Source: Octopus vulgaris | Taxonomy: Eukaryota | Reading direction: 5' to 3' | NCBI GenBank assembly: GCA_951406725.2 | Contig: OX597823.1 | Location: 100,316,001 to 100,380,000, forward strand | DNA length: 64,000 bases | In this document: one piece after another, positions 1-64,000 of the stretch | Position numbering within the stretch: position 1 is the first letter of the stretch | Layout of the letters: each line of letters opens with the position of its first letter | The notes under the pieces: generated by a model | Database searches by the model: none | The model's input: the letters and a program-made list of their open reading frames with translations, nothing else | Told to the model about the DNA's origin: nothing | Program-made: the position numbers and the translations under genes

Positions 1-680
1 ACAAGGGTGAAAGATGAGGGGGACAATACAAAACAGACATAAAGTGTGAGGGTTTACATATAAGGAAATGCTAAAATGAAAAGTATACACGATATACATT
101 AGAAGGGTACATGACACTAGAAAAAGAGGGAAAAAAAGGATCGTAATGGGATCCTCCTTATTCAGGAGGACCTCTAGAGATAATCAAGGAACCCCACCAT
201 CCAAGATCACCCTGAGTACCAAGAATGAGAGCCCACTCCAACTTCATAGGCCTACCTATGGTACCATCCATTCTTGCCATTTTTGTAACCTTCATCCACC
301 TTTTGATAAATTCACTCGAGGACAGCACGTCCCTCTCCACCCTCACTTTCCTTTTCAAGTGAAACTCGAAAAAATCGATGAGGGCTTTACCAAAGAGGAA
401 AGTTTCTGTCCTCATTCTTTTCAGCCTTGTCCACCAGATAACCTCTTTCGCCACAGCCACCAGACAAAGGAACACAGCCTTGCCAGCCCGATTAAAGGAG
501 GACGGCAGGGCAACCATCTTTATGGATTCGGACGACAGACGGATCTGTCCTACACACGACAGATGGATCTGTTGGACATAATTCCACAAGTCAGCAATGC
601 CCGGACACTGAACGAGTGCATGCAGAACGGTTTTGTCGCTCTGTGAGCACCTCGTATAAGCCCGTCTGACAGTCTTGACT
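1..680 (-). mobile_element. L1/Tx1-like LINE 3' remnant
   Basis: CCHC knuckle RCSQSDKTVLHALVQC...LW, IWWTR, FHLKRKVRVER, typical of an L1/Tx1 ORF2 C-terminus. Confidence 0.7.
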
Positions 681-1164
681 CCAATGCAACAGTATGTGAC
701 CGTGCATCTTGTGATATTTTCTACCATGTCAGATGGCAGGTTTAGAGCTACCCTTCTCCCATCTCTGTTTACAAATTTTCTTGCAAATTTTAATTCTCCT
801 TCGTCTATGTGGAAGCATTCCATATTCCTCGCCGCTGACGCAAAAGACGTAGGGGCGATATTTGCATTTTTATCTTTTATTTCTTTCGAATTGTTGTTGT
901 TGCTGCTGCTTCTGCATCTGTATGGAAAACAATTAAATTTTAGAAAAATTAAATTGTTTTCCATACTTACAGTTGAAAAAGTTTCAATCAGTCAAACCGG
1001 TACTGAAATGGTTTTTATAAAATTATTTTAGCATTTTCTACCTTGACTTTTTTTCCCATATATTTCAACTCGTGTGTTCCTTTTCAACCTTCTACACACG
1101 CACACACACACACATTTATGATTCCCTTCCTGGGACTGTCACATTAAGTTGACAGTATACAACT

Positions 1165-1223
<59 letters not shown>

Positions 1224-1287
1224 CCAAAGTAATCGTAATCTATTCGACCTGAAAGGTACTTGTAGAAAATTTCATTAAAAAATACCC

Positions 1288-1545
1288 GGATCTTTTCCTT
1301 TTGAACAGCAGTTTTCAACACAATTTCCAGTTAACTAAACACTTTTAAACTTCGTATACTGGTAGAATGTGTCAAAATAAAACATTTTTTTCTCTTGGCT
1401 TTCTTGAGAAAATTGTAATTTGCAAGTTTAACGTAGTTTAATTTTTCGAATTTTAACCAATCAATTGCCTCTAATTGAGCTAAAATTATTTGCTGCGTCT
1501 AAAACTGAGACAACATCCTGTCACTAACCCTAACCCTAACCCTTT
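1288..1545. mobile_element. Truncated GGATCTTTTC-family MITE with (TAACCC)3
   Basis: Same terminus and body as the elements at 24940 and 26186. Confidence 0.65.
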
Positions 1546-1659
1546 GATGTATGGTGGTGGTGGTGGTGGTGGTGGTGGTGAAGAATTACTCTATAATATT
1601 ACTCGTTAATATCTAATTATAATTACAATATAATAAATTTACTTTGCTGGACCAACACT

Positions 1660-1900
1660 GCAAATACTGAAGTAATTTGGAAAGAAATATTTTATTGCAA
1701 AGATGCTTTGGAGGAAATCCCTTCAGAGATGCTGCAGCCTTTACAAGAAATCTTTTTAATATTACCAAAATGAAATTCCAAAGCAGAAAGATTATTCCGG
1801 AGAATGAATGTTATTGAAAGAAAATTGAAAAATATGATACAACTTTCCAATGCCTGAAGCTGTTCTCTGTAAAATATGGCCTGAAATGAGATGAGAACTG
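1660..1900 (+). pseudogene. Decayed hAT transposase C-terminal dimerization segment
   Basis: NSKAERLFRRMNVIERKLKN resembles the hAT S-x-x-ER-x-FS-x-MN-x-I-x-x-KLRN motif. Confidence 0.5.
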
Positions 1901-2804
1901 CAGTAGAGATTACTATTCTTTACCTGGGGCAACGTTGAATAAGACTTACACAATGGATATCTAACTCAGAAATAGGGAGTCTGTCGAAACAGAAAGATAC
2001 AATTCAGAAGCTTCGTTAATTGATGATTTAGACATTATATTAGCAAAGTTTAGCTTCTGTGCTTCTTTTTAAATAAAGTAACTGGCATTATCTATTCATT
2101 CTTAATGCTTTGGTAGATTCAAATATGAATAGATTGATCACCATTGCATTTATCATCAGAGAATACTTTCTCCCTTTAAATAATGTGTGTTCATGACTCA
2201 CAACTCATTGATGTAAGGGGACCTTGAGACATTGCGGTGTTTTGATCTCATTCTGTCTCCACAGTCACAGCTACCACAGATCAATAGATTTAACAAGAGT
2301 ACTGGCACTTGTTAATAGAGATCAACAAACAAACTAATTATTTACTGATGTTGATGTCAGCCAAACTGATAATTATTCATGAGGTGCTCACAAAACAGTA
2401 AGAATCTAAACAATAATGTATCTATTCCTTCTTAAAACATTTTGGTAAATTCAAGCATGACTATACTGACCACTGTCGTAGATCATCATCAGAGAACATC
2501 TTTCCTTTAACCAATGTGTATTCATAATCTACAGGATTCATTGATGTAAGGAGATTTGCATGCACCTCATGAACTATTAACTAGAATCATCTTCTTCTCA
2601 AGTACATTCTTAGGAATCAAGCATTAAACTGAAACTTTCATTTGTCAACATTGTTGGAAAATTTTTGATGAAGTTTAATCTTTGGTTTAAGCAGAGCAAC
2701 AGACATCACCTGTGGATTTTTCGTCAATGGAAACGTAAATGACTAATAGATTTGTTAGCGTGCTGTATGAACATTAATTAAACTGTGTGTATGTATCTGT
2801 GCAT

Positions 2805-3205
2805 GTGAGTATATGTGGTTAGCATGTCTGCTTCCCAGCCACTATTATGGTGCCTTGGACAAGTGTCTCCTACTGTAGAAGACAAAAGTTTTATGAGTGG
2901 GTTTTGGTTGATGGAAACTAAAAGAAGCCCATTATTTGTGTGTATGTGTGTGTGTGTGTGTGTGTGCATGTGTATGTGTGCACCTTCGTCTTACTATCAT
3001 GTGATGGTTGCTGGTTTACAACCAGCATCACCATCACATGAGCAATATTATTCATTTCCAGTCTTCTTTGAAAAAATAAAGGCTGGCCCTGGGGAGAAAT
3101 ATTATTTTGCTTGGAAACAGGTGAGGGTTAGCAACAGGAAGGGCATCCAGCTATTAAAAAATCATCTCAACAAATTCCATCACCTCATGCAAGCATGGAA
3201 AAATG
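2805..3205 (+). mobile_element. Degenerate tRNA-derived SINE plus LINE-like tail
   Basis: Similar to the 18228-18645 element (ggacaagtgtct...gatggaaactaaaagaagccc). Confidence 0.55.
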
Positions 3206-3259
3206 ACCATGTATGTGTCAGCTCATGTACCTCAGTAGCACTCCCTCCAAATCTGTGAA

Positions 3260-3960
3260 CACACACTGTGCCAAGGGAAGCTCAGAATTCAGGTGGCTAC
3301 AAGAATCAGTGTGGTAGAGAAGAGGCATTAAGCTAGCCACCAATTGAAGGTGTACAAAGCAGTTGAACTCCTATACTACTGTATGCCTGTGAGATTTCGA
3401 TGGCTTATGGATACCATGCCAAAAAGCTAAAACCACATCTACATGAACTGCTTGAGAAAGCTGTTGAAAATCTCCTTGAAAGACATGTTCCCTGACACAG
3501 AGGTCTTTACTTGAGCTGATCTGCCAAGCAATTACATACTGCTGAGGAGAATGGAAGTCAGGTGGGCAGGCCACCTTGTTTAAATGCCTGATGTGTGACT
3601 CGCCAAGAGACTGTTCTACGGCAAACTGGCAGAAGGCATGTGCATTGCAAGGTGGACAGAAAGAGTACTTCAAGAACACACTCCAAGCCTCAGTGAAGAG
3701 CTTTGAGATGAACCCTGGCACCTGGGAAATCCAAGTGCAAGAATGCCCTACCTGGCAAAGCTGCACCAACAGAGGTGCCACCTCCAACAAACAGAAGATT
3801 GCAAAAGGGGCAGAAAGAAGACAGGACCCATACAAGTCCAGAACCAACTCGTTGTCTTCTATTCCAGCAGACCACCAGCCCAGTAGTGTCCAGCCTGTGG
3901 CAGGGCCTTCAAAAATATGCATCAGCCAGAGCCAACTCCTTGCCATTGACAGAGTCCCTC
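3260..3960 (+). mobile_element. Decayed RTE/BovB-like LINE 3' part
   Basis: LKVYKAV, RWAGHL, RLFYGKL, GGQK..FKNTL in broken frames. Confidence 0.7.
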
Positions 3961-3974
3961 AATTCCTTATATAG

Positions 3975-6900
3975 CAGTCAATGCAGAAACTAGGGATAGA
4001 TTAGTGGTTGGTGTCAGCTGTACAAGCTACGTACAAGGATGCTGTCAGTAAGGAGAGGGTTGGCAATGAGTATAGAGATGAGTTCAGGGTACAAGTAGGG
4101 TTCACCAAGGATCAGCCCTCAGCCCCCTCTTGTTCATCATTGTCCTCCAGGCAATAACAGGGGAATTCAAGACAGACAGCCCCTGGGAGCTCCTCTATGC
4201 TGATAACCTTATTCTTATAGTTGAATCACTACCAGATACTAAGAAGCTTCAGGTATGGAAGCAAGGTCTAGAATCGAAGGGCCTTAGAGTTAACCCAGCA
4301 AAAACCAAAGTCTTAGTAAGTAGGAAGGCAGACAAATCACAAATCCCTTCAGGTTGATGGCCCTGATTGATCTATAGAAAAGGCATAGGTAGAAACTCCA
4401 TAAGATGTACCTGGTGTAAACTATGGACACATAAGAGGTGCAGCAATATCAGAGGAAGGTTGACAGGGAAAATAGTTTGTGGAAGGTGCCTAGGTACAAT
4501 TAACACTAAAAATGTAGATTCCATCACATGCAGGGGACAAAACTAGAAGTAGTCGATAGCTTCCGTTACCTAGGTGACCATGTTGCACCTCCAAGGGCAT
4601 CCATTGACGGTGATGCCCTCAATCTTAACAGACGGGTATCACCTGATGGAGAAGAGTCAGCCCTCAACCAAACAACACCAAACAAACACCTCATCAGCTG
4701 TAAAAATCATACGATACTCAGCACCCTCAATGCCCGCACCCTCGGCTCTCTTGGCCGTCTAATGCAGAATCACATGGCATTGATATAATAGCTGTTCAAG
4801 AACACCGATTTTACCACCCTGACAACATCCTCAAATACCATCAAGTCGGTTCTTATCAACTTGTAACCTCCTCAGCATCAAAGAATACTGTTAATTCAAC
4901 AGTTGGAGGTATCGGATTTCTACTTTCATCAAAAGCTAGTGATACTCTCTTGAGTATAGAGTCAATCTCACGTAGAATTATGGTGCTTGAGATAGATGGA
5001 AACCCAAAAACAACATTGGTATGTGTGTATAGCCCACATAATTCGTCTGTGGCAGACGAAATTGAAACTTTTTATACAACCCTTCGTTCAACCATTGAAC
5101 AAGTACCTCTCCATAATTTTCTGGTTATAGCTGGTGATCTGAATGCTAGACTAGGACCCGATGAGACCAAGTTTACTTTCAACTCTAAAACCAATCGGAA
5201 CGGAGAAATGCTCAAAGACTTCTTGGAGGAATTTAATCTCTACACCTCCAACAATTCTTTTATGAAACCAAAAGGTCAACTTTGGACATTTGAGTCCCCA
5301 CTTGGTGATAGGGCACAAATTGACTACCTCATCTTTCAAAAGAAATGGCGCAATAGTGTTAAAGACTCGAGATCCTACTCTTCCTTTAGTTCTGTCGGCT
5401 CTGACCACAGAATTGTATCAGCTACCGTTAAGCTTAGTCTTCGCTCATCCAAAAAAACTAAGCCTCACCTGATCAAAATGATCGACTGGGAGGAAGTCTT
5501 ATCTAACCCCGATATGTCCAAACAATTTACTATTGAGGTCTATAACACATTTCAATCTCTGTCTACTTCTGAAATAGATGCTGAGAACACTGAGGAAGTA
5601 TACAGCAGCCTCATCAAATCAACAGAGGAAGTTGCACTGGCTACTCTTCCCAAAAAGAAGAGTAGGGGCCAGAGCAAACCTTCTAATTCCCCAAATGTCA
5701 TCGAAGCCAGAAACCATCTAAAGTCTATATCACTAGCTTACCACCGTTCTCCATCCCAGTCACTGAAGATCCAACTCATAGCTGCCGGGAAGAATCTTGA
5801 TGAGGCTTACTTGAACGCCGAGGTCGAATTTATCAATGGCAAAATTAGTAAACTATCGAAAGAGCACATTAGTAAAAAACACCATCTCGCCTGGAAATCT
5901 ATCAAAGACCTATCAGGCAAAAATTCTGGGTCATCAATTAGAATTAAAGGGGGATCAGCTAAGAAGCGTTTAGAAAATTGGTCAACCCATTTTAAAAACC
6001 TCCTTGGGAAGAATGCCAAAATCCCTGATAACCCCACTCTTCCAAGTGTGCCTATATCAGACACGCTGGACATCAACACCTCCCCTTTTACCATATTTGA
6101 ACTAACAGCAGCCACCAAGCAACTAAAAGCCTCGAAAGCATTTGGTCCCGACAACATCCCAGCTGTAATTTGGAAGGATGATAGATTTCACACACTTTTG
6201 CTCAACCTCTGCAACCACACACTTTCCACCTTTGTCGCTCCAAAGATTTGGCACCAATCTCAAATCATTCCAATACCCAAAAAAGGCGATTTGTCCCCCA
6301 TCACCAACTACAGGGGCATATCTCTAATGTCAATTGCTGCAAAACTGTACAACAAATTGATCCTAAATCGTCTTGTCCTTTTTGTTGAACCTTTGCTCTG
6401 AAAGAACCAAAATGGATTCAGACATGGGCGCTTAACGCTGAGCCAGATACTATGCCTGCGCAGACTTATTGAAGAATCAAAAGCATTTAATCGCGATCTT
6501 GCAATGGTATTTGTAGACTTTTCTAAAGCATTCGATTCTGTAGATAGGTACAAGATGTTTGAAATCCTTAAGCTCTATGGGATACCAGACAAAATTATTT
6601 CTGCCATCAAGGTCCTCTACACAGATACGTCTTCAACCATCTTAACCCCTGATGGAGAAACATCATCTTTCTCAATCAAAGCCGGAATACTGTAGGGAGA
6701 CACACTCGCCCCATTTCTTTTCATCATTGTTGTTGATTATGTGCTATGTGTGTCAGTTGATACCATCTCTGGCAAGGGCTTTGAAATAAAACCAAGAAGA
6801 AGTTCCAGACACCCAGCTGAGTACTTGACAGACACTGACTTTGCTGACGACATCACTCTTATCAGTGATTCTCTCTCCAATGCCCAGTCTCTTTTACAAT

Positions 6901-8030
6901 CTCTTGAACAAGCCTCAAATTGTGTAGGTCTTTACCTCAATGAGGCCAAAACTGAATACATAAACAAGTGCCTGTCCAACAGTGATTGCATCATCCACAC
7001 TCTCAACAGTGCGCCTTTAAATATGGTTTCTGATTATAAATATCTTGGGTCATACATATCATCATCTGGAAAAGACTTTCTAACTAGAAAGGGTATGGCC
7101 TGGTCAGCCTGTAATGACATGCATAAGATCTGGTCATCAAATCTAAGTAGAGACTTCAAACTTGAAATATTCAAAGCCACAGTCGAACCAATTCTACTAT
7201 ATGGCTCAGAAACCTGGACGTTATCAAAGAAGCTTGAGAGGCGGTTGGATGGAACCTACACTCGCCTCCTTATGAGAGCTCAAAATCTCTCGTGGAAGCG
7301 CCATCCAACCAAAATGCAAATATATGGGAAATTACCACCTGTGTCATCTCTTGTGAAAGGTAGGAGAGTCCAGTTTGCTGGACATTGTTGTAGAGCTGAA
7401 AAAGAAGTAATTTCTACTCTTCTCCTCTGGAAGCCATCTACTCGCAATACCAGAGGGCGCACACTCTCCTACCCTGATGTAATCTCCAGGGATACAGGCA
7501 TCCAGCAACAGGACCTCCGTAATGCTATGATGGACCGTGAAGTCTGGCGTAACATAGTAAATTCCATTGTCTCGACCACGGTCGAACAATGATGATGATG
7601 AATGATAGGTGACCAAGTCAGTGGAGGCGGGGGTGGATGCTCCGTGAGTGAAGCTGCTAGAAGAATAGACTGGGCAAAGTTCAGAGAGTTCCTACCTCTG
7701 CTGGTAACAAAGGGCCTCTCGCTGAGAGCGAAAGGCAAACTACTGTATGATGCCTGTGTACGAACAGCCATGCTACACATCGGTGAAACATGGGCTTTGA
7801 CTGCTGAAGACATGCATAGGCTTGAGAGAAACGAAGCTAGTATGCTCCGCTGGATGCGTAATGTCAGTGTGCCTTCACAGCAGAGTGTAAGCGTCCTGAG
7901 AAAAAAGTTGGACATAAGAGGCATCAGATGTAGTGTGCAAGAAAGACGACTGCGCTAGTCTGGTCATGTTATGTGTATGAATGACAACAGCTGTGTGAAG
8001 AAGTGTCGCACCCTAGCCGTAGAAGGAACT
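3975..8030 (+). mobile_element. Abundant RTE-type LINE copy (host), split by a nested insertion at 4581-7605
   Basis: HQGSALSPLLF/PWELLYAD motifs and Cys-rich insert. The frame is interrupted at YLGD and resumes as DQVSGGGG at 7606. Confidence 0.8.
4581..7605 (+). mobile_element. Near full-length RTE-clade LINE (AP endonuclease + RT), inactivated
   Basis: GDLNA, SDH, YRGISL, DFSKAFDSV, FADD; stops at 6399 and 6693; 3' hairpin tcgacc-ac-ggtcga and (TGA)n tail; 10-bp TSD TAGGTGACCA (4571-4580 / 7606-7615). Confidence 0.92.
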
Positions 8031-8248
8031 TAACCAAACTGAACCTAAGATAGGATAGTTTATATGTGAACGTCGAGGGATGCTTAACCTCAGACCACGG
8101 CTGGTATTAATATTAACAAAAGAATAATCTACGTTGCCTGTCCACCTGCTCAACCTTACGAAGATACTTTGGTCAATATATTTTTGGTTATGACTTTAAT
8201 GCCATTCATCGAAACTACCAGTATTATTTATTTGTTTAAAGTTTCTTA

Positions 8249-8342
8249 GGCGAAGGTAAAGAATATGCACACCACCTGATTCCGGCATAATCCTAACTCG
8301 AAACGCCGAAAACGGGCGGTGTGCGTATTCTTTACCCTTGCC
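8249..8342. mobile_element. 94-bp MITE with GG termini
   Basis: About 25-bp terminal inverted repeats (TIRs) ggcgaaggtaaagaata / tattctttacccttgcc; flanks GTTTCTTA / GTTTCTTT (7/8 TSD). Confidence 0.7.
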
Positions 8343-8899
8343 GTTTCTTTAACGGATGTTCACCAACGAAGACTGTCGCTATGTTCCCAGAATCAATCCA
8401 ACATTTAAACTTCTTCAAATATTAATAAAGAGAGGAAATTTTACTGAAAATTAAAGCCACAATCTGTAAAAGTGGAGAAAATGAAGCACAATAAACTAAA
8501 ATATTAATAATAAGGAGAAAATGCAAAAAAAACCATTTGTGTTCGTTGAATGTATTATTTCTAATTAGATTTTTGATGTTTTGCCTTGAATATGTTGACA
8601 CCCTACAAATATTTACTATTCTAGTCGATGAATCAGTAAAGATGCTATCCATTTTACCCCAAATATGATTTATATATTCTAATCGGCTTTCATCTGCCAA
8701 TGCTCGAAGGCAATCCATCTATAACCATCACGTCTTTCGGAACAGGTGCGTAAAATGCCCTTCAAAAACCATTACCAGATACTTACGTAAAGGCTTTCCA
8801 CCGACAAATTTACGAGCCATTATGATATGCTAACCATTTCGTTAGCACATTTCCATGAAAAGTCTTTGGTAGACAGAAACTGAAAGAAACCCTGCCATG

Positions 8900-11800
8900 T
8901 ATCATCATCATCATCATCATGTAATGTCTTGGACGGTTTGATTGAAGACTGGCAAGCTAGTAGGCTGCACCAGGCTCCAATCTGATCTGGCAGTATTTCT
9001 ACATTGGATGCCCTTCCTAACACCAACCACTCTGAGAGTGTAGTGGGTGCTTTTTACATGCCACCGGTATGGGAGCCAGTCAGGTGGTATTGGCATCGAC
9101 CACGTTCTCAATCACAACATGTCTCCAGAGGTCTCAGTCTGTTGTCATTGCCTCTGTGAGGACCAAAGTTCGAAGGCCATGGTTTAATAATATAATAATA
9201 ATGAAATTATTGTATACAGTGATCAGGTGCACCACAACTTGTCAGAAAGTGCATATAAAGTACATGCAGTAATGTAAAAATGTCTGGAAAACGAACAATG
9301 TATGAGTCAGATACATGCTTGTGTGTGCATGGAGGGGAGAAAATCAGGTGTAGTGTTGGCAAATCTCAGAAAGCATGGAAGTTTTGAAGGATGCAGTGCT
9401 CCGACAACTAACAACTGATGCCAGCAGTTTGTTTCATGCTTCAGCAACTCTCAGCGTGAAAAAATGTTTCCTGAAGTCATGGGAACTGTGCTGTTTTCTG
9501 ACTTTGTAAATATGTCCACGGGTGTTAGATGGGTGGAGTTTGAAAAGGTGCTCAGAGTTATTGTTTGTACGATGGTTGATAATTTTATGGGTGTCTGCCA
9601 AGTCAGCTGCCAGACGTCAGAGTTTCAATGTGTCCATGCCCAGGAAGTAAGGCGTTCAGGATATGGCAAATGCCTGATGGAGGGTATTCTTTTGGTTGCA
9701 CGTCGCTGAACAGCTTCCAGACGATTGATATCCTGGGCAAGATAGGGGTTCAAGACCGGTGATGCAAATTCCAGGTGAGGTCTTACCATAGCTATATAAA
9801 GCCGCAGATAGATAGCCGGAGAGCGGCTCACAAAGGATTTGGTGAGTGATGCCAAGACACCCTCAGACTTCTTGACAATTTTAGCGATGTGTTTTGTCCA
9901 ACGCAAATCACTGTCGACAATAACACCCAGGTCACGTTCACATGAAGACTTTTTGAGACTAGTGTTGTGGAGGGAGTAGGTGGACGCTGGGTTTCTCCTC
10001 CCAAAATGCATGGTGGAACATTTGTCCACAGCCAGCTTGAGTTGCCAGTCCATGATCCACTGCTGCATTGTGTCCAGGTCTGCTTGCAATAGAGATCTAT
10101 AGTGTACAGGATTTGACCTCTTTATTTCGAGGTACAGCTTGATGTCATCTGCATATTTCAGCACTGTGGCATTCTTTAAGTTGGCATCTATGTCATTAAC
10201 ATATGCAACAAATAAAAGGGTGCCAAGAACAGATCCCTGTGGTACACCAGATGTCATCTCATAGGGCGAAGAGTGCTGTCCTAGAACTGTGACAACCTCT
10301 TTTCGGTTGAAAATAAAGGACTTCAACCAGTTATAGAGTTCATCTCTTACACCCAACGCAGAAAGCTTCACCATAAGTCTTTTGAGTGGCACAGAGTTAA
10401 AAGCCTTAGCAAAGTCAAGGTAAACAACATCCACCCAGGATCTGCGATCAGCGATTTGGGTAACGTCCTCAAGAAACTCGATGAGTTGATTACAGCAGCT
10501 GGAGTTAGGAATAAATCCGAATTGTGACGGCTGGATGAGGCTGTGAGACTTCCAGAAGTTCCAGAGGGTTTCTCTGATACAGGATTCCATCAGTTTGGCG
10601 ATGCAGCTAGTAAGACTGATGGGGCGATAGTTGACAGGCGATGTGCGGTCGCCTTTTTTGAACAGAGGGATGACACTGGCAGTTTTCCACTGTTCTGGAG
10701 TAACACCATTGTCAAGACAGAATTGGAAGAATAGAGAAAGTTGGCTTAGAAGAAAGTAGCCACCGCATTTGAGAAGTAGGTATGTAACACCATCGAGACC
10801 ATAAGAGGCATAATTGCGTTTATTCTTAAGGTGGCGTTGCAGCATTGCTGGTGTAAATTGCATAGTAGATATAGAGTCCGATGTCAGTGGTAATGAAGAT
10901 GGAACATTTTAGTCTTCGACAGTAAAGATGCCGGCATAGCATCCAGCAATGATTTCTTCAGGATTGCCAGTAATCTGTCCTGTGTGGGGATTGCGAAGGG
11001 GACCAACTGGAGAGTGGGGTCTCTGCTTTGAGTGCACATACTTCCAGAACACTTTGCTGTCAGGGTTAGCTGCAATGCGTTGTTCAAATTCAAGCACTGC
11101 CTTTTTTGTCACCTGCTTGAGGTGGTTGGCTGACCTATTGCGCTTTTTCCTGTTGCTCTCTGATTTGTGCAATTTGTATTCCTGTTCAGCATTACGGCAT
11201 TCTTTCCTGGCAAGTCGGACTGCTGCAGTCTCCCAAATTGCACTATTGGGTGGTTTTTTGTGCTTGCGTGGTACTGATGCTGCACATGCTGCCCATATTG
11301 AATTCAAAATGTTCTGGAGTATAGTGTCCACATCTCCAGAGGCATAAAATTCGCGCCAGTTTGGGCATTGCAGCTCAGTACAATAAGAGCTCCAGTTTGC
11401 TTTATTCCAGTCAAAGCGGGCAGTCTGAAGATGGTTGTGTTTTTTGTTACAACCAATCAGAGACAAGTCGGCCATGATCATGGAATGATCAGAGTCACCT
11501 AAAGGTTCTTCGGTAGTGACACTAATGATTGTTTCAGGAGAAGCGGTAAGTAGCAGATCCAAAGTGTTGTTACCCCTTGTGGGGGAGGTGGGACCAATTT
11601 GAATTCAGCACCAGTTCAAGGAAATCATCTGCACTTTGCGGCCAACGGAAGGCCTCCCAGTCAATCTCAGGGTAATTGAAGTCGCCCGCAATATACACAT
11701 ATGTGGCTGTTTTCATGGCAGCAGCTCTGAGGATATCAAAAAGCTGTGCGTTGGCAATAATTTGGAGGACGGTAAACAACTCCAAACAGAAGTGTTGACA

Positions 11801-12290
11801 TGGTCATGTGTATATTGCAGAAAAATACTTCCTGCTGAGATTGGTTCAAATCATCACAGGGGATTGCCGATAGATTTGATCAAATATAAATCATCACACC
11901 CCCTCCACGGCGATTAATGCGGTCTTTGTGGAACAGGTTGTTTACCACCTCATCCCATGCCTTCCTGGGTCTACCTCTTCCACGGGTTCCTTCCACTATT
12001 AGGGAGTGACACTTCTTCACACAGCTCTCCTGATCCATACAGCACATAACCATACCAGCGCAGTTGTCTCTATTGCACACCACATCTGATGCTTCTTATG
12101 TCCAACATTTCTCTCATGGTGCTTACACTGTCGTGTATGCACACTGACATTACACATCCAGCGGATCATACTAGTTTCATTTCTTTCAAGCCTACATATG
12201 TCCTCAGCAGTCACGGTCCATGTTTCACTACCATGTAACATAGCAGTTCACATACATGCATCACACAGTCTACCTTTCACTGTGAGCAAG
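8900..12290 (-). mobile_element. RTE-type LINE 3' copy split by an older CR1
   Basis: MLHGSETW...GRGRPRKAWDEVV at 11941-12290; continuation, 3' UTR and (GAT)n tail at 8900-9186. Confidence 0.75.
9187..11940 (-). mobile_element. Older, frameshifted, 5'-truncated CR1 LINE
   Basis: GDFN, GDSDH, GVPQGSVLG, YADD, VQRRATK; (TTA)n tail; GTTTA at both junctions. Confidence 0.9.
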
Positions 12291-13009
12291 AGCCCCATTT
12301 TAACAATATCTGTATATTTTCTACTCTACAACTCCACTATAAACACTGTTTCTATCAAGTATTGTATTTTTGCTCAAATCTGTTAAGCAATTACATTTGC
12401 TAAATGAAGAATGACAATAAATATATGCACTTAAGTTAACTTCAAGCACCAAAGTTTCAAATTTTCTTACCCCAAAATTGGTGGAAGGAATTGCTGTCTT
12501 AAACTTTTTCTGTGCTAATGACTTTCTAATGTGGCACATTTTTGTTATGATATCACATTGGCACATTACCATAGTTTGTTTGCTCATTATTGAGAAAGAA
12601 ATAAAATCGAAATGGATACTCTTAGTAAGTTGGAAGTTTCAAGCCTGAAAAATTACATGTGACAAGGGTAACTGGACATCGGTAAGCATCATTGCATCTG
12701 CTTGGAGACTTATTCTGCGGTACTTCTCTAAGCTGGTTGCCAACAGTCCTTTTTATTTTTTTCAACAATCATAAATGCTATGTACCATGAAACTGTACAC
12801 AAGTCCTCCATACTTAAAAGGCTGTAAGTATATATGAGACCACATTGTATTAAGATTAGACTTCCAATTAAATGTGGGTGATGCTAATTATTGTCCAATT
12901 GTGTTTAAAGTTTAAACTTGATAAAAATAAGCTTTTAAGTAATTCCTGCTGGGTTGAATTTTCTGATAATTATTTTTAATTCTTGTAAACCCAGTAGAAT
13001 CGACTAAAT

Positions 13010-13556
13010 CAGGGGTCAGGGAACTAATTACCCCAAAATATATTTATTTATGCCGACGTTACCCCCTTGATTTGAAAAGAAGAAATTGATAGATTCTTTG
13101 AATTCAAAAGGTTTATTGAATCTATTTATATGGAAAATACAATTATAAAAAGTATAAAACAAATGCAAGAAAATAAATCAATACAGTCGTTATGAAACAA
13201 AAGGATTTTTCTCAAAACTTTTTCACTTCAGGTTTTGGAGAAATGATATTGCTTCATTTTTGTTAGAATAACATCAAAATTGTAACATTTTGATACCAGA
13301 GCAGTTTGGATACAGTCTTTAGGGTCCAACCCATTACTCTTTGTTTTTTTATTTTCATTAGAGTGCTAAATCCTTGTTTGCAAAAAGGCAGCAACTTTTT
13401 GACTGCCTCCTCATGCCACAAGGAAAATGTCTGTCATAACAAGGAACACGTTTTTTTTTAATATAATTTTACTTATGTCTAATGGGTCCTCATTACCCAA
13501 AAGAATTTCACTTTTACCCCCACTTGGTGTAATTTACCCCAGTTCCCAAACCCCTG
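13010..13556 (-). mobile_element. hAT-Charlie-like non-autonomous element
   Basis: CAGGGGT...ACCCCTG termini; internal QGFSTLMKIK-like remnant on minus strand; TSD not clear. Confidence 0.65.
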
Positions 13557-15114
13557 ATTTAATGTAAAATCAAAATTTCAAGACTGAAAGGAATTCCTTT
13601 GTAGCTCCCAGCTAAAAGTCCTTCCATTTTACATCAGTGTAAACTAATAGGAAGACAAGATTTAAGACAAAAGCTTTATACCCTACACAATATTTCAAGA
13701 CTTATGAGATTTGGATTATCTTGTTTGCATGGAACATGCATAAATGAAATCAATGCAAGAGAGCTGCAGAACTTTTATCTTAATTTTGGATGACACTACA
13801 AAGAAATATTACTATAAATAATTTATATTGCATGTTTGGTTTTAGCAAATTTTGAGAAACATGCATAAAAATATGAGAATAGTTCTACAAATAGTTCTAC
13901 AACAGAGCTGAGAAGGTACATAATTTTTAGGACATTGGGGAAATTTTGCTCACTTATGAATATATTTTGGCAATCACAGGTTCCATCCAAATCTACCCAA
14001 AAGAAAAAGATTATCTATCTCAGTTCTAGATAATTTCCTGTCTTGCATCGATTTCATTTATGTATGTCTACTACTTCCAAAAGACACCAACCTTAATATA
14101 AAAGCACTATCGAGTTTCTCAGAAACCACAAACGCATTACACTCTCATCAGACTGCTTCTGTCTGTATCTGCCAAACTAATTCAACAAACTTATGTCCTG
14201 CCATCCTATATCAAAGATATCGACAATGCTTTTCCCTTCCTTCCTGGACTCTCTAAACTCCTTATATTCCATCATGTCCCTGGTGAAGGTCTCAACCCTC
14301 ACATACCAAATCACACTTAATCCCAACACTTCACTTTGCTGAACCCGTCTCCTCTCTAAATTACATCTCGAGTGAGTTTCATCCACAGGTGAGCAGTGCA
14401 ACCGTTGGCCACAAAAATCTCTCAACCATTGTCTGTTTCAATAATTTTAAGATTAAACCTGTCTTCCCTAATTCGGTACCTTCGGTAAGGCTAGACTTTT
14501 TTCCCTACGTCACGAAAAACCAATTTATTCCATTCTGAACAGTTTATACACATTAATTATTAATGCAACCATCGCAACTTTTCTCAAATTCTGGTTTAAT
14601 TCTGGAGAGAATGGCGTCCACAGTTCCCAGCAGATAGTTAAAGGGAGGCAACTCTTAAGTAAATTGAATCAATGTCGCCAAATCATTCAAAAACTACAAC
14701 TTGACTCTAGAACAGGATTTCGCAACCTGTTTTCCCCCAGGCTCCTCTGTGACTTTCCAGTGGGATACGTAAAAAGATTAATTATTTATTGACTTCTGAT
14801 AATGATATACTTTCATTAAAGATATATCCAGAATAGTGCTGTACAATAGTGCAAACAGTTTTCACTGGAGGGATTGGTTTGGCTGGACCGAGAAAAGGAT
14901 GTCGTATGCTTGCTGTGAGAAAAGGGTCTTCATAATTCCATGTCCCATTAAGAAAAAAGAAAAAAAATTTGGCTCCCATGCCCCACTGGTGGGGTGCATG
15001 CCCCATGTTGGCAATCACTGTTCTAGAATTATGAAATAATTTGTAGTAGGATGAATTGTGCAGAAAATATTTGAACCATGCTGGAGGAGATGTTTTCCTG
15101 GGGCTATAAACAAC

Positions 15115-15147
<33 letters not shown>

Positions 15148-15301
15148 TGTGTACAGTGCTCAGGTGCACTACAACTCATCTAAAGTGTATATATAATCAG
15201 GTGTAGTTTCGGCGGATTTCGGAAAGCATGAGGGCCTTAAAGGATGCAGTGTCATGGCAGTCAACAACTGACGCAGGCAGTTTATTCCATGCTTCAGCAA
15301 C
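15115..15301 (-). mobile_element. Short 3' fragment of the young CR1 family
   Basis: Near-identical to 24195-24366, with (TTA)n tail. Confidence 0.9.
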
Positions 15302-15614
15302 GTCCCATGTGGGTCAGCCACATCTAGGTGGCAAATATACTTCACGATTTCAACCATTATTTTGTTATAACTTTAATATTTCAAATATCTCTGCAAAATT
15401 CAAATGATCCTTTCATCAGGATCATTTAGCTTTCCATACTGGCATGGGTAAAATGGTCTTGACTGGAGATGGTAAGCCGGAGAGGTGCGCCAGGCTGCTA
15501 GGGTTTGGTTTCTATGGCTGGATGCCTTTCCTAATGCCAACCACTCCATAAGATGTCTTAAGTGTCAGTGTAATGTACAAAATTGTACATCTACAATCCT
15601 TCAGCTTTCGTTTC

Positions 15615-15616
<2 letters not shown>

Positions 15617-15645
<29 letters not shown>

Positions 15646-17884
15646 TGTGTACAGTGCTCAGGTGCACTACAACTCATCTAAAGTGTATATATAATCAGGT
15701 GTAGTTTCAGCGGATTTCGGAAAGCATGAGGGCCTTAAAAGATGCAGTGTCATGGCAGTCAACAACTGACGCAGGCAGTTTATTCCATGCTTCAGCAACT
15801 CTGAGCGTGAAAAAATGTTTCCGAAAGTCATGGGAGCTGTATTGTTTTCTGACTTTGTAGGCATGTCCACGTGTGTTAGACACATGGAGATCAAAAAGGT
15901 GTTCAGTGTTGTTGTTGGTGAGGTGGTTGATAACTTTGTGGGTGTTTACCAAGTCCGTCGCCAAACGCCGGAGCTTCAGTGAATCCATGCCCAGGGAAAC
16001 AAGGCGCTCAGAATATGGTAGGTGTCTGATGGAGGGTATGCGTTTGGTTGCACGTCTCTGGACAGATTCCAGGAGGTCAATGTTCTGTGCAAGATAGGGG
16101 TTCCAAACTGATGATGCGAATTCCAAGTGTGGTCGTACCATAGCTGTATACAGTTTTAAATAGATGGCTGGAGAGCGGCTAACAAAAGACCTGCTGAGTG
16201 ATGCCAAGACACCCTCGGCCTTCCTGACAATCTTAGAGATATGCTTTGACCAACGCAAATCACTGCTGACAGTGATGCCTAGGTCACGCTCACAAGAGGA
16301 TTTCTTGATATCAGTGTTGTGGAGGGAGTATGTGAACGCAGGGTTTTTTCTCCCAAAATGCATGGTGGTACACTTGTCCACAGCCAGTTTCAGTTGCCAG
16401 TCTGTGATCCATTGCTGCATTGTGTCTAGGTCTGATTGCAGGAAAGAGTTGTAGACATCAGGATCTGTCCTCTTGATTTCAAGGTACAGCTTGATGTCGT
16501 CTGCATATTTCAATACTGTGGCATTCTTTAAATTGGCATCTATGTCGTTAATGTATGCCACAAACAAGAGGGGACCAAGGACAGATCCCTGTGGTACACC
16601 CGATGACATCTCATATGGTGTAGAGTGCTGTCCTAGAACTGTGACTACCTCCTTTCGGCTGAGGATGAAGGATTTCAACAAGTTAAAAAGGTCATCCCCC
16701 ACACCCATTGCAGAGAGTTTCACCATAAGCCTTTTGTGTGGCACAGAGTTGAAAGCCTTAGCAAAGTCAAGGTAGACAACATCCACCCATGAGCCACTGT
16801 CAGTAATCTGAGTAATGTCCTCAAGGAACTCGACAAGCTGGTCACTGCAGCTGGAGTTAGGGACAAATCCATATTGTGAGGGTCGGATGAGACTGTGAGA
16901 GCTCCAGAAGTTCCAGAGTGTTTCTCTGACACACGATTCCATCAGTTTTGCAATACAGCTAGTGAGACTGACTGGGCGATAGTTGACAGGTGATGTGCGG
17001 TCGCCCTTTTTGAACAGAGGAATGACACTGGCAGTTTTCCACTGCTCCGGAGTAGCACCATTGTTGAGACAGTACTGGAAGAAAATAGAAAGCTGGTGTA
17101 AAAGGAAGTGCCTGCCACGTTTGAGAAGCAGGTATGTAACTCCATCGAGACCAGGGGAGGCATAGTTGCGCTTATTTTGAAGGTGACGTCGCAGCATTGC
17201 AGGTGTAAATTCCATAGTTGTTATGGAGTTTGCTGTTAGTGATGGTGAAGATGGTACATTTTGACTTTCAACAGTGAATATGTTTGCATAGCACTCGGCA
17301 ATGAGTTCTGCGCATTCCTTGGGGTCGTCAGTGATCTGGTTTGTGTGAGGGTTGCGAAGAGGGCCCACTGGAGAGTGAGGTCTCTGCTTTGAGTGCACAT
17401 ATTTCCAGAAAACCTTGCTGTCAGGATTGGCTGCTATGCACTGTTCAAATTCAAGCACTGCCTTTTTTGTCACCTGCTTGAGATGGTTGGAGGATTTATT
17501 CCGCTTCTTCCTGTTGGTGTCTGATTTATGCAACCTGTATTCCCGTTCAGCAGTCCGACGTTCCCTCCTGGCAAGTCGGACCGCTGAAGTTTCCCAAATT
17601 GCCCTTTTGGGGCGGTTCTTCTTTTTTTGTTTACGTGGCACTGATGCTGCACATGCTGCCCATATTGAGTCCAGGATACTCTGGAGTATAGTATTCACAT
17701 CTCCAGAGTTGTAGAATTCACGCCAGTTTGGGTGCTGTAGTTCAGTGTGGTACAGGTTCCAATCTGCTCTCTTCCAATCGAAGGAAGCAGATTGGAGATG
17801 GTTCAGGTTTTTGTTGCCCGCAAGAGCCAGATTGGCGATGATCATAGCATGATCAGAGTCACCTAGAGGTTCCTCCCTAGTGCA
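15617..17884 (-). mobile_element. 5'-truncated young CR1 copy (712-aa RT ORF)
   Basis: Reverse complement of about 22111-24366 with only a few substitutions. Confidence 0.95.
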
Positions 17885-18227
17885 AAAAAATTATTTCGAT
17901 GCAATATATTTTTTTAAAATTTTCTCAGGATCTCAAGTGGGTGACACAAACCTATCGATATGTGTTTTATAGTGAACAACAAAATTTCCATTCAAATGGC
18001 GATTGCTGGACGATTTTCTGTTCGAGTCTGACCGAAGTGGAACTGCGACCCAACTCACAAATAGACAGACGACGAGTATTTGTACAAAAAGCAAAGGAAC
18101 ATTACTAAATATACCAACCTATGTCGTCCGATACTCTTTACTCACTCTTGTTAGCCCTCGTCATCTTTATCTGACATTTAACAACTGCTTTCCAGCTTCG
18201 CTTTGGAAAAAATAATCATTTACTTGA

Positions 18228-18445
18228 CTTACTCTTTACTCTTTTACTTGTTTCAGTCATTTGACTGTGGCCATGCTGGAGCACCGCCTTTAGTCGAGTA
18301 GATCGACCCCCCTCCCGGACTTATTCTTTGTAAGCCTAGCACTTATTCAATTGGTCTCTTTTGCCGACACCGCTAAGTTACGGGGACGTAAACACACCAG
18401 CATCAGTTGTCAAGCGATGTTGGAGGGTGCAAACATAGGCACACA

Positions 18446-18482
<37 letters not shown>

Positions 18483-18645
18483 GACGGGCTTCTTTCAGTT
18501 TCCGTCTACCAAATCCATTCACAAGGCTTTGGTCAGCCCGAGGCTGTAGTAGAAGACACTTGCCCAAGGTGCCATGCAGTGGGACTGAACCCGGAACCAT
18601 GTGGTTGGGAAGCAAGCTACTTACCACACAGCCACTCCTGCACCT
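18228..18645 (-). mobile_element. tRNA-derived SINE
   Basis: Pol III A-box (TGGCTGTGTGG) and B-box (GGTTCAGTCCC) head, internal (TA)n, (AGTAAAG)n-like tail. Confidence 0.8.
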
Positions 18646-19655
18646 ATAAAGCTATTAAAACTATTTGGAACTCTCACACATAAATCTGTCCGACTGGTTA
18701 TCTAGCCATCATTTTTTACTGCTTTCTTCTTTCCTTTCATAAAATTTCATTGCAGCTAAAAGTACCCCTAAAAATAAAAGATATAAAATAGTCAAGAACT
18801 GAGAAGAAACCAAAAGCAAAACAACTGTTATTGATTGGTAGACAGGAAGGAAGAAAAGTTTAAAATTGGGAGTCGGGTGGAATTAAAGTGGTCCCTTATT
18901 AAACTATTTTAACATTAATTATTAAACATATTAGTTTCTCATAAAATGGTGTGTATTTTAATTATTAGTTTAATGTTTACATCTTGACCGGGAAACGAAA
19001 ATCCCCGCCAAAATACTTGGAGTAAAAAAATGTTTAGGAAACGAAGAGGAAAAAAATAAAATGCGCGCAAAGCAATGCGAGAGGAGTTGGGAAAATTCAC
19101 AAAATCCGAGTTTTTCCTTCATAACTTTTAGGAAAATGTGTCTTTTTCAATGAAATTTTATATAAATACATTTTTTTCTACATATTATCTTTTGACCCTC
19201 GATGGCTTCAGCCATTTATGCTTGTCGTCAATTTGGTTAATTATAAAGCTATTCTATCTCGATGTTTCATTCCATTTTAGGCGATCTTTCGTTTGTAGTA
19301 GCACGTTTCCGTCGATGATTTCCGTAAAAAACTTTTATTTTTTTACATATGGGTTTGCGGGAATATTTGAAGTAATGAGAGCGAAAGAGACTAAGAGGAA
19401 GCGATTTTATGACGAGGGAATTTCTTTTTGAAGTCCCCGTGTGTGTGTTTGATGGGGTGTGGGAGACAGACAGTATGTTGTGTAAGTGAAGTGCTTCTGT
19501 TAGTGTGTGTGAAGAGACAGAGAGAGTAATGTGTGAAAGAGAGAGATAACTGAAATTTTTACTCGGTGTATGTGTATATGTATGTATGCATGTATGTGTG
19601 TGTGTGTATGTATGTATGTATGTATGGCCGATTCAGTGTACACTGAATCGGCCAT

Positions 19656-19688
<33 letters not shown>

Positions 19689-20283
19689 TACATTCAGACA
19701 TACATATACACATACACCGAGTAAATAATTACACTGAATCGGCCATACATACATACATACACACATACATAGATACATACACACATACATAGATACATAC
19801 ACACATCCCATTCCCTTATCAAAAATCTTGATTATTATTATTGAGTGAGAGAGCAGTGCATGTCATCAAAATGACACTGGGGTAAAATATACGAAGCCCA
19901 GTATACCCATCATACGACAGTAAGTACGTCCAAAATTTATAAAGCAGTGACATACATACATACATAGATACTTGTAGCACACATGTATATACGTGCAGAG
20001 TGAAAATAAATCACACTATTTAATGTGACGGACTACACTGCAAAAAAATCAAAAATTTCATTTCTGTTTACAAACTTTCTCCGTGTCTATACGCACAAAT
20101 ACTTTTATGTATACACACGCAATATTTAAGAAAAAAAGGAATATACACAAAAAAGAACGAAACATGTGTATATACACACACAATATTTAAGAACAAGGAA
20201 TATACACAAAAAAGAACGAATCAAAACAAATATTTTATATTTTACTTTTATCGTATTGTTGTTTACATTTTCTGTCTCTACGG

Positions 20284-20676
20284 ATGACCAGAACCAACAG
20301 AATCGCCATGGTGAAATCCATAGCGGCGTGCGATAAGACTGGTCGCTGCTCTAAAATAGAACACTGCCCAGAAAATCACACCTGCCACATCTGTACGGAA
20401 CCCGAAAATACGTTCCGTAATCGCTGGGTCGAATGTGGGACATGTCTCATCTCTGTCTGCCTCCAATGTGCCACGGACTTTCAGAAGATCCCAGGCCAAA
20501 AAAGAGCCATCATAATGCTATGATGGATAGACTCTGGAAGTTGGTTCAGCTTAAATCTTGGACTTTTCAGTGTCAGGCCTGCGTGCCTCCACAACCGACG
20601 ATTGTGTCTCCCACTGCCACTCCCGTGGAGGAGGCGGAACAGCAACAGCAGCAACAACAAAATCAACCACAACCAG

Positions 20677-20709
<33 letters not shown>

Positions 20710-21479
20710 TAGAGCAGCAGCAACAACAAAATCAACCACAACCAGAGCAGCAGCAACAACAAAATCAACCACAACCAGAGCAGCAGCAACAACAACAACA
20801 ACAACAAAATCAACCACAACCAGAGCAACAGCAGCAACAACAACAACACCAATTGACCAGTGCGGTTCTTGCAGAACTGCAACAATCGATCTGTGCTTTA
20901 AAAGGGGAAGTAGCAGGAATAAAAGCAACCATTCAGGTTGGACTCCACAATGAGGGGTCTTATCAGAATGCTCTGCTAAAGAACCTCCCTGTACCTGTAC
21001 CTCTTGTCGCATTTAAGACCGCGGATTCTGCCACCCATGAAGTCATTGCCATTGGGGTGCCAGAAGACATGGCTGATCTTCAGGCTTTTGCTGCCAACTC
21101 AGCCAAAGACCTAGGCTGCGTTCCCCCAACGGGTGCTATCCGCCTTGGACGACCTGGCCCAAAACCTAGGCTCATCAAGTTGTCTTTTACGGACCCCACT
21201 GAGGCAACCTCTTACCATCTGGCCTCAGTTAAAGCTGGGCGGGAAAATCGGACCACCTTCCGAACACGCCCAGGCTTACCGTCCGATGTACGTCCGAAGC
21301 TACGTGTAGTGGCTTCCCTGAATAGGAACTCAGCTCTACAGGAAAGCTTCAGTCTTCGGGAAGATGGACAAATCTGGAGATTTGTCAAGACTGCTGAAAC
21401 GTGGAAGAGAGATACCAGCTGGTCTGAGTGCTCTCTACCCACAATAACTAAAAAGACTACAGCAACTCAGGGAAACTAA
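20284..21479 (+). CDS. CR1 ORF1: PHD finger (split by a 1-nt frame break), polyQ tract, coiled coil, RRM-like domain
   Basis: CHIC...WVECGTC...CLQC (ORF 20284) plus WTFQCQAC (ORF 20433); VIAIGVPE and RLGRPG.KPRLIKL motifs. Confidence 0.8.
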
Positions 21480-21535
21480 GCCAGAACAACCTGCCATCCT
21501 CTACACACCATCATAAACTGCGAGCAGGGTACAAA

Positions 21536-24301
21536 TTGTTGTCCTTAAATGCTCGCAGTTTATGCAACAAAATACATTTGTTCAACGCCTACGTCAGAAG
21601 TGTTGACCCTGACTTCATCACTGTCACGGAAACATGGGCGCATTCCTTACTCTGTGATGGGGTTTTCAACATTACGGGGTACAACCTCTTCCGTAAGGAC
21701 CGCACTAACCGCCGTGGTGGTGGTGTGATGGTCTACGTTCGTTCAAATTTTTTGGTAATTCCTTGTGCCGATTTGAACGAATCACAAGAAGAAGTTTTTT
21801 TCTGTGACGTGCGTATGACCATGTCAACACTCCTGCTTGGCGTTGTTTATCGTCCCCCAAGTTACCATCGGGACACACAGCTTTGCAATGTCCTCCGAGC
21901 TGCTGCCAGGAAAACAGCCACTTATGTGTTTATTGCAGGCGATTTCAATCATCCTGAGATCGATTGGGAGACCTTCCATTGGCCACAGAGTGCAAACGAT
22001 TTTGTTGAGCTTGTGCTGGACTCAAACTGGTCACAAGTAGTCACCTCTCCAACAAGAGGCGACAACACCTTGGACCTGCTCTTCACCACAACTCCTGAAG
22101 CAGTTATCAATTGCACTAGGGAGGAACCTCTAGGTGACTCTGATCATGCTATGATCATCGCCAATCTGGCTCTTGCGGGCAACAAAAACCTGAACCATCT
22201 CCAATCTGCTTCCTTCGATTGGAAGAGAGCAGATTGGAACCTGTACCACACTGAACTACAGCACCCAAACTGGCGTGAATTCTACAACTCTGGAGATGTG
22301 AATACTATACTCCAGAGTATCCTGGACTCAATATGGGCAGCATGTGCAGCATCAGTGCCACGTAAACAAAAAAAGAAGAACCGCCCCAAAAGGGCAATTT
22401 GGGAAACTTCAGCGGTCCGACTTGCCAGGAGGGAACGTCGGACTGCTGAACGGGAATACAGGTTGCATAAATCAGACACCAACAGGAAGAAGCGGAATAA
22501 ATCCTCCAACCATCTCAAGCAGGTGACAAAAAAGGCAGTGCTTGAATTTGAACAGTGCATAGCAGCCAATCCTGACAGCAAGGTTTTCTGGAAATATGTG
22601 CACTCAAAGCAGAGACCTCACTCTCCAGTGGGCCCTCTTCGCAACCCTCACACAAACCAGATCACTGACGACCCCAAGGAATGCGCAGAACTCATTGCCG
22701 AGTGCTATGCAAACATATTCACTGTTGAAAGTCAAAATGTACCATCTTCACCATCACTAACAGCAAACTCCATAACAACTATGGAATTTACACCTGCAAT
22801 GCTGCGACGTCACCTTCAAAATAAGCGCAACTATGCCTCCCCTGGTCTCGATGGAGTTACATACCTGCTTCTCAAACGTGGCAGGCACTTCCTTTTACAC
22901 CAGCTTTCTATTTTCTTCCAGTACTGTCTCAACAATGGTGCTACTCCGGAGCAGTGGAAAACTGCCAGTGTCATTCCTCTGTTCAAAAAGGGCGACCGCA
23001 CATCACCTGTCAACTATCGCCCAGTCAGTCTCACTAGCTGTATTGCAAAACTGATGGAATCGTGTGTCAGAGAAACACTCTGGAACTTCTGGAGCTCTCA
23101 CAGTCTCATCCGACCCTCACAATATGGATTTGTCCCTAACTCCAGCTGCAGTGACCAGCTTGTCGAGTTCCTTGAGGACATTACTCAGATTACTGACAGT
23201 GGCTCATGGGTGGATGTTGTCTACCTTGACTTTGCTAAGGCTTTCAACTCTGTGCCACACAAAAGGCTTATGGTGAAACTCTCTGCAATGGGTGTGGGGG
23301 ATGACCTTTTTAACTGGTTGAAATCCTTCATCCTCAGCCGAAAGGAGGTAGTCACAGTTCTAGGACAGCACTCTACACCATATGAGATGTCATCGGGTGT
23401 ACCACAGGGATCTGTCCTTGGTCCCCTCTTGTTTGTGGCATACATTAACGACATAGATGCCAATTTAAAGAATGCCACAGTATTGAAATATGCAGACGAC
23501 ATCAAGCTGTACCTTGAAATCAAGAGGACAGATCCTGATGTCTACAACTCTTTCCTGCAATCAGACCTAGACACAATGCAGCAATGGATCACAGACTGGC
23601 AACTGAAACTGGCTGTGGACAAGTGTACCACCATGCATTTTGGGAGAAAAAACCCTGCGTTCACATACTCCCTCCACAACACTGATATCAAGAAATCCTC
23701 TTGTGAGCGTGACCTAGGCATCACTGTCAGCAGTGATTTGCGTTGGTCAAAGCATATCTCTAAGATTGTCAGGAAGGCCGAGGGTGTCTTGGCATCACTC
23801 AGCAGGTCTTTTGTTAGCCGCTCTCCAGCCATCTATATAAAACTGTATACAGCTATGGTACGACCACACTTGGAATTCGCATCATCAGTTTGGAACCCCT
23901 ATCTAGCACAGAACATTGACCTCCTGGAATCTGTCCAGAGACGTGCAACCAAACGCATACCCTCCATCAGACACCTACCATATTCTGAGCGCCTTGTTTC
24001 CCTGGGCATGGATTCACTGAAGCTCCGGCGTTTGGCGACGGACTTGGTAAACACCCACAAAGTTATCAACCACCTCACCAACAACAACACTGAACACCTT
24101 TTTGATCTCCATGTGTCTAACACACGTGGACATGCCTACAAAGTCAGAAAACAATACAGCTCCCATGACTTTCGGAAACATTTTTTCACGCTCAGAGTTG
24201 CTGAAGCATGGAATAAACTGCCTGCGTCAGTTGTTGACTGCCATGACACTGCATCTTTTAAGGCCCTCATGCTTTCCGAAATCCGCCAAAACTACACCTG
24301 A
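21536..24301 (+). CDS. CR1 ORF2: intact AP endonuclease and reverse transcriptase (921 aa, no AUG start)
   Basis: LNARS, TETW, YRPP, GDFN, SDH, YRPVSL, DFAKAF, GVPQGSVLGPLLF, YADD, TRGH, WNKLP; followed by a short 3' UTR and (TTA)n to 24366. Confidence 0.95.
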   Translation: MLSLNARSLCNKIHLFNAYVRSVDPDFITVTETWAHSLLCDGVFNITGYNLFRKDRTNRRGGGVMVYVRSNFLVIPCADLNESQEEVFFCDVRMTMSTLLLGVVYRPPSYHRDTQLCNVLRAAARKTATYVFIAGDFNHPEIDWETFHWPQSANDFVELVLDSNWSQVVTSPTRGDNTLDLLFTTTPEAVINCTREEPLGDSDHAMIIANLALAGNKNLNHLQSASFDWKRADWNLYHTELQHPNWREFYNSGDVNTILQSILDSIWAACAASVPRKQKKKNRPKRAIWETSAVRLARRERRTAEREYRLHKSDTNRKKRNKSSNHLKQVTKKAVLEFEQCIAANPDSKVFWKYVHSKQRPHSPVGPLRNPHTNQITDDPKECAELIAECYANIFTVESQNVPSSPSLTANSITTMEFTPAMLRRHLQNKRNYASPGLDGVTYLLLKRGRHFLLHQLSIFFQYCLNNGATPEQWKTASVIPLFKKGDRTSPVNYRPVSLTSCIAKLMESCVRETLWNFWSSHSLIRPSQYGFVPNSSCSDQLVEFLEDITQITDSGSWVDVVYLDFAKAFNSVPHKRLMVKLSAMGVGDDLFNWLKSFILSRKEVVTVLGQHSTPYEMSSGVPQGSVLGPLLFVAYINDIDANLKNATVLKYADDIKLYLEIKRTDPDVYNSFLQSDLDTMQQWITDWQLKLAVDKCTTMHFGRKNPAFTYSLHNTDIKKSSCERDLGITVSSDLRWSKHISKIVRKAEGVLASLSRSFVSRSPAIYIKLYTAMVRPHLEFASSVWNPYLAQNIDLLESVQRRATKRIPSIRHLPYSERLVSLGMDSLKLRRLATDLVNTHKVINHLTNNNTEHLFDLHVSNTRGHAYKVRKQYSSHDFRKHFFTLRVAEAWNKLPASVVDCHDTASFKALMLSEIRQNYT

Positions 24302-24939
24302 TTATATATACACTTTAGATGAGTTGTAGTGCACCTGAGCACTGTACACAATTATTATTATTATTATACATACACACACACATACATAGATACATACACA
24401 CACACACATACATGCATACATACATATACACATACACCGAGTAAAAAATTTCAGTTATCTCTCTCTTTCACACATTACTCTCTCTGTCTCTTCACACACA
24501 CTAACAGAAGCACTTCACTTACACAACATACTGTCTGTCTCCCACACCCCATCGAACACACACACACACACACACATGTACATCAATGCTTCGGTAACTT
24601 CAAAACAAATTCCCTCGTCATAAAATCGCTTCCTCTTAGTCTCTTTCGCTCTCATTACTTCAAATGTTCCCGCAAACCCATATGTAAAAAACTAAAAGTT
24701 TTTTACGGAAATCATCGACGGAAACGTGCTACTACAAACGAAAGATCGCCCCATTTTAAAATATGTAGTTTATTGAAAGTTGTGGAAAAAAAAGAAATCA
24801 AAGTAAATATAATACTGGAGTGCTACGTCATATTATGGCTACCATACAATAATTATAATGCGATTTCTTAATGTTTATACGAAATAATGAAATAACCTTA
24901 AAATTAAAATAATTCCTCATTTGTATAACCTCTCTATAC

Positions 24940-25325
24940 GGATCTTTTCGGTTTGAAAGGCAGTTTTTTCTCGCGGTGTCATATGAAATTGTCACCCATA
25001 ATTATGACCCTTGTTTTAGGGTTAGAGTTAGGGGAAGGGTATCTGTTTTTCTTCACAAATGTAAATAAATCCAATCTTTCTTAAACGAGGCACATATTCA
25101 TACGGCACAGAATGTTTTTTTTTTACCTCAATAGACGTCAGTGAGTGGTTGAAATTACAGAAATTGAAGAAAAAAACAACAAATATCTTACAAACTATAG
25201 AATTTTCTCAATAAAGCCAAGAGAAAAAGATCTTTTAAAAACACATTCTACCAGTATACGAAGTTTAAAATTTTTAAGTTACCTAGAAATTATATTAAAA
25301 ACTGCTGTTCAAACCGAAAAGATCC
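24940..25325. mobile_element. MITE, GGATCTTTTC family
   Basis: TIRs ggatcttttcggtttgaa / ttcaaaccgaaaagatcc; exact 8-bp TSD CTCTATAC. Confidence 0.88.
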
Positions 25326-26185
25326 CTCTATACTAGTTACCATGATTCTTGATGTGTGCGTAGCCTTTCTTTACTCATTGCCTGCCATCAAGCACTTATC
25401 CGACACTCTCACTAACCTATTTCCTCCTCCTCTCTATATATGATGGAGAAATAAACCGTTTACGTTGGCTGTAATTTTTTTTAAAGAGGTAATCATTTAT
25501 TTAAACAATGATAAGACAAACATATTCAGTTTAAGATTAATTATCACTCTCGCTACACATCGTTGAATAACGCCCATCACAACCAAACCAAAAAGATATA
25601 AAAATCTGTTATTATCACTAAAATATTACGATTACTACTATATTGCACCATTGTAAGAAGACAGAAAACGCATAAGAAAGATTAAAAACATTTGTTGAGG
25701 GAATCCATTCCTTTATGTTGCACCATTCACACCTAATCTCTTAATATTTAACTGAAATGTTGAGATGGAAAGATTACTCAGCAGCATGGATATTTTTAGA
25801 TGTTTTTGAAATATATTAACTAAGATTTATATATATATATATATATAGAAGTCTAGATTTAAGGTCATTTTTCACTGTTACCAGACTACACAAGCCTTAT
25901 CTACTTAAAAATCTTTTATAAGAAAACGAACATATCTTGCAAACAACTTGCACATGCAAGTGCTACCAGTTAAAAGCTCCGTATACTGGAAGCTAGCAAG
26001 TGTATGGGGTCATCAGGAGAGAATGCACACCGTTTCGGGGCCTACCTCTCGACGGCATCAATGCGCACCAGCCCCCCTCACTGATATGAGGCCCCGCTTG
26101 CTAGATCAGCTGGTTATGAAGTTAAACTCAATATACTTCTAGCCATCGCTCATCGTTTCTTTTTAACCAAATCCAGTGGTTAGCC

Positions 26186-27191
26186 GGATCTTTTCCTTTT
26201 GATGGACAGAAAACATTATTGTAAACAAAATTGTAATTTGTAACTTTAACGTAGTTTAATTCTTCGAATTTTAACCAATAAAATCCCAGCATTTGAACTC
26301 AAATCATTTGCTGTGTTATCGATATTGATAAAGAAACATAGCAGACGCATGCCGCATACACACACACACATATATTCAGATACATACACACGTACACTTG
26401 CACACACACACTCTCTGTCACTATCTCTCTCTCTCTCTCTCAAACACATGCATATACATTTGCACAAGCATATAGTAATTAATATATAAGTGTACACACA
26501 CATACAAACAGACATATACATGCACACACAAGCATACATACACGTTCGTGTTTTGCCCCTTGCCGCTACAAATTTACACAAAAGCTAAAGGAACCAGAAG
26601 GGGGGGGCAATGTTTCATTGTTTTGGGGTCGATAAATTAAATACCAACTACGCACTGGTGTCGAGGATTTTTTTCCCAATTTGTATCACAGCTTCCGACA
26701 AACTGGGGCATCTTTTTATGAAAAAATATTTCGCAAATTTTTACAATACGACTCACACTCCACGCACAAACTCTAGACCGCTTTAGGCATATCATTGTTT
26801 TGTTTTTGTTGTTTCTGGCCCTTCAAAACTATGGGAGAAGCCTTTTCGGTAAAAAAAAATAAAGAAAATATTCAAAAAATATTGTTAATATTTTTATTGG
26901 GCGACGAAATTCAGCGATTTAAGAGATATAGCTGTTATTTCTAGCACATGCAGAAGACAGAAGAGATAAGGATGAATAAGACGTGTGTGTGTGAGTTTTT
27001 AGACACAGCAAATGAATTGAGCTCAAATGCTGGAATCTCATTGGTTAAAATTCGTAGAATTAAACTACGTTAAACTTAGAAATTACAATTTTGTTTTCAA
27101 TTATGTTTTCTTTTGACACATTCTACCAGTATACGAAGTTTCAAATTGTTTAGTTAACTAGAAAATTCCGTCCATCAAAAGGAAAAGATCC
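26186..27191. mobile_element. Long-TIR MITE, GGATCTTTTC family
   Basis: TIRs ggatcttttcctttt-gatggac / gtccatc-aaaaggaaaagatcc with extended inverted arms; exact 8-bp TSD GGTTAGCC. Confidence 0.88.
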
Positions 27192-27309
27192 GGTTAGCCT
27201 TCTCCACTGTAGATTGGATATCAGTCATGGTGGTATTGACTTTACGATGAGTTAGGCTTAGCAATAACAACAGTCATCTCACGCTGTGTCCAACAAACCC
27301 TCTACATCC

Positions 27310-27640
27310 AATTTCTTTATTAGCCACATGGGCCCAAACATAGAGGGGGACAATACAGCCTGATTGGGGTCAGACACACAATGGTTATATGACTTTTAAA
27401 ATTTTACAGAATATGAAATCGAATGAGATACAAGGACGAAATACAGACATGAGATGAAGCAGAGATGGCTTACGCCCCGACCCCATTCTCCTACTGAAAC
27501 TTTTGTATGTAAACTTATGACATGATCACAAGGAATCTTTCATTCCCAGCACCCTCGCAACATGCAACCATCTTTCTTTGACAGACATCTTCTTTCCAGC
27601 CTCACCTTCCTTTTAAGGTGGAAGATAAAATATCTCACAA
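27310..27640 (-). mobile_element. Tx1-like LINE 3' end (same family as 1-680)
   Basis: FHLKRKVRLER and a similar 3' UTR (agggggacaatac). Confidence 0.6.
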
Positions 27641-28475
27641 ACCCTCTACATCCGACTTCGATAGGAAAATATTCCGCTTTCCAGCCTGCATCTTCACATT
27701 CCTCGAGGAGGTTTTCATAACGGTTCAATTTTCGAGCCCAAGCGGCGTCCATATTATCGTGAGGAACCGTTAGCTCGACTATATTTACAACTTTCTTTCT
27801 TTCACACCACATCAAAATATCTGGTTTTTTCGTAACTGGGATGGGAAAGAAAACCTGGCACCCAGGTAAATCTGCAGTTACCTCCCAATAGCCGTTCCAC
27901 TTTTCATTTTTCTCAGGAAGTTTCTTGATCTTCTTCTTGAAACGGATCCGCTGACCTGGTCGCACAAAGGTAATGAAATCTCTTGATGGTACTTTCAATG
28001 GTTTTTCCTCAGTGTTGTTGAGATGAATTTGGTTCTTTATAGCATTGAAGATAACCTTAAGGACCAAGTTGTGCTTCCATGTATACCTGTTCAATGCTAA
28101 TGAACAGTTGGAAAGAATATGTTTTAGTGTACCGACCTTTCCACATTTGCAGATGTCATTCTCTAAGACATTCCATCTTACTAGATTCGTAGGTGATGGC
28201 AAAACATCATAAGATGAACGAATCAGGAAACTTGGCCGAGATGTCGTCCACTTCCACATCTCATCACAACTTATCTTCCTCTCAACATGTTCTTCTCATC
28301 TCAACATCTGACCTTGATGAACACATCGGATCAAATGAAGCTCTCTTCTCTTGTTTTGACGCTGTTACTAACAACAGATCTGCGTTCACTCCGCATCATG
28401 CTTGCAAACGGTCAGAACTGATCTGCGCAAAAACCCAAGTCCTTTCCGATGGTTCTGCGTTGCTCCCACCATATC
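27640..28475 (-). mobile_element. Hero-like (restriction-like endonuclease) non-LTR retrotransposon 3' fragment
   Basis: YDVLPSPTNL, CKC...HILSNC, RYTWKHN, KKPDI, VELTVP, IEVGCRGF. Confidence 0.8.
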
Positions 28476-29446
28476 TCTGTGTATAAAATAACAGTTAATT
28501 TGATTTTCAAATAGGTAATTGCCACCTGACTATAAATTTTGAGTTTTTGTGTATTTTATTTTTATAGAATAGCATTAAGGGGTAGCTCCATATTTACTTA
28601 TTTTGCCTTGATACAAGTTTCCTATTATGCAATGGTTTCAGCTAAGACTCCCACCAGTAATTGGAGGGATTCCTTATTTGTGGGCAATATGCATTAATGA
28701 AAGTAATTTGAGATACAAAGAATTTGTATTGCTGTCCCACTGCATGGTACCTTGAGCAAGAGTCTTCAGTTACAACCTCAAGACGACCAAAGTCTTGTGA
28801 GTAGATTTGGTAGATGGAAACTGAAGAAATCTGTTCAGGAGTATCTCTCTCTTAAAATCAAGTTTTTACATAACTTTACTCACTGTTACAAATATTTCAA
28901 GTAATTTGAGGAATTGCTTCCTTGCTATAAGAGAATGGTCGTGGATTAAACGAAATTATTAATTATGCACACAAGCCATTGTATATAGTGAGGAAACAGT
29001 TGAAGTCATTTGAAACGGTGAATAAAGTTATGTAAAAGACTTAGTCTCCATTCTTTGTTTAATTGCTTTCATAGTCTGTGATTAATGCCCCAATTAATCA
29101 ATTAGTGAATAATCTCCACAGTTTTTATGGATTGGCTGGTGTAGATAATCAATATTGATTCTTACACTCTTCACTGGACATTCTAAGCCAGGTTTTCTCA
29201 CATGGTACAGCGGAATGAGGTATTTTCCTACATGTTTTTAATCTTTCTTATGCATTTTCTGTCTTCTTGTCTTAACATGGTGCAATATAGTAGTAATCAT
29301 ATTTTAGTGATAATAAATGATTTTTATATCTTTTTGGTTTGGTTGTGATGGGCGTTATTCAACGATGTGTAGCGAGAGTGATAATTAATCTTAAACTGAA
29401 TATGTTTGCTGTATTGGATTTCTTTGGAGTATACTGAAGCGATATT

Positions 29447-29755
29447 ATGGTTCAGTGATTAGGGCGTCGAGCTTACGATCATGAGGTTGTGAGTTCGATT
29501 CCCAGATCAGGCTGTGTGTTGTGTTCTTGAGCAAGACACTTTATTTCACATTGCTCCAGTTCACTCAGCTGTAGAAATGAGTTGCAATGTCACTGGTGCC
29601 AAACTGTATCAGCTCCTTTGCCTCTCCCTTGGATAACATCAGTGATGTGGAGAGGGGAGGCTGGTATGCATGGGCGACTGCTGGTCTTCCATAAAAAAAA
29701 CCTTGCCCAGACTTGTGCCTCGGAAGGGAACTTTCTAGGTGCAATCCCATGATCA
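29447..29755 (+). mobile_element. Second tRNA-derived SINE family
   Basis: A-box-like tggttcagtgattag, B-box gagttcgattccc, ttgagcaagacactt core. Confidence 0.75.
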
Positions 29756-30209
29756 TTTTAGCCCCAGATACTCTATCTTGCCAGATGTGTCTGACAAGCA
29801 GCAAAACCTTTTTTTTTTTTTTTTTTTGTAATTTCTTCAAATTACTGCACCAGCTTAATAACAACAATGTTATTTTATTAAATTCATTATTTTCAAAATT
29901 AATTCAAACAGTATATTTCATCAGAAATATGGCAACAAAAAAATGTTCGTGTCATCTCTGTAACTAAGTAAAAGCTGGAAGCAAAACCGTCTTGATCATA
30001 ACTGATGTTCTACCAAACTTCCCGACAGATACTACAATATGGCATTTGTCAAAGTGTCCACTAAGCCAATAAATGCCAGAATTATTTGTTCCCATCTCAC
30101 TGCTTTTCTGGTAGATATTTCAGGAGAAATATAACTGTGGTTCCGTTCCTAGTGCAGGTTCTAACTCTACCTTTTTAAACTGTTAAATTGCCTTCAAAGT
30201 CTGAAACGC

Positions 30210-30612
30210 ATGGTCATGTGATGTGTATGGATGAGGACAGCTGCATAAATAAATGCTGAGCTCTAATTATGGAGGGAACCTGTAGAAGGGGGTAAGACCC
30301 AGGAAGACATGGAACAAAGTGGTGAGAAAGGATCTTCCAACGCTGGGCTTCAGTGGGGGATTGATAAGGGACCAGGAGTTGTGAGATTTGCTGTACTTGA
30401 GAATCCATGCATTCGGGCTTGTCCTTTACAGGTGCCGATGCTGCATGAATGCAAGCATCCAGCACACTCTGTAAAGTGGCTGGCATTATTAGCAAGGGCA
30501 TAGATACCATGTCGCAACAGACAATTGAGGTTTGGACAATTCCCTCGCTGGCCAGCTGCATGTCAAACCATCCGACCCATACCAGCAAGGAAAACAGACG
30601 TTAAGTGATGAT
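30210..30612 (+). mobile_element. Decayed RTE-type LINE 3' end
   Basis: Same C-terminus and 3' UTR as other copies. Confidence 0.6.
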
Positions 30613-31537
30613 ATCTCCTTACACCTTTCACACTAATGGCATTTTAACCATGACCATCCCATCATATTTATCTAAGACTCTAGCAGAAGGAGTGAATGCT
30701 TAGTTTATCTTTGTAGAAGTTTGCTCGTCCAGTTTGAGGAGATAAGATCTGGATCAATCCAACAGCTAACGGGATTTAACTAACCGAAGACTTTCTGCTT
30801 GCTCAATATTCTAATATCACTGCAACATTCTAATTTTCAAGCAAAATAGAGAATTTCAACATGACAACAGAGACAGGGGGAGGGGTTCAATATTTGCATT
30901 CAGAACTTACAATGATAGACAATTCTATTGCTTTCTGTTGAATTACTAGTTTGTATCTCAGTTGCATGTGTCTTACCAGTTCCTTGTGACCTCACTGGTG
31001 CCATGTAAAAAAAAAACATCCAGTATGCTCTGTAGAGTGGCTGGCATGTTAGGAAGGGCATCCAGATGTAGAGACCATGCCATAGCAGAGAGTGGAGGTT
31101 AGTGCAGCCTTCTGACTTGCTGGAATCCTCTCAGATAATCCAATGCCAGCATAGAAGAATGTCTGTTAAATCAAGATGATGGTATTTTATAACCAGGGGC
31201 CCTTGGCTGCACTTTCCTCACATAATCTTCAGGATTAAACAACAACCTGAAAGGTGACAATGGTTTACACTCACACCTGCACACGTGTGGCTGTGAACAT
31301 GTCTTGATAGTTGTGAGGAAGAGGTGTCCTTTGCTTGTAATCTTCAATGTCAACGTGTCTGGCGATGCAGAAATATTTGTTTAGCATTAGCAACAGGAAG
31401 GCATCCAGCCATAAAAAATTCCATCTCAACAAATTCTCTCTGACCCATGCCAGCATGGAAAAGTGGACATAAAATGAGGTCACGTCTGATTGTGTGACTA
31501 CTAAACCATACAAAGTTACAAAACACAGACATCAAAT

Positions 31538-31543
31538 TTTATT
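31538..31543 (-). terminator. Candidate polyadenylation signal (AATAAA) for SF3B1
   Basis: AATAAA on minus strand about 1.2 kb past the stop; not verified. Confidence 0.35.
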
Positions 31544-31655
31544 TATAAATGATAAAAGTGACAGCTGAAAGTCTGGAGAAATATTTGGTTTGATTGATTA
31601 TAAAGAAGAGGGGGAAAGAAAAATCCAAAACAGACAATTTGTTAAAGTGTTTGAA

Positions 31656-31712
<57 letters not shown>

Positions 31713-32715
31713 TACAAGTAAGTTGTAAAGTTAATTATAAATTGTTGATGATGATGATGACGACAAGGATCGTGTTTTAGTTGCTGCTGCTGCTGCTGCC
31801 ACTGGAATCTGAATTATTAAAGCTAACTCACTCTAATAGATTAAAGAAAAAGAAACAGAGCAATTAGAACATTGCTAAAGTCGAACACACTGTAGGAAGA
31901 AGGTAAAACGAATAAACGAAAAGGAAAATCTGATTTGCGAAAAGACAAATAGAGATGGAGAAAAAATATTTTTAAAAAGAAAATCTAAAGACTTGAACAA
32001 TGTTCCCAACATCACTTGCTGGCTGTTTTTTTGTTTTTTTTAAGTCACTTTGCCAAGAAAAAAAAAAGCTGAATAAAAAGAAAAGAGAGTGGAAAGAAAT
32101 TGCGTGAGATGTGAGATAGGATGTGTCTTGATCTTGCTGCCTTTCAGGATGGAACTGATTCTGGTGGTGCTTGTGCAGGTTCTGGTAAATACCGATGTTT
32201 TTATGAATGTTGGACAGGCAGCTAAGCAGAAACTATACTGAGGGAACTATGTCCACCTTGGAAACAGTCAAACAAATGTATTTCTAGTTATGTAGACATT
32301 TCTTTTTTTTAAAAACCATTTTTCAATGCAATTTCAGTGAAACTAAACAGCCTTTAGTTCAGAAACTTGAGACTTAACCAAGTAGATGTCCTATCATGTA
32401 ACACGTTGAGGAGATTGTGGGAATATGTAAATGTACGTGTGTGAGAGACGGAGAAAGAGAAAGAATGTGTTTCTGAATATTGTTGTTTTATTTCTATTTT
32501 GAAGTTCTTCCAATGCCAAAAGCTTCTGATCTGTGCACAGAAGTAAGCTTGAAAAGATTCTCTCTCAATGAAAGAGTCAGGATCTTCACAGTAGTTTATT
32601 TACACCGGCACCTCCCGACCATGCGGGCTCGACCTCTCTCTCGCTGTGTGTGTGCCATGTCCAGTTGACAGAATCTAAAACCGGAGGTTCTTGAGTAGGA
32701 TTCAATCACAAGAAA

Positions 32716-32874
32716 TCATAACATATAATCAAGTTCATAGCGAATGTATTGGTTTTTCACATCATTTGGTATACGAGGATAGGCTGGAATCATGCCGTCT
32801 TGGGCACCAATATATACAGTGTTGTACACTTTCCAGTAGACATCTCGCACTTTCCGTGCAGGATGGAAGAGCCC
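32716..32874 (-). CDS. SF3B1: SF3B1 last coding exon ([15 protein letters not shown]...YELDYML*)
   Basis: Manual translation (absent from ORF track); ccag acceptor; TGA at 32718-32716. Confidence 0.95.
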
Positions 32875-35800
32875 CTGGAAAAGACAAATACAGAAATACT
32901 TTTAAAACCTCAGTCAACTGCAACTAAATTTAGTTTAAGAGAGAAACAGTCTATCACCCAACACAATTTCATATAAAATAATTCTAATCAGATACTTTAT
33001 TAATATCATTATTAAGATTGGAGCTTGGTGCAGCCATCTGGTTCGCCAGCCCTCAGTCAAAATCATCCAACCCATGCTAGCATGGAAAGCGGACGTTAAA
33101 CAAACGAACGAAACAAATGTTATTCATTTCCAATATTCTGCAAAAACATGTCTGACCATAGGAAATATTATCTTGCTTGGAAATGTAGTTGTAGAAAATC
33201 AGCCTCAATAAACTGTTCCAACCCATGCAAGCATGGAAAAGTAGACAAAATGATGAAGTTAATAAAATAACCATTCCTATCCATATATCTTCAATTTACA
33301 TGCAATATTTTTATTAACAAATTAGATTGATTTCAAATTTTCTGATTTAATTACCTTAAGAATGTTTTCCACCTGAACACTTATACTTACCAGTTACATG
33401 AAAACAAAATATTTTTATGGGTTTAATTCGAAAAGGAGGAGCATAACATACAACCCCTTTAAGGGCGCAATGGTGAAGGAAAATGTAGCGTTTCTTACAT
33501 TGTATTTCTTTATCTTTTAACATGGAAGGAAGCAATGTCCATGACCTTTCCAGGCCCTCACAGACTGGTGGGTGGAAGATATCTTTAATGCAGAATCCTG
33601 CCCTGACTGTGTGCAATAGAGTGAACTCTGTTAAATGTGCCCAACATGCCAGATGTTGTTAAATCAAACAAGTAGACCCTGGTAAAATTAGAATTCACAA
33701 TGCCAAGAACCAGATTAGATACCACAAGGTATCTGATATTCAAGATAATCATTCAGGGTGGATGAATATCTTTTGTTTTTTCATTAGCCCCAGATGAAAG
33801 GCAATGTTGACCTCAACAGGTTTTGAACTCAAAGCACACCAACTCAAATGTGTTACAATAAGGAGCAGCATACCAAGGACGCTACTGCTTTGAATCCTGG
33901 AACTGATTCGGCCAGTTCCTTGTTTACAGATGAGCAAACTGTCCGACCGATGCCAGCATGGAAAGCAGATGTTAAACGACTGCAACAACATGAAACAAAA
34001 TATTTTGCTGAAGAACACAAAGGCACCACCTGAGCTTGGAATCAAAACCATATTCTTGTGACAGTAAGTGCAACACCCTAACCTTGTGCCTATACAGCAG
34101 AAAGTATTTATTTCATAGATGGAGATTTAAATCAACAGGTACAAAGTAATTAAACTATTATCAATCAAATATCCATATCTTACCTGTAGAGCATACTGGA
34201 GAATTCTTGCCGACCCCAAACCAACTCGAAGTCCTTCGATGGCTCCCATAAATGCTTGTACAACATGTGGTGATGTTTCAAAAATATTTGGCCAGACATA
34301 GTTCATTAAATGATTCAGAGCATCTTCACAGCCAAAACCATACACCCCAAGAGACAAATGTTGGATAGCAGCCATTGCTGTTTGACGATGAACAAGATCT
34401 CTGCAAAAGATAAACAATGTCCAGGAAATCTATTTTTGGTGCTAATATGATATATAAACATTTTGTTCTTTTGCTCAATAATTCAAGTCTGCACAAACAT
34501 TTTTTTAACATACTCTTTCTCTCCTGCTTTGTTTTTATTTTAATAATGTGACTCCCCTTGGGGTTAGTAGTCTTGCAAGATGCATGGTGACCTTACTAGT
34601 ATTAGTTGCACTAAAAAGAATCCAGCAGTAAAAAGAATCCATGCCAAAGTAGTCTCTGGATCCTGTCAAACTGTCCAACCCATGTCAGCATGGAACAGAG
34701 ATGTTAGACGATGATGATTGTGCATTGTTAACACAACTAACAACTCTGATCTTATTTTGATATTTCCCACTATATTTCAACTACAATACCTGCTCTAATT
34801 ACATTACAGAAACCATCTATGATGCGTAGTAAGGCATCTGAATGGTCTATAAATTTCCTTTCATGAATGTCTCTAACAAAACTTCCGAACCAGGAACATT
34901 TTAGGTTGGGGTCCTCAGTCAGTTTGAGAGACAACCATATGAACCCTAAATGTCTGTACAGGAAATGTGCCATTTATTACTATTTTGTACTTAGGCTCCT
35001 TTGTACTTCTTTTTTTTTTCTGAACTCTAAACCGCTTTTTCAAACTGGAAACTGTACTTGCAATGACAGATTCAGCCATGAGAACCATGTTGTCGTCATA
35101 TAAAAGTTTCCAAGGACTAAAACTGAAATTGCCACTAATCCTGAACCTGCTTACAGATCAACACAAGCTCTCTCTCAAAAACTTCCTTCTTACACATGGC
35201 TTTCTCAGTTCCCGTGGAAGAAGTAGACCCAGGAAAACCTGGGACAAGGTGGTGAAGCACGACCATCGAACTGAGGCAATGACTAGCAATCAAGACCTTT
35301 GGAAATATGCTGTGCGTGAGAAGACCCAGCAGGACAAGTGAGTCCATCCCAGCCAGCCCACTTATGCATGCCTTTCCTTCCCTTGGACACACGAAGACCT
35401 GTTGAGGCAAGCGAAGTCGAAATCGAACCTCATCCAACGACAGGCACCCATGCCAACCTCCCTTCATTGGACATTAAACTCTGCTTGCGAAGACCTGTTG
35501 GGGCAAGTGAAATCAGAATTGAAATTGAACCAATCCTATGAATGGCATCCGGCAGTTGCCAGGGCCACTGGACTGACTCGTGTGCAGGTGGTAAGTAAAA
35601 AAACACTGTTTCAACCCTGTGCTTGAGGAGATCCATTGAGTCAAGTACACCAACATCAAAAATCAATGGAAACTGCAGTTGTGATCCCTCCGAACGTGGC
35701 CGATGCCAGCGCCGCCTAGACTGGCTTCCATGCTGGTGGCACGTAAAAAGAACCATCCGAACGTAGCCGATACCAGCTCCGCCTTGACTGGCTTCCATGC

Positions 35801-38800
35801 TGGTGGCACGTAAAAAGCACCAATCCGGTTGTGGCCGTTGCCAGCCTCGTCTGGCACCTGTGCCGGTGGCATGTAAAAAGCACCCACTACACTCACGGAG
35901 TGGTTGGCGCTAGGAAGGGCATCCAGCTGTAGAAACACTGCCAGATCAGACTGGAGCCTGGTGCAGCCTTCTGGCTTCCCAGATCCCCAGTCGAACCGTC
36001 CAACCCATGCTAGCATTTAGAACGGACGTTAAACGATGATGATGCACAGTGCAAAGTCGTAATTGTCTTACTAGACATATGGCATTTGCAACATTGTTAT
36101 TTGACAATAGAGACAATATTCCAAACTATATCCTATCCAACTTACTTTGGATTAGCTCCACTACAACTTGCTACCATTTGTATAACATGACTCAATAACT
36201 TGAGTCGTCTGGATTTTCTTTCCCTCGTTGAATTCCTATTACCCTTGTAGCAAGTGATAATGGTACTGCTATTATTGGTCATTAGGGATAAAGCTTTCTT
36301 ATACAATCTGATTAACTAATCAAATTACATAATCTTATGCTTCCAACAGTTTCCTCCAATAAATCAGTAAATTTCCTTTTTCCTCAGTCATTTTATAAAC
36401 TCTGCCTGCACAAAGAATGCGTAAAGCTTTTCCTATCTTATTTGCTTCCCATCAAAGATGGACTTTAAATAATGATGATGATTTATATTCAATAACTTAT
36501 TGGCATAATGTTATTCACGTCTAAGCTTCCTGTCTTGTAAGATACTAAGAAATAAGTGAAACTGCATAATTTTGAACACACTTTTTTCCAGTTGACATAA
36601 AAATATCTGCCAACTAACAACTTCATCTTAACACTAATCTTGTTTCAGAGCAGTCAACAGGACGACCTTAACCTGACAAATACCAGTCAAAGATATATAC
36701 AGCAGCATAATAAAAAAAACCCTTACCTGTCCATTAAAGCATCTTCAAGTAATGAAGTGACTGCATATATGTAATCTTTTGCCATTTCACCAATGTACTG
36801 GAACATGAAGGATAATGACTTAAGCACACCAATTTGGACATTCAGCTCAGGAACTCTGTATTCATTCATCAGTGCAGGGAGGACAGTGAAAGGGGAGCAG
36901 GTTTCAGCTACAATGGCAATAGCTACAGTGGTACACACACGATTCTGTCGTTCTTGGACTTTCAGGTTGTTTAAAAGTGTTGCTAAGACATCATGAGGGC
37001 TATAAGAAAAATATACAACAAAGTAAATTTGTTATCACCACTAATGATTTAATTACTCCTGTAATATAAGAACAAAAATTAGAAGCAGGAATTAATATGA
37101 ATTATAAATTTTAAATGCAGTTGATGGCCAGAATCTGTTATTAAGTTTTCAAATGGTTTTTATTTTCTAATCGGACCATTTGGAAAAGACAAAGATTTGA
37201 AGCATATATGACATCATTAAGATCTAATGTTTCCAGAACAGCATGTATTAGAAGAAAAAACTGATCTTATTTTTCATTTTTTATTGATATTAGTATGAAA
37301 TTCTAAGTAAATTAATATTTTCCTAATCTAGTTAAAACAATGTCCATAACCTGTGAAGAGCTTTTTGGTAAATATCTCTTCTGCAGCAACTGAAAAAGTT
37401 GACTTTAACAACCTATTTTTTAGAGATGCTGAAAAGGTGGTTATATATAATCCAAAAAAATGAAGGTTTTATTCTTATGAAAGTAATGACGTTTTTTGTT
37501 TATTTATGATTGAGAAAACAAAAACAAACATAAAAATCTTGCTCAAGAACACAATTTAATATTTAAAGTGGAAAACTGAAGTAGTACATCATCATCATCA
37601 TTGTTCGACCGTGGTCGAGACAATGGAATTTACCATGTTGCGCCAGACTTCACGGTCCATCATAGCATTACGGAGGTCCTGTTGCTGGATGCCTGTATCC
37701 CTGGAGATTACATCAGGGTAGGAGAGTGTGCGCCCTCTGGTGTTGCGAGTAGATGGCTTCCAGAGGAGAAGAGTAGAAATTACTTCTTTTCAGCTCTACA
37801 ACAATGTCCAGCAAACTGGACTCTCCTACCCTTCACAAGAGATGACACAGGTGGTAATTTCCCATATATTTGCATTTTAGTTGGATGGCGCCTCCACGAG
37901 AGATTTTGAGCTCTCATAAGGAGGCGAGTGTAGGTTCCATCCAACCGCCTCTCAAGCTTCTTTGATAACGTCCAGGTTTCTGAGCCATATAGTAGGATTG
38001 GTTCGACTGTGGCTTTGAAGTAGTACAAAATGTTCCTTGGAAAACCTTCTGTGAAAGTTCATGTTGATAATCATTTTTTAACCATTTGATAATCACAATA
38101 AAACAATTGTTTCCTATTTTAGAGATTTAACAATGACATTGGAAAACAAATGACTAAAGAAGTTAAAAGCATAAACAATGGGGAGTTTTTTTTTAAAAAC
38201 TGTATTTTACTTTCACTTTCAAAGTTAAACCATTTAATCTCAGTTATTTCTCAAAAGTACTGAGGTGTGACCTACCCAATAGCCTTTGCAATATACCCAA
38301 ATGTATTCACTGTGGCTCGGCGAATTGCCTTTTTGTGAGCTTTTAACAGTTCAAGGAGTTCAAAACAGATCCTCATCCATTCTCTTGCAGATACAAATTC
38401 TGCTCCACGATCAGCAATTCGTCCAACTAAATCTATGCAGTTTTCTTGTACTTTCTCTTGTCTGGCAAAGAAAAAACAATAAAAATGAGTGAGCTTAAAG
38501 CTAACTATTACCAAATAAACTGTTCACAATAAGCAAATAAGTTTACTAAGCATTTCTTGTTGGTGCAACAACCAATTACAAATTTAATAAGTACCCGTCT
38601 ATAACAAGTGTCTCCTTTGTGTAAGCAGACCTGCTCCTCACATAAAGGAAATACTTGTTATAAACTCATGGCAATAAAACTTCACACACCTGAAGATTAC
38701 CTTAATGATCATCATCTATGGTTGCCACAAAGACTAATTTAATGGACTTTTTATATACAATGCCCTTTAAATGGATAAGAATAAGCAAGGGCTCCCAGCA

Positions 38801-41800
38801 TAGCCAAGACACATTAGTGGATTCACTGATGGAAAAGTCACATTCTGCCATTTAGAGATGTTGTGAACACTGCAAGCGGCAGTTGACTGAAGAATCTTAG
38901 AGTCTCACTTTCCAGAGCTGAGCAACATATGTATTAGTATAATCTAGATATTGCTATTAACACAAACATGGTCAGAATTTGTGTTTTTTGTGCTCATATA
39001 TCACAGCAGGTGAAAAAGTAGTATTCTCTGCATGTTAGTGGGTCAGTGGGAGAACAAGTGAAATGGCTTCTGCAGAAAATACAGCATTAACTAGATTCTT
39101 CAAATCATAATATTAAAAGTGCAAAGTATCTTACCTGTTCTTTAGAATTGGTGTTAGTCTAGGGAGGAGATCTTTGATAGGAGGTGTCATCTTGGTCATT
39201 CCTATAACATTGACAATACCTTTCAGTGCCCCCAGGATGCTTCCTAACACTTCAGGGTATTCTTCTCCCAAGTACTCATATAATACAACACCCAAGTGGC
39301 CCATCAATTTCTCCTACAAATCAAAATACAAGGAAGAATTCTTTCAAAATCTGTCACAAAAACCTAAAATATATTAGAATTCAAAACAATGCTGAAGACG
39401 AATATGTAATTAGCAATACAGTTTACCAACATTCCCGGAATAACACTGGTATGTAAAAGGACGAGAATTTGAATGGCGACAACATGCTTTGAGAAACGTC
39501 TATCATACCAGTTGTCTCCCCTTAACAACAAATCTCGTGCATCTATCAAGAACGCTTTGATATTGTAACAGCAATTCATTTCAGAGATAGGTTCCCTTCT
39601 GACATACGAAAAAAATTTACTGTTCAAGTAAGAAAGAGCTTATAGGTTGTTTTCTCAAAAAATATGCATACAATTATATATACGCCTTTTTTAAAATAAT
39701 TATTGCACATAAAATTTTTACTTACAGCTGCTGCTTCCTAAGCAAAAAAAATTCTGGCACATTTACAAAATTGTTAAGGTAAAAGTTAAATAAATTGCAT
39801 CTACCTCTTGACAAGTTTTCATAACAACTGCAATTCTTGATATCAAATCTGCTGCTTGCTGTCTGACCTTGGCAGATTTATTGTTAAGACGCCATAATAT
39901 AGTACCACAAATCTGGGGCAAATATGGTTTTACTCTTTTCCCAAGGGCATTCACAACAGTTCCAAAGCCATTCAACATGACAACATCCTAATGAGAGAAA
40001 TTGTAGAAAATTGCACATTAATAAGCAAAAGATCCATTTATAAGCAGAAACTTTACAATCATCAGAAATAAAAAGAAGTGAATAAGAGACAACAGTATAA
40101 AAATTTATATAGAAAAAAATATACTTCACAACTTTTTTCTTCTTCAATCACTGAATTCATAAAATTTGATGTGCTAAGATTTTGTCAAAGGGAATTTTTT
40201 CACTTTTGTCTCAATCAAAATCAACTTTATTTCTCCATTTTAATTAAGAAAGTTTAACACATGTTTTATAGTTTTTATATACTGTAATAAAGAAATGGGT
40301 CTACTAGATCGTTAAAATATGCATTGACAGGTCCACAGCTCTAGTACTACAGATATGGTTAGAAAGTGACAGAAAAGAATCTCAAGACAGATTCTTCAAG
40401 TTGAGCCAACCATCAGGGAACCTAGGAATCAACCAAGAGCAAGATGTTTGGATAACAACTGTAGTGTCAAATGGTCGTATTTGGGAATCCAGCTGGAGAG
40501 CTTGTTGATAGTTGTTTCTGATAGGACTCTACCTCTATGACTATTCCATGGACAGGGGGCAGCAAAAATAAGGATGATTAAAAAGATTATTTAGAGGTAA
40601 AGAGAACATCCTGCTAAGAATGGCAGACATTATTTCTTGATAATGGTCGTTTAAGAATTAAGAACCCTTGTGAAACGTATTTTCCTTACAAGAAAATTAA
40701 ATTTCCTTGATGTAAAAACGTCTTTTGCTTGTAATTCCAAGTATTAACTGAATTATTATTTAAACGTTAAAAGAATTTTATTTTACCTGTTACAACAGAA
40801 ATAAAGATTGCAAGAGGAGCAAAAAAAAAAAAAAAAAAGACATTTACCTCTGTTGTCTGTTCCTGGAAGGCATATAATATACCATCAATAAGTTGTTCTT
40901 CTAATCTTGAATCTATATCAGCAGCACCGAGGTTACCCATAACCTTCTCTATTGTCTCCATAACCATCTTTCTGTATTGTTCAGCTTCATCTTTCAGATC
41001 ATCCACAATACGTACTATAATTTCGGCAGCTCCAACTTTGTTAGCAATTTCCACTGTTGTGTCGACCAACTAATAAAACAGTCAATAAAACATTAGTTAT
41101 GCTCTGTGGCATTGAGGTGCTCTGGGGTGAATACATGCAACAACCATGTAGCAAGGAGTTCGTAAAAAACCCTACTTCCAAAAAGAGCTGCTTTACTTAA
41201 ATCACATAAAAAAAAACACACGTGAATCAATGCAGAAACTAGGGACAGACAAGTGGTTGGTGAGAGCTGTACAGTAAGGTGAGGGTTGGCAACAAGTACA
41301 GCAAAGAAGTCAGGATACAAATAGGGGTTCACCAAGGATCAGTCCTCAGCTCCCTCTTGTTCATCATAGTCCCTCAGGCCATAACAGAAGAATTTAAGAC
41401 AGGCTGCCCCTGGGAGTTCCTCGGTGCTAAGAACAAGAGAAGTTTCAGCAAGGTCTAGAATCAAAGGGCTTTAGAGTTAACCGAGCAAAAACCAAAGTCT
41501 TAGTAAGTACGAAGGCAGACAAATCACAAATCCCTTCAGATAAATGGCCCTGCTCAACCTGTAGAAAAGGCGTAGGTAGAAACTCCATAGGATGTATCCG
41601 GTGTAAGATATGGACACATAAGAGGTGCAGCAATATCAGAGGAAGGTTAACAGGGAAAATAGCTTTCATGTGTGGAACATGCACAAGTACAATGAACACT
41701 GAAAATGTACAGAAAATAGACTCCATCAACTGCCAGTGGAGTAAGCTAGGAGTAGTAGATAGCTTCTGTTATCTAGGTGACCAAGTTAGTAATGGAGGGA

Positions 41801-44800
41801 GATGCTCCAAGAGTGTAGCTGTTAGAATAAGAATAAAATGGGCAAAGTTCAGAGAGATTCTACCCCTGCTGGCAACAAAGGGCCTCTCCCTCAGAGTGAA
41901 AGGCAGACTGTATGATGCCTGTGTAGAAACAGCCATGCTACACTGCAGTGAAACATGGGCTGTGACAGCCGAGGACATGCATAGGCTTGAAAGAAATGAA
42001 GCCAGTGTGTTGGATGTGCAATGTCAGTGTGCATGTACGACAGAGTGTAAGCATCTTGAGAGAAAAGTTAGGCATAAGAGGCATCAGATATGGTGTGCAA
42101 GAGAGACGACTGCACTGGTATGGTAATGTGATGTGTATGGACGACAACAGCTGTGTAAAGAAGTGCCAATCTCTGTGGAGGCAACCTGTGGTAGAGGTAG
42201 ACCCAGGAAGACATGGGAAGGGCTTCACAGAGACAATGACTAGTGACCAAGACCTTTGATACATGCTGTGCTTGAGAAGACCTGTCAAGCCAAGTGAAAT
42301 CATAGACATGGCCAATGCTGGTGTCACGTAACTAGCATCTGCTGTGCCAGTGGCATATAAAAAGCACCTTTCAAGCATTGGGCCTCATGGAGGTAAGTGA
42401 AAAGCACCTTTTGAGTATTGGGCCTCATGGATGAATAACCAAGACTTTTGGCATTATGCCGTGCTTGAGAAGACCCATCAAACCAAGTAAGATCACATTT
42501 GTGGCAGACCCACCAAGCCAAGTAGAATTGTAGCTGTGCCGATGGCATGTAAAAGCACCTATTACACTCTTGGAGTGGTTGGTGTTAGGAAGGACATCCA
42601 GCTGTAGAAACTATGCCAAATCAGACTGGAGTTTGGTGCAGCCTTCCAGCTTACCAGCCCTGGTCAAACCATCCAATCCATGCCAGCATGGACAACAGAC
42701 ATTAAATGATGTTAAAATTTTCTTTCAAAATTTTATCATCATTTTAAAACAGGGAATTTATATCATAAAACCAGAGGCTGTTTCCAGATGATCGGTATCA
42801 AAAGGATTAAGAGATACATAAAAACCAGTCTCTCCTCATCACACAAAATGATGAATTACAAACATATAAATACTTTACAAATGACTGCTCAGTAACTTAG
42901 TATTTTATCAGGTTATCAATAAATTTTACTTTTATTACATCAAACAATGAGTGAAAGAGAGAGAAAACCTGCAGTGGTATGCATGACAAACAAAATTAGA
43001 ACATCATGAAGAAGCCTACCTGGCGATAATTCCTTCGGTCTAAAGCCATTCTCTGGTTCCAGAAGTGCTTAAAAAATGGTGGCAAAATTTCCTCTTTGAT
43101 GTATTGGGGTTCCACACCATCCGTAGCACAACACTGCTTCACTACCTAGCAATTTCAATAATAATTCAAATATTATTAAATAAAGCAAAAATTAACAACA
43201 AAGATACTAACAGTTATATGACATTTCTTTATTACTGACATAGAGTCAAGAAACTTACAAACTGAGAAACAAAAATTTGAATTCATAGTTAAGATATTTC
43301 TTTCTACCATAAGCACAAGGCTTTAAATTTTGTGAGGAGGGGCTAGTTGAGTACATTGACTCCAGTGATCAACTGGTACTTACTTTATGAACCCCAAAAC
43401 AATGAAGTGCAAAGTTGACCTCAGTGAGAGTTGAACCCAGAACTATGTTTACCAACCTTTAACACAATCTTTTTCATTTCTTCATCTGGAGACTGAAATT
43501 CTCGAATGAGGATTAACATCACTTCTCTGGTGTAGTAGTTGGCGTATTCAGCATCCATCAATGGAATAAGATAACCAATGGCTTTCAAAAAGGCAGCTAG
43601 ACCCTGTCAATCACACAACCAGCAGAGAATTGGCTTAGAAAATAACATCAAGTTAACAAAAAAAACAAAACAAGATAATCATTATCATCAACAGTTCACA
43701 GCTGTTTTCCATGCTGGCATGGACTGGACAGTTTGACAGGAATATGTCAGAGAATTGCATTGGGTTCCAATGTCTGTTTTGCCTGGAGGCTCTACCTAAT
43801 GACAAAAATATACAAGATAATCTGTCAACAAAACAATTCCTTCGGAAACATTTTTTCATGCTAAGAGTTGCTGAAGTATGGAACAAACTGCTGGCATCAG
43901 TTGTTAGTTGCCGGAGCACTGCATCCTTCAAAATTTCCATGCTTTCTGAGATTCGCCAACACTACACCTGATTTTCTCCCCTCCATACACATGCAAGCAT
44001 CTATCTGACTCATACACTGTTCACTTCCCAGACATTTGTACATTACTACATATTCCTTATATGCACTTTTGAAAAGTTATGGTGCACCTGAGCACTGTAT
44101 ACAATAATTTCATTATTATTATATTATTAATAAATATCTTTAGCAATCATCTCGCTTAAATATGACGCCTTATACAGCTGTTTGGCTCAAGGATGCCAAA
44201 CATTTCACATGTCATCGTCATCATCATCGTTTAGCGTCCGCTTTCCACGCTGGCATGGGTTGGACAGTTCAACTGGGGTCTGGGAAGCCAGAAGGCTGCA
44301 CCAGGCCCAGTCTGATCTGGTAATGTTTCTACGGCTGGATGCCCTTCCTAATGCCAACCACTCCATGTGTAGTGGGTGCTTTTTACGTGCCACCGGCACA
44401 GGTGCCAGACGAGGCTAGCAAACGGCCACAATCGGATGGTGCTTTTTACATGCCACCGGCACGGAGGCCAGTTGGGGCGGCGCTGGCAACAGCCACGTTC
44501 GGATGGTTCTCTTATCTGCCACCGGCACTTTTATCACAGCTGCAATTTCCATTGATGTTGATCGATTTTGATTTTGATTTTCATTTGCCTCAACAGATCT
44601 TCACAAGTAGAGTTTTGTGTCCCAAGAAGGAAAGGTATGCATAAGTGGACTGAGGCCACGGATTATGGTCTCACTTGTCCTGCCAGGTCTTCTCACGCAC
44701 CGCATACTTCCAAAGGTCTCGGTCTCTAGTCATTTCCTCGGTGAGACCTAAAGTTTGAAGGTTGTGCTTCACCACCTTGTCCCAGGTTTTCCTGGGTCTA

Positions 44801-47800
44801 CCTCTTCCACAGGTTCCCTCAACCGCTAGGGTGTGGCACTTTTTCACACAACTATCTTCATCCATTCTCGCCACATGACCATACCAGCGCAAACGTCTCT
44901 CTTGCACACCACAACTGATGCTTCTTAGGTCCAACTTTTCTCTCAAGGTACTTACACTCTGTCGAGTATGAACACTGACATTACACATCCATCAGAGCAT
45001 ACTGGCTTCATATCTTGCGAGCTTACGCATATCCTCAGCAGTCACGGCCCATGTTTCACTGCCATGTAGCATGGCTGTTCGTACACATGTGTCATACAGT
45101 CTGCCTTTTACTCTGAGCGAGAGGCCTTTTGTCACCAGCAGAGGTAAGAGCTCTCTGAACTTTGCCCATGCTATTCTTACTCAGCAGTTACACTTTCAAC
45201 ACACCTGCCCCCGCTACTGACTTGGTCACCTAGGTAACGGAAGCTATCAACTATTTCTAGTTTTTCTCCCTGGAATGTGGCGGAAGTTGGTCTCTGCGCA
45301 TTTTCAGTGTTTATTGCTCCTGAGCATCTGCACATACAAAAACTATCTTCCTAGTTAGCCTTCCCTTGATGTTGCTGCACCTCTTATGTCAGTGGTTACA
45401 AATTCATAACTGCCAAGCCATCATCAGTATCTCTAAAACTAATGGTTCCTAATTTAGGCACAAAGCCAGCTTGTGATGGGAGTATGTTAGTTGACAGCAT
45501 CAACACCAGTGCTTGACTATATCAACACCAAAAGGAAGAAAGGTAAAACTGACCTCAGAAGAATTTGAACTCTGAATACAAAGAGTCAGAACAAACACAA
45601 GGCTTTTTTCTCTACACCAGCCTTATCTTTCCAGCTTTCGACCTCTTTCCAATATATAACAATTTTATCACAACTGGAAGAATGAAGATAAAGTCAAATT
45701 TCCCAGCCGTGAAGTTGCTAAATTCGTTTTTATTAGTAATGCATTAATAATCCAAAACAAGCCACAATAGGTGAGAGACAGGTTTCAGTTTTATTAAGTA
45801 ACTGAATTTAGGATTAACATTTGCAAAATAAATATTTCACTAAGAACATGAGTTGAAAAAAATTTGAAGACATAGTAGACGTAAGTCTCCATAAGCCAGA
45901 AGCCATGAGGATTAGCTTTGAAATACTTTTAGTTTTAGACAAAATTAATGTTTAATTAACAATATCAATGACAACTGATTGTTTCCAAATTCATATTCTA
46001 TTATAACTACTATTTGTATGAATATGAGAAATACTTTCTTATAATACACTGTGTACTCCATATATACACACTGCACTTCAAATATATATTGTTCCATAAA
46101 GAACGTTTTAGTTTATATGATGCTTGTGTAAAATAACCTTCAAAAATGAGGTTTGTCAGAAATTAAAAAGAGGAATCTGTAATAATGGCATTTAATAGAT
46201 TTACATATTCATCTCATTTACTCGAGACACCCAAACTTATTTTTGTATTTTCCCAGATTGAATTAAAGACTGAATAAATGGACCAAGAAAGCACAAATAC
46301 TTTAGGATGCACATGAAAGTTAAATTTGCTCTTAAAGATACTTTTATAGAAACAAACAGGATAAAGACACTGACTGAAATGATTTGTAAATTGTATGAAA
46401 GCAGAAAAATCTAAGATTGATGGTACTTTCACCTACCTTTCCTCTGTGTTGTCTGATACCCTTCCATAAGGGTTTGAGCACACTATCAAAGGACTCAATA
46501 CCATAAGGTGTAGCAGCTTCAGCTAAAGCTGCCAACGCTAAAGCTGTGATGGTTCGCACTTTCTGCTGCTCATCAATCAGACCTATCAGAAAGAACCAAA
46601 GTAAACATCAAATCCAATAATCTCATCTAAAAACACAAGCTCATTATCTTAGCAGCAGATTGGAAAGTTACAAAGTTTTCATACCACAGCAGACATATTT
46701 TTTTAATAAAATTAAATACAAAACAGAAAAATATAAAAGAACAAATAACAGTTCAAGAATGGCTATTTCATTTACTAAGAAAAGCTTGGTGTACCAAATG
46801 ATCCACAAAGCTACAGTTTTTTGATGGATTCAAGTGCAAATATATCAATGGTGACACAGCAAAGAATAATAAAATTAATAATAATCCTCCCTACTATAGG
46901 CACAAAGTTTGATCAACCCCCTAGTGTTTATCAGGTACTATTTCATTGACCCCCAAAAGGATACAAGGCCTTGAACAGCATTTGAATTCAGAGTGAATAA
47001 TATATATATATATATATATACATATAAAGCTGAAGTTGTCTGTGTATGGCAGGTTTGGTAGCCTTCAACTAACACTATCTCCTCCGAGACCCTGTGGTGC
47101 AAGTTGACCAAAATTGAGAGTATGATAGAAGGCTTGCACTTCCTTCCGTAGAAGAAAAAATTCAAATCGGACCATGTTAACACCAAAAATTATTTACATC
47201 AAAAAGGTGCTTTTTTTTCTATGAAAATCCCTATTTTTTTAATGATTTTTTGACTGCTGTGTCGCCATTTTTCGGTGTATTTCAACCAGAAAAATGTTCA
47301 GTTAAAGAGAATAACAAGCTACATAATGCAAAATTTTTACTTTTCAAAAATTCCAATTGTAAAGGGTCGAAACAAACCCGAGCAACGCCGGGCGATACTA
47401 TATTATATTATAATATTATATATATGCACACATACACACATATTAAATAACAGAAGTTAACTCACCATGTTCAATAATTTCCACTAAACTTTTCAAATGA
47501 GGAAGAATAGCACAGCCCATAAGAATAGCAATTTGTTGGACGATTTTGATCCCAGTATGTCTTGCCTGCCAAGATTTTTTGCTTTTACAAACAGCCTTTA
47601 GGAAAGGCAGAAGGGAAGGGATCCCAAGAGCAGATGCGACAACTGCAAATGCTCTGGCTGTGGTGTTACGTACATACTCGTCCATATTGTCAATATCTGG
47701 TCTCATTGTAGAAATCATGGTGGCCAGACCTGCCGCCTGAAAATAAGAATTAAGTGAATGAGTCATAGAAAACCTTAAAACAAATAAAACTGCAGAGAAA

Positions 47801-50800
47801 TATTTGAGATTATACAACAGCTTCAAAACAAAGCAGGATTTAATAATACTCACTTTTGCCAAATTAGATATAATTTCTCTGCCTTCAACTCTGGCATAGT
47901 AGTCTTCATCAATCAATAACGGTTCAATAACAACAAGAATTTTGTGCACATAAGGTCGCACCAAATCATCCAGTTTGTAGAGGATACGATCAATAACTTT
48001 CACGAGTAAATGTCGTTCTTGATCTTCAAGTGTGGGTGACATTAGCAAAGGTAGGATTTGGTTGAACAATGGACCAGCACCAAAATCTCGAGCTTTATCA
48101 GTGATTTGTCTGAGAGCAGCCTTAAAAAAAAAAGTGAAAATTCAGATAAACACATTAAAAAAAATACACACAGATAATTCATTTTATTAATTACTTTTAA
48201 AAATTATATCACTTTTACATGTGACCTAATGATAGATTCATAATTTATTTTGACACAAATCACCAAAATTTTGTCAGGGAAATTTTTGGAACACTCTTAC
48301 AGCCACTCTTTACATGATGCCATAGGGTTGAACGAAATACAGTTTGAGACAAAATAGTTTTGCACATCTGCTAATGATTTATTATAGCAAATATGTTAAC
48401 AGCTGAACAATATGAATTACTTTTGTTACCATAATTCTGTAGAAATATGCTACCTTTGAAAATACTAGAAAATTTCATGAAACAATTCATCATTATTAAA
48501 TTGGTGGAGGCATAACATGAAATTTTGATAGAAGATCCACTTTAAACAAATTTATATCATAGAATTAGGGGTGTCTTTGGCAGGTCAGTATCAAAAGGGT
48601 TAATATGACAAACGTATAGTATTATGGGTTTCATAGCCAGTAATCAGAGTAACCCTTGCCTTAAAGTTACAGTTTCAACTGATGTTTGCAAGACTGCAAA
48701 GTATACTGCAAACACACAACCATTTATAAAAGAAAGTAAAACTGGTCCGTAAAAGAAATTCTCCTGAATATAATTGTTCTACCTCACTGCAAAATACCAT
48801 CCATGATTTCTGAAAATATTTTTTTCTACATTAAATTCTAAATATAAATATTTTAAGACTTGAATAAAAAATTATCGATGATGGGAGAAAAACAAAGTTT
48901 CCTCAAACGGCAGTTTAAATTTTTCAAAAGGTGAGTACTATAGTAATAACAAATATTTCTCCAAAGATTCCTAGCCTAAATAAGAAATGACAGAAAACAT
49001 GTTGTTTTACCTTTCTCATAGGAGGTGTACCATTCTTAATTTTCAATAACAATTTCATAATTTTTCTTTCTTTCTGTTCTTTAGGAGTGAGTGTTTCTTC
49101 GTCCACATCAACCTGACAGAGAAAGGATTGAACAGAGAGATGACAACATAGGTAACTAAAACAATTAGCAAAAGCATGGTGCAGGCAACAAACTTTTCTA
49201 TGAAACATTAAAGGGAAAATGTAATTCAACAAAATTCGTTTTAAGTAGAATAATTTAACTGACAAAAGAAGAGTAAACTCAATATTTTGTTTTACTATCA
49301 AATGCAAATATATAATTCAACATTTAACATCTGGTTGAAAATTTTCAAAGTCAAAAGTTCAGTAATGATTGAGCAGAAAATACAAATGGATATTGTGTCA
49401 ATTCATGTCACACAAGACACTAAGATTTAACCTTAGGATATTAAAGAACTGATCTATATCTTCAGTTATTTATTCTTTGCATTACTAAACCTAATGAGAA
49501 CTAATAACAAATCCAGTAGATTAATAAAAACAAAAGCCTTCTTACCAAGAGTTTGTCAAAATACTGCATGTCATCTGGTTTCATCATTGGTAAATTACCT
49601 TTAGGTTGCATGTCAACAATTGAAACCTTGCTGTCTGGTGTTTGCATTCGGAATCCCATTGGGGTTCCTGCCATTGGTGTGGGAGTGGCAGTTAGTTTAC
49701 GAGCTGGAGTTCGAATTGGTACATAGCCAGCAGGTGGTTGGAGGATCTGAAAAATATTAAAAAATTAAATTAAAAAAAAAAACCATACAAGCATCAAATG
49801 TATTTAACATAGGCTTAAACGAGTGTAATAGTATTTATGCTAAAATAGAATCTTATATATTGAACAATTAAGGAATAGAGAAAATATCAGTGAGTGAATG
49901 AACATGGAGAACTGTGATTAGAGTGCAAGGTTTATATATGCACATAGAGTGATGTCTCAAGTGACTCAACTAAATTGATTATATACCTACAAAGAGCAAT
50001 GAGAATTACTTACAAGCAACAGAGTAAGTTATCAAAACTCCATTCTGACCCACTACTGCTAGTGTCAATGAACATAAAAGCCAGATGCTAGAGTCATTTG
50101 TTGGTAGGGTAGTAGGTCTCCAGCAAACACAAATTTCGTGAATTTTACTCGGGCTCTAACTTAAGAGTTTCATCATTAACTTACACTTCAACATTGCGTT
50201 ATCATAATTCTAAAATCCAAATAGTTATGAAATAACCTCAAAGAGAAAAGAAAATGTGAGGATGGAATAACGAATTTTGTGGAAGACTACACTTATCACT
50301 TTTGCTACCTTATTTCTCTTGAAATACACTGCTTTTGTTTCAGTTTTTAAAACGAAAAATTTAATAAAAAAAACTTTGCTGCTATTAAGCTCAAGTTTGA
50401 AACATGAATTAACAAGAAATTTTCATGCAAAGTTTTAATTTAGATGACTTTAACCCTTTAGAATTCAAACTGGCCAGACCTGGCCTCCCACACCTATCCT
50501 TACAATGTCGTTCTAGAAATAAGCAATCTCGAAGCTACGAGATAATGTGAGATGAACTGAAAACAATGAGAATAAATGGACATTACATTTGACAGAGTAA
50601 TGCTTAATGGTTAAACAAAGGATTTTATCAAAGAACAAGGGGTGGTCTTAGTCAGTTTGGTATCAAAAGGATTAAATGAAAAATAAAGGATGTTTCAAAA
50701 ACAATCTAACTCATTATGCAACTGAAAATAATTTATGAAAATCATTTAGAAACAAAAGTAGGAGCAATAAATATAATGAAATAACCTTATAGCCTGTAGG

Positions 50801-53800
50801 AAACATGGAATCAAGTTCTTCATCTGACAGAGGTCTGTTCCTCTCATCCAACTCTCTCTGCCAAGTATAAGCCTGTAGCTGTTCAGGTGTCATAGACATG
50901 AGATGGCCAGGTGTAGGTGTAGCCATGGCCATGGCTTTCTGGCCTGTAGGTGTGGTACCACCCGGAGTCATGCCTCCAGGGGTCATATTTCCAGGTGTCA
51001 TCCCACTCGGAGTCATTCCACTTGGTGTCATATTTGTAGGTGTCATGCCACCTGGTGTGGTACCACCTGGAGTCATATTTGGTGTCATACTACCTGGAGT
51101 CATTCCTCCAGGAGTTGCAGCTGCTGGAGTTTCATCCCATCTCGATCGACGTTTGCTAGCTCCAGGTGTAGGTGTATCTTGAATAAGATCCCCACCTCGG
51201 TCAGTCCTTGGGGTTTCAGCCCAGCCACTGCCATGGCCAGGAGTTTCTGTAAATATAAAACCACAATGATTATTAATCTTGTTTCAAAGTTAGGCACAAG
51301 GCCAGCAATTTTGGACAAAGAATTAAAGAAATTCCACTATTTTGTCCAACAATTCTACCCACTCATTTCAATAAAATCCTCTTTTACCATGGTTCCTTAC
51401 CCAGAGCATTCACTCTAATAACTCCTGTACAAGTCAACAAAATATGCACTAGATGTAACAAGGCATGTCAGTGTATCATATCCATATCTGGCTAAATGCA
51501 TACATTTCAAATAGCTGTACATCTAGTATTTTTCATACCGATATGCTTAAGATGAGATCCAATGAAGATTATGTTATAAGCAGATAATTGGGAACTAGCC
51601 TTTACAGCACATTGTCGCTAAATTTGACTTCTCCGATGAAGCAAAATAAATATGACCACCACATAATAAATCTGATCACCATTTTTTTTTATAAATGTGA
51701 ATTTGTAACTAGTTTTAAATATTTAAGGCCTGTTTTCATTAACCACTAAATTATGAAGTGGAATCATTATCATCTAATCACTGAGAAAAGAGAGAGGAGA
51801 TGGAGGGTAGATAATAGAGAAAAAGAGATAATTACCCCTTTCTGTCTTTGGTGTCTCATCCCATCTATTTCTGCGAGCACTTGGTGTCGCCTGGTGTCCG
51901 GGAGTGTCCCTCCCAGGTGTAGCAGCACCAGGTGTGGCATGACCAGGAGTCGCTTCCCAAGCTCGAGTACTCGCACCAGGTGTGGCACTGGGTGTTTCTC
52001 CACCCTTACTACGACCTGGGGTTTCGTCCCAGCGAGTGCTGGAAGGGGTATTTGCTGTAGCTTCTGCAGCATCCCAACTGGAACTTGATGTCTTCTTTGC
52101 TGGTGTGCTGTCATCTGTTGCTTGATCCCATCGCCGTCTCTTCACCGGTTGTTTCTGAGCCACAGCAGCTGCTGCCGCCGCCGCCGCTGCTGCTACAGAT
52201 GCTGATGTACTTGAAGAATCTCCTGACGAACCATTGACTGCATGCAACTCTCCTGATTTGGCCTTCTCTACCAGTTGTTGCCGTAAAGCAGCCTGGAAAT
52301 AAAGAAATAATTCTTATGATAATGGAGCTTATATAGAGAGGAGGAAGGGACAGACAAACACAGAGAGAGAGAGAGCTTTTGTGTGCAGCAGATGCACAGG
52401 AGCAATAAACACGAAGATGTTCAGAAAACAGATTCCATCACCTGCCAGGAGGAGAAACTAGAAGTAGTTGATTGATTCCACTACCTAGGTGACCAAGTCT
52501 GTAGTGGGGGTGGATGCTCTGATAGTGTTGCCACTAGAATAAGAATAGCCTAGGCAAAGTTCAGAAAGCTCCTACCTCTGCTGGTAACAACGGGCCTCTC
52601 ACTTAGAGTGAAAGGTAAACTGTATGATGCATGTGGGTGAACAGCCATGCTACATGGCAGTGAAACATGGACCATGACTACTGAGGACATACGTAGGCTT
52701 GAAAGAAATGAAGCTAGTATGATCTGCTGGATGTGTAATGTCAGTGTGTACACACAACAGTGTAAATACCCTGAGAGAAATGTTGGACATAAGATGTGGT
52801 GTGCAAGAGAGACGACTGCACTGGTATGGTCATGTGCTGCATATGGATGAGAAGAGCTGTGTGAAGAAATGTCACTCCCTAAGAGTGGAAGGAGCCCGTG
52901 GAAGAGGAAGACCCAGGAAGACATGGGATGAGGTGGTGAAGCATGACTTTCAAACGTTGAGCCTCACAGACGCAATGACAGGAGGCTGAAACCTTTGGAG
53001 ATATGCTGTGATTGAGAAGACCCGACAAGCTAAGTGAGATCATAGCTGTAGCCTATACCAATGTTGCATAACCAGCCCATTTAAAAGTACCCTTGAATCA
53101 TCTGGTGATATGCTGCGCTTGAGAAGCCCTATGAAGTAAAATCAAAATCAAATCAAGATCTAAATCAAAATGGATATTTGTAGTTGAGGCCGATGCCAGT
53201 GCTGCCTGACTGGCACCAGTGCTGGTGGCACGAAATAAGTACCATTTAAGCATGTGTTAATGCCAATGCTCCTTGACTGGCTCCACATGACAGTGGCACA
53301 TAAAAAGCACCAATCAAACGTGGTCAATGAATGTGGCTGTGGATTTCATGTCACAAATTAACTGATAATCATTAAACACTCCATCTCTGACCTTGCATCT
53401 AGCAACATGAAGGTCATTGGTATTCCAAAGTCAAGTAATTGTTGGGGGTGTCATTGTTTTAATGTCAACTTTTCCATGCTTGGATGGATCAGAAGTGACT
53501 TTGGTGAGGCAGGATTCTTCAACAGCTCATCCTCTCACTAACCCTCACCTGCTTTCAAGCAAGGTAATATTTTCCTTGACTCATGCAACACCAAACAACC
53601 TGGACATATTTTCCTGGAGGATTGTTAACAAATAATAATGATTGTAAAAAAAAAAAAGAGTTGCTGTTCCCAAATAGTGTACATATGTTGAGATAAGGGA
53701 ATACACACACACACACACACAGATGGACTGCTTCCAGTTACCATCTACTGAATTTCACTCACAAGCTACAAGTCAACCCATGGCAATGGACATCAACCAA

Positions 53801-54120
53801 CAGTATCCATGCAGTGAAAGCTTCAAACCACATAGTTCCTGAATGAACTTCTTAACCACATAACTACATATTTTGTAAAAGCTAATGAGAGAAAGAAAAA
53901 CCAAAGAACATTGTTCTCTTAATGACATGCATCAATATCATGTGCAAGTTTAAGATTCTGCTCTTTATTGAAGGTTTATTATCAAAGAAGTGAAAAAAAA
54001 GGAGACAAAATAAGCATGAGATATGAAAGCCACAACCTACCTGTTGGTGTGTGAGTCGTTGTTCAACCATCACATCAGAGAAAGTTCGTTTGTTCAGTTT
54101 TGGATCAGGAGTTTTGCCGC
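32716..54120 (-). CDS. SF3B1: Splicing factor 3B subunit 1 (SF3b155), multi-exon, 5'-partial (about residue 139 to stop; 17 exons in window)
   Basis: Exon translations match SF3B1 (RWDETP ULM motifs, TP repeats, p14-binding region, HEAT repeats, C-terminal YELDYML*). All introns are GT-AG. Exon lengths sum to 3677 nt and stay in frame with one nucleotide from the upstream exon. Confidence 0.98.
34184..34400 (-). CDS. SF3B1: SF3B1 exon (DLVHRQTA...LQYALQ)
   Basis: ORF 34127-34417; gcag/gtaaga boundaries. Confidence 0.95.
35205..36043 (+). mobile_element. RTE-type LINE 3' end with tandem-repeat 3' UTR
   Basis: [16 protein letters not shown]; three units of about 65 bp; (GAT)n tail. Confidence 0.8.
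36727..36999 (-). CDS. SF3B1: SF3B1 exon (PHDVLATLL...EDALMDR)
   Basis: ORF 36723-36938; atag/gtaagg boundaries. Confidence 0.95.
37589..38015 (-). mobile_element. 5'-truncated copy of the 4581-7605 RTE family
   Basis: Near-identical to about 7170-7600; 12-bp TSD TGAAGTAGTACA (37577-37588 / 38016-38027). Confidence 0.92.
38276..38461 (-). CDS. SF3B1: SF3B1 exon (QEKVQENC...[20 protein letters not shown])
   Basis: ORF 38272-38514; ccag/gtaggt boundaries. Confidence 0.95.
39135..39313 (-). CDS. SF3B1: SF3B1 exon ([13 protein letters not shown]...PILKNR)
   Basis: Manual translation; gtag/gtaaga boundaries. Confidence 0.95.
39805..39987 (-). CDS. SF3B1: SF3B1 exon (DVVMLNGFG...MKTCQE)
   Basis: ORF 39763-39978; ttag/gtagat boundaries. 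Confidence 0.95.
40848..41069 (-). CDS. SF3B1: SF3B1 exon ([13 protein letters not shown]...QEQTTE)
   Basis: ORF 40767-41069; ttag/gtaaat boundaries. Confidence 0.95.
41225..42712 (+). mobile_element. RTE-type LINE 3' half, decayed
   Basis: [11 protein letters not shown], Cys-rich insert, [14 protein letters not shown], 3' UTR. Confidence 0.8.
43020..43145 (-). CDS. SF3B1: SF3B1 exon ([11 protein letters not shown]...RRNYRQ)
   Basis: Manual translation; ctag/gtaggc boundaries. Confidence 0.95.
43457..43603 (-). CDS. SF3B1: SF3B1 exon ([10 protein letters not shown]...KKIVLK)
   Basis: Manual translation; acag/gttggt boundaries. Confidence 0.93.
43838..44125 (+). mobile_element. 3' fragment of the older CR1 subfamily
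   Basis: [18 protein letters not shown]; matches the reverse complement of 9187-9480. Confidence 0.85.
44210..45390 (-). mobile_element. RTE-type LINE 3' part
   Basis: [10 protein letters not shown]...[13 protein letters not shown]; 3' UTR and (GAT)n tail. Confidence 0.85.
46437..46582 (-). CDS. SF3B1: SF3B1 exon ([10 protein letters not shown]...QHRGK; K700 region)
   Basis: Translation; atag/gtaggt boundaries. Confidence 0.96.
47022..47400 (+). mobile_element. Non-autonomous Helitron-like element
   Basis: 3' GC hairpin cccgagcaacgccggg followed by CTA; inserted in a (TA)n tract. Confidence 0.55.
47466..47736 (-). CDS. SF3B1: SF3B1 exon ([14 protein letters not shown]...EIIEH; E622/R625/H662/K666 region)
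   Basis: Translation; tcag/gtgagt boundaries. Confidence 0.96.
47854..48120 (-). CDS. SF3B1: SF3B1 exon ([11 protein letters not shown]...ISNLAK)
   Basis: HEAT-repeat translation; taag/gtgagt boundaries. Confidence 0.95.
49011..49112 (-). CDS. SF3B1: SF3B1 exon (VDVDEE...KNGTPPMRK)
   Basis: Within ORF 48924-49307; tcag/gtaaaa boundaries. Confidence 0.95.
49546..49746 (-). CDS. SF3B1: SF3B1 exon ([18 protein letters not shown]...QYFDKLL)
   Basis: Manual translation; tcag/gtaaga boundaries. Confidence 0.95.
50786..51246 (-). CDS. SF3B1: SF3B1 exon (WAETP, expanded MTP repeats, p14-binding region)
   Basis: [11 protein letters not shown]...[26 protein letters not shown]; acag/gttatt boundaries. 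Confidence 0.95.
51836..52292 (-). CDS. SF3B1: SF3B1 exon (poly-Ala, ULM and TP repeats)
   Basis: [26 protein letters not shown]; ccag/gtaatt boundaries. Confidence 0.95.
52378..53325 (+). mobile_element. RTE-type LINE 3' part
   Basis: [27 protein letters not shown], 3' UTR repeats. Confidence 0.8.
54041..54120 (-). CDS. SF3B1: SF3B1 exon (GKTPDPK...LTHQQ; equivalent of human exon 5)
   Basis: tttcag acceptor, gtaggt donor; ORF 53882-54136. Confidence 0.9.
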
Positions 54121-57100
54121 CTGAAAAAGAAAGCAAACAAGGTCACGACAAGATGCCGTGACAAATAAATTCATGTGTAAGGAAATATGAAAACACCTGC
54201 ATTGCAGTTATCATCTGAAGAACACCTCCAGAAACCATTCCAAGCATTAAATCAAGTCTTGCCCTTCCAACAATATACAGTATTAATATTGGAAAAGTTT
54301 AGAGAAACATAGCAATGAGGAAAAAAGACACAAGACAGAAAGCTTAGAACTAAAAAATTCCTTCACTGTAGCTTTGAAAATAATTTTACTGAATTCTTTA
54401 TCACAAATCCTGAGATGCTATCCTTGTAAAATAATCAAATGAGCTACAAAAAAAACTACCTTAGACAAAAGAAAGAAGGATCTGCAAATAATTTACATGG
54501 TATAGATACCAAGTTGGAACAAAATAGATCCTAAGAAAGAATTTCCAATGTTGCCCCTGTAAAACTCTGGCCTAAGTAAACAAACTTGAGCAGGGATTTT
54601 GATTACATTAAGTTTTATGAAGAAACATATTTAAAAGATAAGAAAGTTATTCTGGCTAGAGAGGTGAAGTAGTCAGTCTTGGAAGAAGAGAAGTATGCAT
54701 TTGTGACAAATAATTAGATAAGCAGGTCACTGTCGGTCCCACTGGAATGGAATCATTCAGTTAACTTCCCAGCAAATAGTGTGTTTGGTTGGTTGCCTGA
54801 GAGTTAGGACTCTAAAAGTGTCATCTTGGCAACAGTGAGAGAATAAATAGCTTGAAAGAACTCTAGCCTTGGTATTCAACCAAAACAAGGAAAGACTGAC
54901 AGAAAAAAGTATAAATCATTGTTTATGGAGCAATTTTTAAGTAACAACATAATATATAAAACAAATTTTTAAATGTTTGAAACTGATTGCCACATAAGTG
55001 AATTCAATATCATTAAATAGATCCACTTCTCATATTGGAAAGAGTCAATCTTGTTAAACTGAAATTAATTTTCAAACTTTATCAGTTTATTTAAGAAAAT
55101 ACCATAGATTGGCACCTCACTCTCTTGTATGAATTACATACCACAAACCTGAGGTAATTTGAAATGTAAAGAAGATAGATTATTGAGATTGAGATAATAA
55201 CAGTTATTGTTTAGCCAAAAGTAATTTCTGATTGAGTAGACTTATGATGAAAGGCATTCCAACAATGACCATCTAGTCTTTTTCCTATGGGTAGGAGATA
55301 CAGAACCCCATTATTCAATATATCCTTTTCTAAGATGGTAGGGTGCTATTTCTAGCAGGCTGAGAACAAAACTGGGGGCATATTCTTTGGCTCAATAGAA
55401 ATACAGTAAAACAAGGAGACCATTGAACATTTTATAAAAACGTGGCAACTTGAACAATTATCTTTTCCTTTAGCCCCAGGCTGACCAATACCTCACGGTA
55501 GCATGAGGGAAAGAAGATGTAGAAACAATGTGTGTGTGTGTGTGAAATGTACACACTTTTTCATGGTTTCATTATTTTTTTGTCAGTATTTTTTTACCCC
55601 ATGCTGACACAGGTTAGGAGAGATTATTGAGGCAGTATTCTCCACACACACACACAGACAGACAGATAGATAGATAGAGACCAAGTACCCTCCAAAATAC
55701 CTATAATACTGCCATCAAACAGAAGTTAGTAGATTCCAAATAGGGTGAAAACAGAAATAAATATGACCAGTCTAAAGGATGATACAGAATACAGGATTTG
55801 AACACCTGACCTTTGAGTTAGTTCTTAATACCTTAAATACTGTTTAATGTGATAAACAGACAGAGCCCAAAGTGTTCAAAGTGATCTGTATTTATAATGT
55901 TTGTCAACTGTCAACTAATTCTATTAAGACTGAATATGTTTAGTACTGTGGACTTGCAAAACGAAACTAAAAAAACCAGCAGATAAGTAAGGATTTTGGT
56001 CACCAAACAGAAAGCCATTATAGCAAAATGAAAAACTTATGAAAACTGTGTAAGAAAGAGTAAACTTTTTCAATAAGTAAACAAATCATTGGAAAGGAAA
56101 GACTGATTAGCAATGATGTGATGGTTTTGGAAGAAGTGGAATTAAAGCAAGCATTTCCTCAGAGGGGAGATCAAATTTCATTAAATGCTACAAAAGTAGT
56201 TTAGAATGGGAAAGTAAAAAGAAATGCTTGCTCATTTCCCAGCATAAAAAAAAAATACTGTCTTCCTTTTACTATCATACGTACAGTGCAGCTTCATGAG
56301 TTAGTGCCATCTTCTGTTCGTGTCTGCTTTCATAAACACCAACCCTAAAATTAGTCTCAGATTAGTGTAGTTCTAGAAACAGAACAAGGAGAGGGTTTAA
56401 AAAAAAAATGAAGAAAAGGTTCCAGATAATTCTTCTTTTCCACCAATTCACAGCATGGAACAGCCTTGGCAAAAAAATTATCAAATATAATTTTTGTTTC
56501 TTATTTACTTCCTCTCACCCCAAAACATAGAAATGTTGAGTAAGTTCAAAACTATATACATCTAGCATACGTGTACATCTTCTCTCTTAAATAAAATGAG
56601 AATATCTTATAGAATTTTGCTTTTCCTACTACATGATGCTACAGAGAAACCAGATTGCATGTTTGTTGCAAAACTAGTTTGGGGGAATCATATCTTAAAT
56701 ATAATTTTAGGAACTGCTAATTGCTATCAGAATAGGAAGTTTGAACAATCATCTCTCTTTCTACAACTTGGCTTGGAGAATAAATTTCTAATCTAAAGAG
56801 AACCAAAGAACACTGATTCTATCAAACTGATGCTAATTTCAGATTTTATGAAGTTTTCCTTTGCACCAGGTGAGAAAAACAAAATTACATATAGAAAATA
56901 ATTTTGCTACTAATTTCATACACAGACTGCAGGCATGATTATGTGGTTAAAAAGTTTGTGTGCCAACCACCTGGTCTGAAGTTCAATCCTATTGGGTAAC
57001 ACCTTAGACAAGTGTCTTCTATCATAACCTTGGGATTGATTTGGCAGACAGAAACTGGAAGAAGCTCATCATGTATGTGTATATATGCATGCACACACAT

Positions 57101-57405
57101 ACAGTTTGTATGTATGCATGCATAACTATGTGTGTATGCATGTTTCTACACTTTTCTGAAAATTCTCTCAGCCAGAGAGAGTGACTTTGCTGCCATTTCC
57201 TCTATCAACAGGTCATCCACTGGTTTTGTGCCTTTGTAGATAATATAGGATATCCCCCACCACCAAAAAAAAGGTAAGGGGAAGCAACAAGAAGGGTATC
57301 CAGTTGCATAACAATGCTTTCTTGATACATTTGTCTAACCCAATGACAGCAGGAAAAATGAACGCAAAAACAAATGAATGAAAATATATATATGTATATA
57401 TAGTA

Positions 57406-57469
<64 letters not shown>

Positions 57470-57492
57470 TACACATACACACATCCTATATA

Positions 57493-58266
57493 CAGGGTGC
57501 AAATGATATCCATTCACAGCTTTCAGCTGCTAATTTTGCACCAATTCTTTTTACTTTTATTGTTAGCCTATTTTTCTTAAAAACAAGAACCATTTTTGCT
57601 TTATTTTTTTTTTTGCAGAATAACTAACATGTGGCTCACTGTCTCACCCAGAATCATGCAGATGGAATTTCCAGCAACAATTATGATCTTTGATGTCATC
57701 AGCAATGGTGACGTCATGCTACCCCACTTCTTCCCAAGAAACTCAGGCCAAACACCAATGACTACATTCATGTTCTGAGCAAGGTGGTAAAGCCCTAGAT
57801 CAAGTGGGAAGCTGCAGGGAGGTCATATGTGTGACAACAAGACACTGCACCCTGCTACACCAGCTGGAAGATCCAGGCCTAGCTGTCAAAGAATTTCTTT
57901 GATTACACAGCATCTCATATTTGGCCTCCCAACATACCTTACTGCAACCCTCTTGACTTCTTTGTGTGGGTCATGGTGGAATGAGAAGCCAACACATCCA
58001 GCTGCAACATGAAGAACAAGCTGAGGGCCAGGATTACCAGGGCCTTCAGGGATCTAAAACAGGAGAAAGTGACAAAAAATCTGTGGCTGGTTCCAAGGCT
58101 GCCTGGAAACTGTCATCGAGGCTAAAGGTGGTTTCGTCAAATGAGATCGACAGAACATGTCTTCATGACAAACTGAACTAAATTTGACTAATATATCTCA
58201 AATATTATAAATACTTATTTCTGTCCTGAGACAGCCATCATGCAAATGAATACTATCTACACCCTG
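57493..58266 (+). mobile_element. Deleted Tc1/mariner (maT/DD37D-like) element
   Basis: TA|CAGGGTG...CACCCTG|TA; remnants GDVMLPHFF, QQDTAP, WPP, NPLDFFVW. Confidence 0.75.
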
Positions 58267-61200
58267 TACAGACATATATATATAAATGTCTTGAACATTT
58301 GGAGGTTGATACCAAGGAAAAGACTCAAAGGCTTATTTTATGGACAAACTTCTATGATTATATATACACATAATGTATATGTATAATGAAAATTGATGTA
58401 CTGCTACAAAAAGAAGAACTATATTTTATGGAATTAAAAACAAAAATTTCTCTTTTTTTTACCTTCTTTCAATGAAAGTAATTCACTTAAGATGATATGT
58501 TCAAAGAAAGGGCTGACAAAATTATAGAAAGTAAATCACTGAACTTTCATTTTAGCCAAAAAAAAAAGGTTTAAGTAAAAAATTGTAAACTGACAAATCT
58601 AATTGACAGAGATCAATGGTGACAGCAATAGTGAGGCATCACCAGAAGTGTTTGGGACTGTTAATTACACTGGTAATTCAAGTAGTTGGTAAGCACTCAG
58701 CCTTTCTATAGCAACATGTAGTAGACACTAAATAAGATGTGAATTACACTACAATTGTTATGTATCCTATATTGGTGAATTGTTGTGTTTCTTATTTTAT
58801 CATGGATCAGGTTAATTAACTTTTTTTTTAAATCACCTAGTTTTTGCATTAAAAAAATTAAATTAAATTAAATTTGCAAAATCCAATCTTAATATTAAAG
58901 GTTTGACAACAACAACAATGCAGAAGGAAGGGCACCGAGGTGAAAGCACCTCACATGATAGATGTCGATCAGGCACCAACGGCAGCAAGGCATTCCAGTA
59001 GCTAGAAAGGAAAGATACATTTAATTAGTACCCAGATTTTTTAAGTTGTACATCAGTTAGTGGCACTAGTGCCACAACACTGAAGGAGTAGCAGTACTGT
59101 CTACTTCATGCAGTCTTTTTAACAGCAGCATGTAAAACACAGCAGGTGATACACATTTGCAGTTGTCTCTTGAAACAGATTCTTAACTTCAAGTAGCTTT
59201 AATGATGGAGCCCTGATTAGTGTTCTATTTAGTAAATTGAGATAGAATTTTTTTTTTCCATTTTAGCTATAAAAGATTAGGCTTTTTTTTCTTCTCCTTC
59301 ACCAATGTTTTTAAGAACAGAACATCAACCAATAAAACAAATATTTTTGAGATATTCTGGAAGAAAATCTATTGATACTTTAAAAATGATTTATAACCAC
59401 AGATCCTTTTGAACTTTTTCATTAAGGCTCCATAAATATTCTCAGAAATCTAGAAAATTTCATAGAGCCATACAGAACCAAACAATTATCAATAAGATAC
59501 CTTAAAATATCCATCTAACAAATAGTGACCAAATTTGAATGTAAAACCTGAAATTTCCAAACAAGTCATCAGACCTGTCTATAATTAATATCCCCTATTA
59601 TCACCTTTCTTCATACCTTCCCCCCACCACCACCACTATGTCATTCAATATTGTTATCTGTCACTCTTTTTCTCAGCATCACCAGTCTTATATCTCTTTT
59701 ACAATACTTGCTCCTCTATCACTCCTAAAACTCCTTCCTCCTCCACAAGCTAAATTATTATTCTCTCTTCCTCATTCCCAATACTTCCCCATCATGCACC
59801 CACTTGCTCTGGTTCTCCCTGTATCATCACTCACTCTTCTATTCACTCCCTCAATCACATTTGGAGATATCTTAAAGTAAAAGCTCTGTACAGGGTTACC
59901 AGATTGGGCTAAGTAACATAATGCTACTTTTCTGGACTTCATGCTTCTATTATTTTTAATTTGGGTTACTAGCTCAAGTAAAATCATAATTTTGAAAGGT
60001 AAAAATCCAAATGAATATCATATTAAATTATCAAGTAAATTAGAACTGAACTGCAGACAATCTTTGTATATGCATGTATGTGTGAGTGTGTATGTTTGTG
60101 CGTATACCATTCAAACACATTCTAATTTACTAAAAAAATTTTCGTTTTGGAATACTTTCCAACATAATCTGCAACTATCTGGAGAAATTTGTTCTACATT
60201 TTATGTAATTAATCTGGCAACCCTGATTTTGCAGGAGACTTGATAATTATAACCAGTAAACTATGAGCAGTGGTTGGCAAATGAATGGACACAACACGTG
60301 GTTGAGAGGAAGCTTTGGTCTTTTTAAGGCCATGTTAACCTCTTTTGCATTGATGCCATGATAAAATGTACCAGGACATTCTGTAAAGTGGCTGGTACCC
60401 AAGAGAAGCCATGCCAAAATTGGAACATGTCTCAGATGTTAGTAATTCTAAATAAGAACTGACATGGACCAAGATAACAAACCCAATTGTTGAAGAGGTG
60501 GAGGAGGACAAAATTTACAAGTAAAGTAAAATATTTTTTTTACAACAGTGGATAGTAACAAGATTGAATTTTCATGATTGACATCAATCCCAAAATTGAA
60601 ACATCAAAGGATGTAATAATAAGACTAAACAGAGATGGATCACACTTCTCTAGAACTTTAAAAACCTGCTCAGCACTAACAAGAAATGTGATAAAATAAA
60701 TCTAAATGACAAACATATGAAAACAAGTTGTATGCACAAGTGTACAAATGAAATTAAATAGACATGCCAGTATTCAGCTTCCAACAAAGGAAGTTTTATT
60801 TACAGCTTTATTTTGAACGTGATAAGGAAAATACTAAAGAACACAAATGTATGAATTCTTGTAATTAAAGATAATTCTCTTTCTGCTTACAAATAAAATT
60901 ATCTAGAGATAGGGAAGTCAACAGGTATGACCCTAGTATTTTATTAACAAATAGGATTAACCGATGTAAGAACAAAAGCAAAATAAAATAAAAGCTAAGC
61001 GAAATGGAAAGTATCAAACCAGATACACGAAATGATACAGTCCAGTATCTTACCATTTCAACCAACTCATCTACTCTAATATTAAACATGATATTAAGTA
61101 GACTGCTGGATGGAGTTATAAACCCACTGGTCACAAAACACTTGCATTCTTCTAGCTTTCAAAGGATGCCACACACACTCACTAAGCAGGTAGGGGACAT

Positions 61201-61649
61201 ATTCCCCCGGAACAATATATGAGTGTGTTGCAGATGAGTGAAGTATTTCACTCGAGAACACAATGTACGGCTGGTCTGAGAATTGAAACTACAACCTCGC
61301 AACCATGAGTGAAACCACCAAGCCATGTGCCTTTACAATATTAATCATAATATAAGATAAAAAGGTACAAAGTCTAGTCTTGCAATGCCACAACATATTT
61401 AATATTAATGCATAAAGAGGAAAGAGAGGAATTGGAGCAAACAGCAAACATAATAAAATATCTACAAGTGCTGCTTATGTTTTCAATCATTAACGGCCTT
61501 TGATACGACTATAACTAACTTTGATATTATAACAGATGAAGAAAATTCAAAGAACTAATTAACAAGCCACAGACATAAAACATATCAATTTATACAAGGC
61601 AAAAGTTGACAGAGACTTCAAAGCACTGGCTTATTTGATATAACCAGGC

Positions 61650-62670
61650 ACTCACAAATGTGGAAGGAAGTAAATGACAACACCTTGAGAAGACCAATTA
61701 CTAATTCAAATACCTCTCTGCAACCGCAGAAAAACTTCATCAGAGCTTGCTGCAAATTTCAATGAAGCCTGCACATTAAAAATATCACCAACAACAGCAA
61801 AAAGAAGATTTCAAGAGCACAGTCTCAAAGACTGTTAAGCAAGGAAGAAACTTTGAATTTCTCAAGTGAGCCAAACATTTTTGGCTCCAGTGAGCCAAAA
61901 ATCATAAAAACTGGAATCTTACACAGTGGTCAAATGTCATCTGGTCAGATGAAAGCAATTATCAGGTTTATAAACTGAGCTATACTCGTTTTTTTTTTCT
62001 AATCCTGACTTGCAATGAATGATGTTCTAAAGGCGAAGTTTAAATCATTTTATCCAGATTTTCAATACACCTGGCACAACTTATGTGACGAGAAGAGTTG
62101 GAGAGACCTATAATCCTGATTGTGTGGTGCCAACAGTGAAGCACAGTGATGGTTCCGTCATGGTATAGGGATGTATGTTCTCAGCAAGGACAGGAAAGAT
62201 TTTTTGTGTGATGGAAGAATGAACTCCACAACCTACACTGCCATGCTGGATCAAGTTTTGGAGCCATTTACTCATCAATTGCTTCCAAATACACCTAAAA
62301 AGGAAGTATCATTCCAAGACAATGCACCTTACCATACTTCTCGCCAAACAAAAAAATTGGTTCCAAGAAGAAGGCTTTACTCCATTGGAGTTGTTATCCC
62401 TGACCTAAATCCTATTTAACATCTTTGGAAGGTGCTTAGGAAGGCAATTAGAAGCAGCACAATTATTTGAAACTAGAAGAGTATCACAACCTCATATTAT
62501 CCATGTCACGATGAATTAAGGCAGTCATAAAAGCCAAATCTGATACACTAAGTATCAGATTACTGAAAAATAAAATAAATCATTTTTATACTTTTATTGT
62601 CCTAATTTAACCATATACCTTAAACGTAATTAATTTTGATGGATGCTTTATACTTCTGGCCAAGGCAGTA
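61650..62670 (+). mobile_element. Decayed Tc1-like transposon
   Basis: WSNVIWSDESN, PTVKH.DGSVMV, GRMNS, FQDNAPYHT, PDLNPI.HLW. Confidence 0.8.
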
Positions 62671-63705
62671 TGTATATCACCATCATATATACACACACAC
62701 AAATTTTATATATGTGCACACACACACACACACATATATATATACATATGCACTTTAGCAGTGTAACCACATGTGCCATTGGCAAATGAAGAGCTATGCT
62801 CGAAACATCAAACTCTCTCCTTTCACCAAGTGTTGACCGTTTTTATTCATTTATTTGAATTGTTTGTTTATTTGGACTATATATATATATATATATAAAA
62901 CACCACCACACACACACATATATATATATATATACACACACACATATACATATATATACACACATATACATATCATCATTTAATATCTGTATTCCATGCT
63001 AGGATGGACTGGACAGTTTGATAGAAGCTGCCCAGGTGAAAGGCTGTTCAGGCTCCATGTCTGTTTTGGCATAGTTTCTACAGCTAGATGCCTTTCCTAA
63101 CACCAACCACTTAACAGGGTGTGGACTGGGTGCTTTTATGCAGCACTGGTACATGTGCTTTTTACATGGCACCAGCATTTACAAGCCCACAAGATTAAGG
63201 ATGCTCCACTAGAAGAGAGTTGCAAGGGATGAGACTGTATATATACATACATATATACCTACGCATACATACATACATACATACATATATATATATACAC
63301 ACACACACACACATACATTGAAGACAACGTACGAGCGTTCAGCTTTTGCCAAACAACCAGCACAAATTATTTATTTTTTAGTGACCAAATGTTCGTGCCA
63401 CACATTAGCTCACTCCCTCCATCAAATCAAGGTGGCCTGAACACAAGCACAGGTGTACCACACGCCAGGTGGCATAGTGATCACATTATGAGAGTGTTTT
63501 GCTCAAGAACACAATGCACCCCAGTCTAGGAACTGAAATCACAATCTAGCAATCATGAGTGCAACACCCTAACCACAAAGCCATACACCCTTACGTATAT
63601 ACATACACGAATACATATATATACATACATACATATGTACATCCGCATGTGTGTATGTATGTGTATATATACAAATATTTATGTGTGCGTGTGTGTATGT
63701 GTGTG

Positions 63706-63739
<34 letters not shown>

Positions 63740-63742
<3 letters not shown>

Positions 63743-64000
63743 AGCCCATTTAAGAGTACCCTTCAATCACTGGACCATAAACTGTGCTTGAGAAGACCCG
63801 TTGAATCAAGTGAAATCATTGTCATGGCCAGTACTGCCTGACTGGCACATAAAAAGCACCCACTACACTGTTGGAGTGGTTGGTGTCAGGAAGGGCATCC
63901 ACCTGTAGAAACCTTGCCTGATCAGATTGAAGCCTGGTGCAGCTTTCTGGCTTACCAGTCCTCAGTCAAACCCTCCAACCCATGCCAACATGGAAAGTGG
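63740..64000 (+). mobile_element. RTE-type LINE 3' UTR fragment
   Basis: aaaaagcacccactacac...ggaagggcatcc...ccaacccatgcc. Confidence 0.7.

Follow-up and report, generated by a model that had tools for sequence, protein, structure and literature searches.

A conserved G GGA AAC heptamer at the ORF1-ORF2 junction of a young octopus LINE suggests expression of ORF2 by -1 ribosomal frameshifting

The 64,000-nucleotide stretch of Octopus vulgaris contig OX597823.1 analysed here, referred to as the window, contains a copy of a LINE with the organization of an APE-type non-LTR retrotransposon: ORF1 and an ORF2 that encodes an APE endonuclease followed by a reverse transcriptase (RT), a 3' simple-repeat tail, and dispersed, 5'-truncated copies elsewhere. 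We take the element to be CR1-like, a label that comes from sequence motifs and not from an RT tree. It belongs to a young subfamily, being approximately 100% identical over 21200-21800 in 40 of 40 scored matches of the 2.8 Gb genome. The 5' UTR of the window copy is cut off at about 19914, where identity to other copies ends. The features of the element and its ORF junction are as follows.

19914..24367, plus strand: LINE copy of young subfamily A1, the 5' end set where identity with other copies ends (about 19914), the (ATT)n tail read directly
20284..21479, plus strand: ORF1, with a Cys-rich N-terminus, Gln-rich repeats and a conserved C-terminal domain, ending ...TQGN*, from homolog alignment
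20498..20503, plus strand: A-run with a private one-base loss that splits ORF1 in the window copy
21470..21476, plus strand: slippery heptamer G GGA AAC in ORF1 phase, invariant in 7/7 lineage representatives
21477..21479, plus strand: ORF1 stop TAA, directly 3' of the heptamer (TAG in the metagenome relative L151)
21452..24301, plus strand: ORF2 open frame in the -1 frame, 949 codons, 941 of them from the predicted shift
21476..21529, plus strand: linker in the -1 frame from the shift site to the endonuclease (LSQNNL...RAG), open, unrelated in sequence in L151

In intact copies ORF1p is 402 amino acids long; in the window copy the ORF is split, the A-run at 20498-20503 having six letters here against seven in 16 of the 16 other copies covering the site. 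No significant Pfam match was found for ORF1. ORF2 matches the APE endonuclease family PF03372 (ORF residues 31-232), PF14529 and the RT family PF00078. A PDB sequence search with the element's sequence gave no endonuclease match, and the ESM Atlas returned only matches below 0.9. When three foreign endonuclease queries were run against the genome, only the element's own subfamilies, and no other endonuclease family, appeared among the loci inspected.

ORF1 ends CAG GGA AAC TAA, which places the heptamer in X XXY YYZ phase. The earlier note had described GGGAAAC in this phase just before the stop, with a -1 frame open into ORF2, and direct reading of 21470-21479 and of the stop-free frame from 21452 to 24301 bears out both statements. 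The pattern of a heptamer followed by a stop has by itself a background of about 0.7%, since 47 of the 6,747 stop triplets on both strands of the window are preceded by a canonical heptamer; GGGAAAC precedes a stop in this single case among them. The N of the NARS motif lies at 21548 and the E of TETW at 21629, both 5' of the first in-frame AUG of ORF2, which had been placed correctly beyond the two motifs although at about 21727. It is at 21728 (ORF residue 93), 60 codons beyond the NARS asparagine, and four out-of-frame AUGs (21549, 21562, 21634 and 21657) stand between the stop and it. The junction has neither the SART1 nor the L1 arrangement: there is no UAAUG, the letter after the stop being G, A or C, and the ORFs overlap with no inter-ORF spacer, the first AUG lying inside the endonuclease.

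How well is this junction kept as the element diverges? Older copies in the octopus genome yielded six subfamilies, labelled here A1, A2, A3, D, B2 and B1, which together with L151 give seven representatives. The six are 73-95% alike, approximately, and are related rather than independent, so that L151, a metagenome contig with 59% endonuclease identity, is the sole outside lineage at the DNA level. In a second subfamily, with a junction identity of about 73%, GGGAAACTAA is retained although the ORF1 tail differs, and ORF1 of L151 ends CAG GGA AAC TAG with the same overlap. Among A1, B1 and L151 all 7 letters of the heptamer are identical, while ungapped flank identity is 5-15 of 30 letters upstream and 12-26 of 45 downstream, and identity at fourfold sites of the endonuclease is 36/74, 18/47 and 13/49 (27-49%). 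The heptamer plus TA is the longest run of invariant columns in the seven representatives, and the ORF1 tail shows length changes among them. The alignment check proposed in the earlier note thus found the heptamer, its phase, the adjoining stop and the open -1 frame kept in six subfamilies and L151 while the flanks diverged. In all seven representatives the -1 frame opens 2-14 codons upstream of the heptamer, has no AUG in that stretch and continues from the heptamer into ORF2, and the distance from heptamer to NARS is 75 or 78 nt.

The conserved letters go beyond what the protein appears to need. The codon before GGA AAC is CAG, CTG, GTG, ATG or TTG (Gln, Leu, Val, Met or Leu); it varies and always ends in G, so the X base alone is fixed, and on this comparison protein constraint on ORF1 does not explain the fixed G. 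The heptamer is therefore conserved beyond both its flanks and amino-acid need, with one outside lineage at the DNA level. The claim that no AUG precedes LNARS holds for all six own-genome representatives and fails for L151, where an ORF2-frame AUG stands two codons 5' of the asparagine; initiation at this AUG would likely truncate the first endonuclease strand. A further ORF1 homolog from another source, P0026 (57%), known as a protein only, ends in SVGN. A PHD-finger-like Cys/His pattern is seen by eye in ORF1 of A, B and P0026, with no Pfam PHD match, and ORF1 of L151 is without it.

Copy counts reflect ancestry, not selection, and it is the lineage comparison that provides the evidence. 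In the genome, GGGAAACTAA followed 40-70 nt on by the NARS codons was matched 232 times, and a reversed control 0 times. ORF2-side queries gave 120 loci, among them 62 distinct junction-spanning sequences, 4 truncated ones and 9 loci without a motif match; 59 of the 62 carry GGGAAACTAA, the 3 exceptions being single-letter changes. Among 35 stretches of older copies, mostly picked from the ORF1 side, 28 of 33 that span the junction are intact and the other 5 each differ by a single letter. Of the 59 apparently intact ORF2-side copies, about 13 form a passenger lineage with an extra G before GGGAAACTAA. This lineage was considered as a natural ORF1-ORF2 fusion and rejected: all 13 copies have the same 5' junction, which lies behind an RTE-like LINE, and, being 5'-truncated, out of frame with that LINE and without an AUG, they are uninformative.

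How, then, might an ORF2 with no AUG ahead of its endonuclease motifs be translated? We favour, at a probability of about 0.7, an ORF1p-ORF2p fusion that arises when ribosomes shift by -1 on the conserved G GGA AAC. The support for this reading, which the earlier note had put forward, is comparative: the heptamer is kept where its flanks have diverged, and the L151 AUG counts against it. On mammalian ribosomes, G_GGA_AAC ranks with the heptamers most prone to shifting (PMC5009743). Most ribosomes would stop at UAA and release ORF1p, while a small share would slip from GGA AAC to GGG AAA, read CUA next and continue for 941 codons, giving a product of about 1,340 amino acids with the junction ...TQGN-LSQNNL... 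or TQGK. The slippage would set a low ORF2p:ORF1p ratio and would tie the polymerase in cis to the ORF1p coat, as in Gag-Pol. Shift efficiency would probably be low, with the stop codon or a long-range stem 7 nt downstream as putative aids. A low-level shift without a stimulator can matter, as in PA-X (PMC5009743), and minute amounts of ORF2p may be enough (PMC3894237).

The main rival, given the unconventional initiation ascribed to L1, is a start at a non-AUG codon of the linker, by termination-reinitiation or by internal initiation, which would make a separate ORF2p; the heptamer would then be part of a termination/reinitiation signal, and a hairpin would hold the 40S subunit on a near-cognate codon. 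Reinitiation has been described for SART1 and L1 (PMC5972666) and AUG-independent initiation for L1 (PMC5009743). The linker and its vicinity offer in-frame CTG/TTG codons at 21491, 21518, 21536 and 21539, of which CTG 21491 has an A at -3 and lies 18 nt 5' of the hairpin, and CTG 21518 is kept across the own-genome subfamilies. L151 adds its AUG just ahead of NARS. However, CTG 21491 is CAG in subfamily B, the L151 linker has no CTG, GTG or TTG, so that no near-cognate start is common to the octopus lineages and L151, and there is neither a stop-start overlap nor an AUG near the stop. Nor does reinitiation predict the fixity of exactly the seven X XXY YYZ letters, three of them at ORF1-silent positions, and we regard it as unlikely.

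The same silent letters bear on the proposal that the heptamer is conserved for another purpose, such as a Gly-Asn motif at the ORF1p C-terminus or an RNA/DNA signal, its slippery pattern being incidental. All ORF1 homologs seen do end in GN, and few independent lineages are in the sample. A need for Gly-Asn would nevertheless not constrain the preceding G or either third position, and these are fixed in 7/7 representatives where the preceding residue has four identities; the chance of all three silent letters being kept in A, B and L151 is about 0.01, as a rough product from silent-site identities. Since it would also leave the translation of ORF2 without an explanation, we think this proposal distinctly improbable. 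Slightly less probable again is a start of ORF2p at AUG 21728, or its origin from a transcript in which splicing or slippage puts ORF2 in frame. This AUG, the first in frame, is conserved, but a start there loses residues 31-92 of the PF03372 match, including NARS and TETW, motifs with a catalytic role in L1 and APE1. For an altered transcript one could cite the extra-G sublineage, which exists as DNA, although it is a 5'-truncated, out-of-frame passenger behind the RTE-like LINE. In seven sequencing runs that cover the junction (five guessed to be RNA, one guessed to be DNA and one of unknown type; an eighth, X20, had no cover), the contigs show neither a splice joint nor an indel at the heptamer, and the junction is bridged by single contigs. 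Because rare forms are lost from contigs, this result disfavours splicing or slippage weakly.

If the ribosome does shift at the heptamer, RNA structure might assist it. Most 3' stimulators start 5-9 nt after the shift site and a minority at 12-15 nt (PMC5009743). Local folds at a 5-9 nt spacer gave no structure in A or B. The earlier note had seen only a weak stem (cctgc/gcagg), which proved to be at shuffle level (z 0.01), and had overlooked a long hairpin; a candidate long-range stem was found as well.

21512..21564, plus strand: strong hairpin, -28.2 kcal/mol, z -7.84, 0/200 shuffles as good
21484..21498, plus strand: candidate long-range stem, 5' arm (GAAC, GCCATC), starting 7 nt after the heptamer (+8)
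21727..21740, plus strand: candidate long-range stem, 3' arm (GATGGT, GTTC), containing AUG 21728

The hairpin begins 35 nt past the heptamer and is strong in subfamily A alone, being weak in B (z about -1) and in L151 (z -0.3 to -1.4), although a 7-bp core recurs in a consensus fold built from 15 copies of this genome. As a canonical stimulator it was rejected: it is too distant, its strength is not kept, and one other 54-nt window of the element is more stable. The hairpin matches returned by Rfam all stayed below threshold. Base pairing between the shift site and the 3' end of the element was likewise rejected, being at shuffle level in 7 of 7 copies having the 3' end (p 0.26-0.97). In 293-nt folds from the site, the long-range stem is predicted for the window copy and for the majority of the own-genome copies that were folded, but not for L151, and 4 of 113 control windows show a comparable stem. 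It appears in the consensus fold of the 15 copies, with one pair broken in 3 of 15 rows. Its covariation is not significant: 96.7% of cells pair, there is one compensatory change, and 140 of 500 shuffles match. Letters of the 5' arm vary less than their linker neighbours (1/10 versus 20/40, Fisher p 0.03). Having been found after the fact, the stem is a candidate and is not counted as evidence.

The junction is reminiscent of the gag-pol cassettes of retroviruses and LTR elements, in which a structural, RNA-binding ORF ends with this heptamer in identical phase, and the polymerase ORF likewise lies in the -1 frame without an AUG of its own. SRV-1 and PEG10 are examples of such G_GGA_AAC cassettes. 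The heptamer forms a recognized class among gag-pol sites (PMC5009743). Unlike these systems, the octopus element is a non-LTR retrotransposon with no protease to cut the fusion, its stop directly follows the heptamer, and no pseudoknot or hairpin was found at 5-9 nt. Among LINEs, SART1 (UAAUG coupling) and mammalian L1 (unconventional reinitiation) also have a bicistronic RNA and low ORF2 output, and SART1 also has structure 3' of the junction. In both, however, an AUG at or near the junction gives a separate ORF2p, whereas the octopus LINE lacks both a stop-start overlap and a spacer, and 250 nt pass without an in-frame AUG.

A -1 frameshift is not new to LINEs, having already been stated for TRE5-A and TRE3-A of Dictyostelium, which according to a figure legend in a review (PMC5911963) require one for ORF2. 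These are also APE-type LINEs, but amoebal and tRNA-gene-targeting, and the available part of PMC5911963 names no heptamer or experiment. The two ORFs of Drosophila R1B overlap in the -1 frame over 14-59 bp (PMC2718515); the -1 overlap is shared with the octopus LINE, but R1B is of the R1 clade, and the available part of PMC2718515 names no slippery site or mechanism. For Paramecium LINEs, +1 frameshifting or reinitiation has been suggested (PMC5405496). A literature search with thin coverage of subscription papers and repeat-database reports found no paper on a slippery site or -1 frameshift in CR1-type animal LINEs, which does not show that the case is absent from print.

Reviews treat the translation of ORF2 in LINEs as an open question (PMC3894237; PMC5009743). 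The tested cases point to reinitiation. With its conserved shift site of the retroviral type, this animal LINE, young, high in copy number and with ORF2 open in many copies, makes a third route directly testable. If the octopus element does use it, ORF2p would be a Gag-Pol-like fusion, which would alter models of the particle, its stoichiometry and cis preference, and gene calls that start at the first AUG would truncate the endonuclease.

A broader proposal, which we make tentatively and think doubtful, is that programmed frameshifting is a common means by which CR1-group animal LINEs obtain their polymerase, in the form of an ORF1p-ORF2p fusion that is not cleaved: by -1 on G GGA AAC here, where the long-range stem might both aid the shift and hide the internal ORF2 AUG, and, in a different group of relatives, by +1 on a UUU C site like that of PA-X. 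No fused ORF1-ORF2 protein was present among 7,999 database candidates of 710-2025 amino acids, a weak test. The remaining 79 metagenome loci lie further from the octopus element than L151 does (26-45%). The -1 site marks the present lineage and not all relatives, since distant relatives are without the site: among 34 loci with an upstream frame of at least 150 codons, a -1 overlap occurs in 3, none of which has a slippery heptamer of any kind, and 1 further locus has ORF2 in the -1 frame with a gap. Viral contigs that were searched gave no match, and genome contigs matched with 5 distant fragments. In the remaining loci of the 34, ORF2 lies in a +1 overlap in 24 and in the same frame in 5, and 1 is the broken 5' part of L151.

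In the distant protein homologs P0007 and P0018, a 2A-like GDIEVNPGP motif is found upstream of the endonuclease, and in P0018 PHD fingers are also present within the single polypeptide that contains the 2A-like motif and the endonuclease. The endonuclease can therefore bear N-terminal extensions.

Among the 24 distant relatives with a +1 ORF1/ORF2 overlap, 21 possess UUU C in phase, 6-27 nt upstream of the ORF1 stop, a raw count that represents about five sequence families, many of the loci being redundant:

ORF1 ends of L157, L160, L164, L167, L169, L175, L178, L179, L181, L183, L184
ORF1 ends of L189, L193, L197, L201-L203, L210-L212, L228

The UUU C contexts are AGG UUU CAG/CUG/CCG, CCU UUU CGU, CCU UUU CAA and CCY UUU CCY, and these sites are reminiscent of the UCC_UUU_CGU +1 shift site. 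In several of the UUU C-bearing relatives an AUG is located ahead of the NARS endonuclease motif. The remaining three of the 24 (L166, L171 and L220) have GGG AGG CAY in common.

The Gln-rich tandem repeats of ORF1 (20630-20850) differ in length among near-identical copies, and are replaced by different low-complexity repeats in subfamily B and in P0026, an ORF1 homolog from another source. The ORF1 of L151, the metagenome relative that keeps the heptamer, is entirely without the Cys-rich N-terminus. The most stable 54-nt fold anywhere in the element (22398-22460, -29.3 kcal/mol) is located in ORF2, with the endonuclease on one side and the RT on the other. Just upstream of the element, at 19560-19800, direct reading reveals a microsatellite-rich repeat in inverted duplication, centred near 19640.

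The genome also contains a composite repeat, in which a subfamily B copy, truncated at its 5' end, is fused at a single common joint to an RTE-like LINE. This repeat is dispersed in at least 13 copies, which are about 98% alike and have an extra G within the heptamer run of their subfamily B part:

L060, L063, L064, L066-L069, L071, L078, L079, L100, L101, L117

Other 5'-truncated copies of the LINE family occur in the window:

9347-11939 (minus strand) and about 11950-12290, subfamily B copy, 79% amino acid identity
15698-17884 (minus strand), copy of the element's family
15200-15310 (minus strand), copy of the element's family
43810-43968 (plus strand), copy of the element's family

One of the last three has 99.6% protein identity. 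The subfamily B copy at 9347-11939 likewise lies directly behind RTE-like sequence, at a junction that differs from that of the composite repeat.
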